Source: a bacterium | GTDB lineage: Bacteria; UBA8248; JACPRG01; G963555815 | NCBI GenBank assembly: GCA_965261595.1 | Contig: CBDHDG010000006.1 | Span: 576,001 to 640,000, forward strand | Length of the DNA stretch: 64,000 nt | Reading direction: 5' to 3' | Shown: piece after piece, positions 1 through 64,000 of the stretch | How the letters are laid out: each line of letters opens with the position of its first letter | Numbering within the stretch: the first letter of the stretch is position 1 | Position numbers and translations under genes: made by a program | Notes under the pieces: generated by a model | Told to the model about the DNA's origin: nothing | Databases searched by the model: none | What the model saw: the letters and a program-made list of their open reading frames with translations, nothing else

Positions 1-461
1 CTCCTGTTTTCAGAATTGAGAAACCGGATGAGATCGGTCTGCCAGTGCTTCTGCGAGCGGTGAAAGGCCACGAGCAACGCCATGGCCCGAACATCATCGC
101 GGGTGATCTCGCCCTCCACCAGGCTGAGGGCCCTTTGGATGATTTCCTCGCGCATGGAATCGTCGATCAGCCCCATCTGATGGAGCTGAAGGAGACACCC
201 GCCGGCTTCGACCGTAAAGGCCAGATGCTCTTCGTCGCTGAACACCCGGAACGCCGCGCCGGTCCCCTCCCGTCCCTGGAACTCGTTCTCGCCCCAGGCC
301 CCGAAATGATGAAGCCAATGGAAGGCCTCGGAAATCTCTTCGGCGTCGAAGCCGTGAGAGCGGAGCATCTCGGCCATCTCCGGCTCGTAAAACGAGACTG
401 TGCTGTCCTTGAGAAGGTGCTCAATGATCAGGTTCACCATGTGGAACATTCGCTCACGCAT
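1..461 (-). CDS. smg: Smg/DUF494 family protein (runs off the window edge; absent from the ORF track)
   Basis: Manual translation of the minus strand from ATG at 461 gives MRERMFHMVNLIIEHL...LRSHGFDAEEISEAFHWL...FRVFSDEE...LHQMGLIDDSMREEIIQRA, matching Smg motifs. It lies directly downstream of dprA, the usual synteny. Confidence 0.8.
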   Translation of the reverse strand, partial: MRERMFHMVNLIIEHLLKDSTVSFYEPEMAEMLRSHGFDAEEISEAFHWLHHFGAWGENEFQGREGTGAAFRVFSDEEHLAFTVEAGGCLLQLHQMGLIDDSMREEIIQRALSLVEGEITRDDVRAMALLVAFHRSQKHWQTDLIRFLNSENR

Positions 462-499
462 CGGAATCGGCTCTCCCGCTCGGCGTCCATGCGCCCGGT

Positions 500-1627
500 T
501 CAGGCCCTCGCGAACACCTTCCCCGGATACTGTCGAATCAGCCCCTTGAGCTCGAGGGCCATCAAGGCCCCGGAAACCTCCGCCGCGCCCAGGCGGCTCT
601 CCGTGATCAACTGCTCGATCTGTTTGTCGTCTTCGGAGAGCAGACCGAAGATTTTCGCCTCGTCACCGGCCAGAAACGGCTCCGCGGCGTCCCCGCCCTC
701 CCCTCCCCCCCCCCCGGCCCCGGGCCGGCTCAGGCGGGCGGTCCATTCAGGAGAAAGCTGCGCGATGATGTCTTCGGCGGATTCCACCAAGGCGGCGCCC
801 TCCCGCAGGAGCCGGTGCGCGCCTTTGCTCTTGTCCGAATCGGCCCGCCCCGGAACGGCCATCACTTCGCGACCCTGCTCCGCCGCCAGGCGCCCCGTGA
901 TCAACGCGCCGCTCCGCTCGGCGGCCTCGACCACGACCGTTCCGGCACTCAAGCCGCTGATGATGCGGTTGCGCTGCGGAAAGTGCCGGGCCAGCGGCGG
1001 GTCTTCCAGGGGCCGTTCGCTGATGACCGCACCCTTTTCGATTATGGCGTCCTGCAACGCCGTCGCCTCGGGCGGATAAACGCGGGAGAGACCGCATCCG
1101 GCCACGGCCACCGTCCGTCCGCCGCCCTCCAAGGCCCCCTCGTGGGCCGCGATGTCGATCCCCCGGGCCATTCCGCTAACAACGGTGCAACCCCTTTGCG
1201 CGAGGTCGCGGCCCAAAATCCTAGCCATCCGGCGTCCATAGCTTGTGGGCCGCCGGGCGCCGACGACGGCGACCGGGCATCCCTCCTCGGCGAGCAGCCG
1301 GCCCAACACATAGAGGACCGGGGGCGGATCGTAAATCTCCCGGAGCTGGACGGGGTACTCCCCTTCGTCCTCCACGGTCCGGATGCGGACCCCGAGCCCG
1401 TCGGCGCGCTGAAATTCAGCCTCCAAAGCGGCCTCCCAGGAAAAAGAGGCCAGCCGGGCGGCCGCTTTGGGGGAAAGCCCGCCGCGGCGCTGCAACGTTT
1501 CGGTGTCCGCCCGCATAACCTCGCGGGGATCCCCGAAGGCGTCCGAGAGGCTTCTGATCTGGGCGGAAGCAAAGCCCGGCGCCAGGTTCAGCATAATCCA
1601 GGCCGCCCGCTTCTCGGGATCCGCCAA
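500..1627 (-). CDS. dprA: DNA processing protein DprA/Smf
   Basis: Motifs VAVVGAR, VVSGMARGID, FPQRNRIISGLS, VVVEAAERSGALIT and a C-terminal winged helix. Start taken at TTG 1627, after a GGAG RBS. Confidence 0.95.
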   Translation of the reverse strand: MADPEKRAAWIMLNLAPGFASAQIRSLSDAFGDPREVMRADTETLQRRGGLSPKAAARLASFSWEAALEAEFQRADGLGVRIRTVEDEGEYPVQLREIYDPPPVLYVLGRLLAEEGCPVAVVGARRPTSYGRRMARILGRDLAQRGCTVVSGMARGIDIAAHEGALEGGGRTVAVAGCGLSRVYPPEATALQDAIIEKGAVISERPLEDPPLARHFPQRNRIISGLSAGTVVVEAAERSGALITGRLAAEQGREVMAVPGRADSDKSKGAHRLLREGAALVESAEDIIAQLSPEWTARLSRPGAGGGGGEGGDAAEPFLAGDEAKIFGLLSEDDKQIEQLITESRLGAAEVSGALMALELKGLIRQYPGKVFARA

Positions 1628-1797
1628 CCAGCCCTCTCCCTTTCCGGAGACCCATCGAACCGCGGGGTACCCGCCCACTCGCTCCGCCGGGCCTTGAATC
1701 AGGCGGGTCCGCCCCGCTCAACGCGGGGCCGATGGCAATCGGCGACCATATATAAGATGGGCGTTTTAGGGTGTCAAGCAGGCCGGCCGTCGGGTCT

Positions 1798-3315
1798 TCA
1801 AAAGGGGAGCACCTCGAAACCTTCCTGGTGGAGACCCTTGTCCGCCTTTACGGAGACCCGGATGTCGAGATCGCGCTCGAGGCGCTCCAGGTGGGCGCTC
1901 TGATCCTCCAGCAATAGATCCACGACCGCGGGGTGGGCGTTGACCTTTAATTTCCGGGACCGCGAATCGTGGGTGTGCACCCGCCTGAGCTCCCGGAGGA
2001 TTTCATAGCAGACGGTGGTCGTGGACTTGATGATCCCCCGGCCGTCGCAATAGGCGCAGGACTGGCAGAGGGTCCGGCTGAGGCTGTCCCGAACCCTTTT
2101 TCGGGTCATCTCGACCAGCCCCATTTCTGAGATTTTCAGGATGCGGGTCCTGGATCGGTCGGACTTGAGCTCCTGAGCCAGGGTCTCGAAGACCTTTTCC
2201 TTGTTCTCCTCGCGCTCCATGTCGATGAAATCGATGATGATGATTCCGCCGATGTTCCGCAACCGGATCTGGAAGACCGCTTCCCGCACGGCTTCCATGT
2301 TGGTCTTGAGGATGGTCTCTTCCGGATCGCGTTTGCCCACAAACCGGCCGGTGTTGACGTCGATGCTGACGAGGGCCTCGGTCTGATCGATGACGATGTA
2401 GCCGCCGGACTTGAGCCAGACCCGACGGCCCAGGGCGCGCTCGATCTCGAGCTCGACGCCATAGGCGTCGAAGATGGGCTCCTGTCCGTCGTGGAGGACA
2501 ATGCGCGGGGCCAGGTGCGGGTAGTAGCTCTCGACGAACTCCAAGGTCTTGGCGTGGACCTCCGGGGCATCGATCACCATTTGCGAGATGCCTTCGCTGA
2601 ACAAGTCCCGAATCATCCGCAAAACCAAATTCAGGTCGTCATGGATGATGTTCGGGGATTTCACCGATTCACCGGTTTCCCGGGTTCGACTCCACAGCGT
2701 GGTCAGGAAGCGGATGTCGCTCTCGAACTCCGTCTCGGTGACCCCTTCGCTCACCGTGCGGACGATATACCCCCCGCCGTTTCCCTTGAGGCGGCGAACC
2801 AGCTTTTTCAGCCGTTTCCGCTCGACCTCGTCCTCAATCCGGCGGGAGACGCCGATCTGGTCCCCGGTCGGCATGAAGACGAGATAGCGGCCCGGAAGGG
2901 AAATGTAGGAGGTGATCCTGCACCCTTTGGTTCCGATGGGCTCCTTGGTGACCTGGACCATGACGTCTTCCCCGCTGCGGAGGAGGTCTTCGATGGGCTG
3001 GGAGGGGGCTCGCCGGCCCCGATCCCGGCGCTCGTATTCAATCTCCAGGTCTTCGCTCTGCTCCAGGAAGCCCTCGAGGTTGTCCCGGTCGACGTCCACG
3101 TCGGCTACGTAGAGGAAACCGGCCTTTTCAAGGCCGATGTCGACAAAGGCCGCCTGCATGCCCGGCAGAACCTTCGTGACCTTTCCTTTATAGATGTTGC
3201 CGACAATCCCCTCGTCCTGCTTGCGCTCGATGTAGAGCTCGGTGACAAGGTTGTTTTCCAGCAGGGCGACCCGGCTTTCCTGGGGTTCTACGTTGACGAT
3301 GAGTTTGGAAGGCAT
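1798..3315 (-). CDS. rng: Ribonuclease G/E (Rne/Rng family)
   Basis: S1 domain GNIYKGKVTKVLPGMQAAFVDIG, plus SIDVNTG, IIIIDFIDM and Zn-link CAYC. No RNase E scaffold tail. Confidence 0.93.
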   Translation of the reverse strand: MPSKLIVNVEPQESRVALLENNLVTELYIERKQDEGIVGNIYKGKVTKVLPGMQAAFVDIGLEKAGFLYVADVDVDRDNLEGFLEQSEDLEIEYERRDRGRRAPSQPIEDLLRSGEDVMVQVTKEPIGTKGCRITSYISLPGRYLVFMPTGDQIGVSRRIEDEVERKRLKKLVRRLKGNGGGYIVRTVSEGVTETEFESDIRFLTTLWSRTRETGESVKSPNIIHDDLNLVLRMIRDLFSEGISQMVIDAPEVHAKTLEFVESYYPHLAPRIVLHDGQEPIFDAYGVELEIERALGRRVWLKSGGYIVIDQTEALVSIDVNTGRFVGKRDPEETILKTNMEAVREAVFQIRLRNIGGIIIIDFIDMEREENKEKVFETLAQELKSDRSRTRILKISEMGLVEMTRKRVRDSLSRTLCQSCAYCDGRGIIKSTTTVCYEILRELRRVHTHDSRSRKLKVNAHPAVVDLLLEDQSAHLERLERDLDIRVSVKADKGLHQEGFEVLPF

Positions 3316-3613
3316 GGCAGACAGGAAGAAAAAGGTTGGCTCGGACGTTCCCGGCCTCGCGGCGTCATCTCCGGCACGACCGTTTGGATTTGGTTTTCTG
3401 GTCTCGGAGGCCGTTTGAAAGGAGGCTCAATAGGTCGGGCCGGTCGAAAAGACCGTTGTCCCCCCCCCTCCAACCAACAACGCCCCCGGGCTGACGATCA
3501 GGCGCCGGCTCTTCGGAGCCCTGACCCTATAGATAGTTACCGCCCGCCTCCGAAATGTCAAGAAACGCCCGGGGGAACGGCCTCTCCCGCGGGACCCGGG
3601 CCATTTCCGGTTT

Positions 3614-4711
3614 TCAGAAACTGAACCGCCGCATCCGGATGTTCAGAAGCAAGCCGATCCCCAGCAGCGTCACCACACTGGACGAACCTCCATAGCTCAT
3701 CAGGGGAAGCGGGAGCCCGACGATGGGAAGCATGCCCGTCGTCATGGCGACATTGAGAACAACGTGCAGGCACAAATAGCCCACCACCCCGGCGGCCAAA
3801 ATCGACCCGAAGAAGTCCCGGGACCGGTAGGCGACGGCCAATCCCAGGACGATCAGGATCGAGAACAAACCCAACATCCACATCGAGCCGACGAACCCGA
3901 CCTCCTCCGCCAAAACCGCCAGGATGAAATCTGTGTGTTGCGCGGGAAGGAAGTGGAGCTGACTCTGCGTGCCCGCGAGCAACCCCTTTCCCAGCAGCCC
4001 GCCGGAGCCGATGGCGATTTTGGCTTGCAGGCTGTGGTAGCCGGCGCCCAAGGGGTCTCCCCCATGGATAACCGTCAAGATCCGTTCCTTCTGATAGCCC
4101 TTCAGAAAGAACCAGCCGACGGAGGTCGCGGCCACCGCGCCCACCGCCAGGATGATGCTCGTCCCGAAACGAAGACCGACAGTCGCCACCACCGTGAGAC
4201 CGATCAGGATGATGACCAGGGCCGTGCCCAGGTCCGGCTCTTTGGCCACCAGGGCGGCCGGAACCAGGATGATGGCGGCCGGGATCGCCAAGTCCCGGAG
4301 CCGCAGCAATCCCCTCTTTTCTTCGTTCGAAAAGTACCGGGCCAGCGCGATGATCACCGCCAGCTTGGCGAACTCGGAGGGTTGAACGCGGAGGGGGCCG
4401 AAGACGAGCCACCGCTGGGCCCCCCCGACGCTTCTGCCCCAAAGCGGAACCAGAATCAGGAGCACAACGGCCAGGCCGTAGAGCAGATAGGCATGGCGGT
4501 GAACGAGGCGGTAATCGGTGAAAAGCAGAATCGTGACGCCGAGCAGGCCGATCCCGAACCAGTAAAGCTGGCGAATGTAAAGACCCTCCAATCCCCCGCT
4601 CTTGGAATAGGTGGCGCTGTAAATCATGGTGACGCCCGTCGCGGCCAGGAGGAAGGTGACGAGGATGATTCCCCAATCCAGCTGGGCGAGGAGGCGGCGC
4701 TCGAACATCAC
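3614..4711 (-). CDS. rodA: Rod shape-determining SEDS protein RodA
   Basis: GAQRWL, QPSEFAK, HTDFI and PLMSYGGSS motifs; follows PBP2. Confidence 0.95.
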   Translation of the reverse strand: MMFERRLLAQLDWGIILVTFLLAATGVTMIYSATYSKSGGLEGLYIRQLYWFGIGLLGVTILLFTDYRLVHRHAYLLYGLAVVLLILVPLWGRSVGGAQRWLVFGPLRVQPSEFAKLAVIIALARYFSNEEKRGLLRLRDLAIPAAIILVPAALVAKEPDLGTALVIILIGLTVVATVGLRFGTSIILAVGAVAATSVGWFFLKGYQKERILTVIHGGDPLGAGYHSLQAKIAIGSGGLLGKGLLAGTQSQLHFLPAQHTDFILAVLAEEVGFVGSMWMLGLFSILIVLGLAVAYRSRDFFGSILAAGVVGYLCLHVVLNVAMTTGMLPIVGLPLPLMSYGGSSSVVTLLGIGLLLNIRMRRFSF

Positions 4712-6642
4712 AAGGCTCCCGCACGGCGGGCCTCGGCCGCGCGCGGAGGCGCCGAAGCGGAGGCCCTCCGTCCGGCGCCGGGCGTTCCGGAGAACCGCGT
4801 GCCCGGAGGCAGTTTTTCCATCCGGATGCCGAGGTGGTAGGCGATCAGCTCCCGGGCCAGGGGGGCGTAACGGCTTCCCCCCACGCCGGCGTGTTCGGCC
4901 AGGACGACAACGGCGATGGTGGGTTCTTCATAGGGCGCAAACGCCACGAACCAGGCATGGTCCCGGAGCAAGCGGGATCCCTCTCGTTGTTCCTTCGAGT
5001 CCTTTCGGTGCTTGAGCCGGACCACCTGAGCCGTTCCGGTCTTGCCGGCGACCTGGATTCCCGGCACCTTGGCCCGGAATCCGGTGCCCCGCACATCCTG
5101 GACGACGCCCCGCAAGGCGGCCCGGATGATCTCCAGATTTTTCGGGCTGACGGGAAGGCGTCCCCGGACCTCCGGCCCGAAGGTTTCCCGGACCGTGCCG
5201 TCGTTCTCCTCGATCCGGCGGACGAGATTCGGCCGAAAGAGGGTTCCTCCGTTGGCGACGGCGGCGATGAGGACGACCATCTGTATCGGGGTCACCAGGG
5301 TATAGCCTTGCCCGATGGAAACGGAGACGGTCTCCCCGGTATACCACCGCTCGCCCAGCGCCTTCTTTTTCCAAGCGCGGGACGCAACGATGCCGCCCTT
5401 CTCCCCCCGGCTGACGATGCCCGTCGGCCGTCCCATGCCGAAGCCGGAGGCGAATCGGGCGATGCGGTCGATCCCCAGCTTCAGCCCGAGCTGATAGAAA
5501 AACACGTCGCACGATTCAACAATGGCCCGGTGCAGGTTGACGTTGCCGTGCCCGGCGGCTTTCCAGTCGCGGTAGTTCCGGTTGCCGAACCTGAACTGGC
5601 CGGGACAATACAAGGTTTCCGAAGGATCGAGGACGCCCTCCTCCAGCGCGGCGGCGGCCATGATGATCTTGAAGACCGAGCCGGGGGGATACTGGCCCCG
5701 GGTGGCGCGGTCCTGCAAGACGCGCAGGGGATTCTGGAGCAGAGAGGCCCAGGACGATGGACTCATCCCCTGGGTCAGGGTGTTGGGATCAAAACGCGGG
5801 TTGCTGGCCAGGGCGAGAATCTCGCCGTTGCGCGGGTCCATGGCGATCAGCACCCCGGGGTGGCCGGCCAACAGCGACTCGGCCTTTTTCTGAAGGTCCA
5901 GATCCAGGGTCAAGACCAGGTTCCGGCCGGGTTTGGCCGGCCGAACTCCGATCAGCTTGATTTCGCGCCCGAAGGCGTCCACCTCGACCCAACGCTTGCC
6001 GTACGCCCCTCGCAGGACCCCTTCGAACTCCCGCTCGATGCCATGCTTTCCGGTCATGTCGCCGGGCCGGTAGCCTCGTTTCTTCTTGAGTTGTGCGTCC
6101 GAGATCTCCCCGAGGTACCCCATCAAGTGTGCCGCGGTGTCCCGCTGGGGATAATCACGCTGGGGATTGATCCGGAGCAGAACGCCGGGAAGCTGCCAGC
6201 GGTGTTCCATCACCTGCCCGACCGCCTCGCGGGGAAGGTTCTTCTGGACGACGATGGGCTTGAAGGGGTTGCCCCGGTGAATCCGGGATCGGGCCCAATC
6301 GGGGTCGAGGCCGGTTTGCGCTTGCAGACGCTTGAGGGTCTTCGGCAGGTCGGGGACGGAGCGGACGATCAGGGCGAGATGAAAGGCCGCCCGGGTTCCC
6401 GCCAGCAGCCGTCCATCGCGGTCGAGAATCTTCCCCCGCAACCCGCGAACGAGTTTCGTCTCAATCCGGTTGGTCTCGGAGCGGCGGCGGAAATCCTCTC
6501 CGTGGATCACTTGCAGGTCCCAGAGCCGGATGATGAGGGCGCCGATGAAAACGAACGCAATGATCCCGATCGATATGAGACGCCGGTTCAGATTTCCCGT
6601 CTGTAGTTCGGACTGGTCCCGGCGCAGCTTTCGAAAGTTCAT
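4708..6642 (-). CDS. mrdA: Penicillin-binding protein 2
   Basis: SxxK (GSVFK), SxD (SCDV) and KTG motifs, with an N-terminal TM helix. The ATG at 6642 overlaps the mreD stop (ATGA). Confidence 0.95.
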   Translation of the reverse strand: MNFRKLRRDQSELQTGNLNRRLISIGIIAFVFIGALIIRLWDLQVIHGEDFRRRSETNRIETKLVRGLRGKILDRDGRLLAGTRAAFHLALIVRSVPDLPKTLKRLQAQTGLDPDWARSRIHRGNPFKPIVVQKNLPREAVGQVMEHRWQLPGVLLRINPQRDYPQRDTAAHLMGYLGEISDAQLKKKRGYRPGDMTGKHGIEREFEGVLRGAYGKRWVEVDAFGREIKLIGVRPAKPGRNLVLTLDLDLQKKAESLLAGHPGVLIAMDPRNGEILALASNPRFDPNTLTQGMSPSSWASLLQNPLRVLQDRATRGQYPPGSVFKIIMAAAALEEGVLDPSETLYCPGQFRFGNRNYRDWKAAGHGNVNLHRAIVESCDVFFYQLGLKLGIDRIARFASGFGMGRPTGIVSRGEKGGIVASRAWKKKALGERWYTGETVSVSIGQGYTLVTPIQMVVLIAAVANGGTLFRPNLVRRIEENDGTVRETFGPEVRGRLPVSPKNLEIIRAALRGVVQDVRGTGFRAKVPGIQVAGKTGTAQVVRLKHRKDSKEQREGSRLLRDHAWFVAFAPYEEPTIAVVVLAEHAGVGGSRYAPLARELIAYHLGIRMEKLPPGTRFSGTPGAGRRASASAPPRAAEARRAGAL

Positions 6643-7157
6643 CGAGACCTTCCCAGAGAGCCGTCGCCCGCCAACCGTTTCACCCGGAGCGTATAAGTCC
6701 GGACCATCCAACTCACCAGGGGGCTGACCGCGGTGTTGAGCAAAACAACGGTCCCGAGCGTGGTCCACACGGTCTTGTCCACCGAGACCCCGTACAGCAG
6801 GAAAATCGCGCCCAGGTGGATTGCCGCGTCGAACAGGGTGGCCAGGGGGACGACCAGAAGATGGGTGATCGTTGTATGATCCCCCAAGTTTCTGTGAAGC
6901 GCCCCCGCAACGTACCCGATGAGCCCTTTGGACAGGACGTTCTGGCCCAGAAGACTGCCCGAGAGGCCGTCCTGGAGCAGGCCCAACACCCAACCGTAAC
7001 CGATTCCGGCCTTCTTCCCCCGTATCAGCCCGAAACCGACGATCAGCAGGAGGATCAGGTCCGGCTTGGCGCCCGCCAAATCGGCCACAAACTCGGCCAG
7101 GGTCGTTTGTAGAACGAGAATGACAACGATCAGGCCGAGGTCATACAGAAAGATCAT
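6639..7157 (-). CDS. mreD: Rod shape-determining protein MreD
   Basis: Hydrophobic protein with PDLIL and GLLQD motifs, located between mreC and mrdA. Confidence 0.9.
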   Translation of the reverse strand: MIFLYDLGLIVVILVLQTTLAEFVADLAGAKPDLILLLIVGFGLIRGKKAGIGYGWVLGLLQDGLSGSLLGQNVLSKGLIGYVAGALHRNLGDHTTITHLLVVPLATLFDAAIHLGAIFLLYGVSVDKTVWTTLGTVVLLNTAVSPLVSWMVRTYTLRVKRLAGDGSLGRSR

Positions 7158-7987
7158 CGGGGAGGTCGCCGGCCCACCACAACGAGGACTTCTTCAAGAC
7201 GGGAAAAATCCACGGCGGGCCGTACGTCAATGGTCTGAAACATCTCCGTGCCGCTGCGATCCACGGCCTTCACCACGCCCACCGAAACGCCTTTGGGGTA
7301 TATCCCTCCGTAACCCGAGGAGATGACCTGGTCTTCCACCCGGATGTCTTCCTCCCGGGAAACGTACCGCAGGTATCCGGTGTTGCGGCCGTTGGATGAT
7401 CCGATGAAGACCCCGCCCGTTCGGGTGCGTTGGATCAGGGCGTCCACCGCGCCGCGGGCGTCGGTGATCAGCAGAACTTGCGCGTGCTTCGAGGCGACCC
7501 GGATGATGTGGCCCACGATCCCCTGATGATTCAGAACGGGGAGTCCTTCCTTGAAACCGGACTCAGAGCCGAGGTCCAGGGTGATGGTCTTCGACCAGTT
7601 GGCGGAGTCCCGGGCGATCACCGAAGCCGTGACGGTCTGGAAGGGCATCTGCCGCTGGAAAAAAAGGAGCCGGCGCAGCCGCGCGTTCTTGAGAAGAAGC
7701 TCCCGGTACGTGGTTTCCACGGTGCGCAGACGCTGCACCTCGGCCTTCAGGGATTCGTTCACCTCCCGGAGGTTTTCCCCCGAGGAGAGGTTGACGCTCA
7801 GCCGCCGAAGGGCGCCCACCGGCTTGTGGACCAGGGATTGAATCGAACCGCCGATGGCCAGCATCAGCCGCTCAACGGGAAGGGCGAGGCTTTTGTGGCG
7901 CACCTGGAGGGTCATCAAGGTCAGCGAGAAGATAATCAGGCCGCACACCAACAGGATGTCCTGGCGTCGCTCGCCGATGGGCCTCAT
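7154..7987 (-). CDS. mreC: Rod shape-determining protein MreC
   Basis: TM helix plus coiled coil (NARLRRLL), SSGYGGIYPKG and PAVDFSRLEEV motifs. Confidence 0.93.
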   Translation of the reverse strand: MRPIGERRQDILLVCGLIIFSLTLMTLQVRHKSLALPVERLMLAIGGSIQSLVHKPVGALRRLSVNLSSGENLREVNESLKAEVQRLRTVETTYRELLLKNARLRRLLFFQRQMPFQTVTASVIARDSANWSKTITLDLGSESGFKEGLPVLNHQGIVGHIIRVASKHAQVLLITDARGAVDALIQRTRTGGVFIGSSNGRNTGYLRYVSREEDIRVEDQVISSGYGGIYPKGVSVGVVKAVDRSGTEMFQTIDVRPAVDFSRLEEVLVVVGRRPPR

Positions 7988-8009
7988 GGGATCAAAAATT
8001 CTCCGAACG

Positions 8010-9062
<1,053 letters not shown>

Positions 9063-9390
9063 TTAAAGTCTGTATACCACTCGGGCCCCATGGACAAGAC
9101 AGATCCAAGCCCAAGGCGCATAACATCTTCCTTAAAGGGCAATTTAGCAATTCCATGACACGGATAGCAAGCGAAATGCGTGAATTTTAGTTTGAACCTT
9201 CATTCTCCGAGACTTACGGAGGATCTTGATTTACGGCCGGCAATGATCTAACTTGGTGGATATCTCGACAGCCCATATTGGCGCACTCGGTATCGATCTT
9301 GTCAAAAACGGGTGGAAAACCTATCGTTGAACAACCAGGGATCGTAACCGGAAACTCAACGGCCCCCATGCACCGGAGGTTGATTCCCCG

Positions 9391-11283
9391 ATGTTGAAGT
9401 TCATGCGCAAGCACGCCAATTCCTGGTTCATCAAGGTCATGATGGGGATGATCGTTGTGACCTTTGTGGGTTTTTTCGGCTGGAACGCCGCCCAAGGGCC
9501 GTTCACGAGGGATGTGGTCGCAACGGTGGACGGAGAGCCCCTTTCCCTCAGCGAGTATCAGGCGGCTTACCGGCAAACGTATGAACTCGTGCGCAGGATG
9601 TACGGCGGCGCCCTGGATGAAGCGGCGCTGAACCGGCTTCAGCTCGGCAGGCAGGCGATAGAGACGATCATCCGTTCCAGGCTTCAAAGCCGGCAGGCCC
9701 GCCTGGCCGGGATCTCGATCTCCAATGAAGAGCTGGCCCGCCACATCCAGAGTCGGCCGGCGTTCCAGCGCAACGGCCGGTTTGATCGCTCCCTCTACTT
9801 GGGAATCCTGCGGCGCAACCGGGTCCCCGTCGCGGCGTACGAGGAAGAACAAAGGGAGATTCTCCTTCTCGGGAGGATGGAGTCCATCATCCGGGACAGC
9901 GTCAAGGTGACCGGGCCCGAGATCGAGGATGCCTACCGCTGGAGCCGGGAGGGGGTCAAGGTGCGATACATGATTTTCCCGCCCAACCGACTGGAGAAGG
10001 AGGTGAAGGTCAAAGAAGACGATCTGCGCGCCTTTTTCGACCGGGAAAAGGGGCGGTTCCGCGTCCCCAAGAAGGTCCGGGCCGCTTATCTCTTCGCCGA
10101 TATCCAGTCCTTTGAGCGGTCCGTGAAGGTGACGGAGGAGGCGGTCGCCCAGGCGTATGAGGCGAGGAAGGAAGAGTTCCGGGAAGTCGCGCGGCGCAAG
10201 GCGCGCCACATCCTGATGAAGGTGCGGCCCGAGACGAAGCCGGACGATGTCGCGAAGGCGAAGAACAAGGCCGAAGGACTGCTGCGCCGCCTGCGCGACG
10301 GCGAGGATTTCGCCGTGTTGGCGAAAAAGTTTTCGGACGACCCGAACGCCGCTGATGGGGGGAAACTGGGCGCCGTCGCCCGGGGCGAGTTGGACCCGGC
10401 GTTCGAGAAAGCCCTGTTTGCGATGAAGGCGGGCGAGGTGAAAGGCCCCGTCAAGACCCCGTTCGGCTTTCACATCATTCGCCTGGACGCGATTGAACCC
10501 GAGCGGCTGCGGCCGCTTTCCGAAGTGAAGGCCTCCCTCATGGACGGACTCCGCGCCGCCCGCGCGGCGGCGGACGCCCGGGACGCCATCGAGAAGTTCT
10601 GGGTCGAGGTCTCGGAGGGAAGGGCGTTCGACAGTTTCCCGGAAACGGCGGGGATCAAGCGGGGCGTTTCGAAATTCTTCTCCGCCGACGGCAAGGGGCT
10701 GCCCGTTCCGGACTCCCGGAAGGTCGCCGCGGCCGCGCTCCGGCTCGCCAAAGGTGAACTCAGCGACCCCATCGAAGGAGAGAGCGGCTGGTACATGGTT
10801 CGCGTCACGGCCGAACAGGCCTCGCGGATCCCGGACCTGAAAGAGGTCCGCAAAGAGGCCCGGAAGGCGTACGTCCGAAGGCAGAGCGAGCGCCTGGCCG
10901 AGGAGCGGTCCAAGGGTTGGGTGAAATCCCTCGATGGGGGCGGACGCCTGCGGGAGATCGCCAAAAGGGAAGGATTGAAGGTGTCCGAAACCCTCTTCTT
11001 CACCAGGATCCGGCCCCTCGCCTCGCCCCGGACGGGGGATGAATTCTACGGGAAGGTCTTCGGGTTGAAGGCGGGCCGGGCCGGCCAGGCCGCGGCGCAA
11101 GGCGGGCGGATGCTCTTCGTCGTCACCGGCCGCAAGGCGGCCGACCTGGCGGAGTTGAAGAAGGACGACGGCCGGTTCCGCGCCCAGTACCTTCAGGACA
11201 AGCAGGGCCTTATCCTGAGAAGCTGGGCGAACGCCCTGCGCCGCTCAGCCGAGGTGGAGATCCGGCCTGGGATGAATCTGTAA
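9391..11283 (+). CDS. ppiD: PpiD-like periplasmic chaperone (SurA N-terminal + parvulin PPIase)
   Basis: N-terminal TM anchor and parvulin motifs ARHIL, FAVLAKKFSDD, GPVKTPFGFHII. Confidence 0.85.
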   Translation: MLKFMRKHANSWFIKVMMGMIVVTFVGFFGWNAAQGPFTRDVVATVDGEPLSLSEYQAAYRQTYELVRRMYGGALDEAALNRLQLGRQAIETIIRSRLQSRQARLAGISISNEELARHIQSRPAFQRNGRFDRSLYLGILRRNRVPVAAYEEEQREILLLGRMESIIRDSVKVTGPEIEDAYRWSREGVKVRYMIFPPNRLEKEVKVKEDDLRAFFDREKGRFRVPKKVRAAYLFADIQSFERSVKVTEEAVAQAYEARKEEFREVARRKARHILMKVRPETKPDDVAKAKNKAEGLLRRLRDGEDFAVLAKKFSDDPNAADGGKLGAVARGELDPAFEKALFAMKAGEVKGPVKTPFGFHIIRLDAIEPERLRPLSEVKASLMDGLRAARAAADARDAIEKFWVEVSEGRAFDSFPETAGIKRGVSKFFSADGKGLPVPDSRKVAAAALRLAKGELSDPIEGESGWYMVRVTAEQASRIPDLKEVRKEARKAYVRRQSERLAEERSKGWVKSLDGGGRLREIAKREGLKVSETLFFTRIRPLASPRTGDEFYGKVFGLKAGRAGQAAAQGGRMLFVVTGRKAADLAELKKDDGRFRAQYLQDKQGLILRSWANALRRSAEVEIRPGMNL

Positions 11284-11392
11284 GGCGGTCTTCGAATGCG
11301 GGGGATGACGGCGAAGGCCGCGTCCCCCCCCTCCCCCCCTCCCCCCCTGAAGCGGTCCAATCACTTTCAAACCCGGGCCTGTCTGACGGTTC

Positions 11393-11797
11393 TTAACCGT
11401 GGACCGGATGAATCCGGTCCACGGTCATCTCGAATACGAGACGCTTATCTTCCTTCATGGCGGCGAGGTATTCGTCCAGGTTGTCCGTCGGCCCTCCGTT
11501 GACAGCTTGGTAGAGGGCGAGGTTCTCTCGGCCGTCGGGGTCTTCGATGAGCCGGACGGTCCCCTCCACGGAGAGGTAGGCCTCGAAGAATTTTTCGAGG
11601 ATCACGCAGAGCGACGCCCGAGGGTCCCGCCGAAGGAGTTTTGTCTTGACCCGGTCCCAGGTGCAGGAGACCCGAATCTTCCCATCCATGAGCGCGTAGA
11701 GAACGGGGGAGAGGTGTGGCGCGCCGTCCTTCCGGAGGACGCAAAAAACGCCCCGGTGGTTCTCCTCCAGAAACCTCATGGCCTCATCGCGATTCAT
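11393..11797 (-). CDS. PPOX-class (pyridoxamine 5'-phosphate oxidase-like, putatively F420-dependent) oxidoreductase
   Basis: RKDGAPHLSPV and KTKLLRRDPRASL motifs of split-barrel PPOX proteins. Confidence 0.8.
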   Translation of the reverse strand: MNRDEAMRFLEENHRGVFCVLRKDGAPHLSPVLYALMDGKIRVSCTWDRVKTKLLRRDPRASLCVILEKFFEAYLSVEGTVRLIEDPDGRENLALYQAVNGGPTDNLDEYLAAMKEDKRLVFEMTVDRIHPVHG

Positions 11798-11885
11798 TGA
11801 GATCTCCTTCTCGTTCTTGTGTGCGTGTGCATTGCACGCATGGGGTTTTCCTTCGGCTCCGAGTCGGCCAAGACACGACCTTCTT

Positions 11886-11926
11886 GCGATGGAGGGTTGT
11901 CCATTTCATGGACAACCCTCCATCGC
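11886..11926. repeat. Perfect 19-bp inverted repeat (3-nt loop) in the thiD-PPOX spacer
   Basis: gcgatggagggttgtccat-ttc-atggacaaccctccatcgc. Confidence 0.9.
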
Positions 11927-12024
11927 CAAATGAAAGTTTTCGGGGGGTTTGGGGGACAGACCCAACCGGGTCGAGTTTTCAAAGCTTGTCCCACGCGAAG
12001 GCGGGGATGTCCCCCAAGGTTTTT

Positions 12025-12843
12025 TTATCCTTTCAATCCCCACATGTGGTCCAGCGGGCCGTGGCCGGCGCCGATGTCCCCGGGCGCGCTTCGGATGGCC
12101 TCGGTGATGAAGCCTTTGGCCTCCCCGACGGCCTCTTCCAGCGCCCGGCCCTTGGCCAGGTGGGCCGTGATGGCGGCCGAGAGCGTGCAGCCCGTCCCGT
12201 GCGTGTTCTTCGAGTCGATCCGCTCGGCGCGGAACATCCGGAAATCGGTCCCGTCGTAGAAGAGATCGACGGCCTCGCCCTCCAGGTGGCCGCCTTTCAC
12301 CAGGACGGTCCGGGGGCCCAGGGCCAGCATCCGTTCGGCGGCCTCCCGCATCTCCTCCAGGCTGCCGACGGGGATCCCCGCGAGAACCTCCGCCTCGCCG
12401 AGGTTCGGCGTGATGATCTCCGCCAGGGGCAGGATGTGTCGGATCAGAGATTCCCGGGCCCCCCGCGCCAAGAGGCGGTCCCCCGATTTGGCGACCATGA
12501 CCGGGTCCACGACCAGGGGACGAACGTCGTACTCCTTCACCTTGGCGGCGACGATCTCGATCAGCTCCGCGTCGGCCAGCATGCCCGTCTTGGCCGCCCC
12601 GATGCGGATGTCCGAACAGACGGAATCAAGCTGTTGGGCGACGAATTCGGACGGGAGAGCGTGGACCGCCTGGACGCCCACGGTGTTCTGGGCGGTCAGG
12701 GCCGTCAGGATGGATGCGCCGTAGACGCCCAAGACCGTGAAGGTCTTGAGGTCGGCCTGGATCCCGGCGCCCCCGCCCGAATCCGAGCCGGCGATGGTCA
12801 ACGCGGTGGGTCGTGCGGGCATGCGGGCCTTTCCTTCAGCCAT
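12025..12843 (-). CDS. thiD: Hydroxymethylpyrimidine/phosphomethylpyrimidine kinase
   Basis: [30 protein letters not shown] and THGTGCTLS motifs. Confidence 0.95.
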
Positions 12844-13157
12844 CCGGCGAGAGCGGGCGGACGCTTCCGCGCCCCGACTGATCTCGAAATCAGAGAGAGC
12901 GGAAAATCCATGTCCTACTCTACACGATTCTGAAGCGATGACGCTTTGAGTGCGGGAGGGGAGGGGGAGGGACCCGCTCTCTGAAAATCGGGGGACGCGG
13001 CGGGATTCGGCGCCGCGAGAATCGGTTGATTCCTTGGCCCAATGGGCTAAAATAAACGGACCGAAACCGAATGGGACCCGCGGCCCGATAGAGGTGGCCG
13101 ACGGAGGCGGGAGCGGCGCCGGCGCGCGGCCCTCGCCGGAGAGGAGCTTGAGAGCGG

Positions 13158-14399
13158 GTGGGATACGTCCTCGGATTGAGATGCAAGGAGTGCGGGAAGG
13201 AATATCCCAAGGAGCCGAGCCACGTCTGTGACTATTGCTTCGGGCCGCTCGAGATCGTTTACGACTACGACGCCATCGGCCGGGTGATCTCCCGCGAGTC
13301 GATCCAGGCGGGGCCGCACAGCATCTGGCGGTACAAGGACCTGCTACCCATCGACGGCGAGCCGTCGGTGGGTCTCAACGTCGGGATGACCCCGCTGGTG
13401 AAGGCCGACCGGCTGGGGGCCGCGCTGGGGCTCCGCAACCTCTACGTGAAGAACGACAGCGTCTGCTGTCCCACCTTGTCGTTCAAGGACCGGGTCGTGG
13501 CGGTGGCCGCCACCAAGGCCCAGGAATTCGGATTCGACACCCTGTCGTGCGCCTCGACGGGGAACCTCGCCAATTCCGTGGCGGCGCACGCGGCGGAGGC
13601 GGGCCTGAAAAGCGTCATCTTCATCCCGGCCGACCTCGAGACGGGAAAGGTCCTCGGGACCCTCATCTACAACCCGACGCTCGTGGGAGTGGACGGGGTG
13701 TATGACGACGTCAACCGGCTCTGCGCGGAAATCGCCAGCAACTACCCGTGGGCCTTCGTGAACATCAACATCCGGCCCTTCTACGGAGACGGCTCGAAGA
13801 CCTTCGGCTACGAGGTCATGGAGCAGCTCGGCTGGCGGACGCCCGAGCACATCATCGTCCCGGTGGCCGGCAGCTCGCTGATCACGAAGATCTGGAAATC
13901 GTTCCACGAGTTCAGGGACCTCGGTCTGATCGACGAGGTCACCGCCCGGGTGTACGCCGCCCAGGCCGAGGGCTGCTCGCCCGTCACAACGGCCATCAAG
14001 AACGGGTGGGACCACTTCAAGCCGCAGCGGCCCAACACGATCGCCAAGTCCATCGCCATCGGCAATCCGGCCGACGGATACTACGGCATCCAGGTCTGCC
14101 GCAACAGCGAGGGGGGCGGCGATGACGTGACCGACGAGGAGCTCGTCGCGGCCATGCGCCTTCTGGCCGAAACGGAAGGGATCTTTACCGAAACCGCCGG
14201 CGGGGTGACGGTCGGCGTAACGAAGAAACTGGTCGAGCAGGGACGCATCGCCCCGGACGACTTGACCGTCATCTGCATCACCGGCAACGGTCTCAAAACC
14301 CAGGAGGCCATCCAGGACAGCGTCAACGCCCCGCTTCGCATCGACTCCAAGTTCAGCTCATTCCAGGAAGTGTTCGCAGAACAAATGAAGGAGGCATAA
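13158..14399 (+). CDS. Threonine-synthase-like PLP enzyme (fold type II) with N-terminal Zn ribbon; possibly an O-phosphohomoserine sulfhydrylase
   Basis: CKEC...CDYC, PLP lysine in SFKDR, CASTGN and TGNGLK motifs. Its operon context with a sulfur carrier makes a plain thrC call uncertain. Confidence 0.85.
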   Translation: MGYVLGLRCKECGKEYPKEPSHVCDYCFGPLEIVYDYDAIGRVISRESIQAGPHSIWRYKDLLPIDGEPSVGLNVGMTPLVKADRLGAALGLRNLYVKNDSVCCPTLSFKDRVVAVAATKAQEFGFDTLSCASTGNLANSVAAHAAEAGLKSVIFIPADLETGKVLGTLIYNPTLVGVDGVYDDVNRLCAEIASNYPWAFVNINIRPFYGDGSKTFGYEVMEQLGWRTPEHIIVPVAGSSLITKIWKSFHEFRDLGLIDEVTARVYAAQAEGCSPVTTAIKNGWDHFKPQRPNTIAKSIAIGNPADGYYGIQVCRNSEGGGDDVTDEELVAAMRLLAETEGIFTETAGGVTVGVTKKLVEQGRIAPDDLTVICITGNGLKTQEAIQDSVNAPLRIDSKFSSFQEVFAEQMKEA

Positions 14400-14404
14400 C
14401 CACA

Positions 14405-14692
14405 ATGCCCGTGAAAATCCGCATCCCCACGGCCCTGCAAAAGCTCACCCAAAACGAGGGCGAGGTGGAAGTGCAGGGCGGCGACGTCAACGAGATCATC
14501 GACGGCATGGATCAACGATTCCCCGGCTTCAAGGAGCGCATGTACGACGAGTCGGGCGAGATCCGCCGGTTCATCAACATCTACGTCAACGACGAGGACA
14601 TCCGATTTCTGGGCGGGTCGAAAACGGCCCTGAAGGACGGAGACGAGGTGTCCATCATCCCCGCGATCGCGGGCGGTCTCGAGGTGGAGTGA
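14405..14692 (+). CDS. MoaD/ThiS/CysO-type ubiquitin-like sulfur carrier with masked C-terminus (GG-LEVE)
   Basis: RIPTAL...RRFINIYVNDEDIRF...DGDEVSIIPAIAGG followed by LEVE-stop. Confidence 0.92.
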   Translation: MPVKIRIPTALQKLTQNEGEVEVQGGDVNEIIDGMDQRFPGFKERMYDESGEIRRFINIYVNDEDIRFLGGSKTALKDGDEVSIIPAIAGGLEVE

Positions 14693-14747
14693 CACACCGC
14701 GCCCCCCGTCCGCCGGCGCGATCCTCCGGCCCGGACGGACCCGCGTC

Positions 14748-15173
14748 ATGAAGATCGACATCTCGACCCGCTCGCTTCGGGCCATGAAGCGTCACGCCGG
14801 CCGGGACTATCCGCATGAGTGCTGCGGGTTCCTGGTGGGCCGCAAGGCTCGGGGGGGCCGGCGGATCGCCGTCGAGGAGGCCCTGCCCGCGGAGAACCTG
14901 AACCGCGAGCGGGCGCATGACCGCTACGAAATCAGTCCCCTGGCGTACCTGAGGCTGGAGGAGTCTCTCCAAGGGACCGGGCGCGGGATCCTGGGCTACT
15001 ACCACTCCCATCCGGATCACCCGTCCCGGCCCTCGGAGACGGACCTGACGATGTTCGGCGGCTGGCCGGGCTACATTTATGTGATCGTGGGCGTTGACGG
15101 CAAGACTGCCAAATCCAAGAGGTACGCAGTGACCGCGTGGTCGCTGGAAGAGCACGAGCTCGTGTCTGTGTAA
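14748..15173 (+). CDS. JAB/MPN+ (M67) metalloprotease, Mec/HcyD-like
   Basis: YPHECCG glutamate and an intact JAMM motif YHSHPDHPSRPSETD. Confidence 0.92.
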   Translation: MKIDISTRSLRAMKRHAGRDYPHECCGFLVGRKARGGRRIAVEEALPAENLNRERAHDRYEISPLAYLRLEESLQGTGRGILGYYHSHPDHPSRPSETDLTMFGGWPGYIYVIVGVDGKTAKSKRYAVTAWSLEEHELVSV

Positions 15174-15205
15174 CGGGGTGAACTTTCTCGGGGGCTTTTC
15201 GGAGC

Positions 15206-15448
15206 ATGGCTAGGCAATTCGTCACCGCGTATTTTGAAGGGGAGCTCGTCAAAGAGCCGATCATCTGCGAGCTGGGACGGGAATGCGACGTGATCCCCAA
15301 CATCTTCCGCGCGGACGTTCAGGCCGAGGAGGGGTGGATCGTCCTGGAGCTCGAAGGGTCAGAGATCGCCCTTCAGGAAGCCATGGAGTACCTGAGGGTC
15401 CGGGGCGTCCGCCCGGAGCCGGCGAAGGAAGAGGACCTGCCCGCCTGA
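15206..15448 (+). CDS. NIL-domain protein
   Basis: About 80 aa, EPIICELGRECDVIPNIFRADV...GWIVLELEG (NIL signature). Confidence 0.85.
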   Translation: MARQFVTAYFEGELVKEPIICELGRECDVIPNIFRADVQAEEGWIVLELEGSEIALQEAMEYLRVRGVRPEPAKEEDLPA

Positions 15449-15538
15449 TGGCGGCATGGGCGAAGAGCAGGCCGAGCATTTGCGTCGGGTGACCCGGCGT
15501 CCCGCCCGCCCGGCGCCTCCTTACTTGAGGAATGAAAG

Positions 15539-15781
15539 ATGGCCACCCTCCGTGCCCGGCTGACCTTTCCTGAAAACACCGTCAAGCGTCCCCACATCTA
15601 TGAGGTCGGCCAGGCGTACGACATCGTCTGGAGTGTCCGGACGGCCAACGTCACGGCGGATTTCGGCTGGGTCCACCTCGAGATGACCGGCGAGGAGGAA
15701 AACCTCCAAAAGGCCGTCGAGGCCTTCGAGTCCCGCGGCATCACGGTCGCGCCGATCGAGGGGGACGTCGTCGCGAATTAA
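15539..15781 (+). CDS. NIL-domain protein (second paralog)
   Basis: LTFP...PHIYEVGQAYDIVWSVRTANVTADFGWVHLEMTG...PIEGDVV. Confidence 0.85.
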   Translation: MATLRARLTFPENTVKRPHIYEVGQAYDIVWSVRTANVTADFGWVHLEMTGEEENLQKAVEAFESRGITVAPIEGDVVAN

Positions 15782-16029
15782 AATCCGATCCGTTTTTTGA
15801 GCCCGTCCATTTTGTCCCCTGAATTTTTCCAGCCCCATTCATCGAATCGCTGTTCGTTTCCTTTCGGACGCTTCTATGAGGGTTTGCATCGGCCCCTACA
15901 TCGAAGAAACCCGGCGTGCCGGCCCTTCACCAACCGAACCCATCCGCAGACCGAATGTCTCCCGCTGGATTTGAAACCCCTCCGGAAAAGTTATACACAT
16001 GTCATAACGCTCGGCAGAAGGGTTCCGCT

Positions 16030-16266
16030 GTGAAGATCTCGAAAACCAAGACAAAGGTCCGGAAGATCGGAAATTCCCTGGGGATTGTGCTTTCGAAGGA
16101 TCTGCTCGACAGGCTCAATGTCCGGGAAGGGGATGACCTCTTCTGGGTTGTCACGCCCGACGGGGCGCGCCTGACGCCGGATGACCCGGACTTCGAGGCG
16201 GTGGCGCGCTCCAACCGGAATACCATGGACCGCCACAGGAACGCCCTCGAAGATCTGGCCGAGTGA
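16030..16266 (+). CDS. AbrB/MazE-family antitoxin (no adjacent toxin)
   Basis: KVRKIGNSLGIVLSKDLLDRLNVREGD...DPDFE...HRNALEDLAE; GTG start inferred. Confidence 0.8.
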   Translation: MKISKTKTKVRKIGNSLGIVLSKDLLDRLNVREGDDLFWVVTPDGARLTPDDPDFEAVARSNRNTMDRHRNALEDLAE

Positions 16267-16388
16267 GGGACCCACCCAGTGAAACGGACGAAGTGAACAT
16301 CATCCGGGGCGATGTCTCAGTCCCAACAACGGGCGGCGAGGATATCCCGCACCCGCCGCCGTCCTTGTCCATGACATAATCAATCACC

Positions 16389-17498
16389 ATGCGCATCTCG
16401 TATCTGAAGCATCTGTCCTGCCCCGCCTCCCGGCCCAAGCGAATGGGGCGGTGCGGGGGAAAGCTGGCCGTCCTGCCGGGGGAGATCCCCTCCCGGCTGG
16501 CGGATGACGACGATGAGCTCCTGGAAGGCAACGTCGTCTGCGAGGACTGCGGGGCGTGGGTCCCCGTCCTGGGCGGGGTGCTCGTCCTCGTTCCCAAGCC
16601 CCGGCTTTATCTGGGCGGCCGGTTCGCCTCCATCATGGCGTTCGCGGGCGTGCACGCCGATCTCTCCAAAGACGCCCGCCAGTGGCTGGCCGGCCAGCAC
16701 TTCGACCTCTACGAAGTCCCCAAAAAACAGGACACTGTCGATTCCAACGCGGTCCTCCACTTCGAGCGCGTCGCCGACCTGATGGCCGAGCTCCCCCTGC
16801 CCGAGAGCTTTCGCGCCTTCCTGGAGGAATGGGACGGGAAGACGCCCTTCGACCTGTTGGCGGAGATGGGCCGGGCGCACCGGGCCGCGCCGGAAAGCAG
16901 CGTCCACCGGGAGAACAACCGGCTGGCCGTGGACGCCGGGTGCGGCGCGGGGGGGCTCGTGCACCGGCTGGCCCCCCACTACGAGACGGTGTTCGGCGTG
17001 GACCTGTCGTTCAGCTCCGTCCTGCTGGCCCGCTCGATCCTGCTCCACCAACCGCGGAAATTCGGCCGGCATTACGTCCGCACGGAGCGGGACGCCTTCA
17101 CCCCGCGTGAGCTGGATCACGCGCCCCATCCGAACGTCGAGGTGATCGTGGCCGACTGCACGAACCTGCCCTTCGGCGATGCGTCGGCCGACGCGGTGGC
17201 GAGCGCGAACATCGTGGATATCGTTCACCCGCACACGCCCCTGCGCGAGGCGGCGCGGGTCATCCGGACGGGCGGACACCTGCTCTTCACCGACCCGTTC
17301 AAGATCGCCGCGGGGATGTTCTCGACAACCTCGCGCGGCCCCCTCGAAGACGCGAAACGCTACCTGGCCTCGATGGACCTGCACCCGGTCGAGGAACACG
17401 ATTTTGTCCCGTGGATCTGGCACCGCTTCAAGCGGCAGGTGCAGATCTATTTCAATTACTGCGGGGCATTCCGGAAGGAACACAAGAAAGAAGAATAA
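16389..17498 (+). CDS. Class I SAM-dependent methyltransferase with N-terminal Trm112-like Cys domain
   Basis: LSCP...C...LEGNVVCEDCG..VPVLGGV at the N-terminus; VDAGCGAG, GVDLS and ADCTNLPF in the MTase domain. Confidence 0.75.
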   Translation: MRISYLKHLSCPASRPKRMGRCGGKLAVLPGEIPSRLADDDDELLEGNVVCEDCGAWVPVLGGVLVLVPKPRLYLGGRFASIMAFAGVHADLSKDARQWLAGQHFDLYEVPKKQDTVDSNAVLHFERVADLMAELPLPESFRAFLEEWDGKTPFDLLAEMGRAHRAAPESSVHRENNRLAVDAGCGAGGLVHRLAPHYETVFGVDLSFSSVLLARSILLHQPRKFGRHYVRTERDAFTPRELDHAPHPNVEVIVADCTNLPFGDASADAVASANIVDIVHPHTPLREAARVIRTGGHLLFTDPFKIAAGMFSTTSRGPLEDAKRYLASMDLHPVEEHDFVPWIWHRFKRQVQIYFNYCGAFRKEHKKEE

Positions 17499-17992
17499 GA
17501 ACTTCCCAGGGGGGCTTTTTTGAAACGGAATGTCCAGAGGGGCCATGTGCGGAGTTTCCGGCCCTCACACTCCGCCCACATTTAGCAAATCTTCCAAAAC
17601 AGGCCATTCCAGGCCCCAATTCACCCGTTTTCAGGGGTTTCAGCCCCGTCCCCCCTCACAACCCTACGGGAAACCGTTGGAATGTTATCCCAATGAGCGA
17701 TATGTAAATTTTTCATTATTCAAATTCCGGACTATTGTAGCCTATGATGCCAAACATTGGACGCGTTCCAGTGAGTCAACCTTGAAGGGCCGCGATTGGA
17801 CATCGACCACCCGCCCTCCCCCGTTCATGGATGGGCGAGGCCCCCTCCCCACCCCTCTCCGGGATTCTGAAAAAATATTCAAGTGGCGCATTTGTTGAAA
17901 TTTCAGCCTCGGCGTATTAGATTTGGGGATTGGACTCCGGTTCGAATCGGTCAGTCAACCTCCAACCCTCTTCTGGTATAGGATTGCGGCGG

Positions 17993-18904
17993 ATGGAGGC
18001 GGTCAAAGAAATCTGGATGGATGGCGCGTTTGTAAAGTGGGAGGACGCGAAGGTCCACCTCCTGACGCACACCCTTCACTACGGCCTCGGCGTCTTCGAG
18101 GGAATCCGCTGTTACGAGACCGCGAAGGGCCCGGCGATCTTCCGGTTCGGGGAGCACATGGACCGTTTCTACAACTCAGCCCATATTGTGGGGATTCAAC
18201 CCAACATGGACAAGGAAGAAACCCACCGCTCCATCATCGAGCTCATCGGGCGCAACGGCCTGACCTCCTGCTACATCCGGCCCATCATCTATCTGGGTTA
18301 CGGAGAGATGGGGGTGAACAACCAGGCCGCTCCCGTTCATACGGCCGCGGCGACCTGGAAGTGGGGGGCCTACCTGGGAGAGGACGGCCTGAAAAACGGG
18401 ATTCGGGTGAAGATCAGCTCATTCACCAGCCATCACGTCAACAGCTACATGACCAAGTCCAAAACCTGCGCCAACTATGGCGTGTCCCAGATGGCCAAGA
18501 TGGAGGCGGTGCGGGACGGTTACGACGAAGCCATCATGCTGGACCCGGCCGGCATGGTGGCCCAGGGCTCGGGAGAGAACATCTTCCTGGTCCGCAACGG
18601 CGCCCTCAAGACACCGCCCGGCGTGGGGGTCCTGGAGGGCATCACCCGGGACACCATCCTGCAATTGGCCGATGCCCATGGAATAAAACTCTCGGAGGAG
18701 CCCTTCGCCAGAGACGAGCTCTACATCGCGGACGAAGCCTTTTTCACCGGAACAGCGGCGGAGATCACGCCCATCCGGGAAGTGGACAACCGCCGGATCG
18801 GAACCGGCCGCCCCGGCCCGGTCACACAGACCCTTCAGGATGCCTTCTTTCGCGCTGTGCGGGGGGAGGACGAAACCTACGAGAAATGGTTGACCGCCGT
18901 GTGA
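17993..18904 (+). CDS. ilvE: Branched-chain amino acid aminotransferase
   Basis: LHYGLGVFEGIR, GSGENIF, LEGITR and FTGTAAE motifs. Confidence 0.95.
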   Translation: MEAVKEIWMDGAFVKWEDAKVHLLTHTLHYGLGVFEGIRCYETAKGPAIFRFGEHMDRFYNSAHIVGIQPNMDKEETHRSIIELIGRNGLTSCYIRPIIYLGYGEMGVNNQAAPVHTAAATWKWGAYLGEDGLKNGIRVKISSFTSHHVNSYMTKSKTCANYGVSQMAKMEAVRDGYDEAIMLDPAGMVAQGSGENIFLVRNGALKTPPGVGVLEGITRDTILQLADAHGIKLSEEPFARDELYIADEAFFTGTAAEITPIREVDNRRIGTGRPGPVTQTLQDAFFRAVRGEDETYEKWLTAV

Positions 18905-18988
18905 CGCGGAACCGGCCGGGTGGATCGTTTCTCCCCGGCGGGCCCGTTCCGCCCGCGGCAAGGCATGAACCGATGGAGGTCATTCAAG

Positions 18989-19342
18989 TTGCCGATCTAC
19001 GAATACGCCTGTCTTGAGTGCGGGCATGAGTTCGAAAAGATTCAGAAAATGTCGGACGCGCCGGCGCGCAAGTGCCCCTCGTGCGGCCGGTTGAAGGCCC
19101 GCCGTCAGATCTCCCGAAGCTCTTTCGTCCTGAAGGGGGGCGGCTGGTACGTCACGGATTACCCCTCGAAAGACCGAGAGGCCGCGATGAAGGCGGACTC
19201 CGACGGCAAGCCGAAGACCGACAAGGCGACCGAAACCGCCGCCCCATCTTCCAACCAGGCCGGCAACGGGACAAAAGAGTCGTCCAAGAAACCCAAGGCG
19301 TCGAAGAGCGAATCATCGAAATCCAAGGCCAAATCCGAATGA
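18989..19342 (+). CDS. FmdB-family zinc-ribbon protein
   Basis: PIYEYACLECGHEFE...CPSCG...FVLKGGGWYVTDY with a Ser/Lys-rich tail; TTG start after GGAGG. Confidence 0.9.
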   Translation: MPIYEYACLECGHEFEKIQKMSDAPARKCPSCGRLKARRQISRSSFVLKGGGWYVTDYPSKDREAAMKADSDGKPKTDKATETAAPSSNQAGNGTKESSKKPKASKSESSKSKAKSE

Positions 19343-19578
19343 TCCGCCACTCCACCATCTTGTCCATCCGGAGATTTCCGGTCATAAGTCCGGATGGATC
19401 CAAATTTTTTCACACGGCGTGGATTTTCCCCTTGCTTTGATCAAGGGGGCTTGTTAGCATCCATTCGCATCCCGAAATTCAATCCGCAATTCTTGGCCGT
19501 TGATGATCCCGGATGCGGGGTTTTCGCGGCCCATTTCAGTCTGACGGGTCTGGGAGCATTTTTTCCTTGAGTCCCCCC

Positions 19579-20226
19579 GTGTCCGAACGTGTCTTGGTTC
19601 TGGATCAGGATGACAGGACTTACGCGGTCCTGGAAGAGAGCGTCAAATCGCTCGACATCACCCTCCATCCGATGAGGGACGGGTTCCGGCAGGGCGATTT
19701 GCGGGGCCAGCGTTTTCTGCTCGCGTTCGCGGCTTATCCCAACGATTCATTCTTCGATGGCGATAACCACCGAATCGGGACTTACCGCCTGGTCTTGCTC
19801 GCCAACGCCTCGTCCAAGCGGAAGGCGCTGGATTTGGTGGGATCGGGGATCTTCGGAGTCCTGACCAAACCGTTCCAGCCCGAAGAGGCGAGCGCGGTCA
19901 TCCGGGGCGCCCTGGAGATGCAGCGCGTCCAGCGCGAGCTCAGCCGCCTGGGCACGATCGAGTGCCTGTCCGAATCCTTGATGGACAAGCTGCGGAATAT
20001 TGCGCGCAAGGCGGATCCGGCGAAGAAGGGAGACTTGTACGGTTTTGTGAAGCGCTCCATCGAGAAGCCGCTCTTGGAGATGGTCCTCGAGGAAACCGGC
20101 GGAAACCGGATCAAGGCCGCCAACGTCCTGGGGATCAACCGCAACACCCTCCGGACCAAACTGAAAGAGCTGGGCGTCGAAACCCTCCGCCCGGCCCGGC
20201 CGCGCCGAAAGCCGACCCGACGTTGA
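19579..20226 (+). CDS. Fis-type HTH regulator with a degenerate receiver-like N-terminal domain
   Basis: C-terminal EKPLLEMVLEETGGNRIKAANVLGINRNTLRTKLKELG; N-terminal VLVLDQD and LTKPF; no AAA+ domain. Confidence 0.75.
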   Translation: MSERVLVLDQDDRTYAVLEESVKSLDITLHPMRDGFRQGDLRGQRFLLAFAAYPNDSFFDGDNHRIGTYRLVLLANASSKRKALDLVGSGIFGVLTKPFQPEEASAVIRGALEMQRVQRELSRLGTIECLSESLMDKLRNIARKADPAKKGDLYGFVKRSIEKPLLEMVLEETGGNRIKAANVLGINRNTLRTKLKELGVETLRPARPRRKPTRR

Positions 20227-20440
20227 CGCGCGGGGGGGTAGCCCCCCTCCCCCGGCCGAAGCCCGACCCGGGATTGTTGTTGCCCTCCGAACCTCACACT
20301 CCATATAATCAAGCGTGGCATGATTTAATTTCCGGCCCGTGATTCGAGCGCGGCGGGAAACCTCTCCTCCCGGTCTTCCCGGAAAGAAGAAAGAGGGCCG
20401 TGAAAAGATCCGACGCCCGCCGGGCTCCAGGGACTGTTTC

Positions 20441-21649
20441 ATGAAGGCAATCATCCTCGCGGGCGGCGGCGACAACCTCCCTCCTTTCACGTCTTCGCGC
20501 CCCAAGCCGATGATCCACCTGAGCGGCCGCTACCTCCTGGAGAGCGCCATCGACTATCTCCGTGCGGCCGGCGTCGTGGACCTCATCCTGGTGGTCGGCC
20601 ACGGCAAGGAGCGCATCATCACCCATTTCGGGGGCGGGGATGATTTCGGCGTCCGCATCAGCTACGTCAGCCAGGAGGAAGAGGACCTCGGGATCGGCAA
20701 CGCGCTCTTGCAGGCCGAGGATCGAATCAATCCGGGCGAGCACTTCCTTCTCGTGTACGGAGACGTGGTGACCACCGGGAACATCTACCTGGAGACCATT
20801 CAGAGCTTCAATTCCTTCAAAGCCCCGGTGGCGGCCATCTGTCTGACCCCGGCGACCGAGGCCTTCGGCAACGTCTACCTGGACAACGAGATGCGCATCA
20901 CCCGGCTGGTCGAAAAACCCGGCCAGAGCGGGTTCGGGAACTATGTGCTGGCGGGCGCCTTTGTCCTTCCCCAGAGTTTTTTCGCGACCCTGCAAAGCGC
21001 CGGCGGCGACATGAGCGGGGCCCTGGCGGCCTGGATCGGCGAAAGCGGGCTGCACTCCTGCATCTGGGAGCAGGACTGGGCCGACGTGAAAAACCCGTGG
21101 GACATCCTGCGGGCGAACCGGATGGTCATGGACACGTGGCGCCAGGCCATCGTCTCCGACACCACCGAGTTGAAAGGGTGGGTCCACTTCAATGGACCCG
21201 TCCACATCGAGGAGGGGGTCAAGATCCTGTCCGGGACGGTCGTTGAAGGCCCCTGCTATCTCGGAAAAGGCAGTTTCGTGGGGAACAACGTCCTCATCCG
21301 CCCCTACACCAGCGTCGGTCCGGGCTCGGTGATCGGCTATGGGGTCGAACTGAAAAACTGTGTCCTGTTCGGCTCGACCAAGGTGGGACGCCTGTCCTTC
21401 ATCGGGGACAGCGTCGTGGGCGAAGGGGCCAACATCGGCTCCGGCACGGTCACGGTCAACATTAACCTGGACGGCACGAACGTTCAGGCCTCCGTGAACG
21501 GCGAAATGGTCGAGACGGGGATGGCCAAGCTGGGCTCTTTCATCGGCGACGGGTCCGTGATCGGCGCGGGCAACACCCTGCTGGCGGGCACGGTCATCCG
21601 GGGCGGAAGCGCCATCCCCCATCACGGCACCGCCCCGCGGGAGGTGTAA
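20441..21649 (+). CDS. Sugar-phosphate nucleotidyltransferase / hexapeptide acetyltransferase (archaeal GlmU-like)
   Basis: MKAIILAGG...RPKPM N-terminal domain, left-handed beta-helix repeats (LSFIGDSVVG) and KLGSFIGD; adjacent to glmS. Confidence 0.8.
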   Translation: MKAIILAGGGDNLPPFTSSRPKPMIHLSGRYLLESAIDYLRAAGVVDLILVVGHGKERIITHFGGGDDFGVRISYVSQEEEDLGIGNALLQAEDRINPGEHFLLVYGDVVTTGNIYLETIQSFNSFKAPVAAICLTPATEAFGNVYLDNEMRITRLVEKPGQSGFGNYVLAGAFVLPQSFFATLQSAGGDMSGALAAWIGESGLHSCIWEQDWADVKNPWDILRANRMVMDTWRQAIVSDTTELKGWVHFNGPVHIEEGVKILSGTVVEGPCYLGKGSFVGNNVLIRPYTSVGPGSVIGYGVELKNCVLFGSTKVGRLSFIGDSVVGEGANIGSGTVTVNINLDGTNVQASVNGEMVETGMAKLGSFIGDGSVIGAGNTLLAGTVIRGGSAIPHHGTAPREV

Positions 21650-21653
21650 GCGC

Positions 21654-23474
21654 ATGTGCGGCATCTCCGGAGTCGTCGGTCACCGTCCGGTCGCGGCGGA
21701 CCTGTACCGGACCATCCGCAATCTGGAGTACCGCGGCTACGATTCCTGCGGCGTGGCGGTGATCCACGACGAACAGCTCGAAATCCGAAAAAACGTCGGC
21801 AGCGTCGAGGAGGTCAACGCCATCGAGGGGTTGACGCGGCTGAGCGGCGATGTCGGCATCGCCCACACCCGCTGGGCCACCCACGGAAAGGTCAACCGCG
21901 AGAACACCCACCCGCACACCGGCTGCCGGGGGGATCTGGCCGTCGTCCACAACGGGATCATCGCCAACTACCGCGCCCTGCGGGAGCGCCTCCAGGCGGA
22001 AGGACACAAGTTCCTCTCCGAAACCGACACCGAGGTGATCGCCCACCTCATCGAGGGGCACATGGACGCCGGGCTGAACCTGGAGGACGCCTTCCGCCGC
22101 TCGGCCCGGGAGCTCGAAGGCACATTCGCCCTGGCGGTGATCGCCCTGCGCGAGCGGGACCGGATCCTCTGCGCCAAAAAAGAAAGCCCCCTCATCCTGG
22201 GGATCGGAGAGAGCTGCAACTTCGTCGGCTCGGACTTCAACGCCTTTATCGAGTTCACCAAGCACGCCGTGGTCCTGGAGGACGGCGAGATGGCCATCGT
22301 CACCCGGGACGGGTTCACGGTGAAGGACTTCCTGACCGGGCGGACCATCCGCAAGAGCGTCATGGAGATCCAGTGGGACGCCGAGATATCCAAGCGCGGG
22401 GGCTACCCGCACTACATGCTCAAGGAAATCTACGAGCAGCCGCGCACCATCACCCACGCCCTCGAGATCGACCGTTCGACGCTGCGCGAGATCGCCCGCG
22501 CCGTCGAAGGGTCCGGGCGGACGTACCTCATCGGAACGGGGACGACCTATTACGTCAGCCTCACCGCCCAGTACCTTTTTTCCCAGCTGGCCGGCCGGTT
22601 CCTCCCGGCCGTAAGCAGCGACGAGTTTCGCGGCCTGGCCACATCGGACAGAGACACCCTGGTCCTGGCCTGCTCCCAGTCGGGGGAGACGTACGATACG
22701 CTGAGCGCGCTCCGCCACGCCAAGGCCCAGGGCGCGGCCACGGCGGTGGTGGTCAACGTCATGGGGTCATCCATCGCCCGGATGGCCGATCAGGTGATCA
22801 TCCAGGGGGCCGGTCCGGAGATCTGCGTCCTCAGCACGAAGGCGGCCATCTCCCAAATCGCCATCCTCCTGCTCATCGCCCTGGAGCTGGGGATCGAGAC
22901 GGGTCACCTCTCGGAAGGGGAGGTCGAGGTCCTGCGCGGGGAGCTCGCCCGGCTGCCGGACCTCATCGAAACGATCCTCAACGAGCGCTCGGGATTCATT
23001 CACACCATCGCCCACCGGCGGATGGACCGGAAAAACTGGCTCTACCTGGGCCGGGGGATTTACTACACCATCGCCATGGAATCGGCGCTCAAGATGAAAG
23101 AGGTCACTTACCTGCACGCCGAGGGCATGCCCGCCGGGTTCCTCAAGCACGGGACCATCTCCCTGATCGACGACCGCATGGCCTCGTTGATCCTGATCCC
23201 GCCCCCGGACGCGGGCGAGCTCTACACCCTCTCGCTGAGCAGCGTCGAGGAGATCAAGGCCCGGGGCGGCTACGTCCTTGGGTTCCACACCGAGGGGGAC
23301 AAAGACGCGCTGGCCGTGTGCGACGAATCCATCGCCCTCCCGGCCGCCCCCCTGCTGGTGACGCCCTTCCTCCACCTGATCGTCGGACAGCTCTTCGCCT
23401 ACTTCACCGCCACGGGCCTCAAGCGAAACATCGACCGACCCCGCTCCCTCGCCAAATCCGTCACGGTCGCCTGA
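21654..23474 (+). CDS. glmS: Glutamine-fructose-6-phosphate aminotransferase
   Basis: MCGI, LEYRGYDS, HTRWATHG, SQSGET and LAKSVTV motifs. Confidence 0.95.
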   Translation: MCGISGVVGHRPVAADLYRTIRNLEYRGYDSCGVAVIHDEQLEIRKNVGSVEEVNAIEGLTRLSGDVGIAHTRWATHGKVNRENTHPHTGCRGDLAVVHNGIIANYRALRERLQAEGHKFLSETDTEVIAHLIEGHMDAGLNLEDAFRRSARELEGTFALAVIALRERDRILCAKKESPLILGIGESCNFVGSDFNAFIEFTKHAVVLEDGEMAIVTRDGFTVKDFLTGRTIRKSVMEIQWDAEISKRGGYPHYMLKEIYEQPRTITHALEIDRSTLREIARAVEGSGRTYLIGTGTTYYVSLTAQYLFSQLAGRFLPAVSSDEFRGLATSDRDTLVLACSQSGETYDTLSALRHAKAQGAATAVVVNVMGSSIARMADQVIIQGAGPEICVLSTKAAISQIAILLLIALELGIETGHLSEGEVEVLRGELARLPDLIETILNERSGFIHTIAHRRMDRKNWLYLGRGIYYTIAMESALKMKEVTYLHAEGMPAGFLKHGTISLIDDRMASLILIPPPDAGELYTLSLSSVEEIKARGGYVLGFHTEGDKDALAVCDESIALPAAPLLVTPFLHLIVGQLFAYFTATGLKRNIDRPRSLAKSVTVA

Positions 23475-23535
23475 GGATCCCCGGGGGGCCTTCCTCCGGC
23501 TCCAGCGCGGGTCGGTTGACCCCTGGATCGTCTGT

Positions 23536-23737
23536 GGATTCAAAGATTGAAAGAGGCAAAGACAGAGGCAAAATGCGCATCCACAGATTTCGCAGATTAC
23601 ACAGATTGGAGAAGACTAAAATCAAGGAATTCGAGGCGGGATTTATCGCTGTGCTCGGAATGACATATGAAGAGGTGTTGGCCGGGGGAGTTTCAGAAAT
23701 CCGTGCAATCTGTAGAATCTGTGGTTAAAAGCCTTTC
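23536..23737. repeat. MITE/REP-like element, copy 1 (ends CCACAGATT...AATCTGTGG)
   Basis: Similar along its length to 25068-25262; contains GCTCGGAATGAC. Confidence 0.8.
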
Positions 23738-23835
23738 CGTCGTAATCCGTCAAAATCCCGGATTAAAGATCGACGCGAGGCGGGATACGCTTTCCGCGAT
23801 TGGACCCGGATTCAATCTTCAGAGAGAGGAGACCC

Positions 23836-25047
23836 ATGGAGATCAAGAACGGATTTCCGCATCTTTCCCTGGCCGAGCGGGATCGGCGGTGGGCGGCGAT
23901 TCGGCAAAAAATGGCCGAACGAGACTTGGACGCCCTCATCATCCGGGGCCATTCAGGTTTCTGGTACGGGTTCATGGCGGACATCCGGTACATTTCGGGC
24001 GTCAACGGCCATTCGGGGTACTGCGTGTTCCCGCGCGATGCCGATCCGACGGTGTTCCTGTGGTTTCCGCCGGCGGCGAAATGGTCCGTTCGCAAACAGC
24101 AGAGCTGGGTGAAAGACGTTCGCGGCGGCGGTTGGCCGTTCGGGGCGTCCATGGCCGCGGACCGGTTGAAAGAGCTGGGGTGCGGGGAGGGCCGGGTGGG
24201 AATTGTCGGACTTCCCGGCGAGCGGGAGCCCGAAGGGATCTTTCCGCACGGCGCTTATCTGGAGCTTCAAAAGGCCCTGCCGGGCGCGGGGCTGGAAAAC
24301 GCCACCGACATCATCGAAAAACTTCGATGGATCAAGAGCGCGGAGGAAATCGAGTGTCACACCCGCGCGGCCGAGATCGGGGACCTGGCGATTCAGGCGA
24401 TGGCCGACTCCGCCAAGCCGGGCGCGACCCAGGCCGAAGTCTATGCGGAAATGGTTCGCGTCATGCTGGCCAACGGCTCGGAGCCGCCGACGATGCTCCT
24501 CTGGGAGGCCGGGGCGGAGCCCGCCCACGCGGTGTACGCCCCGCCGAATCTGCCGCTGAAAAAAGGGGACACCATCGTCAACGAAATCAGCCCCAAGTAC
24601 TGCGGGTACTACGCGCACCCCCACCAGCCGGTCTGCCTGGGTAAACCCAATGATGAGCTGCGCCGGATGTACGACTCGGCGTACGCGGCCTTCGAGAACG
24701 GGCTGAAAACGCTGAAACCCGGCGTTCGGATGAGCGAGATGTGCCGGGCCCTGACGGACCCCATCCGGGAGGCGGGTTACGGGTGGTCCCGCGTTCCCCT
24801 GCACGGGATGGGACTGGCGAACATCGAGGTTCCGGTCTGGACGGACGAAGCCTATGCAGGTTTCCCCGGCTCCTCCCGTGTCGAAGCCGAGGACGCCGTC
24901 ATCCGGGAAAACATGATCCTCGTGATTCAACCGATCTGCACCTCACGAAACGGCGATCTCGGAATCCCGGTGGGCGACACCGTGTGCGTGACGAAGGACG
25001 GCGCCAGGCGGCTTTCAAAAAGGACCATTGAATACATCGAGGCATGA
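23836..25047 (+). CDS. M24-family (Xaa-Pro peptidase / creatinase-like) hydrolase
   Basis: Creatinase N-domain, LRWIKSAEEIE, HGMGL and C-terminal GDTVCVT. Metal ligands look degenerate. Confidence 0.8.
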   Translation: MEIKNGFPHLSLAERDRRWAAIRQKMAERDLDALIIRGHSGFWYGFMADIRYISGVNGHSGYCVFPRDADPTVFLWFPPAAKWSVRKQQSWVKDVRGGGWPFGASMAADRLKELGCGEGRVGIVGLPGEREPEGIFPHGAYLELQKALPGAGLENATDIIEKLRWIKSAEEIECHTRAAEIGDLAIQAMADSAKPGATQAEVYAEMVRVMLANGSEPPTMLLWEAGAEPAHAVYAPPNLPLKKGDTIVNEISPKYCGYYAHPHQPVCLGKPNDELRRMYDSAYAAFENGLKTLKPGVRMSEMCRALTDPIREAGYGWSRVPLHGMGLANIEVPVWTDEAYAGFPGSSRVEAEDAVIRENMILVIQPICTSRNGDLGIPVGDTVCVTKDGARRLSKRTIEYIEA

Positions 25048-25067
25048 AGGCGTCATTTTGAGATCTC

Positions 25068-25262
25068 CGGATTCCACGGATTGGAAGAGAGCCAAGACAA
25101 AGGCGCAAGGCGATCCACAGATTTTACAGATTGGAAAAGACCAAAAACAAGGGATTCGAGGCGGGATTCCTCGCTGGGCTCGGAATGACAAATGAAGAGG
25201 TGTTGGTCAGGGGAGTTTAAAAAATCTGTGCCATCTGTGTAATCTGTGGATAAAAGCCTTTC
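25068..25262. repeat. MITE/REP-like element, copy 2 (direct repeat of 23536-23737)
   Basis: atccacagatt...gattcctcgctgggctcggaatgac...aatctgtggataaaagcctttc. Confidence 0.8.
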
Positions 25263-25395
25263 GTATTATCGGTTGACTCATCGAGTCGGATGACTCATCG
25301 CTCGGAATGACCACTTGCCGCCACCGTCGTGCGGGGCCATGCGCGGCGAATTCGATATCCGCTTTCCGTAATCATCCCCCCCCCCCCTCGGCGGC

Positions 25396-26580
25396 TTACG
25401 CCTCCTCGGCGAACTGGAACCGCTTGTCCGCCCCGACGCATTCCGCCTCGGGGAGCCCCAGCTCCTTGCGGACGATGTTCGTTCCCCGGACGATGGAGAC
25501 CATCTTGAAGTAGGCAACCCGGCGGGTGAGCCCCTCGCGGCCGAAGCCGCAATCGGAGGAAATGACCAGCCGCTCCGCCGGGATGTGCTCCAGGGCCTTC
25601 CGGATGAGGGCCGCCACCTCCTCGGGCCGCTCGACCTGGAGGTTCCGGTGGTCCACCACGCCGACGGCGACCTTCTTGTCCGTAATGGCCCGCCCGATGG
25701 CGGCGAAGTCCATCCCCGAGGTGCTGCACGTCTCGAAGGTGATCACGTCCACGTCGAGTTGACTCAAGTGCTCGAGGGCCGGCTCGTAGGATTGGGGCTC
25801 GGCGAAGAGCCGCTGCTGGCCGGGATTGCCCCAACACGTGTGACACCAGACCTCCGTCTTGTCCCGGAGTCCTTTCACCGTCCGGTTGAACAGGCCGACG
25901 TAGAAGTCCACGTCGAGCGCCTCGGCGCCGACATCCTGGTGGCGTTTGATGGACATGAGGTGGATGGAGGGCTCTTCCATCTGAATGACGGCCGCGCCCG
26001 CGTCGGCCAGGACGTTCAGCTCTTCGTTGAACACGTCGCTCACGGCCTCGATCAACTCCCGCCGCGTCTTGTAGTGATCGTTCCCCACGGAAGTGGCGAC
26101 CAGCTCGGGCGTGATGGTCCCGAACTTGACGGGTCTGGCGGTCATCTGCTGGGCGGTCTTCCAGATGGGCGTGTAATCGAGCCTCCCCCGGGTGATTTCG
26201 CCGACCGCGCGGGGCATGAGGCGGGACTCCATGATCTCGAAAACGATGTCCCCCCGGCCCGCGCCCTGATAGCCCTTGGCGACCTTGTAAGGGTCGTAGC
26301 CCTCCATTCCGCCGAGCCGCCGGGCGGCGTAAACGAACCAGGACATCCCCCCCACGTCGGGGTCCAACCGGCAATCGCCGTCCGTGACGACGTCCAGACC
26401 CGCGCGCTCCTGGTCCCGGATGTAAGAGGAAACGGCGTCGAAATATTGCTCGCGGTACCGGACGTCGGACATGGCCTCGCGGAAGCTCCGGTCGCCGAGG
26501 GTGGCCGTGTACCAGTGCGGCCGGGGGATCGACCCCGTGATGGTGGTGGGCAGCATCTTGTCTTTCGTCGCGACGAGCAT
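25396..26580 (-). CDS. Cobalamin-independent methionine synthase II family (single-barrel MetE-like) enzyme
   Basis: TTITGSIPRP, QERAGLDVVTDG, and Zn ligands in HTCWG and SDCGFG. Confidence 0.85.
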   Translation of the reverse strand: MLVATKDKMLPTTITGSIPRPHWYTATLGDRSFREAMSDVRYREQYFDAVSSYIRDQERAGLDVVTDGDCRLDPDVGGMSWFVYAARRLGGMEGYDPYKVAKGYQGAGRGDIVFEIMESRLMPRAVGEITRGRLDYTPIWKTAQQMTARPVKFGTITPELVATSVGNDHYKTRRELIEAVSDVFNEELNVLADAGAAVIQMEEPSIHLMSIKRHQDVGAEALDVDFYVGLFNRTVKGLRDKTEVWCHTCWGNPGQQRLFAEPQSYEPALEHLSQLDVDVITFETCSTSGMDFAAIGRAITDKKVAVGVVDHRNLQVERPEEVAALIRKALEHIPAERLVISSDCGFGREGLTRRVAYFKMVSIVRGTNIVRKELGLPEAECVGADKRFQFAEEA

Positions 26581-26814
26581 TCAACGTCTCCTTCCCCCCC
26601 CTCCGCCGGACGGGGATCCAGATCAGGTCCGGCTTGGGGTGTGCGGGTCGATGGGTCCGTCCCCGCTCCGGACGTTCAACGGACGGACCGCGCGAAGCGT
26701 TCGCTCATGGATTCCGCGAGCCTAGCCAATCGTCCGGAAGGCTGTCAAGACGCCTTCCGTTGGAAACGCCGGATACCCGAGAGGAATGGCGGCGGCCGGC
26801 GCGCCCGTCTTTCA

Positions 26815-28470
26815 TCAATACGGACACAACAGCCTGGGATGCAACCGAATGAAACGCTTGACGCTCCGGTCGAAACGCCGCTCGCGTTTCTTCAGGCCCT
26901 GCCTGCGGGCGAGGTCCCGGCCGTCACACCAGCTTTCCAGCGCCTCCTCCGGCCGGCCGAGCTTGACGTGGATCGCGCCCAGGCTGTTCAAGACGTCGGC
27001 CATACCCGCCCAATCGCGGCGCCGGGACCTGATCGCGTACGCCCTCCCCGCCGCGTCGAGGGCCTTGGAGAAAAGGTCCATCCGAAAATAAGCGGCCGAA
27101 AGATGGTTCAGGGTGTCCGCCTCCGCGGCGCTGTCCGCCCGGTCCCGGGAAATTCGAAGCGCTTTCCGGTGCGTCTTAAGGGCCTCGGGGTAGCGCCCGG
27201 ACCGGACCCGCACGTCAGCCAGGCGGTTGAGGATTTTTATTTCGTTGCGCCAATCGTCCAAGCGGCGGAGAAGGACGAGGGACTCCCGGTAAAGCCGGAG
27301 GGACTCGTCGAACCGTTCTTCCTTAGCGTGAAGGACGGCCAGCCGGCCGAGGGTTTCGGCCGCCGCCGCCGCCATGCCGGCGCGGCGGAAGACAGCGAGA
27401 GACGCCTTGAGCCGGGCCACGGCTTCACCGGCGCGGTTCAGTTTTTCTAAAACCCGCGCGATATCACCCAGCGTCCTCGCCGCCCGAACCTCGTTTCCCA
27501 GGCGGCGATCGATCTCCAGCGACTCCCGATAAAGTCGAAGAGACCGCGGAGACGAACCGGGCCGCGTCGCGACCTGACGCTCCCGCGCTTGGGCCAGGCG
27601 CCTGAGGGCCGCCGCGACCTCGCCCCCCTCCTCGCCGCCCTTCCCCTCTCCCCCTCCCCGGGCCCGGGCCCGGAGAAGGGACAAGGCGCGCGTCAGACTT
27701 TCGGCGGCCTCTTTCAACCGCCCGGCTTCCATTTGAACGATCCCGATCCAGCCCCACGCCTCCGCGAAATCCGCGTCCGGCTTCACCGCGCGCTCCAGCC
27801 GCCCTTTCGCCTCCGTCAACCGGCCGCGGCGCCGCTCGGCCAGGCCGTCGCCGAAACGGATCAGTGTCTCGATGGACTTCGCAAAGGGTTCGTGAAGCCG
27901 GACCCGCTCCCGATCGCTCAGCGACAAAGGGGAGGATTCAATCTCGGCGGTCGAGCCGTCTTTCATGACGATCCGTTTCCCCAGGGCTTCGATGAGGGAG
28001 TCCGCCACCCGGTCCAACGCCGAGAAAAGGGCGTCGCGGGTCGAGATCGACGTCCGGAACCGGGTCTGCTGAATTTGAAAGCCGCTGGGAAGGTCCACAA
28101 ACCGGTAGTCCAGCTGCACCTCGCGTCCGAGCCGGATCAGCCTGCCCGCCATCACCAAATGTGCCCCGGCCAGCCTCCCCACGCGCTCGGCCGCCAGGGG
28201 GCCCGTCAGGTCCCCGCCCCGAAGTCCTTGCTCGCCGACGATCCGATCAATGGTCCGGCGGCCGATCAGATCGAGCGACCGGATCCCGGCGAGCTTCCAA
28301 CGCAGCGCCTCCGGTATCACGGTCGTGAGCCATGTGAACACGGGGTCTTCCGAGTCGTTCTGGAAATCCAGGATCACGACGCGCCGTTGCGCGGCATCCG
28401 CCCGGGGCGCGCGAATCAGATTGAACATCGGAATCAAAACGGCTGCGAGGAAAACGAAGCGCCGAAGCAT
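26815..28470 (-). CDS. Secreted TPR protein with N-terminal CsgG/TolB-N-like domain
   Basis: Signal peptide MLRRFVFLAAV...ADA, VVILDFQNDSEDP, then multiple TPR repeats. Confidence 0.7.
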   Translation of the reverse strand: MLRRFVFLAAVLIPMFNLIRAPRADAAQRRVVILDFQNDSEDPVFTWLTTVIPEALRWKLAGIRSLDLIGRRTIDRIVGEQGLRGGDLTGPLAAERVGRLAGAHLVMAGRLIRLGREVQLDYRFVDLPSGFQIQQTRFRTSISTRDALFSALDRVADSLIEALGKRIVMKDGSTAEIESSPLSLSDRERVRLHEPFAKSIETLIRFGDGLAERRRGRLTEAKGRLERAVKPDADFAEAWGWIGIVQMEAGRLKEAAESLTRALSLLRARARGGGEGKGGEEGGEVAAALRRLAQARERQVATRPGSSPRSLRLYRESLEIDRRLGNEVRAARTLGDIARVLEKLNRAGEAVARLKASLAVFRRAGMAAAAAETLGRLAVLHAKEERFDESLRLYRESLVLLRRLDDWRNEIKILNRLADVRVRSGRYPEALKTHRKALRISRDRADSAAEADTLNHLSAAYFRMDLFSKALDAAGRAYAIRSRRRDWAGMADVLNSLGAIHVKLGRPEEALESWCDGRDLARRQGLKKRERRFDRSVKRFIRLHPRLLCPY

Positions 28471-28721
28471 GACCGCCTGTCCCCCAAGGAGGAATAATCC
28501 CGTCCGCATAACGTTCGGCAAACGACCCACAGCCCCGCCCTCCCGCGTGCGGCGGGATTCCGTTGTGTTCCATGCCGGGTTCCCATAGAATCGATCCATT
28601 AAGTCAGACAGCGGGAATCGGGTCAAGGCATCCGAATCGGGGGCTCTGATTCCCCGATATGCACCCCCTTCCCCCCCCCCTCCCCTCTCCCCCTCCGGGC
28701 GCCGTCGGGAAGGACGAGGAA

Positions 28722-30962
28722 ATGGCTTTGGGTGAATCCCGGAATTCCTGGAAGATGGTCGGGCAGGCGGTCTCCCGGCCGGACGCCGTTGAGAAGGCCG
28801 TCGGCGGAACGCTCTTCGCGGACGACTTCAATCTGCCCGGCTGCCTCATCGGCCGGGTCGTGCGCGCCGGCGTCGCATCGGCCCGGATCCGGAAAATCGA
28901 CGTGCAGGCGGCCCGGCGGATCCCCGGCGTGCGCGCCGTCCTGACCGCCGAAGACATTCCCGGCGCCAACCACGCCCACGGCGAGGAATTTCCGGTCCTG
29001 GCCGACGGGGTCGTCCGCTCGGCGGGAGACGCCGTGGCCCTGGTGGCCGCCGATCACGAAGCCGCCGCGCGGACCGCCGTGGACGCGCTGGGCGTCGAGC
29101 TCGACCCCCGGCCGGGCGTTTACGACCCCGAGGAGGCCCTGGCCGAGGACCCCGGCGCGGAAGTCGGCCGCTACACCCTGAGCCGGGGAGACGCCGATCG
29201 GGCCTTCGAGGAAGCGGACGTCGTCGTCGAGCACACCTACACGACGCGGCAGGCCGATCACTGCTTCATCGAGCCCGAGGCGGGCGTGGCCTGGATCGAC
29301 TCGACCGGCGTCATCAACATCCGCTGGCCCACCCAGCTCATCGAGAACTACCGCGCCGTCGCCCGGATCCTCGGCGTCCCGGCGGGCCGCGTTCGCATTC
29401 AGAGCCCGATGGTCGGGGGCGGGTTCGGCGGCAAGGAGCAGCCCCTCGTGGCGGCGTGGCTGGCCCTGCTGGCTCAGGCCGCCCGGCGGCCCGTCCGCAT
29501 GACCCTTTCCCGGGAGGACACCTTCCTCGGCGGCTCCAAGAAGCACCCTTTCGTCATGAAGTGCCGCACCGCCGCCAAAAGGGACGGAACCCTCACGGCG
29601 ATGGACGTGGAAGTGCTGGCCGACGCCGGGGCCTACCGCACGAACACGGCCATTATCACGATGGGCGCGATGGTCCTGGCCCAGGGTTCGTACAACGTCG
29701 AGAACGTCCGGGTGGCCGTCCTCGGCGCGGTGACGAACCGGCCTTTCTCCGACGCCATGCGCGGGGTCGGGTGCAACCAGATCACCTTCGCCGTCGAGGG
29801 CCAGATCGAGGCCGTCGCCCGGGCGCTCGGCATGGACCCCCTCGAAGTCCGGCGGAAGAACTATCTCAAAAAGGGCGACCTCCTGCCCGTCGGCCAAACG
29901 ATCGAGAACCACGTGGACCTCGACCGCCTTACGCGCGAGGTCGACAAGGCGCTGGGGGATAAGACCCCGGCCCCGCCGGGCAAGCGCGTCGGCCGGGGAT
30001 TCGCGGCCAACATGACGGGGTACGGACGGCCCTTCAGCCGCTCGGAAGGCTTTGTGGGGATGGATGTGGACGGATCGGCCCTCATCCGCATCGGCGTGTC
30101 GGACCTGGGCGCGGGTCAGACCTCCACCGCCGCCCAGCTTGTGGCCGGGGCGCTCGGCCTCTCTCTGGAGAACGTCTCCGTCATCCACTCCGATTCCGGG
30201 ACAACGCCCCTGGTCGGCTACACGGCATCGAGCCGGCAGACGCTGATGTCCGGGAGCGCGCTCCTGGACGCGGCGGGGACCATCCGGCGCTCCCTCGTGG
30301 ACGCCGCCTCGGACCTGCTCGAAGCCCCTCGGGACGACCTGGAGCTGGGCGAGGATTCGGTCCGCATGGCCTCGGCCCCGGAGAAGCGGGTCTCGATCGC
30401 TGATGCGGTCTCCCGCGCGCAGGCGAAGGGCCTGCCCATCGCGGCCACGGGCGCCTACAAGACCCCCGACCTGGATTACGAAGGGGCGGACCGGTACGGC
30501 GGCTTTGCGGGCTGGACGGACTACACCTGGGGCGTCCACGCCGCCGAGGTCATGGTGGACGAGGCCACCGGGGAGGTCGAGCTGCTCAAGTTCGTCGCCT
30601 CCCACGACGTCGGCGCGGCCATCAACCCCACGAGCGTCGAGGGCCAGATCGAGGGCGGCGCCGTCATGGGCATCGGCTACGCCCTCACCGAAGAGATCGT
30701 CATGGAGGACGGGCGCATGGTCAACCCGGTCCTGCACGATTACCTGATCCCGACCTCGCTGGACCTGGGGGCGTGGGAGACGATCGTCACGGAGTCGGGC
30801 GAGGGGATGGGTCCCCATGGCGCGCGCGGCATCGGCGAGCCGCCCTGCAACGCCTCCCCCGCGGCCGTCACAAACGCCGTCAGCGACGCCATCGGCGCGC
30901 GGATTACCGACATCCCCATTACGCCGGAACAGGTCCTGGAAAAACTCGGGGGCAACAGATAA
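28722..30962 (+). CDS. Xanthine dehydrogenase-family molybdopterin-binding (large) subunit
   Basis: GGGFGGK, AMRGVG, SVEGQIEGG and GARGIGEP motifs. Confidence 0.9.
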   Translation: MALGESRNSWKMVGQAVSRPDAVEKAVGGTLFADDFNLPGCLIGRVVRAGVASARIRKIDVQAARRIPGVRAVLTAEDIPGANHAHGEEFPVLADGVVRSAGDAVALVAADHEAAARTAVDALGVELDPRPGVYDPEEALAEDPGAEVGRYTLSRGDADRAFEEADVVVEHTYTTRQADHCFIEPEAGVAWIDSTGVINIRWPTQLIENYRAVARILGVPAGRVRIQSPMVGGGFGGKEQPLVAAWLALLAQAARRPVRMTLSREDTFLGGSKKHPFVMKCRTAAKRDGTLTAMDVEVLADAGAYRTNTAIITMGAMVLAQGSYNVENVRVAVLGAVTNRPFSDAMRGVGCNQITFAVEGQIEAVARALGMDPLEVRRKNYLKKGDLLPVGQTIENHVDLDRLTREVDKALGDKTPAPPGKRVGRGFAANMTGYGRPFSRSEGFVGMDVDGSALIRIGVSDLGAGQTSTAAQLVAGALGLSLENVSVIHSDSGTTPLVGYTASSRQTLMSGSALLDAAGTIRRSLVDAASDLLEAPRDDLELGEDSVRMASAPEKRVSIADAVSRAQAKGLPIAATGAYKTPDLDYEGADRYGGFAGWTDYTWGVHAAEVMVDEATGEVELLKFVASHDVGAAINPTSVEGQIEGGAVMGIGYALTEEIVMEDGRMVNPVLHDYLIPTSLDLGAWETIVTESGEGMGPHGARGIGEPPCNASPAAVTNAVSDAIGARITDIPITPEQVLEKLGGNR

Positions 30963-31019
30963 ATATACACTTCCGTATCACTAAGATTCTTTCCTCACAG
31001 GCTTGATAAACTTCTTGGC

Positions 31020-31445
31020 CGTATCGATCGGCCGCCTGCCCGGGTTGCGATTGCCCCGGGTGTCGCACACGGCGAAGCCACTGGGTTTTGAGATCACGCC
31101 ACGGCCCCGTGGCCGCCGGAATCCATTCCGAGAAAAAAATCCCGACCCTTTTTCGCCACTTCAAATTCCAACTGTCGAAGATGAGTCAGACCCAATTTTC
31201 CAAATGTTAGAATGTAAGAATCTGACCCCATGCCTTTTCCTGTGGGGTGTGAAGAGCCGGAAATCAAGCGGAATGAAGGGGTTTGGAGGAATCTGCGAGT
31301 ATATTGGAGGGCTGCTGGCTATCCCCTGACGTTCGACTTGGGACCCTCGTCGCCTTTGGGTGGAGTTGTCGTGGCACAAAAAGGAGTCTGACCCCATTTT
31401 CACCCGCCAATTTCACCCGGATCTGATAATTCAAGACCTGACCCC
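31020..31445 (+). repeat. Cluster of degenerate (G)TCTGACCCC REP-like repeats after a probable REP-associated tyrosine transposase C-terminal remnant
   Basis: Repeats near 31138, 31173, 31219, 31384 and 31436. The preceding frame reads TAKPLGFEITPRPRGR, resembling RAYT C-termini. Confidence 0.5.
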
Positions 31446-31499
31446 AACTTCTGCTAGGGTCAAAATTCACGGTGTTCGTATTGGTTTCGATAGGGGAGG

Positions 31500-31760
31500 G
31501 TAATTAAGATTCGGCCAAAGTCGTCCGCCACGCCCGGCAAAGTATATTCCAGTTGGCCGAGGTCGCGGTGTCCAGGGAGCTCTTCGCCCGCATCTTGGAG
31601 CGAATCCACCGACTGCGTCCGCTGCCGGTCTAGCGATCCTAAGCGGATACAACTCAGATCAGGTAATCTGTGCCCAGAAACCGGTTGACAGGTCCGGTAG
31701 AGAGCGGTCTAATCGGGCTAAACAGCAACGAGGGGTCAGTGCGGGTCTGTCCGAATTTGA
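31500..31760 (+). mobile_element. IS1380-family 3' remnant
   Basis: Translates (with a frameshift) to AKVVRHARQSIFQLAEVAVSRELFARILERIHRL, matching the transposase C-terminus at 56640-56790. Its downstream DNA matches the reverse complement of 57040-57260. Confidence 0.8.
31685..31713 (+). promoter_or_regulatory. Sigma70-type promoter within the IS1380 remnant
   Basis: TTGACA-17 nt-TCTAAT, conserved in the second remnant (57082-57110, minus strand). Confidence 0.7.
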
Positions 31761-31798
31761 AAGGAGAAATTTCGGATGGAATTGAGGGGATGTATATA

Positions 31799-32805
31799 AT
31801 GAGAAAAAATTCGTGGTTATTACTTTTCGCTCTCTTTCTTGCTGGCTGTCCCGCAACGGAGATTGTATCGATTGGTAGAGATACCTATATGATTTCTAAA
31901 CACGGATGGATTCCCGGGAGTTCTGTAGGTTCACTTACAGCCGATCTCTATAAAAAGGCAAATGCCTACTGTTCAAAACACAATAAGCATTTAATGACAG
32001 TTAGTACAACTACGAGGCCGGGGTCCATTGAAGCCGAATTGAAGTTTAAGTGTATTGAATCCGACCAAAGGAAGATCGTAGCCGAACGCGAACGGCTGGA
32101 GAGAGAAAGGAGGCGTATCGCAACTCTTCGGCGTGCGCAAGAGAAGCGTACAGAGAGAAAAGCGATTACCCCTTCCTCAAAGGCATGGAGAATAGCAGGC
32201 TCCGGTCTTATTTTGAGGGGGACTTCTTACGCTCTAACGAGCTACCACGTCATCCAACAAGGCGAGAGCATCCGCGTAACATTGCCATCCGGCGAGGTCT
32301 ACCCGGCCTTGGTTGTGACGAAAGATCGGAACAACGACCTTGCCCTAGTTCTGCTTAAAGGTATGCGGCCCATGGGAGGATTCATCGCTCGGGTTCAGGC
32401 CGAAGTTAAAACAGGCGAGTTGGTCCACGCCCTGGGATATCCACTGGGGGGACGCCTTAGTCGACAACCAAGCATCGTCACGGGTCATGTGAGCGCCGCA
32501 ACGGGTCTGGAAGATAATATCGCGCAGTTCTGGATGACGACGCCTATTAACGAGGGAAATAGCGGAGGCCCCGTTGTGAACGCCCAGGGAACTCTCGTTG
32601 GTATCGCTTCATCCGGCTTGGTACAGAAAGGCGTTGAGGCAATTCGATTCGGAACGAAGATATCAGCCGCTATGCTTATTCTCCAACAAGCCCGATTAGT
32701 GCAAAAGTTCACCTTATGCCTGTGCCCAAGGAGAGAAAGGTCCTAACGCCTCCAGAGATCTTCCGAAAGCATTCGCCGTATGTTGTTCTTATTGAAACCC
32801 GATAA
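31799..32805 (+). CDS. Lipoprotein with trypsin-like (S1C) serine protease domain; probable frameshift near the 3' end
   Basis: Lipobox LAGC and triad TSYHVI / NDLAL / GNSGGP. The frame stops at 32746 but another frame continues ...LTPPEIFRKHSPYVVLIETR* to 32805. Visibly lower GC. Confidence 0.8.
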
Positions 32806-33066
32806 TGGGATGGCTTCAGCCCCTCTAGGCCGCCGTGCATCCACGCCGTGGGCGAACCCCTGGATCCAAAGGAACTAACGCAATAATGGGGGTCAGGTCT
32901 TGAATTATCAGGTCACAACGCAGAACGCCCATTTGCACCCCCTTCCCCTCCTTCATGGACATTATCTCAAGGGTGCAGGAATCGCAAAACCCTTTGGGGG
33001 AAAAAAGGCGCGCTGTGTCGCGATTTGGGCCATTTCTTGATTTTGCATGGCGGAGGACGCCGCAGC

Positions 33067-33354
33067 TTAATCAAGCATCAGTAGGCGTGCCGCGTGAAAG
33101 ACAGTAAGAACCTCGACCGCCTCGGCCTTGACCCGATACACGATACGGTAGCTGCCGTGAATCACCTCCCGCACGGAGTCATCCCCCACTTCAGGGACGA
33201 CGCGTCCGGAAAGCGGAAATCTATCGAGTCGTTCCACGCCCGCCACGATACGTTCGACGAGAAGCTCAGCGTATCGGACAAAGTCGCGGGCTACGTATTC
33301 ACGTATCGCCTCGACGTCTTCAAGCGCCTGGAGCGTCCAGATGACGGTCTTCAC
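33067..33354 (-). CDS. RelE/ParE-family toxin
   Basis: VIWTLQALEDVEAIREY...FPLSGRVVPE...YRIVYRV...VLTVFH. Confidence 0.9.
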   Translation of the reverse strand: MKTVIWTLQALEDVEAIREYVARDFVRYAELLVERIVAGVERLDRFPLSGRVVPEVGDDSVREVIHGSYRIVYRVKAEAVEVLTVFHAARLLMLD

Positions 33355-33533
33355 CTGGTGAGCCGCTGCTTCGCTTCCTCGTGCGGTATGGTCTTGCCTG
33401 CGTCGGCTTCCGCGATGCCCCGTTCGACCTTCGCAAGGAAGAACAGGCGCTCCATGGCATCTTCGATGGTTGCATCGGGCGGAAGCTTCTGAACGGCCTC
33501 TAAAATCTTTTCCTTTGTTGTGTTTTCCGCCAT
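33351..33533 (-). CDS. Cognate antitoxin of the RelE/ParE toxin
   Basis: KEKILEAVQKLPPDATIEDAMERL...GIAEADAGKTIPHEE; its stop overlaps the toxin start. Confidence 0.85.
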   Translation of the reverse strand: MAENTTKEKILEAVQKLPPDATIEDAMERLFFLAKVERGIAEADAGKTIPHEEAKQRLTR

Positions 33534-33734
33534 CCTGAGTCTCTCCGCTACTCTAAAGAGGGGAAGGCTTCGCAATGCCTCAAATCTATAGCAACCCCCC
33601 ACATCATTCAAGGGGCGGGCGCATCCGGCCGCGAAGGTCTCATCGACCCCCGTCGTAGCCGGAATTTCTCACCAAGCCAAACGCCTCGCAGCTTGCCATT
33701 CGGGGAAAATCGGGACTGAGGATGCCGGGGAAAC

Positions 33735-35918
33735 TCAACGGATCTGAATCTCGGCGGACGCCGATCGGCCCGCGGCGTCAACCACCGTCACCCGCACGAA
33801 CCCCGGCCCGTCCGGGTTCCATTCATTCTCCTTCCGGCCCCCGGAAATCGGACGGCCGTTGATGAGCCAGTTGAACGGACTCTCGCCCCCATGGGCGATG
33901 AGGGGGAGGCGGCTCAATTCAGCGTCCGCCCCGCTGAGCTCCACCGTCGAGCCGTCCCGGGGAAATTCCAGACGCGGCGGCGGGGTCCGGTCACGGGCCA
34001 TACCCCTTTCACTCAGGGCCTGGACCACGCAGGCGGCGCAGGTGCGGGGGAAGCCCCCGGTTATCCGCGATCAGCGCCCCTTCGGGCGCCCGCTCATCCA
34101 GGGAGGGGGAGGGGGGCGGGAGTTGTTCGAACACCTTGAAAAGCAAGGGCGCCGCGGCCCGGCGTCCCGTCGCGCCCGGCACAGGCGTTCCGTCCGGCCT
34201 GCCGACCCAGACTCCGGCCGTATAGCGCTTGTTGTAGCCAATCGCCCACGCATCGCGGTATCCGTAGGAAGTGCCCGTCTTGAGGGCGATCGGCGCGCGC
34301 GGGGTCGCTCCCGAATTTTGCACCCGGTTCGGCGGCCTGGGGACGCCCTCGAGGATTTTCGTCAGATGCCACGCCGCCGGGGCGTTCCCCCCCCGTCCGC
34401 GCACCCTGCCGGGGGAGAACCGCGCTACGCCCCGGACATCGCTCGTCACGGCGTCCAACACCCTGTTGTTCCGGGCGATGAGCCTGACTTCCGCGCCCGC
34501 CACGGGCTTGGCCGATTTCAAGGAGCGGACAAACACGTGCAGGCCGTCCCGGCCCTTGACCGTGGAAAGTCCGAGGTCCGACATGACGACCCACTGCGTC
34601 GCGAGAACGCCTCCGGCCTTGGCCGAGACCACATAGATGCCCGGCCGCCCATCCTTCAGGATCTCTCCCAGCGGAATGGACGTGCGCGTCTCCCGGTTGA
34701 CCCGGGTCTCTACGTCCAGGCTGCCCTGCCAGAGCAATTCGCCCGTGTCCTCCCGAAATTCCCTCAATTTCCAGTTGTAGAGCTGGCGGGTGATATTCCC
34801 CGCCATGATCTCGCGGATGAGGTTCCTCTCCACGATGTGATAGACCCGCAGACTTACGGTCCGGACGTTGACCACGGAGAGGGGGAGGTCCTTGGCCTTC
34901 CGGGCCGGCAGGACGTAGGCGCTGTTCCGAAAGGCGACCTGGGGGGCGCGGTCCGGGACGGCGGCCCGGACGGTCGCGCTGGCGGGCGTTTTCAGCCCAT
35001 GCCGGTCGGGCATCCCCTTCAGAACCGTTATCTTGTATGAGCGCCCGTGCGCCAGGCCCTCCAGGCAAAGGGACTTTCCCTCGGGGTTCAAGGCGACCCG
35101 GGCGGCGGGGTCGATCTGGATGTAGTCCCGATACCGAACCCGTCCCCTCCCGGCCAGCGGGCCGGAAAACGTCAGGCAGACCGAGGGTTTTGGACGGTTG
35201 GAGAAAACGCGAAACCTGCGCAGCCGGAATGAATGACGTTTTTCGATCCGCTTCCGGGTCTGGTCGAGCGACCGGGCAAGCCGGCCGATGACGGCGCCCT
35301 CGCGGGCCGCCTTCTCCCGCGACACCAGCCGGTTGGCCTCCCGGATGGCCATCAAGGCCTGCGAGGAGTCCCGGGTTTTATCGAAGACGGTCGCGAGAAA
35401 GCCCAAGGCCATCGCGCGGGAGAGGCTGCTTCCCGCCGCTTTGTACGCCATGTAGGCCGCCCGGGCGGCCTTTTGCAAATTCCGATGAGGACCGGGGTCG
35501 GAATGCGCGCGCGCGAGCTTCAGCCATGTGGCGGAAGTTCCCTTCCCCTTGGCGATCAGGAGCTCATAAGCGAAGACGGCGTCCGGCGCGCCCTTGCGGC
35601 GCGGCCCTTTCCCCACAGACGGGAGGGGGGAGGGGAGGGGAGGGGAAGGATGGGTCCGACCAGCGTCTTGAGCATCTCCAGGTCTTCCGGGGAAAGCTTC
35701 TCGCGGTCGTCGCGGACCCGGGCCTTGATCTCTTCCTCGTAGGCCGCCCCTTCCGCGGCCAGCGGCCGGTTCTCGTAGGCGTAGGACGAAGAAGAAAGCA
35801 CGGCCAACACGCAAACGGGCAACAGAACCGTGCGCAGCCATCCGATCCTGCCCGCAACGGGACGCAATTCCGTTCCGGCCTTCGGCGTCCCGAGCGCTTC
35901 TCTCTCCGGCATGCCCAT
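33735..35918 (-). pseudogene. Decayed alpha-2-macroglobulin/pbpC operon: A2M N-terminus fused to the PBP1C C-terminus, with two frameshifts
   Basis: A2M MG-domain motifs (ATQWVVMSDLGL, GLHVFVRSL) run directly into PBP1C motifs (KTGTSYGYRDAW, GVWVGRPDG). The PBP1C C-terminal domain is in another frame (33735-34028), and the signal-peptide part is shifted at the G/C tract near 35620-35645. Confidence 0.8.
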
Positions 35919-36337
35919 ACTCCTCCCATCACGCGGGTGGATAACGCGGATTCCAACCATCTATTTTCAGAGTAGACGCTTGGATCAAGTCTTTTGTTCC
36001 CGGTCCTGGCGAGCGGGGGGAGGGGGAGAGGGGGAGGGGGAGGGAGGGGGCCGGCGGGTTCCCACCGAAAGGTTTTCTCGTATTCCTCGCTCGCGGTCTC
36101 TATTTCGGCCCGGACGGCGCCGGAAACAACCGCGCGGACCGGATTCTTCCGCGCCACTCCGCTTGTTCCAAGACAAGCCGGCTCAAGGGAGGAGGGAGGG
36201 AGGGGTGGGATTGATGGGGCCAAGCTTGAAGGGCTCGGAGACGCCCGGCGGCTTCCCGGGTCGGAGCCCAACGGCGATGGCGTCAAGGCCGGGATCGGCC
36301 GTCCGTGGAACCGCAATGGCAGCCGGACGGGCGAAAA

Positions 36338-37414
36338 TCAGAGCCGGATGTTTTCCGGAAGGTGGGGGAACGCGCTCAACTCGTGGGCGGGCATCACCGG
36401 GTTCGTTGCCGTGAGATAGGATCCGTCCAGCTCGGCGAGGCTCGCCACGCCGAGAAGCCCCATGGACTTTTTGATCTCCCCCTCGAGGATTTCGAGCGCC
36501 CGTACGAGGCCGGCCTGGCCGGCGGCGGCGAGCGCCCAGGCCTGGAGCTTTCCGATGGAAACGGCGTCCGCCCCCAGGATGATGGCCTTGAGGACGTCGG
36601 TCCCGCGGACAAACCCGCCGTCGATGATCACTTCGGCCTTGCCGTCCACGGCCGCGACGATCTCGGGCAGGGTCTCGATGGCCCCCCGCCCGTGGTCGAG
36701 CTGCCGGCCGCCGTGATTGGAGACGTAAACCGCCTGGACCCCGTGCTCGACGGCCAGCGCCGCGTCTTCCGCCGTCGCCACGCCCTTGAGGATAAACGGC
36801 AGCCCGCCGATCTCCTTGATCGCGTCCAGGGTCTCCCAGGTCATGGAGGTGTGATACTCATGGCCCTCCAGGTTTTTGACGGCGGCCGGTATCCAGCCTT
36901 CGATGAGCTGCCGCTCGTGGTTGCCGTAGTACACCGAGTCCACGGTGAGGGCCAGCCCGGCGTAACCGGCGCGCTTCGCCCGGCCCACGACGTCCTCGAC
37001 CCACTTCAGATCGCCCCGCACGTAGAGCTGGAAGATCTGCGGATGGGCGGCGCAGGCGGCCGTCTCTTCCAGACTCGGCTGGGTGGCCGAGCTGACGAAG
37101 TTAACCGTGCCGAATTCCTCCGCCGCGCGGGCGGCGGCAATCGCGCCCTCCGGGACGATGGAGTGGAGCGTGCCGACCGGCGCGAGCATCACCGGGATAC
37201 GCAGCTTGTGGCCCAGGACGGTCGTGGAGGCGTCGATCTCGGTGACGTCTCTCATAATTCTCGGCCTGAACGCGAGGCGATCGAGCCCCTGGCGGTTCCG
37301 CCGCAGCGTCGTCTCCGATTCCCCTCCGCCGCTGATGTAGTTCCAGACGTACTGGGTGGCGTTGCGCCGCGCCTCGACGATGATTTCGTGGATGGTCAAA
37401 AATTCGGCGCTCAT
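36338..37414 (-). CDS. FMN-dependent alpha-hydroxy acid oxidase/dehydrogenase
   Basis: LTVDS, ILKGV, SNHGGRQLD and DGGFVRGTDVLKA motifs. Confidence 0.92.
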   Translation of the reverse strand: MSAEFLTIHEIIVEARRNATQYVWNYISGGGESETTLRRNRQGLDRLAFRPRIMRDVTEIDASTTVLGHKLRIPVMLAPVGTLHSIVPEGAIAAARAAEEFGTVNFVSSATQPSLEETAACAAHPQIFQLYVRGDLKWVEDVVGRAKRAGYAGLALTVDSVYYGNHERQLIEGWIPAAVKNLEGHEYHTSMTWETLDAIKEIGGLPFILKGVATAEDAALAVEHGVQAVYVSNHGGRQLDHGRGAIETLPEIVAAVDGKAEVIIDGGFVRGTDVLKAIILGADAVSIGKLQAWALAAAGQAGLVRALEILEGEIKKSMGLLGVASLAELDGSYLTATNPVMPAHELSAFPHLPENIRL

Positions 37415-37549
37415 TCGGGCTTCCGCGAGGGCGCGAATCCCTCTTGCGAGATTCCGCCGTAGAAAAGCTCTCCATCTCCGGGTCGGCACATCTAGGCGTG
37501 AAAGCGGGGAGTTGTCAAGCCGAGGGGGAGGGGAGGGGGAGAGGGAACT

Positions 37550-37766
37550 GCGGAATCCACACATCAACGCGAAAATCGCCCGGGGCGAGGTCGGTCTCCT
37601 GAAGCGGCTCGTCCTGGGGGCCGAGCAGAAGGCGCACTGCATCGGCTGGATGGACGCGAAGAAGATGCAGGCCTCCGCCCGGATCACCCTCGAAGCCCGC
37701 AATGTCGACCCCAAGGGCGTGGACGTCGCCGGCGGATGGACGAACGAGTTCCTCCCGTGTAAGTGA
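37550..37766 (+). pseudogene. Possible C-terminal fragment of an NMT1/SsuA-type ABC substrate-binding protein
   Basis: IGWMDAKKMQ...WTNEFLP resembles SBP C-termini; no start or upstream part is present. Confidence 0.4.
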
Positions 37767-38133
37767 GGGGCTGAGGGGGGAGTGTGGCGGGCCGGGACCC
37801 CCTGCTTTCGTAGAGGGTAGGGGGTCCCGGCCCCTACGAAACAACGCCGGACGGGTGTGTAGGGCGGGGACAGACAGCCCCCCGGCTGAAGCCCCGCCCC
37901 TACATTTCAGAGCCCCTACCATCAAATCTGGGGTAGTGAGTCAGTTTGATTTTCTGGTCGCAAAAAGAAGAACCCCACCTTTCGATGGGGTTCTTCCGGC
38001 ACAACCGCTATCACGGCCCCGCGTGGCTTGCCTTCGCCAGCCTGGGGAGCCGGCCACCCTCTCGGGTGATCTTCCAATACCGCCGAAGCGGTGACAACCG
38101 AAATTTCGGCCAATCCATCGATTTTGTCAACCC

Positions 38134-38335
38134 CTAGAGCGAAAGTGCGAACCGAATTGCGGCCTGAATATTCTCAATCACATCTGGTGACAAAACCGGG
38201 GTTTCATAAACCCGCCGGCCCTCTTCTTTCCCGACCATCAATCGATCAAGCCGATCATAGGCCACGGTGTTGATCATATCGCACTTGACCCATTGGTCGG
38301 CCTCCGATCTCCTGAAGGGAAGACTGCCCTTTCCT
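38134..38335 (-). pseudogene. PemK/MazF-family toxin C-terminal fragment
   Basis: WVKCDMINTVAYDRL...IENIQAAIRFAL; truncated by GGTGTCCCC-type repeats. Confidence 0.55.
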
Positions 38336-38486
38336 GGATTTGGGGACACCACACATAATTCCAGAAATAAGTATGGTGTCCCCATAATTCTCCGTTCCCA
38401 TAATTCTCCCCCCCATAATTCTCCCACAAACAAATGGCCGATCGGGAGATGAAGGAAACTCTTCCTGCCCGAATCCCGGCGATCCT

Positions 38487-38603
38487 GTCATTCCCGCGAA
38501 GGCGGGAATCCAGAAATCCATCGAGGTTCGACACGAAGCAATAGAGTCGTGGAAACGGCCTCCCATCCACATCGGCCTGGATTCCCGCCTTCGCGGGAAT
38601 GAC
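38487..38603. repeat. REP doublet: perfect 27-bp inverted repeat, each arm containing ATTCCC-N8-GGGAAT
   Basis: gtcattcccgcgaaggcgggaatccag (38487-38513) and its exact reverse complement (38577-38603). Confidence 0.9.
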
Positions 38604-38859
38604 CGTCGCGGCGGCTCTACAGCCAGCCGTCCCCCGGAAGCCCGTGCGGACTCCCGTCGGCTCTCAACCGACATCCGCCGCAGTGAAGGGCCTCCAGACA
38701 GCCTGCCATCTTTTTCCGCCTCACATTCGAAATCGTGTGATATCGTGGATGGGCAAAGGACAAACCCCACAGCGCCCGGCCATGGCGCGTGGAGACGCGG
38801 CCCGGTCTCCCCGGCGCGGGGCTCGAGGGCTTCCCTCCTCTCCCGTGAAGGGATTCCCC

Positions 38860-39966
38860 ATGACGAACTCCCCCCGGAGCATCGAAGAAGTCGGCGAGCT
38901 GCTCGACCGGAGCGAGTACATTCCCACGGAGGAGATCTCGACGGCCGTTTTCCTGGCCGAGCGGCTGGGGAAGCCCATCCTCGTCGAAGGCCCGGCGGGC
39001 GTGGGTAAGACCGAGCTGGCGAAGGCCTGGGCGAAGGCCACGGGGCGGGACCTCATCCGCCTTCAGTGCTATGAAGGCCTGGACGAGACGAAGGCCCTCT
39101 ACGAGTGGGAATACGCGAAGCAGATGCTCTATACGCAGCTTCTTCGCGACAAGCTCCAGGACATCCTGGCCGGGACCGGATCCCTGGGCGAGGCCGCCGA
39201 CCGGATCGCCGCCGAGGAGGACGTGTTCTTCTCCGAGCGGTTTCTCCTCCCGCGGCCCCTCCTTCGCGCCATTCAGGCCGAGAAGCCGACGCTGCTCCTC
39301 ATCGACGAGATCGACCGCGCCGACGCGGAATTCGAGGCGTTCCTCCTCGAAATCCTCAGCGATTTTCAGATCAGCGTCCCCGAGCTGGGCACGCTCACGG
39401 CGAAGCAGCGGCCGGCCGTCGTCCTGACGAGCAACAACACCCGCGAGCTCAGCGAGGCCCTCAAGCGCCGGTCGCTCTATGTCTTCATCGACTATCCGTC
39501 CGTCGAGACGGAACTCCGGATCGTCCGGCGGAAGGTCCCGGACCTGGCCCCCGCCCTCGCCCGGCAGGCGGTGGAGGCCGTCCACAAGCTCCGGGGCCTG
39601 GACCTGAAGAAAAGGCCGAGCGTCAGCGAGACCCTGGACTGGGCGAAGACCCTGGTGATACTGAACGCCGAATCCATCGAGCCGAAGGTCCTGGATAACA
39701 CCCTGACGGTCCTCCTGAAACACGAGCACGACCTCATCCGGGCCCGCCGGGCGCTGGCGGCCGAGCGGCGGGCGACGGCCGAGGCCGAGCGGCCGAGCGA
39801 ACCGCAAGCCCCGGAGGGGAGGCGTCCGCCCCGCTCCCCCCGGCCTCCCCGTCCCCCTCGGATCGATCCGGGGGGGTTCGACCCCGAGCGCTTCGACCCC
39901 GAGGGCTTCAACCCCGACATCCTCGGAGGAAACGGACCGGCCGAGGGCGAGACGAATGGAAGATAG
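38860..39966 (+). CDS. MoxR-family AAA+ ATPase (CoxD-like)
   Basis: GPAGVGKT, RLQCYEGLD, LIDEIDRAD and ELSEALKRR motifs. Confidence 0.9.
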   Translation: MTNSPRSIEEVGELLDRSEYIPTEEISTAVFLAERLGKPILVEGPAGVGKTELAKAWAKATGRDLIRLQCYEGLDETKALYEWEYAKQMLYTQLLRDKLQDILAGTGSLGEAADRIAAEEDVFFSERFLLPRPLLRAIQAEKPTLLLIDEIDRADAEFEAFLLEILSDFQISVPELGTLTAKQRPAVVLTSNNTRELSEALKRRSLYVFIDYPSVETELRIVRRKVPDLAPALARQAVEAVHKLRGLDLKKRPSVSETLDWAKTLVILNAESIEPKVLDNTLTVLLKHEHDLIRARRALAAERRATAEAERPSEPQAPEGRRPPRSPRPPRPPRIDPGGFDPERFDPEGFNPDILGGNGPAEGETNGR

Positions 39967-41335
39967 GATCGTCGATTTCGTCGCCGGCCTGCGGGGCGCG
40001 GGCGTTCGGGTCTCGGTCGCCGAGAGCGTCGACTGCCTGAGCGCCGTCGATCACACGGGCGCGCGGGACCGGGAGACGTTCCGGCGCGCGCTGCACATCA
40101 CCCTCATCAAGGACGGAAGCGACCTCCCCAAGTTCGAGCGCCTCTTCCCGCTCTATTTCGGCACGGGGGAGAAACCGCTCCTTCAGCCCTCGGACGTCCT
40201 CACGCCGGAAGAGATGAAAACGCTACAGCGGGCGCTGGGGTCCCTCGACCCCGAGCTTCTGGATCTCCTGCGGCAGCTTCTCGAAGGCCGTCCGCTGGAC
40301 CGGGAAGACCTCGATGCCCTGGGCGAGGCGTCGGGGCTTCCGTCGGCCCGGACCCCGTGGGAGCGGCGCTGGGCCGAGCGGCGGATGACGCGGACCCTGG
40401 GCCTGGAAGAAGCGATGGAGGCCCTGGAGCGGCTCCTCGAAGCCCTGGCCGAGATGGGGATGGGCGAGGAGGGGTTGGAGAAGGTCCGTGAGATGTTCGG
40501 GACCAACCTGGAGGCCCTGGAAGAGCAGGTCCGACATCACGCGGGCGGGAGCGTCGCGCGGCGGATGGCCGAGGAGGCGCGGCGGGACGCGGACCCGGAC
40601 CTGATCGACCGGCCCTTTCGGCATCTCGACGAAGCGGAGGCCGAGGCCCTGCGGGACGAGGTCCGCCGCTTGGCGGCCCAGCTTCGGAGCCGGGCGGCCC
40701 TGCGCCACCGGCGGGGGAAAAAGGGCGTCCTCGACCCCAGGGCCACGCTGCGCGCGAACCTGCGCAACGGAGGCGTGCCGATCGATCTCCGCCTCAAGAC
40801 CCGCCGCCTGAAACCCAAGCTGGTCCTCATCTGCGACATCTCCACATCGGTCCGGCACTGCGCGGAGTTCATGCTGCGGCTGATCTACGAGCTTCAGGAC
40901 CAGGTGTCCCGCGCCCGCAGTTTCGCCTTCATCGACCGGATGGAGGAGATCAGCGGGGCCTTCGAGGAGCATCGCCCGGACGCGGCGGTGGAGAAGGTCC
41001 TCCGGGGGCTTCAGCCGGGCCACTACAACACCGACCTGGGGGCCTCGCTGGCGCATTTTTTCGACCGGTCCCTGGACGCCGTGGACGGCCGGACAACGGT
41101 GATCTTCGTGGGGGACGGCCGGAACAACTTCAACGACCCGCGGCTCGACCTGGTGGACGGACTCCGCCGCCGCGCCCGGCGCATCGTCTGGATGAACCCG
41201 GAGCCCCGGCCCCTTTGGGGAACGGGCGACAGCGACATGCCGGCCTACGCCCCGCTCTGCGACCACGTCCACCAAGTGAGCACCCTGGCCGAGCTGGCCG
41301 CCGCCGTCGACCGGCTCTTCCTCCCCGGAAGGTGA
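39956..41335 (+). CDS. CoxE-like VWA-domain protein
   Basis: CDISTSV MIDAS motif, VGDGRNN, WMNPEP and WGTGDSDM; overlaps the CoxD-like gene. Confidence 0.9.
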   Translation: MEDRIVDFVAGLRGAGVRVSVAESVDCLSAVDHTGARDRETFRRALHITLIKDGSDLPKFERLFPLYFGTGEKPLLQPSDVLTPEEMKTLQRALGSLDPELLDLLRQLLEGRPLDREDLDALGEASGLPSARTPWERRWAERRMTRTLGLEEAMEALERLLEALAEMGMGEEGLEKVREMFGTNLEALEEQVRHHAGGSVARRMAEEARRDADPDLIDRPFRHLDEAEAEALRDEVRRLAAQLRSRAALRHRRGKKGVLDPRATLRANLRNGGVPIDLRLKTRRLKPKLVLICDISTSVRHCAEFMLRLIYELQDQVSRARSFAFIDRMEEISGAFEEHRPDAAVEKVLRGLQPGHYNTDLGASLAHFFDRSLDAVDGRTTVIFVGDGRNNFNDPRLDLVDGLRRRARRIVWMNPEPRPLWGTGDSDMPAYAPLCDHVHQVSTLAELAAAVDRLFLPGR

Positions 41336-41609
41336 GCGGCGGACCCCGATTCGCCCGCAACCGCATTTCTCACCGGCCATCGGACGCAAGGGGCGGCGGG
41401 ACATCGAAACCCGATAGCGGGCTCACCGATTTGTGAACGCGGCGCGGCGCTTTTTCAAAATCCGGAAAACCGATAGGCATAGAAGATGGAAGGCTTGACT
41501 TTGCGCGCCCGCCAAGCTAGAAGTGTCCCTTTGATTGGAATGCCTCTAAAGTAAAATCGCTTGGAACCGCCGGACGGAAGCTCCCTCATCATGCGGCGGA
41601 GGATTTCCC

Positions 41610-42479
41610 GTGTTCTATGCCCAAATGCTGATCAACAGCCTTCTGCTCGGCGGCATCTACGCGTGTGTGGCCATCGGCTTCTCCCTGGTGTGGGGGGTCA
41701 TGAACATCCTCAACGTCCTTCACGGGACGTTCCTGATGTTGGGCGGCTACATTACATTCTGGCTGTTCCAGCTCTACAGCATCGACCCCTTCATCTCGAT
41801 GCCCCTCACAATGTTGATCATGTTCGGCGTGGGCTATCTGACCCAGTATTGGGTGATCAATCTGGTCATCCGGGCCCCGTTGTTCATCACGCTGATCTTG
41901 ACCTTCGGACTCGAATTGTTCGTGGTGAACATGGCGCTCTATTTCTGGACGGGGGACTACCGGGTCGTCCAGACCGCATACGCCGAGTTCTCCTTCCAAG
42001 TCGCCGGCCTGGTCGTTCCCCTCATTCGCCTGTCGCTTTTCTTCATGGGGTTCCTGCTGACGGGACTTCTGTTCTGGTTCATGGCCAAGACCCGGACCGG
42101 GCGGGCCATCCGCGCCACCCGGATGGATCTGGACGGGGCGCGCCTGATGGGGGTCAACATCGGACGAATTTACGCCATCACCTTCGGTCTGGGCGCGGCC
42201 TTGGCGGGGGCGGCGGGCTCGCTCGTGAGCGTGGGGTTCTCCATCTCGCCCGTGATGGACCTCGAATTCCTGGCCAAGTCCTTCGTCATCTGCATCATCG
42301 GCGGCCTGGGCAACATGATGGGCGCCCTCGTGGGGGGGCTCTTGCTGGGACTCGTCGAGAACTTCGGGGCCTATTATTTCGGCCCCGGTTATCAGAACGC
42401 CATCGGATTCATCATCATGGTCCTGGTCCTGTTCATCCGGCCCGAAGGGTTGCTGGGGAAGGCGGGGTACGCAAAGTAA
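41610..42479 (+). CDS. Branched-chain amino acid-type ABC transporter permease (LivH-like)
   Basis: GFSLVWGVMNILN, TGRAIRA, IIGGLGN and RPEGLLG motifs. Confidence 0.92.
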   Translation: MFYAQMLINSLLLGGIYACVAIGFSLVWGVMNILNVLHGTFLMLGGYITFWLFQLYSIDPFISMPLTMLIMFGVGYLTQYWVINLVIRAPLFITLILTFGLELFVVNMALYFWTGDYRVVQTAYAEFSFQVAGLVVPLIRLSLFFMGFLLTGLLFWFMAKTRTGRAIRATRMDLDGARLMGVNIGRIYAITFGLGAALAGAAGSLVSVGFSISPVMDLEFLAKSFVICIIGGLGNMMGALVGGLLLGLVENFGAYYFGPGYQNAIGFIIMVLVLFIRPEGLLGKAGYAK

Positions 42480-43472
42480 ATGTTCAGGCCCTGGACGAAA
42501 TTTCAATTGACGGTCTTTGCGCTGGGACTCGTCCTGTTTGCCTTGATTCCGGTTTTCGAGCCCAATGACGAGATCCGGAAATGGTTCGACGTTCTTCTCA
42601 TCGCCATCCTGGCCATGAGCTGGAACTTCATCGGCGGGCTGACCGGATACCCCTCCTTTGCGCCCGCCGCCTTCTTGGGGATAGGTGCCTACATGACGGC
42701 CATCTTCATGAACGCGGGGGTCGGTTTCTTCCCCACGCTGCTCATCGGGGCGTTCGCCGGCGGGCTGGTGGCCTTCGTATTGGGCGTCCCGATTCTTCGC
42801 CTGAGAGGGCACTATTTCGCGATCGCCACCTACGGCGTCGCGGAGGCCATCCGCGAGCTGGCCGAAAATTTCGAGATCACGGGCGGGGGAGAGGGAATCA
42901 ACCTGCCGCTGATCAGCGGCGGCCCCGACTTCTTCACGCGGTACTTCTATTACGCGATGCTCGGGGTCGCGCTCTTGTCCTTTCTGACCCAGTATTGGGT
43001 CACCCGAGGCCGCCTCGGCTTCGGTCTGGTCGCCATCCGGGAGAACGAAGACGCCGCTGCGATGCTGGGCGTGGAGACCACCAAGTACAAGATTTACGCC
43101 TTCGTCCTCTCGGCGATCTATCCGGCCATGGCGGGGGGGGTGTACGCCTACCGCGCGGCCTTCCTGGAGCCGATCGACGTTTTCGACGTCCTGTTCTCCA
43201 TCCGGGCCATCGTCATGTCGCTCATCGGGGGGGCCGGGACCATCATGGGTCCCGTCCTGGGCGCCGCTTTCATCGAGCTCGTGAACGATTATCTCTGGGG
43301 AGCGTTCCTGGAGTTCCACAGCGCGTTCCTCGGGATCGTCATGGTCGTGGTCGTGATCTTCATGCCCAAAGGGTTCTTCTCCCTCTACCAGGGATTTCGG
43401 GCCAAGGGGAAGGGGAGCTGGAAGTCGATCGGGCCGGTTTTGCTCGAGAACATCCGGCGATACCGCGTATGA
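42480..43472 (+). CDS. ABC transporter permease (LivM-like)
   Basis: LRLRGHYFAIAT, AIRENEDAA and GGAGTIMGP motifs. Confidence 0.92.
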   Translation: MFRPWTKFQLTVFALGLVLFALIPVFEPNDEIRKWFDVLLIAILAMSWNFIGGLTGYPSFAPAAFLGIGAYMTAIFMNAGVGFFPTLLIGAFAGGLVAFVLGVPILRLRGHYFAIATYGVAEAIRELAENFEITGGGEGINLPLISGGPDFFTRYFYYAMLGVALLSFLTQYWVTRGRLGFGLVAIRENEDAAAMLGVETTKYKIYAFVLSAIYPAMAGGVYAYRAAFLEPIDVFDVLFSIRAIVMSLIGGAGTIMGPVLGAAFIELVNDYLWGAFLEFHSAFLGIVMVVVVIFMPKGFFSLYQGFRAKGKGSWKSIGPVLLENIRRYRV

Positions 43473-44233
43473 GCGGAGAAATTCTTCTCGAAGGCAAAGG
43501 CATCACAAAAGGATTCGGGGGACTGACCGCGGTCTCGGACGTGGATTTCAACGTCCGCAAGGGCGAGATCCTCGGTCTCATCGGCCCGAACGGCGCAGGC
43601 AAGACCACCCTGGTCAACTGCATCACCGGGGTCTTCCCCATCTCGAAAGGGACGCTCATCTTCAACGGAACCCGTCTCGACGGTCTGAAACCCCATCAGG
43701 TGACGCGCCTGGGCATCGCCCGCACCTTCCAGATCGTTCAGCCGTTTCCGAGCCTGTCCGCGCTCGACAACGTCTTGATGGGCGCGCTGTTCGGCCACGC
43801 CCACAATGAAAGCACCATCACCCGCGCCAGAGAGATCGCCAGAGAGAAATTGGAATTCGTCGGTCTTTCCCCGATGGCGGATCGGGTCGCCGGGGAGCTC
43901 ACGCTGGTGGAGCGGAAACGACTCGAGCTGGCGAAGTCCCTGGCCACGAGCCCGGAACTGCTGCTCCTGGACGAGGTCAACGCGGGGCTGAACCACACCG
44001 AGACGCAGGAGGCCATCGACCTCATCCGCAGGGTCCGGGACCAGGGGGTCACCATCCTGATCATCGAGCACGTCATGAAGGTGATCATGGGGCTTTCCGA
44101 CCGGGTGTTCGTCCTTCATCACGGTGAAAAAATCGCGGACGGCAACCCACGGGACGTCACCAGCGACAAGGAGGTGATCCGTGCGTATTTGGGGGACAAA
44201 TTCGCCGCCCGCCTTGCTGAAAGCGGCGGATGA
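43469..44233 (+). CDS. ABC transporter ATPase (LivG-like)
   Basis: GPNGAGKTT, LLLDE and VIRAYLG. The true start is the ATG overlapping the livM-like stop. Confidence 0.92.
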   Translation: MSGEILLEGKGITKGFGGLTAVSDVDFNVRKGEILGLIGPNGAGKTTLVNCITGVFPISKGTLIFNGTRLDGLKPHQVTRLGIARTFQIVQPFPSLSALDNVLMGALFGHAHNESTITRAREIAREKLEFVGLSPMADRVAGELTLVERKRLELAKSLATSPELLLLDEVNAGLNHTETQEAIDLIRRVRDQGVTILIIEHVMKVIMGLSDRVFVLHHGEKIADGNPRDVTSDKEVIRAYLGDKFAARLAESGG

Positions 44234-44262
44234 GGATCGAATCGCCGGTGAGGGGCCATTCA

Positions 44263-44994
44263 ATGCAAACCACGAACGGATCGCCGCTCCTGAAGGTCGA
44301 GGGCCTCGAATCTGGATACGGAGACATCCAGATTCTTTGGGGGATCGATCTCGAGGTCCATTCCGGTGAGATTATCGCCATTGTCGGAAGCAACGGCGCC
44401 GGAAAAACAACCTTTCTGCGGACCCTCTCCGGCATCTTGACGCCGACAGGAGGCTCTTTCGTATTCGACGGCGAGCCGATGGAGCGCGCAACCTCCGATC
44501 AAATTGTCGAGCAGGGCATCTCTCATGTCCCCGAGGGGCGCCGGCTCTTTCCCGCCATGTCCCTCGAAGACAACCTCCTGATGGGGGCCTATGCCAGGAA
44601 GCTCTCCGCCAAGGAGCTGCAGCCGGACATCGAACGGGTCTTCCAGCACTTCCCCGTTCTGCGGGAGCGGCGGGATCAATTGGCCGGCAGCCTGTCCGGC
44701 GGCGAGCAGCAGATGTGCGCCATCGCCCGCGGGATGATGGCCTCCCCCAAGCTCTTGCTGATCGACGAGCTTTCCCTGGGCCTTGCCCCCCGCATCGTGG
44801 AAGAGCTTTCCGTTATCGTGCAGGGGATCAACGCCGAGGGCGTCACGGTCATCCTGGTCGAGCAGGACGTCTTGACGGCCTTCGAGCTGGCGGGCCGCGC
44901 CTATGTTTTTGAAACCGGCCGAATCACCATGTCAGGGCCCAGCCGGGAATTGATGGAGAACCCGGAAATCAAGCGGTCCTACCTGGGCATGTGA
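44263..44994 (+). CDS. ABC transporter ATPase (LivF-like)
   Basis: GSNGAGKTT, LSGGEQQM and DELSLGLAP motifs. Confidence 0.92.
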   Translation: MQTTNGSPLLKVEGLESGYGDIQILWGIDLEVHSGEIIAIVGSNGAGKTTFLRTLSGILTPTGGSFVFDGEPMERATSDQIVEQGISHVPEGRRLFPAMSLEDNLLMGAYARKLSAKELQPDIERVFQHFPVLRERRDQLAGSLSGGEQQMCAIARGMMASPKLLLIDELSLGLAPRIVEELSVIVQGINAEGVTVILVEQDVLTAFELAGRAYVFETGRITMSGPSRELMENPEIKRSYLGM

Positions 44995-45150
44995 AAACCG
45001 CGCCGGCATCACTCCCGGAAGCCCTGTCCGGGGGCTTTCCCGGGGTCTGACTTCATTGTTCATTCCCCACGAACCTGATATGATCGCTCCATGCATTCCA
45101 GGCGCGGCGCAATTCCCGATGAATCCACGCCGAAAGGGCGGCTCCCGCCG

Positions 45151-47478
45151 ATGACGCCCCTCTCCCTGGTTGGAACAGGCGCACCCCGGATCGACGGCCC
45201 CGGCAAGGCGACGGGGGAGACCCCATATCTCTCCGATATGCAACTGCCGGGAATGCTTCACGCGCGAATCCTCCGCAGCCCCCACGCCCACGCCCGCATC
45301 CTGAAGATCGACACCGCCCGGGCGGCCTCCGCCAAGGGGGTCCGAGCCGTTATCACGGCGGACGACACACCCAAGATCCTTTTCAGCTTCATGCCCGAGC
45401 TGGCCGACAAGCTGCCCCTGTGCGACGAGAAGGTCCGCTTCATCGGGGACGAGGTCGCCGCCGTGGCCGCCGACACCGAAGACACGGCGGAAGAAGCCCT
45501 GTCTCTCATCCGGGTGGATTACGAGCCGCTGCCCGCCGTCTTCGACCCGAAAGAGGCCGTCCGGGACGACGCCCCGCTCGTGCATGAGGGGAAGGCGCGG
45601 AACATCTGCATGGAACTCCACAAGATGTTCGGCGACCCGGAGAAGGGTTTTGCCGAGGCGGACCACATTGTGGAGGACTCCTACGACACCCGGCGCGTCG
45701 CCCATTGCCCCCTGGAAACCCGGAGCTTCATCGCCCGGTGGGAGCGCGCGGGGCATGACTCCCGGCTCAAGATCTGGGCGTCCACGCAGGCCCCGCATGT
45801 TCTCAAGGAAGACATCGCCCGGTGCCTCGGGATGGACTCCCGGCGGATTCAGGTCATCAAGCCGGCCACCGGCGGGGCCTTCGGGAACCGGATGATCATG
45901 GAGATGGGGGCGCCCAGCGCCGTGATTTTGGCGGAGAGAACCGGCCGACCCGTGAAGCTGGCCAACACGCGGACCGACGAATTCCAGATCTCCCGAACCC
46001 GTTTTCCGTATCACATCGAGCTGAAAACCGGATTCCGCTCCGACGGACGCCTGGTGGCCCGCGCGATCCGGATTGATGTGGACAGCGGGGCCTACTCCGA
46101 CAAAGCCGGCCCCACGCTGAGCTTCTCGGGCGCCATGTTCGCCGTTCTCTACAACGTGCCCCACATCCAATTCGACGGCTACGTCGTCTACACCAACCAA
46201 CAACCCGGAACGGCCTTCCGGGGCTTCGGCTGCCCCCAGGTCACCTTCGCCGCCGAGACCCAGATGGACCGCATCGCGAAATTCCTGGAGATGGACCCGC
46301 TGGAGCTGCGCCGGATCAACGCCAACCGGGCGGGGGAGACAAGCGCCTCGGGCGTCACGCTCCCCACCTGCGGCCTGGAGCAATGCATGAAGGAAACCGC
46401 CCGGGCGGCCGGTTGGGCGGAGCACCGGAAAGGACGCAATGAGAATTCCCGCGGCGGCGGCCGCTACCGCCGGGGAATGGGCCTCGCCGTGATGGTCCAC
46501 TCGGGCGGCGGGTCCCGGTATTACGGCTTCAACTCCGCGGGCAGCTTCATCAACGTCTCCCGGGACGGCCAGGTCTTCCTGACCACCCCCGCCAACGACA
46601 CGGGCCAGGGCGCCCTCACCGTGATGGCCCAGGTGGCCGCCGAAGAGCTCGGCGTCCGGATGGAGGACATCCGGGTCGTCTCGGACGACACGGATCTCGT
46701 GCCTTACGACGTCGGAAACTACGGCAGCCGGACCACCTGGGTCTGCGGCCAAGCGGCGAAGGCGGCTGGAGAGGAAGCGCGCCGGCAGATCTTCGAGGCC
46801 GTCGGCAAAGAATGGGAGGTCTCGCCGGAAGACCTGCGCGCCGCCGATTCGAGGATCTTCGCCGTGGGGCGCCCGGAGCAAGGCATGAGCTTTCAGGACG
46901 CGGCCTCAATGATTTACAACAACAACGGCGTCCCCATCACGGCCGAGGGCCGGTTCGAGGACGTGGAGGCGGCCGGCCACGTTGACTGGAGCAACCAGAT
47001 CCCCAACTTCTCCACCGGCTGCCACCTCGTCGAGGTCGAGGTGGATATGGAAACCGGGGCCGTGAGCCTCCTGCGGTTCTTCGCCGCGCACGATGTGGGC
47101 AAGGCGGTGAACCTGCGCGGCGTCGAAGGACAGATCGAGGGCGGCGTCGGCCAGGGTCTCGGCTACGCCTTGTTCGAGGAGCTGGTCCAGGACGCGGGCG
47201 CGGCGGTTAACCCCTCGTTCGTCGACTACAAGATCCCCTGCGCCCTGGACATACACGGCATGGAGACCTTCGTCGTGGAGGACGCGGAGCCGGGGGCGCC
47301 GCTCTACGGCGCCAAGGGGGTCGGCGAGCCGGGCTTGGTCCCGACGGCGGCCGCGGTGGCGAACGCCATCGCCGACGCGACGGGCGTCCAGCTCCACGAG
47401 CTGCCCATGAATCCCGAAAGGGTGTATCGGGCCCTGAGGGAGGCCGAATCGGTCAAGGCGCCCCAAGAAGTCGTTTGA
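45151..47478 (+). CDS. Xanthine dehydrogenase-family molybdopterin-binding (large) subunit
   Basis: LRSPHAHARI, GGAFG, AFRGFG, VEGQIEGG and GAKGVGEP motifs. Confidence 0.9.
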   Translation: MTPLSLVGTGAPRIDGPGKATGETPYLSDMQLPGMLHARILRSPHAHARILKIDTARAASAKGVRAVITADDTPKILFSFMPELADKLPLCDEKVRFIGDEVAAVAADTEDTAEEALSLIRVDYEPLPAVFDPKEAVRDDAPLVHEGKARNICMELHKMFGDPEKGFAEADHIVEDSYDTRRVAHCPLETRSFIARWERAGHDSRLKIWASTQAPHVLKEDIARCLGMDSRRIQVIKPATGGAFGNRMIMEMGAPSAVILAERTGRPVKLANTRTDEFQISRTRFPYHIELKTGFRSDGRLVARAIRIDVDSGAYSDKAGPTLSFSGAMFAVLYNVPHIQFDGYVVYTNQQPGTAFRGFGCPQVTFAAETQMDRIAKFLEMDPLELRRINANRAGETSASGVTLPTCGLEQCMKETARAAGWAEHRKGRNENSRGGGRYRRGMGLAVMVHSGGGSRYYGFNSAGSFINVSRDGQVFLTTPANDTGQGALTVMAQVAAEELGVRMEDIRVVSDDTDLVPYDVGNYGSRTTWVCGQAAKAAGEEARRQIFEAVGKEWEVSPEDLRAADSRIFAVGRPEQGMSFQDAASMIYNNNGVPITAEGRFEDVEAAGHVDWSNQIPNFSTGCHLVEVEVDMETGAVSLLRFFAAHDVGKAVNLRGVEGQIEGGVGQGLGYALFEELVQDAGAAVNPSFVDYKIPCALDIHGMETFVVEDAEPGAPLYGAKGVGEPGLVPTAAAVANAIADATGVQLHELPMNPERVYRALREAESVKAPQEVV

Positions 47479-47547
47479 CTAATGGAGGGAAATCCGGGTA
47501 CTGTCATTTTCACTCAAAATGAACTTCTGAACAGGAGGGGGAGACCA

Positions 47548-48777
47548 ATGAAACGTTGTGGTTTGTTCCGAAGCTTGGTTGCACCCGTGTTGGCCGCGGC
47601 CGTTCTGATCGCCGGCGCGGCGTTTGTCGGAGACCGGGCGCAGGCGGCCATGGACGTCATCAAGTTCGGCGCCGCCCTGCCGCTGACCGGTCCGCTGGCC
47701 ACCGAGGGAAACAAGCAGAAAGCCGGTTATGAGATCTGGAAGGACCTGGTGAACAGCCAGGGCGGCATCAATGTCGGCGGCAAGAAGATGAAGGTGGAGA
47801 TCAGGTACTACGACTACGAGAGCAAGACGCCGGTCGCCAGCAAGCTTTACGAGCGGCTGATCACAAAGGACAAGGTGGACTTCCTGTTCGGGCCGTTCGG
47901 AAGCGGGGCCACCGCGTCGGTCGCCGCCTTGACGGAGCGTTACAAGATTCCGATCATCGCGCCGACGGCCAGTTCGGCGAAGCTGTACGCACGGGGATAC
48001 TCCTACCTCTTCGGCCTCCTGGTGCCCAACAACTTCGTCTCGGACAGCTTTTTCGAGTTGGTGACCTCCCAGAACCCCCGCCCGAAAACAATGGCCTTCG
48101 TGACGCGCAACGATTTCTTCCCCAAGGTCATCACGGGCGTTTTCCAGAATGCCGCCAAGAAGTACGGCGTCAAGGACATCTACTACGCCAAGTTCCCCAA
48201 AGACGCCAAGGACATGTCCACCTGGCTGACGATAGTCAAGAGCAAGAACCCCGACCTTCTGATGGTGGCCGGCTACCTGGGCGACTTGATCCTGGTGACA
48301 AAGCAGGCCAAGGAGCTCGGCGTCAATCCCAAGGCCATCTTCATGACCGCCGGACCGGTTTATTCCCAGTTCACCGAGGCCCTGGGCAAAACAGCCGACG
48401 GCATCACGACGGCCTCCTGGTGGGCGGACACCCTGGATTACAAAGGGCGCATCATCGGAACGCCGGACGATTTCAGCAAGATGTGGAGGAAAAAGACCGG
48501 CAAGGAGGCCGATTACGTCTCCGCCGCTTCCACCGCCAGCGGCGTGGTCTACCAGATCGCCATCGAGAAGGTGGGAAGCCTGGATAAGAAAAAAATCCGG
48601 GCTGCCCTGGCCGCGATGAACGAGATGACGTTCTACGGCCGGGTCAAGTTCAATAAGAACGGCCAGAACATCGGGAGCATCGTCCCGGTGATCCAGATCC
48701 AGAAGGGGAAGCGGCTTCCCGTATCCCCCAAGAACATGGCCCAGGGCAAGTATCAGTATCCCAAGCCGAAGTTCTAA
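47548..48777 (+). CDS. ABC transporter substrate-binding protein (LivJ/K-type)
   Basis: Signal peptide, IKFGAALPLTG, VDFLFGPFGS and TFYGRVKF. Confidence 0.9.
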   Translation: MKRCGLFRSLVAPVLAAAVLIAGAAFVGDRAQAAMDVIKFGAALPLTGPLATEGNKQKAGYEIWKDLVNSQGGINVGGKKMKVEIRYYDYESKTPVASKLYERLITKDKVDFLFGPFGSGATASVAALTERYKIPIIAPTASSAKLYARGYSYLFGLLVPNNFVSDSFFELVTSQNPRPKTMAFVTRNDFFPKVITGVFQNAAKKYGVKDIYYAKFPKDAKDMSTWLTIVKSKNPDLLMVAGYLGDLILVTKQAKELGVNPKAIFMTAGPVYSQFTEALGKTADGITTASWWADTLDYKGRIIGTPDDFSKMWRKKTGKEADYVSAASTASGVVYQIAIEKVGSLDKKKIRAALAAMNEMTFYGRVKFNKNGQNIGSIVPVIQIQKGKRLPVSPKNMAQGKYQYPKPKF

Positions 48778-48789
48778 GCCGCAATCCCG

Positions 48790-48830
48790 AGCCCCCGCCC
48801 CTCTCTTGGGGGCGGGGGCTTTTTTATTTT
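48790..48830 (+). terminator. Rho-independent terminator
   Basis: 12-bp GC stem agcccccgcccc / ggggcgggggct followed by a T-run. Confidence 0.85.
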
Positions 48831-48946
48831 CGGGCGTCGCGCGCGAGAAGGGGGAACTGTAGCCCGGGAGCCCCAGGCCTGGAGGGCCTCGGGCCCGGAG
48901 GGCTCCGGCCCGCTCCATCCGCCACGCCCGCTCCGGAGAGACGCCG

Positions 48947-49780
48947 ATGACGACGATCCGCCTGCTGGAAGAGGAGGAGATCCGCCGCGCCGCGCCCGAA
49001 ACCGTCGATCAGATCCTGGCCGCCGAGAAGGCCCGGTGGGGGATTCCCAAGCTCGCCAACATCTGGCGCTGCATGGGACACCAGCCCGAGTACCTGGAGG
49101 TCACGTGGAAGAAGGCGAAGTCCGTCCGCCAGCCCGGGAAATTGTCCAACCTGACGCGGGAGATGATCGCCTCGGCCGTCTCGGCCGCCAACGGGTGCCG
49201 CTACTGAACGGACTCCCACGTCGCCGCCGTGATGCGGATGGGAAAGGGAGAACGGGCGGTTACGGAGCTGATATCCATCGTGGACCTGGTGAGCGGGCTT
49301 TCCAAGGCCGCGCTCGGAGCGGGGCTCTACGCGCCGGAGGCGGAGGGGGTGACACCGCCGGGGATGATCCTGGGGCTTGTGGACGAGGAGAGCGCCAAGG
49401 GCCGGGTCGCCAAGGTCTTCGGGGAGATTCGAGAGCGCGAGGCGGAGCGTCTCGGACGGGACACCATACCGCTCTTTTGGCGGGCCATCGCCCACCGGCC
49501 GCTCTACCTCGAAGCCGCCTGGAACCGCTCGAAGGTTCTGCTCGCCGAGGGCGAGATCACCCTCAAGGAGAAGGAAATCCTCGGCTACACCGTCGCCGCC
49601 AACGTCGGCAGCCACTACTTCGGCCACGAGCACGCCACCGCCCTGCGCCGGCTGGGGATGGACGACTCCGCCCTGGTCGAGGTCCTGGCCGTCGTGGACT
49701 ATTTTGAAGGGCTCAACCGCGTGAGCGAGGGCATGGACATCGAGTCGGATATCGCGCCGTATCGGGAGTATGAGAAATGA
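48947..49780 (+). CDS. AhpD/carboxymuconolactone-decarboxylase-family selenoprotein (tandem domains; TGA 49205-49207 read as Sec)
   Basis: The two ORF-track pieces are in frame. Read-through gives VSAANGCRY-U-TDSH, the AhpD C-x-x-C-x-x-x-H motif, and a hairpin follows the TGA. Confidence 0.8.
49214..49243 (+). promoter_or_regulatory. Candidate bacterial SECIS element
   Basis: tccca...ccgc-[cgtgat]-gcgg...tggga. The apical loop starts 20 nt after the UGA and has GU near its 5' side. Confidence 0.6.
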
Positions 49781-50212
49781 TACCTTTGGGATTTGGGGGA
49801 TCGTGACCAATACCGCCACAGAACTCTAAACCAAATGCGAGTTGGCCCATCCATCTTCCATATACGCTTTTTCAATCGAAGACCCGCGTCCATGCTAACG
49901 CTGCCCAATGCATGTCAACCAGCCACACCAACCAGCTCATGCCAACCGGCTATATTGAAGAGATATGCTAAATCCTATCTTTCATCCACAGGTTTCTCCT
50001 TCCACTTTACCTGATCATCCCCCCAAAACTTAGGCATCCAAAATCTCATTTCTTTGTTATTAAAATCGCCATGTTTGACAGTGGACTTACCCCGGTTTCG
50101 TGGAGAGTTAAGCACTTGGGTTTTCAGGGTGTGCGTTGTTGTCTCCTCCCCCGCTCTAGGGTTTTGTTGGACACTCGATTGATCCATGATTCATGGAGAA
50201 AGGGGTGTCGCG

Positions 50213-50599
50213 ATGAACGAACAAAAGCAAGAGGGGGCTTTGGCGGAGGGCGCCCGCAGGGCGAACGGAGCCAAGGCCCCAGGGCATCGCAGTGAGCGGG
50301 GTCGGTTCTCCTGCCAGCGCAAGCGGGAGGCGGTCCTGCGTCTTTTGCGGGGCGAGAGCCTGGAGACGCTCTGCCGCGAGTTGGGCACGACAGCGGCTCG
50401 GCTTTCCGCCTGGCGCGAGGCGTTCCTTCGCGGGGGCGAGGCGGCGCTCAAAGCCCGCCCGGCGGATGAGCGGGACGAGGAGAACGCCCGGCTCAAGGCC
50501 AAGGTGGGCGAACTCACGATGGAGGGCGAGGTCCTGCGGGAGAAGATCGACCGCCTGGAGGCCGGCCGCCCTTTAGCCGGCAGGAGGTGGAGGCGATGA
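50213..50599 (+). CDS. IS3 transposase OrfA (inner element)
   Basis: HTH region KREAVLRLLRGE...WREAF and leucine zipper LKAKVGELTME. Confidence 0.85.
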   Translation: MNEQKQEGALAEGARRANGAKAPGHRSERGRFSCQRKREAVLRLLRGESLETLCRELGTTAARLSAWREAFLRGGEAALKARPADERDEENARLKAKVGELTMEGEVLREKIDRLEAGRPLAGRRWRR

Positions 50600-51504
50600 G
50601 TCAGGCCCGCTTCACCTCCACGGGCAGAGCCTACGGCCTGAAGCGGGTGTGCGCCCTTTGGGGCTTGGCGCGCTCCACGGTCTACGCGCAACGGCGGCGA
50701 GAGGCGGTCCCCGTTCATGAACGCCCCACGCCCCATAAGCGCGGCCCTGTGGGCCCGTGCACCGATGCGGAACTCCTCGGCCACATCCGGCAGGTCCTGG
50801 AGGACTCTCCCTTCCATGGCGAGGGCTACCGCAAGGTGTGGGCGAGGCTGCGCTTCGCGGGCATCCGCACCAGCAAGGAGCGGGTGCGTCGCCTGATGCG
50901 GGAGGCGGGGCTTCAGGCCCCCCACCGGGTGGGCAAACCCCGAGGTCCCAAGGCCCACAACGGGACCATCCGCACCGAGCGGCCCGACCGAATGTGGGGC
51001 ACGGACATGACGACGACGGTGACCACCGAGGAGGGGGTGGCCTCGGTGTTCGTGGCGGTGGATCACTGCTCGGTGGACTGCGTGGGGATCCATGCGGCCA
51101 AGAGCGGCAACCGCTTCGAGGCCCTGGAGCCGATCCGGCAGGGGGTCGCCGAGCGCTTCGCCGGCTTGGAGGCGGACGTCGCCGAGGGGCTTAAAGTTCG
51201 TCACGACCACGGCCCCGCCTATCTGTCCGATGACTTTCAGCGGGAGATCGCCTACCTGGGCATGACCAGTTCGCCCAGCTTCGTGCGGGCGCCCGAGGGA
51301 AATGGCTACTGTGAGTGGTTCATCCGCATCTTGAAGGAGAATCTCCTGTGGGTGCGCTCTTTCGCCACCGTAGAGGAACTGCGGTGGGCGCTGCTTGAGT
51401 TCAAGAACCTGTACAACCATCATTGGATTCTCGAGGGCTACGGCTACCGAACGCCGGCCCAGGCAAGGCAGGAAAAACTCGCTCAAGTTGCGGAGGCCGC
51501 ATGA
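50596..51504 (+). CDS. IS3 transposase OrfB (inner element)
   Basis: GYRKVWARL, MWGTD, RHDHG and rve integrase core. Confidence 0.88.
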   Translation: MSQARFTSTGRAYGLKRVCALWGLARSTVYAQRRREAVPVHERPTPHKRGPVGPCTDAELLGHIRQVLEDSPFHGEGYRKVWARLRFAGIRTSKERVRRLMREAGLQAPHRVGKPRGPKAHNGTIRTERPDRMWGTDMTTTVTTEEGVASVFVAVDHCSVDCVGIHAAKSGNRFEALEPIRQGVAERFAGLEADVAEGLKVRHDHGPAYLSDDFQREIAYLGMTSSPSFVRAPEGNGYCEWFIRILKENLLWVRSFATVEELRWALLEFKNLYNHHWILEGYGYRTPAQARQEKLAQVAEAA

Positions 51505-51516
51505 GGTCGAATACCC

Positions 51517-52380
51517 TCACCCGAGTGTCCAATAACCCAGGGGCGGTCCACTCCTTTCGTAGTTAACGGGTGACAGGTTGTCGATGGAGGAGTGCCGACG
51601 ATGCGGGTTGTAGAAGCCCTCGATGAACCCGAACACCTCCATGCGCGCCTCGGCCCGGGTGCGGAAACTGTGGCGAGCGAGGAGCTCGCACTCCAGCGTG
51701 GCGAAAAAGCTCTCACACAGCGCGTTGTCGTAGCAGTCCCCGACCGAACCCATGGAGGGACGCCCGCCCGCCTGGCGGCAGCGCTGCCCAAAGGCGACCG
51801 AGGTGTACTGCGTGCCCTGGTCGGAGTGGTGGATGACGGCCCGGGGACGGCGCTTATACAGCGCCATGTCGAGCGCGTCGAGCACCAACTCGGCCCGCAG
51901 GTGTGTGGCCATCGACCACCCCACGATGCGCCGGCTGAACGCATCGAGCGCCACGGCCAGATACAAAAACCCCGCCCATGTCGGAACGTAGGTGATGTCG
52001 GCCACCCACAGCCGGTCGGGGGCCTCGGCCGTGAAGTTGCGGTCCACCAGATCAGGGGCCGGCCGCGCCTCCTGCCGGCGCTGCGTCGTGCGCGCTCCCT
52101 TGCGCCGACTGACGCCCGCAAGTCCCGCCCCACGCATCAGCCTGGCGACGCGCTTGCGGCCCACACGCACTCCCTCAGCCTCCAGCTCGGCATGGACGCG
52201 CGGCACGCCGTAAGTCCCCCGAGAACGCTCGTGGATCGCCTGAATGCGTTTGGTGAGCGCCCGATCGGTACACGAGCGGGCACACGGCGCGCGCCTGCGC
52301 CACGCGTAGTAGCCGCTGGAGGAGACGCCCAGCACCCGGCACATGGTGGCGGTCCGATACATGGCCTGGTTCGCCCTCAC
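51517..52380 (-). CDS. IS3 transposase OrfB (outer element; last codons replaced by the inner IS end)
   Basis: TYGVPRV, LWVADITY, HHSDQG, CESFFATLE and YNPHRRHS motifs. Confidence 0.9.
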   Translation of the reverse strand: MRANQAMYRTATMCRVLGVSSSGYYAWRRRAPCARSCTDRALTKRIQAIHERSRGTYGVPRVHAELEAEGVRVGRKRVARLMRGAGLAGVSRRKGARTTQRRQEARPAPDLVDRNFTAEAPDRLWVADITYVPTWAGFLYLAVALDAFSRRIVGWSMATHLRAELVLDALDMALYKRRPRAVIHHSDQGTQYTSVAFGQRCRQAGGRPSMGSVGDCYDNALCESFFATLECELLARHSFRTRAEARMEVFGFIEGFYNPHRRHSSIDNLSPVNYERSGPPLGYWTLG

Positions 52381-52715
52381 GAACCCGTAGATCCGGACGG
52401 GATCGAATCGGTATCCCGAGCAAACCAGGCCGCGGCTTTTGCTAAGATCTCCCGCTCCTGGCGGAGCTGTCGGTTCTCGCGGCGAAGTCGGCGCAACTCC
52501 TCCCGCTCATCGCTCGTGAGCCCGTCTTTGCGACGCCCCTCGTCAACGTCGGCTTGATGGGCCCAGGTGCGGATCGTCTGCGCCGAGGGCTCGAACTCGT
52601 GCGCCAGCGCCTCGGGCGTGCGTCCCGCCCGGACCAACTCTACCATCTGGCAGCGGAACTCCATTGGATAGCGTGGGTGAGTCTGTGGCATCGTGAACAC
52701 CTCCTTTACCCCCAA
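52377..52715 (-). CDS. IS3 transposase OrfA (outer element)
   Basis: YPMEFR...TIRTW...LRRENRQLRQEREILAKAAAWFA. Confidence 0.9.
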   Translation of the reverse strand: MGVKEVFTMPQTHPRYPMEFRCQMVELVRAGRTPEALAHEFEPSAQTIRTWAHQADVDEGRRKDGLTSDEREELRRLRRENRQLRQEREILAKAAAWFARDTDSIPSGSTGS

Positions 52716-53044
52716 ATCATCAGGTGTCCACCAAACCGGGTCAACTCCAGATTGACCATGAACATGTCATGCGACCATATTCTCATCCTTCACCTCCCTA
52801 AATTGCCACCAAACGACAAACCAAGGGGCATCCCGCACTACGATATTTTGGCCGCGTTAAAAACAGACAAGATGGCGAAGGGGTGGAGTTCGCCGCACAA
52901 AGGGTGGGCCATTAGGCGTTGAGGTCCGGATTTGTGATTCAAAGCGCGAGACCTGACCCCATTCTATCTTTTCTCATACTACCCTCCGCGATGAATTCCT
53001 CTGACCGCTCTTCCATTCCTCTCAATGGATGCAAGCATCCATTA

Positions 53045-53836
53045 TTAATCGAACAAAACCTTTCCAACGCTGATGGTGGAACCATTAATTCCAACTTCAC
53101 GATATTGGAATCTGCCTCTACGGTTCTTCTCAGTCGTTTTACCGGAGGCCAGAATCCAATCTATGTCGTGATGGTCCTCCCACAAGTCGGACACATGCTT
53201 ATGTCCAAAACAGAGAACAGTCGTCCTGCCGGCCAAGATCTCCATAACCTTGGTGGCATCCTCCATTTCGAGCGTAAAGTTCCTCATGAATGGATGATGA
53301 TGAAAGTGCACAACTTTATGCTATTCAGGGTTTTCCAACAGAATCTTCGCCAAAGCATTCCGTTGCTTCTTTCCGATCTCACCAGTTGCAAATGTAATCC
53401 CCTCTTCAACCAGATTTGTATAAACAGAATCTAACCCAATAAACACAATTCCATTGACCTGCCGGGTCTTTGGATAAATTTCATCGATTGGCTTGTTCTC
53501 ATGGTCATCACCCAACAACTCCTCATGGATATACTTCTGAAACCGTCTAGCTGCTGCTTGGTTATAATTCATCCCCCATCGGCCATAATCGTGATTCTCG
53601 GGGGTAGGCAAAATCTGAAATTCGGCTTCCACGAGAGGCGTTAGAATTTTCACGGCGTTCTTGTATTGGTTGGTTTTACCGTCATCTACAATATCTCCCG
53701 TGAGGAGAATTAGAGGCTTCTGATCGTTGGAATATCGCTCGCCGATCCAATCCACAATGATCCGCGCGTTCACGTTTTCATCCCTTTTCATTGATCCACG
53801 GATGTGTAAGTCACTAAGATGAATGAAGCTGGTCAT
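53045..53836 (-). pseudogene. Calcineurin-like metallophosphoesterase with an in-frame TAG (53321-53323)
   Basis: HLSDLH, TGDIVD, ENHD (usually GNHD), HHHP and GHKH motifs are spread across two in-frame ORFs. Confidence 0.75.
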
Positions 53837-54291
53837 TTCTATTTCTCCTTTGTATTACGGGATGGAGTCAGGTGTCCAATCTCAACAGTCGTGTGATTTG
53901 TCTCTAACCTCTGTTTGGAACGACCGAACGGCTCCGCATTTATCGAGCTGATTGGGTCAGGTTTCACATTCTCACATCTTCGAGGGGCCGTCGAATTTCC
54001 ATTCTGCACATCCGAGCGGCATCTAATTCACCCCGCAGAACTCACTGATCTCTTTCATCGAGTAAGCGCCGGAACGATTCAGCATGGCCATCGCTTCATC
54101 CCGCTGGGAATACTCCCCTAATACACACCGCTACGTACGAAGGTCGATCTCCGGGATAGAAACAGCGGGGGCGGTATTGCTCACATGCGTTGAAATATAA
54201 GATTTGACTTCTACCTCCCTTCCGACTTTTATATCCCGCCCTGAGAAAATCACATTGATCCGGAATCGCTTTGGCCGAGAGGACTGTGATT

Positions 54292-54915
54292 TTAGAATCT
54301 GAAGCCCGCACCTATGGAAAAGAGAAGGAAAACATCACCTTCTTCTTTGTCTGGCCCAGTCGCATTCACCCCGACCCCGATATTTACCAAATCCCGAAGG
54401 AATCCCACCACGAGTGCTGGTTGGAGTAATACTTCAGACTCCTTTTCCGCCTTGGATGCAAATCCAATCATTGAAATCGGGAAAAGTGGGAAGGCTACCT
54501 TCCCTGCCTCTGGATTTTCATCTACAGACTGGGCGTCAAACGTGGTTGCGCGACACTTTGGTTTTACATAGTCTATATCTTTGAAAGTATTTCCATCCTT
54601 ATCTTTTACAGTTGGCAACCAAATCGATGGGTAAAAACGAAAAGCGATCCCTGCCCCGATGCCCAACGCGTTTATAGAGGTTTTGCCAGAGGCTAAATTG
54701 TGGCGAATTAATTGGGCAGATACGGTAGTCCCCACCGTCCAGTGCTTGGTAAAAACGTCACCACTAGGCGGAGCTACGTCCTGTACTTTACGTAGGCAAT
54801 CGGCGCACCGTGCCTGTTTAGGGTCTGCTTTTGTTTCCCCAGCCATTGATGACAAGGCGAAGCAGATAGGGAAAAAGGAAAGCTACAAACTGGTGAATAT
54901 TTTTTTACGACTCAT
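54292..54915 (-). pseudogene. Hypothetical exported / outer-membrane protein with an in-frame TAG at codon 11 (54883-54885)
   Basis: ATG at 54915 after GGAGG gives MSRKKIFTSL*LSFFPICFALSSMA (signal-like). The protein ends SIGAGFRF (C-terminal Phe). Confidence 0.55.
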
Positions 54916-55337
54916 CCCTCCAGATTTGGCACATGTGAATGACGTCGCTGCCTTAAGTCCAAAGTAGACAGCGCAACCTGCTCCAAGCCAGAATTAGGGA
55001 CCTTGGGAAATCATGGGGCACCCGCGATCAAGCCAGGCCGCAATCGCACCGACTCCCAAGCTCCTCCTTCATCGTCCGGAGAACCACGTAGATGCGTGAA
55101 ATCGTATCTCGAATTGTCGAGCGGGTGATGCCCTGACCTATGGTCGGATAATGTCGGGTATGCATGGGTCCCCCCCCGGACCTGGATCACCTTCGGTTGC
55201 CCGCCTGTGCGGCGGATATGACACCATCAAATTTGGGGACGGATGATTTTTTAATGTAGAAATCCTACCGAGACAGAGGCATCGTGTCAACAGGTAGTAG
55301 TAGTAAAAAAATATTAACATGATCAAAAGGGATTAAC

Positions 55338-57032
55338 CCCGCATTTCCCATATGGATGATAATTTTTAACGCCCCGAAGGCCGTTTTCTCGTGTAAAATC
55401 AAGGTGTTGGCCTCTCCCTGCCATCATCTTGCGAGGGGACCCGATGGGTGAAGCGAAAAAGAGGCCGTTGAGGCTCCAATTCGACGGTCGGCTCAGGCTG
55501 GAGTTTCACGGAGCAAAGGTTACGAGTGACGCCGGTTTGCTTGCCTATCGTGAACTGGATGAGGTGTTGGGGCTGACGAAGGCGGCCGAGGGGTTTCTGT
55601 CCGATTCACGGACGGGCGGGAACACCCGGCACAGCCTCACCGCTTTGGTGCGCCAGTCGGTCTACAGCCGCCTGGCAGGATATAAAGACACCAATGATGC
55701 CGAGCGGCTCTGTGTCGATCCCGCCATGCGTCAGGTGGTTGGGGGGCGAGCGAAGTATCACACCGCTGCCTCCACCAGCCAGATGAGCCGATTCGAGACG
55801 CAGACCCTCACCCGGCCCCTTAACCCCTCAAGGCGCTGAGCGGTCTGCCCGGTGTGTTGGTGGATCGTGTCCGCAAACGCAAGCCGATTCGCAAGCTGAT
55901 CCTGGACATGGACAGTTCGGTCAGCCCGACCCACGGTGAGCAGGAAGGCTCTTCCTACAACGGCCACTTCGGCTGCACCTGCTATCACCCACTGTTTTGC
56001 TTCAACCAGTTTGGCGATCTGGAGCGGGCGCTGTTGCGCAACGGCAAGGTCCACAGCGCTGATGACTGGTGGTCTGTATTGGAGCCGGTGGTAGCTCGCT
56101 ACCGGGATGCGAAGGTCTGTCGGTTTTTTCGAGGCGACGCGGCATTTGCCAAGCCGGAGGTGTACCGATACCTTGAGGCGGAGGGCTACTCCTATGCGAT
56201 TCGGCTTCCGGCCAACGCCATCTTGTACAGGGACATCGAATGCCTTCTGACCCGGCCGGTTGGCCGACCGCCCAAAAGGCCCATTATCTTCTACCACAGC
56301 GTCTCCTATCAGGCGGCTAGTTGGGAGAAGCCTCGCCGGGTGGTGGTGGCGGTCGAGTGGCACCAGGGCGAGTTGTTTCCAAGAGTCAGCTTCATCGTGA
56401 CCAACCTGCACTGGCGGGAAGAGAACGTCGTGAGGTTCTACAACCAGCGTGGGACGGCGGAGCAGTGGATCAAGGAGGGCAAGTACGCCCTGAACTGGAC
56501 GCGCCTGTCCTGCCACGGCTTTGAAGAGAACCAGGTTCGCTTGCAACTATTTGCCTTGGCGTACAACCTGGCAAACTTCCTGCGGCGGCTGGCGTTGCCC
56601 AGAGCGGTGAAGCACTGGTCGCTGACGACGTTACGCGAGAAGCTGATTAAGATTGGGGCCAAGGTGGTCACCCACGCCCGGCACACCACCTTCCAGATGG
56701 CCGAGGTGGCCGTGCCGCGTCAACTGTTCAGGGCAATCCTTGAACGAATTCGACGGTTGTGGTTACCGCCTCCCGTACCAGATACCGGATGACGGAGCAG
56801 ATGGCCCGGAAGCTTAGTGACGTGGTGGAGACGGGGGATCAGTCTGTGCCGAACTCCCCTGAGTGTGCCGGTAGAGCTGGGTTTTCAAGGGATTGCGGCT
56901 TTAGGACGGCCGTTGCCCCTCGATTGAGCAGAGGGTTCTGCAAAGAGACCCTGAATCTGTAGTAAAATGGGGTACTTTGATGACACAGGAGGACCGCAGG
57001 ATGGCTAAGAGTGGTCATCTGGGAAATCCCGG
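55338..57032 (+). mobile_element. IS1380-family element; transposase (55444-56792) frameshifted near 55825
   Basis: TSDAGLL, LDMDSS, FRGDAAF, YNQRGTAEQWIKEGK and LREKLIKIGAKVV motifs; IRs cccgcatttcccatatg / ccgggatttcccagatg. Confidence 0.9.
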
Positions 57033-57034
57033 TT

Positions 57035-57641
57035 TAAATCAAGACAACTCTTGTATTGACCACCCGTTGCTCTTTAACTCAATTAGAGCCCTCTTTACCG
57101 GGGCTGTCAACACCATTTCGGGCGCCTGAAACCCTGATCGGAGCGGTATCCGCCATTGGAAAACCATGTCAGCGCCGGCGTGTAAACGGGCTTGACCACC
57201 AGGTTTGGAGTCTTCGTCATTTTGCCCTTGTGTGGACTCCGCTTAGGGTCGCTAGACAGGCACCGGGCATCATCGCTTGATTCTCTCCAAGATAAGGGCA
57301 AATGTCTTCCTGGATACACCGACCTCGGCCAACTGGAAGGTGATGTGGCGGGCGTACCGCACGAGCCGGCCGCCCATTTTGAGGAGCTTAAGCTGAAGGC
57401 CGCGTAACGACCAGTGCTTGATCCCTCTCGGCAGGCCAGCAATCCCGCATCCGAAGTCATTCTGGTTCCGTGAAACTCAAGCCTCAGCCGACGCTCAAAA
57501 CGGACCTTCAACGCCCACTTTTTCGCTTCACCCATTGGATTACCCCGCGAGAGGATGGCTCGGGGAGGCTCATGCATTGATTTTACTCCAGAAAATGTCC
57601 TCCGGTCCGACAAAAGTTATGATCCATATGGGATATCTGGG
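57035..57641 (-). mobile_element. Internally deleted IS1380 derivative (non-autonomous)
   Basis: Left IR cccagatatcccatatggat. The N-terminal MGEAKK...[11 protein letters not shown] is joined directly to the C-terminal HWSL...RHARHITFQLAEV. Confidence 0.85.
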
Positions 57642-58066
57642 TTAACTTAGTCCATCCGTGTATGGACGGAAAATATAATTAGGCAAACAACTTGATTGCA
57701 GTTCTGGGTTTGATCTTGATAAGTCATTGAAAAACAGCGATGAATGGAATACACAGCCGCGCCTCGTATTCCTCCAGAACCCGTTGGCCCGATCCGAAAA
57801 CGGCGTTGTGAACCCAACGGGACCGCCGCCATGCGTCGAATCGCGTGGTGAGGCGCTCACCGGGGCTCAACTGGTCCTTGAGTCGGTGTAAGTCCTTTGT
57901 CGGAAGGACGATACGGGGGGGGAGGGGGGCGCGCTCCCGACGAAAATGACCGCCGCTGGCCGTGAAATTTCCCTCACCGCCGGTTTGTTGGATATACTGG
58001 CTCCCTTGACGGAGAGCGACAATGCCGGAGATTTCTTCCGCCGACTTTGGCCCTTGAGGATTCTCG

Positions 58067-59248
58067 ATGATGCTGGACATGAAAAGGAGAGTTGGGATGC
58101 CGACCGACGCGAACCGGGGCTTGGCCCGGGCGGCGGCGGAGTGGCTCGTCAGGCTCCTCATCCCCGTGATTATCTCCGGGTGCGTGACCGCCCCGAACCC
58201 CCTGGGCGCACAAGAGATCCGGGAGAAGATCCGCCTCCCGAAGGGTTTCCGGATCGAGGTCTTCGCGAAGGGGCTCAGAAGAAAAGCGCGCTTCATGGCC
58301 TTCGACGCCAAGGGGAACCTCTACGTGACGCTGGCCCGATCCGGACGGGTCGCCGTCATGCCCGACCGGAACAAAGACGGCCGGGCCGATTCGGTCATCC
58401 CCTTCGCGACAGGTCTGCGGTCGCCCCACGGGATCGACGTCCGGGACGGATGGGTCTACGTCGGCGAAACCGACGGCGTCGTCCGCCTCAAGGACCTGGA
58501 CGGGGACCTGCGGGCCGACCTGAAGGAAAAAGTCGTGGGCGGACTTCCCACAGGCGGCCATTGGACCCGGACCGTCCGCTTCGGCCCGGACGGCAAGCTC
58601 TACGTCTCCATCGGCTCAAGCTGCAACGTCTGCGTCGAGACCGACCCGCGCCGGGCGGCCGTCGTCCGCTACACGCCCGACGGAAGGGAGGAGGAGGTCT
58701 TCGCCGCGGGCCTGCGCAACTCCGTCGGCATCGCCTGGCGCCCCGGAACGAGCGAGTTGTGGGCGGTGAACAACGGCCGGGACTGGCTGGGGGACAACCT
58801 GCCCCCGGAGGAGATCAACATCGTCCGCCCGGGACGCCACTACGGCTGGCCCTACTGCTACGGAAACCGCGTCCCCGACGCCAAATACGGCCGGAAAGAC
58901 TTCTGCGCCCGGAAGACCGAGCCGCCCGTCTTCAAGATGCAGGCCCACTCGGCCCCCTTGGGGCTGGCCTTTTACACCGGCAAGATGTTCCCCGCCGATT
59001 ACCGGGGTGACCTCTTCATCGCCTTCCACGGCTCCTGGAACCGGACCGTCCCGACGGGCTACAAAGTCGTCCGGGTCCGGATCAAGGACGGGAAACCGGC
59101 GGGGATCGAAGACTTCGCGTCCGGCTGGCTCGACGGCTTCAAGGTCCACGGCCGGCCCACGGACGTGATCGTCGGACCCGACGGCGCCCTGTTCGTCTCG
59201 GATGACGGCGCGGACCGGATCTACCGGATCTCGTATGCCCCGCGCTGA
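58067..59248 (+). CDS. Sorbosone / PQQ-dependent sugar dehydrogenase-family beta-propeller protein
   Basis: GHWTR, SIGSSCNVC, GLRNSVG, YGWPYCY, AHSAPLGL and HGSWNR motifs; start uncertain. Confidence 0.88.
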   Translation: MMLDMKRRVGMPTDANRGLARAAAEWLVRLLIPVIISGCVTAPNPLGAQEIREKIRLPKGFRIEVFAKGLRRKARFMAFDAKGNLYVTLARSGRVAVMPDRNKDGRADSVIPFATGLRSPHGIDVRDGWVYVGETDGVVRLKDLDGDLRADLKEKVVGGLPTGGHWTRTVRFGPDGKLYVSIGSSCNVCVETDPRRAAVVRYTPDGREEEVFAAGLRNSVGIAWRPGTSELWAVNNGRDWLGDNLPPEEINIVRPGRHYGWPYCYGNRVPDAKYGRKDFCARKTEPPVFKMQAHSAPLGLAFYTGKMFPADYRGDLFIAFHGSWNRTVPTGYKVVRVRIKDGKPAGIEDFASGWLDGFKVHGRPTDVIVGPDGALFVSDDGADRIYRISYAPR

Positions 59249-60413
59249 AACTCCCGGACCGGACCAGAAGACCCTCCTTCGCATCCAAAGGGCCCTGTTG
59301 GCGTGGTACGGCCGGGAAAAGCGGGACCTCCCCTGGCGGCGCACCCGGGACAAGTACCGCGTCTGGGTCTCCGAGGTCATGCTCCACCAGACCCGCGTAG
59401 AGACCGTCATCCCCTACTACGAACGGTTCCTGAAGCGGTTTCCCGATGTCGGCACACTCGCCCGCGCCCGCCTGGAGAGCGTCTTCAAGCTCTGGGAAGG
59501 TCTCGGCTACTACGGGCGGGCGCGAAACCTCCACCGGGCGGCGAAGGTCGTGGTTCGGGAGCACGGCGGACGTCTTCCGGCCGACCCCGGTCGGCTTTCC
59601 CGCCTCCCCGGAATCGGCGCGTACAGCGTGGGGGCCATCCTCAGCATCACCGAGGATCTCCCCCTGCCGGCCGTGGACGGGAACATCCGGCGCGTGCTCT
59701 CCCGGCTGTTCGGCGTGGACGCCGACACGGCCGAAGCCGGAACCCGCCGGCTCGTCGAGGCGCTCGCCAAACGGCTCGTCTCGGCCGGACGGCCCCCCCG
59801 GTCGGGCGACGTGAACCAGGCCCTGATGGACTTGGGGGCGGGGATCTGCGTCCCCCGAAACCCGAAGTGTCCGCGCTGCCCGCTCCGGCCGCGGTGCGCG
59901 GCCCGGATCGGCGGCGCGGAAAAAGAGATCTCCGGCGCGCTTCCCAAACCGGCCCCCCGGGCGGTCGCGTTCTCCTGCGCGCTGGCTCGCCGCCGGGACG
60001 GGAAGGTGCTGTTGGCCCGGAACCCGGCGGAGGGTCTTTTCGGCGGTCTTTGGGAGCTCCCCGGCGGCGCGTGCCCGCCGGGAGAATCCCCCGCCGACGC
60101 CCTCCCCCGGCTGCTCCTCGAGCGGGCGGGGCTTCGGGTCCGCGCGGGCGAGGCCCTGGGGGAATTCACGGCGACGCTGACCCATCGGCGCATCACCTAT
60201 CACGTCTTCAAGGTTGCGGGCGTCCGGGCCGAGGGCGCGCCCGCGGCCTACGCCGAAATCCGGTGGGTCCGGCCGGACGCCCTGGCTCGGCTCCCCTTCT
60301 CGAAAGCCCAGCGCGGAATTCTTGAAAAACTCCTCCCCTCCCCCTCCCGGCCTGACGGCTTGGCGCGTGAGCCGGAAGGAGGCGCGGGACCAGCGTCCCG
60401 GGGGGGGCTTTGA
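59235..60413 (+). CDS. mutY: A/G-specific adenine glycosylase MutY
   Basis: RDLPWR, VWVSEVM, WEGLGYY, HhH LPGIG, VDGN and [4Fe-4S] C-x6-C-x2-C-x5-C, plus a NUDIX-like C-terminus. Confidence 0.93.
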   Translation: MPRAETPGPDQKTLLRIQRALLAWYGREKRDLPWRRTRDKYRVWVSEVMLHQTRVETVIPYYERFLKRFPDVGTLARARLESVFKLWEGLGYYGRARNLHRAAKVVVREHGGRLPADPGRLSRLPGIGAYSVGAILSITEDLPLPAVDGNIRRVLSRLFGVDADTAEAGTRRLVEALAKRLVSAGRPPRSGDVNQALMDLGAGICVPRNPKCPRCPLRPRCAARIGGAEKEISGALPKPAPRAVAFSCALARRRDGKVLLARNPAEGLFGGLWELPGGACPPGESPADALPRLLLERAGLRVRAGEALGEFTATLTHRRITYHVFKVAGVRAEGAPAAYAEIRWVRPDALARLPFSKAQRGILEKLLPSPSRPDGLAREPEGGAGPASRGGL

Positions 60414-60427
60414 GGACGGCGGCCGGC

Positions 60428-60436
60428 TGGTATAAT
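60428..60436 (+). promoter_or_regulatory. Extended -10 promoter (TGnTATAAT)
   Basis: tggtataat, about 140 nt upstream of the acyl-CoA ligase start. Confidence 0.55.
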
Positions 60437-60573
60437 GCACGCGGAAACCAAGTCCCTTCCAGGCGGCGCACCGAAGGGGAGAGGCGGCAACGTCCCCCAA
60501 TAACGGGTTGCGAGCGCTAGCGTCCACAGACGATTCCGATCACGAGGACGAGTCCTCATGGAGGAGACAGGAG

Positions 60574-62097
60574 ATGACGCTCCAGGAAGTCCTGGAAAGA
60601 ACCGCGTGGAGGGTGGGGTCCAAGACCTTCCTGTATTGCGACGATGAAGAAATCACGTACGAGGCCGCGGTCGAGCGGAGCCGGAAAATAGCCGGGGCGC
60701 TGGCTTCCTTCGGGGTCCGGAAAGGGGACCGGGTGGGGTTTCATTCGGTCAACTCCATCGACTTCGCCCTGGCGATGTACGGATGCTGGAACCTGGGCGC
60801 CATCGCCGCCCTGATCGACCCCCGCAACGGGCCGACGCTGGATTACTACGTCAACGACGCGGACCCCCGGGTCCTCCTCTTCAGCCGGGGGCTGGCCGGG
60901 CAGGTGGAGCGGAAACGGAAAGAGATGAAGGGCGTCCGGCGCTTTGTCTGCTTCGACGGGCCGGGAAAGGGGGTCCGGGGCGCGGTGGGCTGGAGGCAGC
61001 TCGTCCGGGCCTCCAAGCCGGTGCGCAAAGACGTGAAGGACACGGACCCCTGCCACCTCTCCTGGACCTCCGGGAGCACGGGACTCCCCAAGGGCGCCGT
61101 CCTGGCCCACGAGCCGACGGCCACGGCCACGTCCTGCATCGCCGAGCGCATTCATCTGCGCCAGGACGAGGCGACCCTCGGGCCGACGGGCCTCAGCTCC
61201 TCCTATCACCTGGTGGCGAACCTGCTGCCCGGCGCGGCGCGCGGCTGCACCGTCGGGTTCATGTCCGTTTTCGATCAGACCGAGGCCTGGAAGATCATCC
61301 GCAAGCGGAAGGTGAATGTCTTTGTCGCCAACCCCCTGCTTCTGACCGATCTCTACAACGAGTGGCGCGACAAGAAGCTCAACAAGGGGACCCTGCGCAT
61401 CACGGTTTCGGGCGGAGGGCCCGTCCCGCCCGACCTGAAACGGGTCTATCAGGAAAAGATGAAGGTCCCGCTGGTGGAGAGTTTCGGCCAGAGCGAGCTC
61501 GGCGGGTTCGTGGCGCTGGGAGACCCGGCGCCGTACAGCCGGAAACATTTCTCGGCCATCGGCCGGCCCCTGCCGGACAAGGAAGTCATCATCGGCGACG
61601 AGAACGACAAAGAGCTGCCCATCGGCCGGGTCGGCGAGATCCTGATCCGGCGCGGGTTCATGTGGGGTTACTGGCGGCGGGACACCGCGACGAGAAAGGC
61701 CCTCAAGAACGGGTGGCTTCACACCGGAGACGTGGGCAGAATGGACGAAGACGGGTTCGTCTTTCTCATGGCGCGGAAGAGCGAGCAGATCCGCTGGGGC
61801 AAGAAAACCGTTTATCCCCGCGTCGTGGAAGAGGCCCTCTACTTCAACCCGGCCGTTCAGTACTCGGCCCTGATTCCGGTCCGCGATCGGAAAATGGGGG
61901 AGATCCCCAAAGCCATCGTCTCCCTCTATCCGAGGAAAAAGACGACGGAAAAGGCGCTGCGCGAAACCGTCCGGAAGCGCCTCGGCGCCGGGGAGATCCC
62001 CCCCGTGTTCGAGATCCTGGACGAGATGCCCATGACCGTAACCGGGAAGATCAACAAGACCGCCCTTCGGGAGCGGGAGCGGAAGCTCAAGAAATAG
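60574..62097 (+). CDS. AMP-binding acyl-CoA synthetase family protein
   Basis: WTSGSTGLPKG, FGQSE, WLHTGD and TGKINK motifs. Confidence 0.9.
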   Translation: MTLQEVLERTAWRVGSKTFLYCDDEEITYEAAVERSRKIAGALASFGVRKGDRVGFHSVNSIDFALAMYGCWNLGAIAALIDPRNGPTLDYYVNDADPRVLLFSRGLAGQVERKRKEMKGVRRFVCFDGPGKGVRGAVGWRQLVRASKPVRKDVKDTDPCHLSWTSGSTGLPKGAVLAHEPTATATSCIAERIHLRQDEATLGPTGLSSSYHLVANLLPGAARGCTVGFMSVFDQTEAWKIIRKRKVNVFVANPLLLTDLYNEWRDKKLNKGTLRITVSGGGPVPPDLKRVYQEKMKVPLVESFGQSELGGFVALGDPAPYSRKHFSAIGRPLPDKEVIIGDENDKELPIGRVGEILIRRGFMWGYWRRDTATRKALKNGWLHTGDVGRMDEDGFVFLMARKSEQIRWGKKTVYPRVVEEALYFNPAVQYSALIPVRDRKMGEIPKAIVSLYPRKKTTEKALRETVRKRLGAGEIPPVFEILDEMPMTVTGKINKTALRERERKLKK

Positions 62098-62310
62098 TTT
62101 CGCCCGGGGAGAGCCCGGCGTTTTTCAGATTCAGTCCCCGCCGCCGCGTACGGTTTCCGGGTTGATGGCCCCGGAGGCGCCTTGCCGCGCGGCCGCGGAT
62201 CACGGGGCGGATGACCCGTTCGCGGGAGTCATGCTCATCCCCCCGCCATTTCCACGCCCCGCGGCCTAACCCGTCCGGGACCACGGGCGCGATCACCCAA
62301 GGAGCATGCC

Positions 62311-63420
62311 ATGGCCAAGATTGCCGTCATGGGCGGGGGCGGGGGCGGGCAGACCATCGCCGCCGATCTGACACTGGACGGCCACTCCGTCCGACTCTTC
62401 GAGCATCCCAAATTCGCCGCCGGCCTTGCCGCCGTCCGCAAAAAGGGCGGGATCACCGCCTCGGGAAGCGGGCGGGACCGGGACTTCGCGAAGATCCACC
62501 TCGTAACCACCGATGCGAAACGGGCCGTCCGGGGCGCGGACGCGATCATCGTCGTCGTCCCCTGCTTCGGCCACGGGCCCATGAGCGAGGCCATCCTCCC
62601 TCACCTCTCGGACGGCCAGACCGTGGCCTTCCTCGGCGAAGGGAGCGGTTCTCTCGTCTTCCGGCAAATGCTCCTGAAGAAGCGGAAGCGCCTGAAGATC
62701 GTCTACGGCGAGACGAACACCCTGCCCTACCTGACCCGGATCAGCGGGCCGGCCCAGGTTACGTTGATGCGCAAGCGCGGCGGCACGCTGGCCGCGGCCT
62801 TCCCGGCGAAGGACAACAAGCGTTTCGTCGGAACCCTCCAGGAGCTCTGGCCGTACATCGAGCCGGCGACGCACGTCTTCGAGACCGTCCTGATCAACTT
62901 TAACGCCATCGATCACGTCTCGGCCTGCCTGTTCAACGCGGGCGCCATCGAGGGGGGGACCACGCCCTTCCTCCTCTGGGGGCAGGGGGCGACGCCGTCC
63001 GTGGTGCGCTGCATCGAGGCCGTCGACGAGGAGACCCTCGCGCTGCGCAAGGCCCTGGGCTGCAAGGATTTCTCCACGTACAAGGATTTCCTCTACCGCC
63101 AGGGGATGGTCGAGAACCGGCAGCGAACGACGTATGACGCCATCCACAAGGGTTTGGGCGGCAAGGGCACTTACCAGTGCGGGCCGGAGGGCCTGAAGTT
63201 CCGCTACGTCACCGAGGACGTGCCGTACGCCCTGGTCCTCCTCAGCGACATCGGCGGGCTGCTGGGGATCCCGACGCCGATGAACGACGCCCTCATCACC
63301 GTCGCCTCCGTGATGAACGGGGACGATTACCGGAGCTGGGGCCGGACGCTGAAGTCCCTCGGCCTGGACCGGCTGACGAAGCGGAACGTCCGGGGGTTCC
63401 TCCGGACGGGCGAGATCTGA
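62311..63420 (+). CDS. NAD/NADP octopine/nopaline (opine) dehydrogenase family
   Basis: IAVMGGGGGG Rossmann motif, ETNTLPY, RYVTEDVPY and GRTLKSLGL. Confidence 0.88.
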   Translation: MAKIAVMGGGGGGQTIAADLTLDGHSVRLFEHPKFAAGLAAVRKKGGITASGSGRDRDFAKIHLVTTDAKRAVRGADAIIVVVPCFGHGPMSEAILPHLSDGQTVAFLGEGSGSLVFRQMLLKKRKRLKIVYGETNTLPYLTRISGPAQVTLMRKRGGTLAAAFPAKDNKRFVGTLQELWPYIEPATHVFETVLINFNAIDHVSACLFNAGAIEGGTTPFLLWGQGATPSVVRCIEAVDEETLALRKALGCKDFSTYKDFLYRQGMVENRQRTTYDAIHKGLGGKGTYQCGPEGLKFRYVTEDVPYALVLLSDIGGLLGIPTPMNDALITVASVMNGDDYRSWGRTLKSLGLDRLTKRNVRGFLRTGEI

Positions 63421-63462
63421 TTCCGGCCGGGAAACTTCCCGATTCCGCAAGGGAGATCAACT

Positions 63463-64000
63463 GTGCTTTTTGGATTCAGCTTCTGGGTGGACCGCGACGC
63501 CCGGGAGGTCGCCGACCTCGTCGTCGCCGCCGAAGGGGCGGGGTTCGACTTCGCTTGGTTTCCGGACCACTACTTCCTCCGCGAGGTCTACGCCGTCCAG
63601 GCCCTGGCCGCGGCCAAAACGAGCCGGATCAAGCTGGCCACGGGCGTCACCAGCCCCTACCTGCGCCATCCGGCCCTCCTGGCTTCCGCCACCGCCACCC
63701 TGGATGAATTCTCCGGCGGGCGGGCGGTTCTGGGGATCGGGGCCGGCGGGTTCGAGTTCGCCACCCAGCTCGGCATCCACTGGAAACGCCCCCTCACGGG
63801 CTGCCGGGAGAGCGTCGAGATCATCCGCCGTCTGTTCCGCGGGGAGCAGGTCGACTTTCAAGGGAAAGAGTTCAGCGTCCGGGGCGCGAGCCTCCCCTTC
63901 GGGGGGCCCTTCGACATCCCCATCTACTACGCCGCCCGCGGGACGAAGATGCTCGAGTTGTCGGGCAAAAACGGCGACGGCGTTATCACCCACAGCGTCA
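63463..64000 (+). CDS. LLM-class flavin/F420-dependent oxidoreductase (partial; absent from the ORF track)
   Basis: Manual translation gives AEGAGFDFAWFPDHY...TSRIKLATGVTSPYLRHPALLASATATLDEFSGGRAVLGIGAG. Confidence 0.88.
   Translation, partial: MLFGFSFWVDRDAREVADLVVAAEGAGFDFAWFPDHYFLREVYAVQALAAAKTSRIKLATGVTSPYLRHPALLASATATLDEFSGGRAVLGIGAGGFEFATQLGIHWKRPLTGCRESVEIIRRLFRGEQVDFQGKEFSVRGASLPFGGPFDIPIYYAARGTKMLELSGKNGDGVITHSV

Follow-up and report, generated by a model that had tools for sequence, protein, structure and literature searches.

A two-domain AhpD/CMD-like gene with an in-frame UGA, very probably encoding a selenoprotein, beside a xanthine-dehydrogenase-family gene cluster

Genes and features of the locus

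The window, by which we mean the whole stretch of 64,000 nucleotides analysed here (C6:576001-640000), belongs to a genome of 6.17 Mb in 7 contigs. The region of interest contains an 86-aa open reading frame (48947-49207) and a 183-aa one (49229-49780), which share one frame and have the TGA at 49205-49207 as their sole separator. The original prediction had claimed this arrangement together with a 277-aa read-through product carrying C84-x-x-U87-x3-H91, and both were reproduced from the sequence, the motif of the 277-aa product being ANG-C84-R-Y-U87-T-D-S-H91. The genes and signals in front of this region are the following.

38599-39966, plus strand: CoxD-like AAA protein, upstream
39956-41335, plus strand: CoxE-like VWA protein, upstream
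41610-44994, plus strand: two Liv-type permeases and two ABC ATPases, upstream
45091-47478, plus strand: Mo-binding large subunit of the xanthine-dehydrogenase family (MoCoBD_1 257, MoCoBD_2 255, Ald_Xan_dh_C 108 bits)
47482-48777, plus strand: Liv-type periplasmic binding protein, directly upstream of the UGA-containing gene
48789-48831, plus strand: intrinsic terminator after the binding-protein gene, a 14-bp stem followed by a T run
48935-48940, plus strand: Shine-Dalgarno-like GGAGAG, 6 nt 5' of the ATG, a putative signal read from the letters

The CoxD-like and CoxE-like genes (38599-41335) head the transporter/molybdoenzyme cluster; genes of these two kinds are usually linked to active-site maturation in CO-dehydrogenase-type molybdoenzymes. 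The stem of the terminator (48789-48821) consists of 14 pairs, 11 of them G-C, and is followed by the tail TTTTATTTTC; this strong terminator sets the UGA-containing gene apart from the upstream operon. The gene itself has the following parts.

48947-49780, plus strand: coding sequence of a very probable two-domain AhpD/CMD-like selenoprotein, 277 aa, with the terminal stop TGA at 49778-49780
49085-49309, plus strand: domain 1, CMD/AhpD core, residues 47-121, with E72, C84, U87 and H91
49196-49198, plus strand: Cys84 codon TGC, the putative resolving partner in C-x-x-U, in a column invariant in the protein alignment A4
49205-49207, plus strand: in-frame UGA, very probably read as Sec87, as suggested by 42/42 loci with TGA, Cys-containing homologues and the Sec machinery
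49217-49219, plus strand: His91 codon
49505-49732, plus strand: domain 2, degenerate CMD repeat, residues 187-262, where S222 and F225 replace Cys and Sec and H229 is retained

Conservation and decoding of the in-frame UGA

The checks and refuting conditions given with the original prediction included a search of the genome for selA, selB, selC and selD, an alignment of homologues at the position of the TGA, and reads in which the TGA would turn out to be an error. The first of them revealed that the selenocysteine (Sec) machinery is complete. The genome contains selA (550 bits), selB (390 bits), which adjoins selA, the tRNA-Sec gene selC (72 bits; classified by ARAGORN as tRNA-SeC with the anticodon TCA) and selD (330 bits; locus L010, C5:89297-90265, minus strand), all of them above the curated cut-offs. 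One in-frame TGA was recognized in selD as well, and since the gene carries this codon, the selenophosphate synthetase of this organism is probably a selenoprotein too.

For the second check a six-frame search was carried out in 41 genomes (that of the window and 40 relatives), 31 of which gave a match, and all of the 34 best matches (E <= 7e-18, 29-100% identity) contained an in-frame TGA. It is placed at residue 87 within N-[AG]-C-x-Y-U-x-D-S-H in 20/20 orthologous loci (L023-L042), and while the terminal stop varies in the orthologues among TGA, TAA and TAG, the internal TGA never does. The same column is occupied by TGA in 11/11 paralogous loci, two of which belong to the window genome. 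A cross-phylum scan with one genome per species added loci from records labelled Methylomirabilota/Rokubacteria, Limnocylindria and Dehalococcoidia, in which the motif is intact with TGA in 11/12 cases, down to 27% identity, and the twelfth locus, L056, is degraded with the TGA still present. Weak Bacteroidales loci (L059-L061; 30% identity, residues 174-238 only) enter no count. Overall, the aligned loci have TGA at this column in 42/42 cases, with 0 TAA, TAG or sense codons. The distant homologues, which have one or two domains and are 21-41% identical (n = 14), show Cys at the U87 column in 13 cases and Ser in 1. The protein alignment runs across the UGA, and coding conservation was found on both of its flanks.

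The TGA is no one-off sequencing error, since it is repeated in contigs assembled from runs of two other studies. Contigs of these two runs, which may include the source of the window, cover the whole of 48900-49800 and agree with the window, the TGA included, except at the one position 49466. Furthermore, a 153-nt contig of a metatranscriptomic library, which may derive from DNA, covers 49105-49257, the UGA and the following hairpin included, with zero differences.

On these grounds it is very probable that 48947-49780 is one gene, in which the UGA at 49205-49207 is decoded as Sec and which encodes a 277-aa AhpD/CMD protein of two repeats. A changed genetic code, where UGA would stand for an ordinary amino acid (Trp or Gly) and residue 87 would not be Sec, accounts for a frame that is open once the TGA is read through, which is the sole point in its favour; it is nevertheless hardly credible. 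The orthologues swap the terminal TGA of the gene for TAA or TAG, thus TGA functions as a stop here, the homologues have neither Trp nor Gly but Cys at the U87 column, and the full Sec system including tRNA-Sec is present in the genome.

The public gene calls correspond to another reading, according to which the TGA is a real stop and the locus is a pseudogene or a pair of small genes of 86 aa and 183 aa. The expectation that standard gene callers would split the gene was borne out: its closest database relatives are stored as fragments of 86 aa or about 180 aa. The public protein collections contain halves only, the best 15 of 27 matches being 169-187 aa long with 60-67% query coverage, and an exhaustive HMMER search of a representative library (1.84 billion representatives, 754 matches at E <= 1e-3) yielded as best matches the 181-aa C-terminal and the 86-aa N-terminal halves. 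The GTG at 49229 can start the second open reading frame, but it sits in the loop of the hairpin described below, without a ribosome-binding site. It is also unlikely that a stop splitting the C-x-x-[C/U]-x3-H active site would have been fixed at one column in 42/42 loci, down to 27% identity, with both flanks conserved. According to the structural model the protein would fold as one unit, the predicted helix 85-97 crossing the junction at high confidence. A truly degraded copy, L056, differs from the other loci by its deletions and the loss of its frame. We therefore regard a real stop as very improbable. The reading as a single Sec-containing gene corrects a recurrent error of the public databases, as every close relative found, among the best 15 of 27 matches and in the representative library, is such a fragment.

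The degraded locus L056 (JBKPAK010000193.1) shares a contig with L048, 14 kb away, and is a second copy of the gene in that Methylomirabilota-labelled genome. Its motif has shrunk to N-A-U, and deletions and a later loss of the frame were observed. It shows what a real pseudogene looks like in this AhpD-like family.

The window genome has three more genes of AhpD-like type in which the U of CxxU is written as UGA. L071 (C4:199603-200406) has two domains, with a Mo-subunit gene on one side and a PhzF-like gene on the other. L072 (C2:154503-155126) is ended early by a TAG near residue 217, and its counterpart L069 is whole. L073 (C6:1478413-1478556) is a single-domain form with N-G-C-E-Y-U and a 6-bp hairpin with a GGUCU loop. 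In the paralogue L063 (G004:C75) residue 228 is followed by one more TGA in frame (…YFIRYFVD-TGA), far short of where the protein usually ends; the gene may be truncated, or a second codon may be recoded. Matches of the six-frame search with two TGA codons had suggested that relatives might contain a second Sec, and this was rejected, the second TGA being the terminal stop.

The hairpin directly after the UGA

A SECIS-type hairpin was proposed within the coding sequence, starting 9 nt after the UGA; its parts are listed below, numbered also from the U of UGA as position 1.

49214-49243, plus strand: SECIS-type hairpin within the coding sequence, suggested by comparative evidence
49214-49218 with 49239-49243, plus strand: plausible lower stem, positions 10-14 with 35-39
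49224-49227 with 49234-49237, plus strand: upper stem CCGC/GCGG, positions 20-23 with 30-33
49228-49233, plus strand: apical loop CGUGAU, positions 24-29, with an invariant G at 49229

The hairpin had been predicted at these coordinates with its loop 20 nt after the UGA; the coordinates and the spacing held and the element proved to be conserved in relatives, while folding energy by itself lent it no support. For 49205-49265 the z value was -0.92, 32/200 shuffles folding equally well, and the values of -0.68 for 49214-49243 and of -1.29 in a further calculation were not significant either. ViennaRNA favoured other pairings on the single sequence, and an Rfam scan of 48000-51000 (E <= 10) gave no match at the hairpin. 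Since the folding energy is no better than chance, the reality of the hairpin rests on comparison. A stem-loop directly 3' of the UGA and a G in the apical loop are present, as in a bacterial SECIS element.

All 31 orthologous sequences preserve the four upper pairs, almost without variation. In the covariation test on the orthologues by themselves 143/500 shuffles were equal on most measures, and RNAalifold retained the 4-bp upper stem only. The lower 5-bp stem is paired in 85.8% of the cells with no two-sided change, and it is considered plausible.

More variation was available in the alignment of orthologues and paralogues (A3; 42 sequences, 41 distinct), from which the single-domain paralogue L073 is excluded, its hairpin being in another register. 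In these 42 sequences an upper helix of five pairs (49223-49227 with 49234-49238), the fifth pair being 19:34 (49223 with 49238), is paired in 91.7% of the cells, compared with 18-51% when the partner strand is slid. The pair 21:32 occurs in four standard types (CG 37, UA 2, AU 1, GU 1), and its covariation score was reached by 0/500 shuffles, in a set of related sequences and for this one pair only. One partner of this pair is the third base of an Ala codon and the other the second base of a codon for Arg, Gln or Leu, so that a replaced residue on one arm goes together with a silent substitution on the opposite arm. At position 25 the loop has a G in 42/42 sequences. The gene thus offers a clean worked example of a SECIS element embedded in coding sequence, where an Arg/Gln/Leu change on one arm is accompanied by a synonymous change of the Ala codon on the other.

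Codon usage points in the same direction. Among 46 conserved codon columns of at least 3-fold degeneracy in 29 orthologues, only Ala93 (GCC, 29/29) and Arg97 (CGG, 29/29) lack synonymous variation, and these two codons, which were singled out post hoc, form arms of the stem. Low synonymous variation in the zone of residues 88-100 was not significant as a whole (Mann-Whitney p = 0.13). The wobble bases of the loop at A3 columns 33 and 36 (49228 and 49231) co-vary, with GCC-GUG in 14/29 and GCG-GUC in 15/29 orthologues, which may be due to descent or to a constraint acting on the loop.

Domains, relatives and proposed role

The Pfam CMD model (PF02627, cut-off 23) recognized two stretches with 77.5 bits in the whole protein; taken by halves, the scores were 54.6 bits for the N-terminal and 26.8 bits for the C-terminal one, both above the cut-off. 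Aligned with each other without gaps, the halves agree in 28% of 119 residues (E 1e-20), and this alignment places C84 on S222, U87 on F225 and H91 on H229, consequently the second repeat is without both redox residues. The claim that the second domain repeats the fold and has no Cys was thereby confirmed, and the picture of one active and one non-catalytic domain agrees with the internal repeat and with domain 2 having lost both redox residues. In the protein alignment A4, from which L067 is excluded as its start was not found, conservation is complete or reaches at least 90% at E72, C84, residue 87 (entered as C87) and H91.

With a query that carried C instead of U, the AhpD core model of NCBIfam, TIGR00778, was passed (51.2 vs 27.8), and none of the six family-level models (TIGR01926, NF041238, NF041047, NF053654, TIGR04030, TIGR04169) was. 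The best of these was TIGR01926 with 64.1 against a cut-off of 81.8; the scores were 44.5 against 175 for NF041238 and 18.2 against 110 for NF041047. The AlphaFold2 model, based on an alignment of 36 sequences, is all-helical with 13 helices (pLDDT 93.6, pTM 0.91), and the C-x-x-U motif stands at the start of its helix 85-97. The top Foldseek matches (E <= 1e-3) all belong to the AhpD/CMD or the related haloacid-dehalogenase fold.

The catalytic residues of M. tuberculosis AhpD (PDB 1knc, 1gu9), E118, C130, C133 and H137, are in register with E72, C84, U87 and H91, and the all-helical AhpD fold is common to both proteins (TM 0.73 to 1knc, normalised to the target), whereas their sequence similarity is low (core E 5.5e-4) and Sec replaces Cys133 in the window protein. 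Since U87 aligns with Cys133, which we take to be the attacking cysteine of M. tuberculosis AhpD, Sec occupies the nucleophile position. No AhpC partner gene is evident beside the UGA-containing gene in the window. The best solved relative of domain 1 is the structural-genomics entry 2ouw, an 'alkylhydroperoxidase AhpD core' of Rhodospirillum rubrum (138 aa), with a profile E of 7.6e-29 over alignment positions 1-130, an rmsd of 2.8 A over 125 columns and 34% identity; its C-S-Y-C corresponds to C-R-Y-U of the window protein, but it is a single-domain Cys form. Over the full length the best structural match is 2q0t, a putative gamma-carboxymuconolactone decarboxylase subunit of Burkholderia xenovorans (about 250 aa), with TM 0.62/0.69 over 261 columns, yet with 18-19% identity and without Sec.

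AhpD-like selenoproteins with a CxxU motif became known in 2005. The original prediction had assigned the protein to an established class of AhpD-like selenoproteins, which agrees with the CxxU families in the published tables. The GOS ocean metagenome table (PMC2398784) contains 299 Sec sequences of 'AhpD-like 1' (COG2128) and 70 of 'AhpD-like 2' (pfam02627), and ranks such proteins among the commonest known prokaryotic selenoprotein families. An 'AhpD-like protein TIGR01926' and a 'CMD-like protein PF02627' appear in the table of a 2026 review (PMC13188914), and AhpD-like selenoproteins are listed also in a 2022 review (PMC9312934) and in BSepDB (PMC13326102). The published AhpD-like and CMD-like CxxU selenoproteins share with the window protein the CMD/AhpD domain, Sec in place of the second Cys, the existence of Cys homologues and a SECIS that follows the UGA immediately; the window protein differs in having two CMD repeats per chain, the second of which is redox-dead.

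As the AhpD-like CxxU class is already known, the gene is a new, uncurated addition to it. It represents a two-domain branch, likewise uncurated, which may already be listed in BSepDB or in survey supplements. Sec, never Cys, was found in every locus of this branch examined, and a Cys form of the window protein more than 41% identical was not found in the public protein collections or the representative library.

The following mechanism may be proposed by analogy with AhpD. SelB and tRNA-Sec, guided by the hairpin, would insert Sec at residue 87, and in selenium shortage translation would be expected to stop at the UGA. Sec87 could attack an oxidised substrate, which may be a peroxide, a sulfenic acid or a disulfide, and Cys84 would resolve the product to a selenenylsulfide, helped by a Glu72/His91 relay as in AhpD. 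The predicted enzyme would thus cycle between selenol/thiol and selenenylsulfide as a peroxide- or disulfide-reducing oxidoreductase. The second repeat would most likely be a built-in, non-catalytic structural partner of the first, filling the role that a second subunit has in single-domain CMD proteins. In this lineage the selenoprotein might work together with the neighbouring xanthine-dehydrogenase-type molybdoenzyme and the Liv-type uptake system.

The linkage to molybdoenzyme genes was followed in relatives by local tblastn and Pfam scans. The binding-protein gene is directly upstream in 20/20 orthologous loci (L023-L042), and genes of FAD and 2Fe-2S subunits are directly downstream in 15/20 of them. 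In L035 the Mo subunit follows downstream; in the window and in L045 and L046 it precedes the binding protein. L045 and L046 belong to a group of duplicates of counted loci (L043-L046) used for their longer flanks only. In L063-L065 and L071 the paralogue group, 38% identical to the window protein, is flanked by another Mo subunit on one side and a PhzF-like gene on the other. Within the class of the window organism, to which the 20 orthologous loci belong, the gene always follows a Liv-type binding-protein gene, in or beside a xanthine-dehydrogenase-family cluster, which is a new point. Among the ORFs scanned at 28-38.6 kb and 52-64 kb of the window there was none for a FAD or 2Fe-2S subunit.

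Two ideas on function may be drawn from this arrangement. One is that the selenoprotein is a dedicated accessory of the adjacent xanthine-dehydrogenase-family molybdoenzyme and not part of a general peroxide defence of AhpC/AhpD type; as such it might clear the peroxide of the molybdoenzyme, keep its cofactor or thiols reduced, or act on the substrate. The constant place behind the binding-protein gene (20/20), the FAD and 2Fe-2S genes that follow (15/20), the Mo subunit in L035, the window, L045 and L046, and the paralogue that also follows a Mo subunit in four loci all speak for such a role. Kin share gene order, however, so that these linkage counts overstate independence, neighbours of this kind (molybdoenzyme or binding protein) were present in 0/12 cross-phylum loci, and in the window the strong terminator separates the gene from the cluster. 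The accessory role is accordingly put forward as a tentative possibility, on balance an unlikely one. The other, broader idea, which we hold to be doubtful, is that in this class the two-domain Sec-AhpD is a fixed and always selenium-dependent part of a molybdoenzyme/Liv-uptake module, two paralogous lineages having each been recruited to a molybdoenzyme of their own; if true, molybdenum hydroxylases would have here an accessory protein of a new type. The conserved place beside xanthine-dehydrogenase-type genes is in itself a testable lead to the function of the family.

Downstream of the gene, the segment 49781-59201, about 9.4 kb between the UGA-containing gene and a mutY-like gene (59202-60413), is rich in insertion elements.

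50186-51504, plus strand: IS3-type pair
51517-52380, minus strand: integrase
55854-56792: DDE transposase

In L024, L026 and L045 the mutY-like gene stands directly after the UGA-containing gene.
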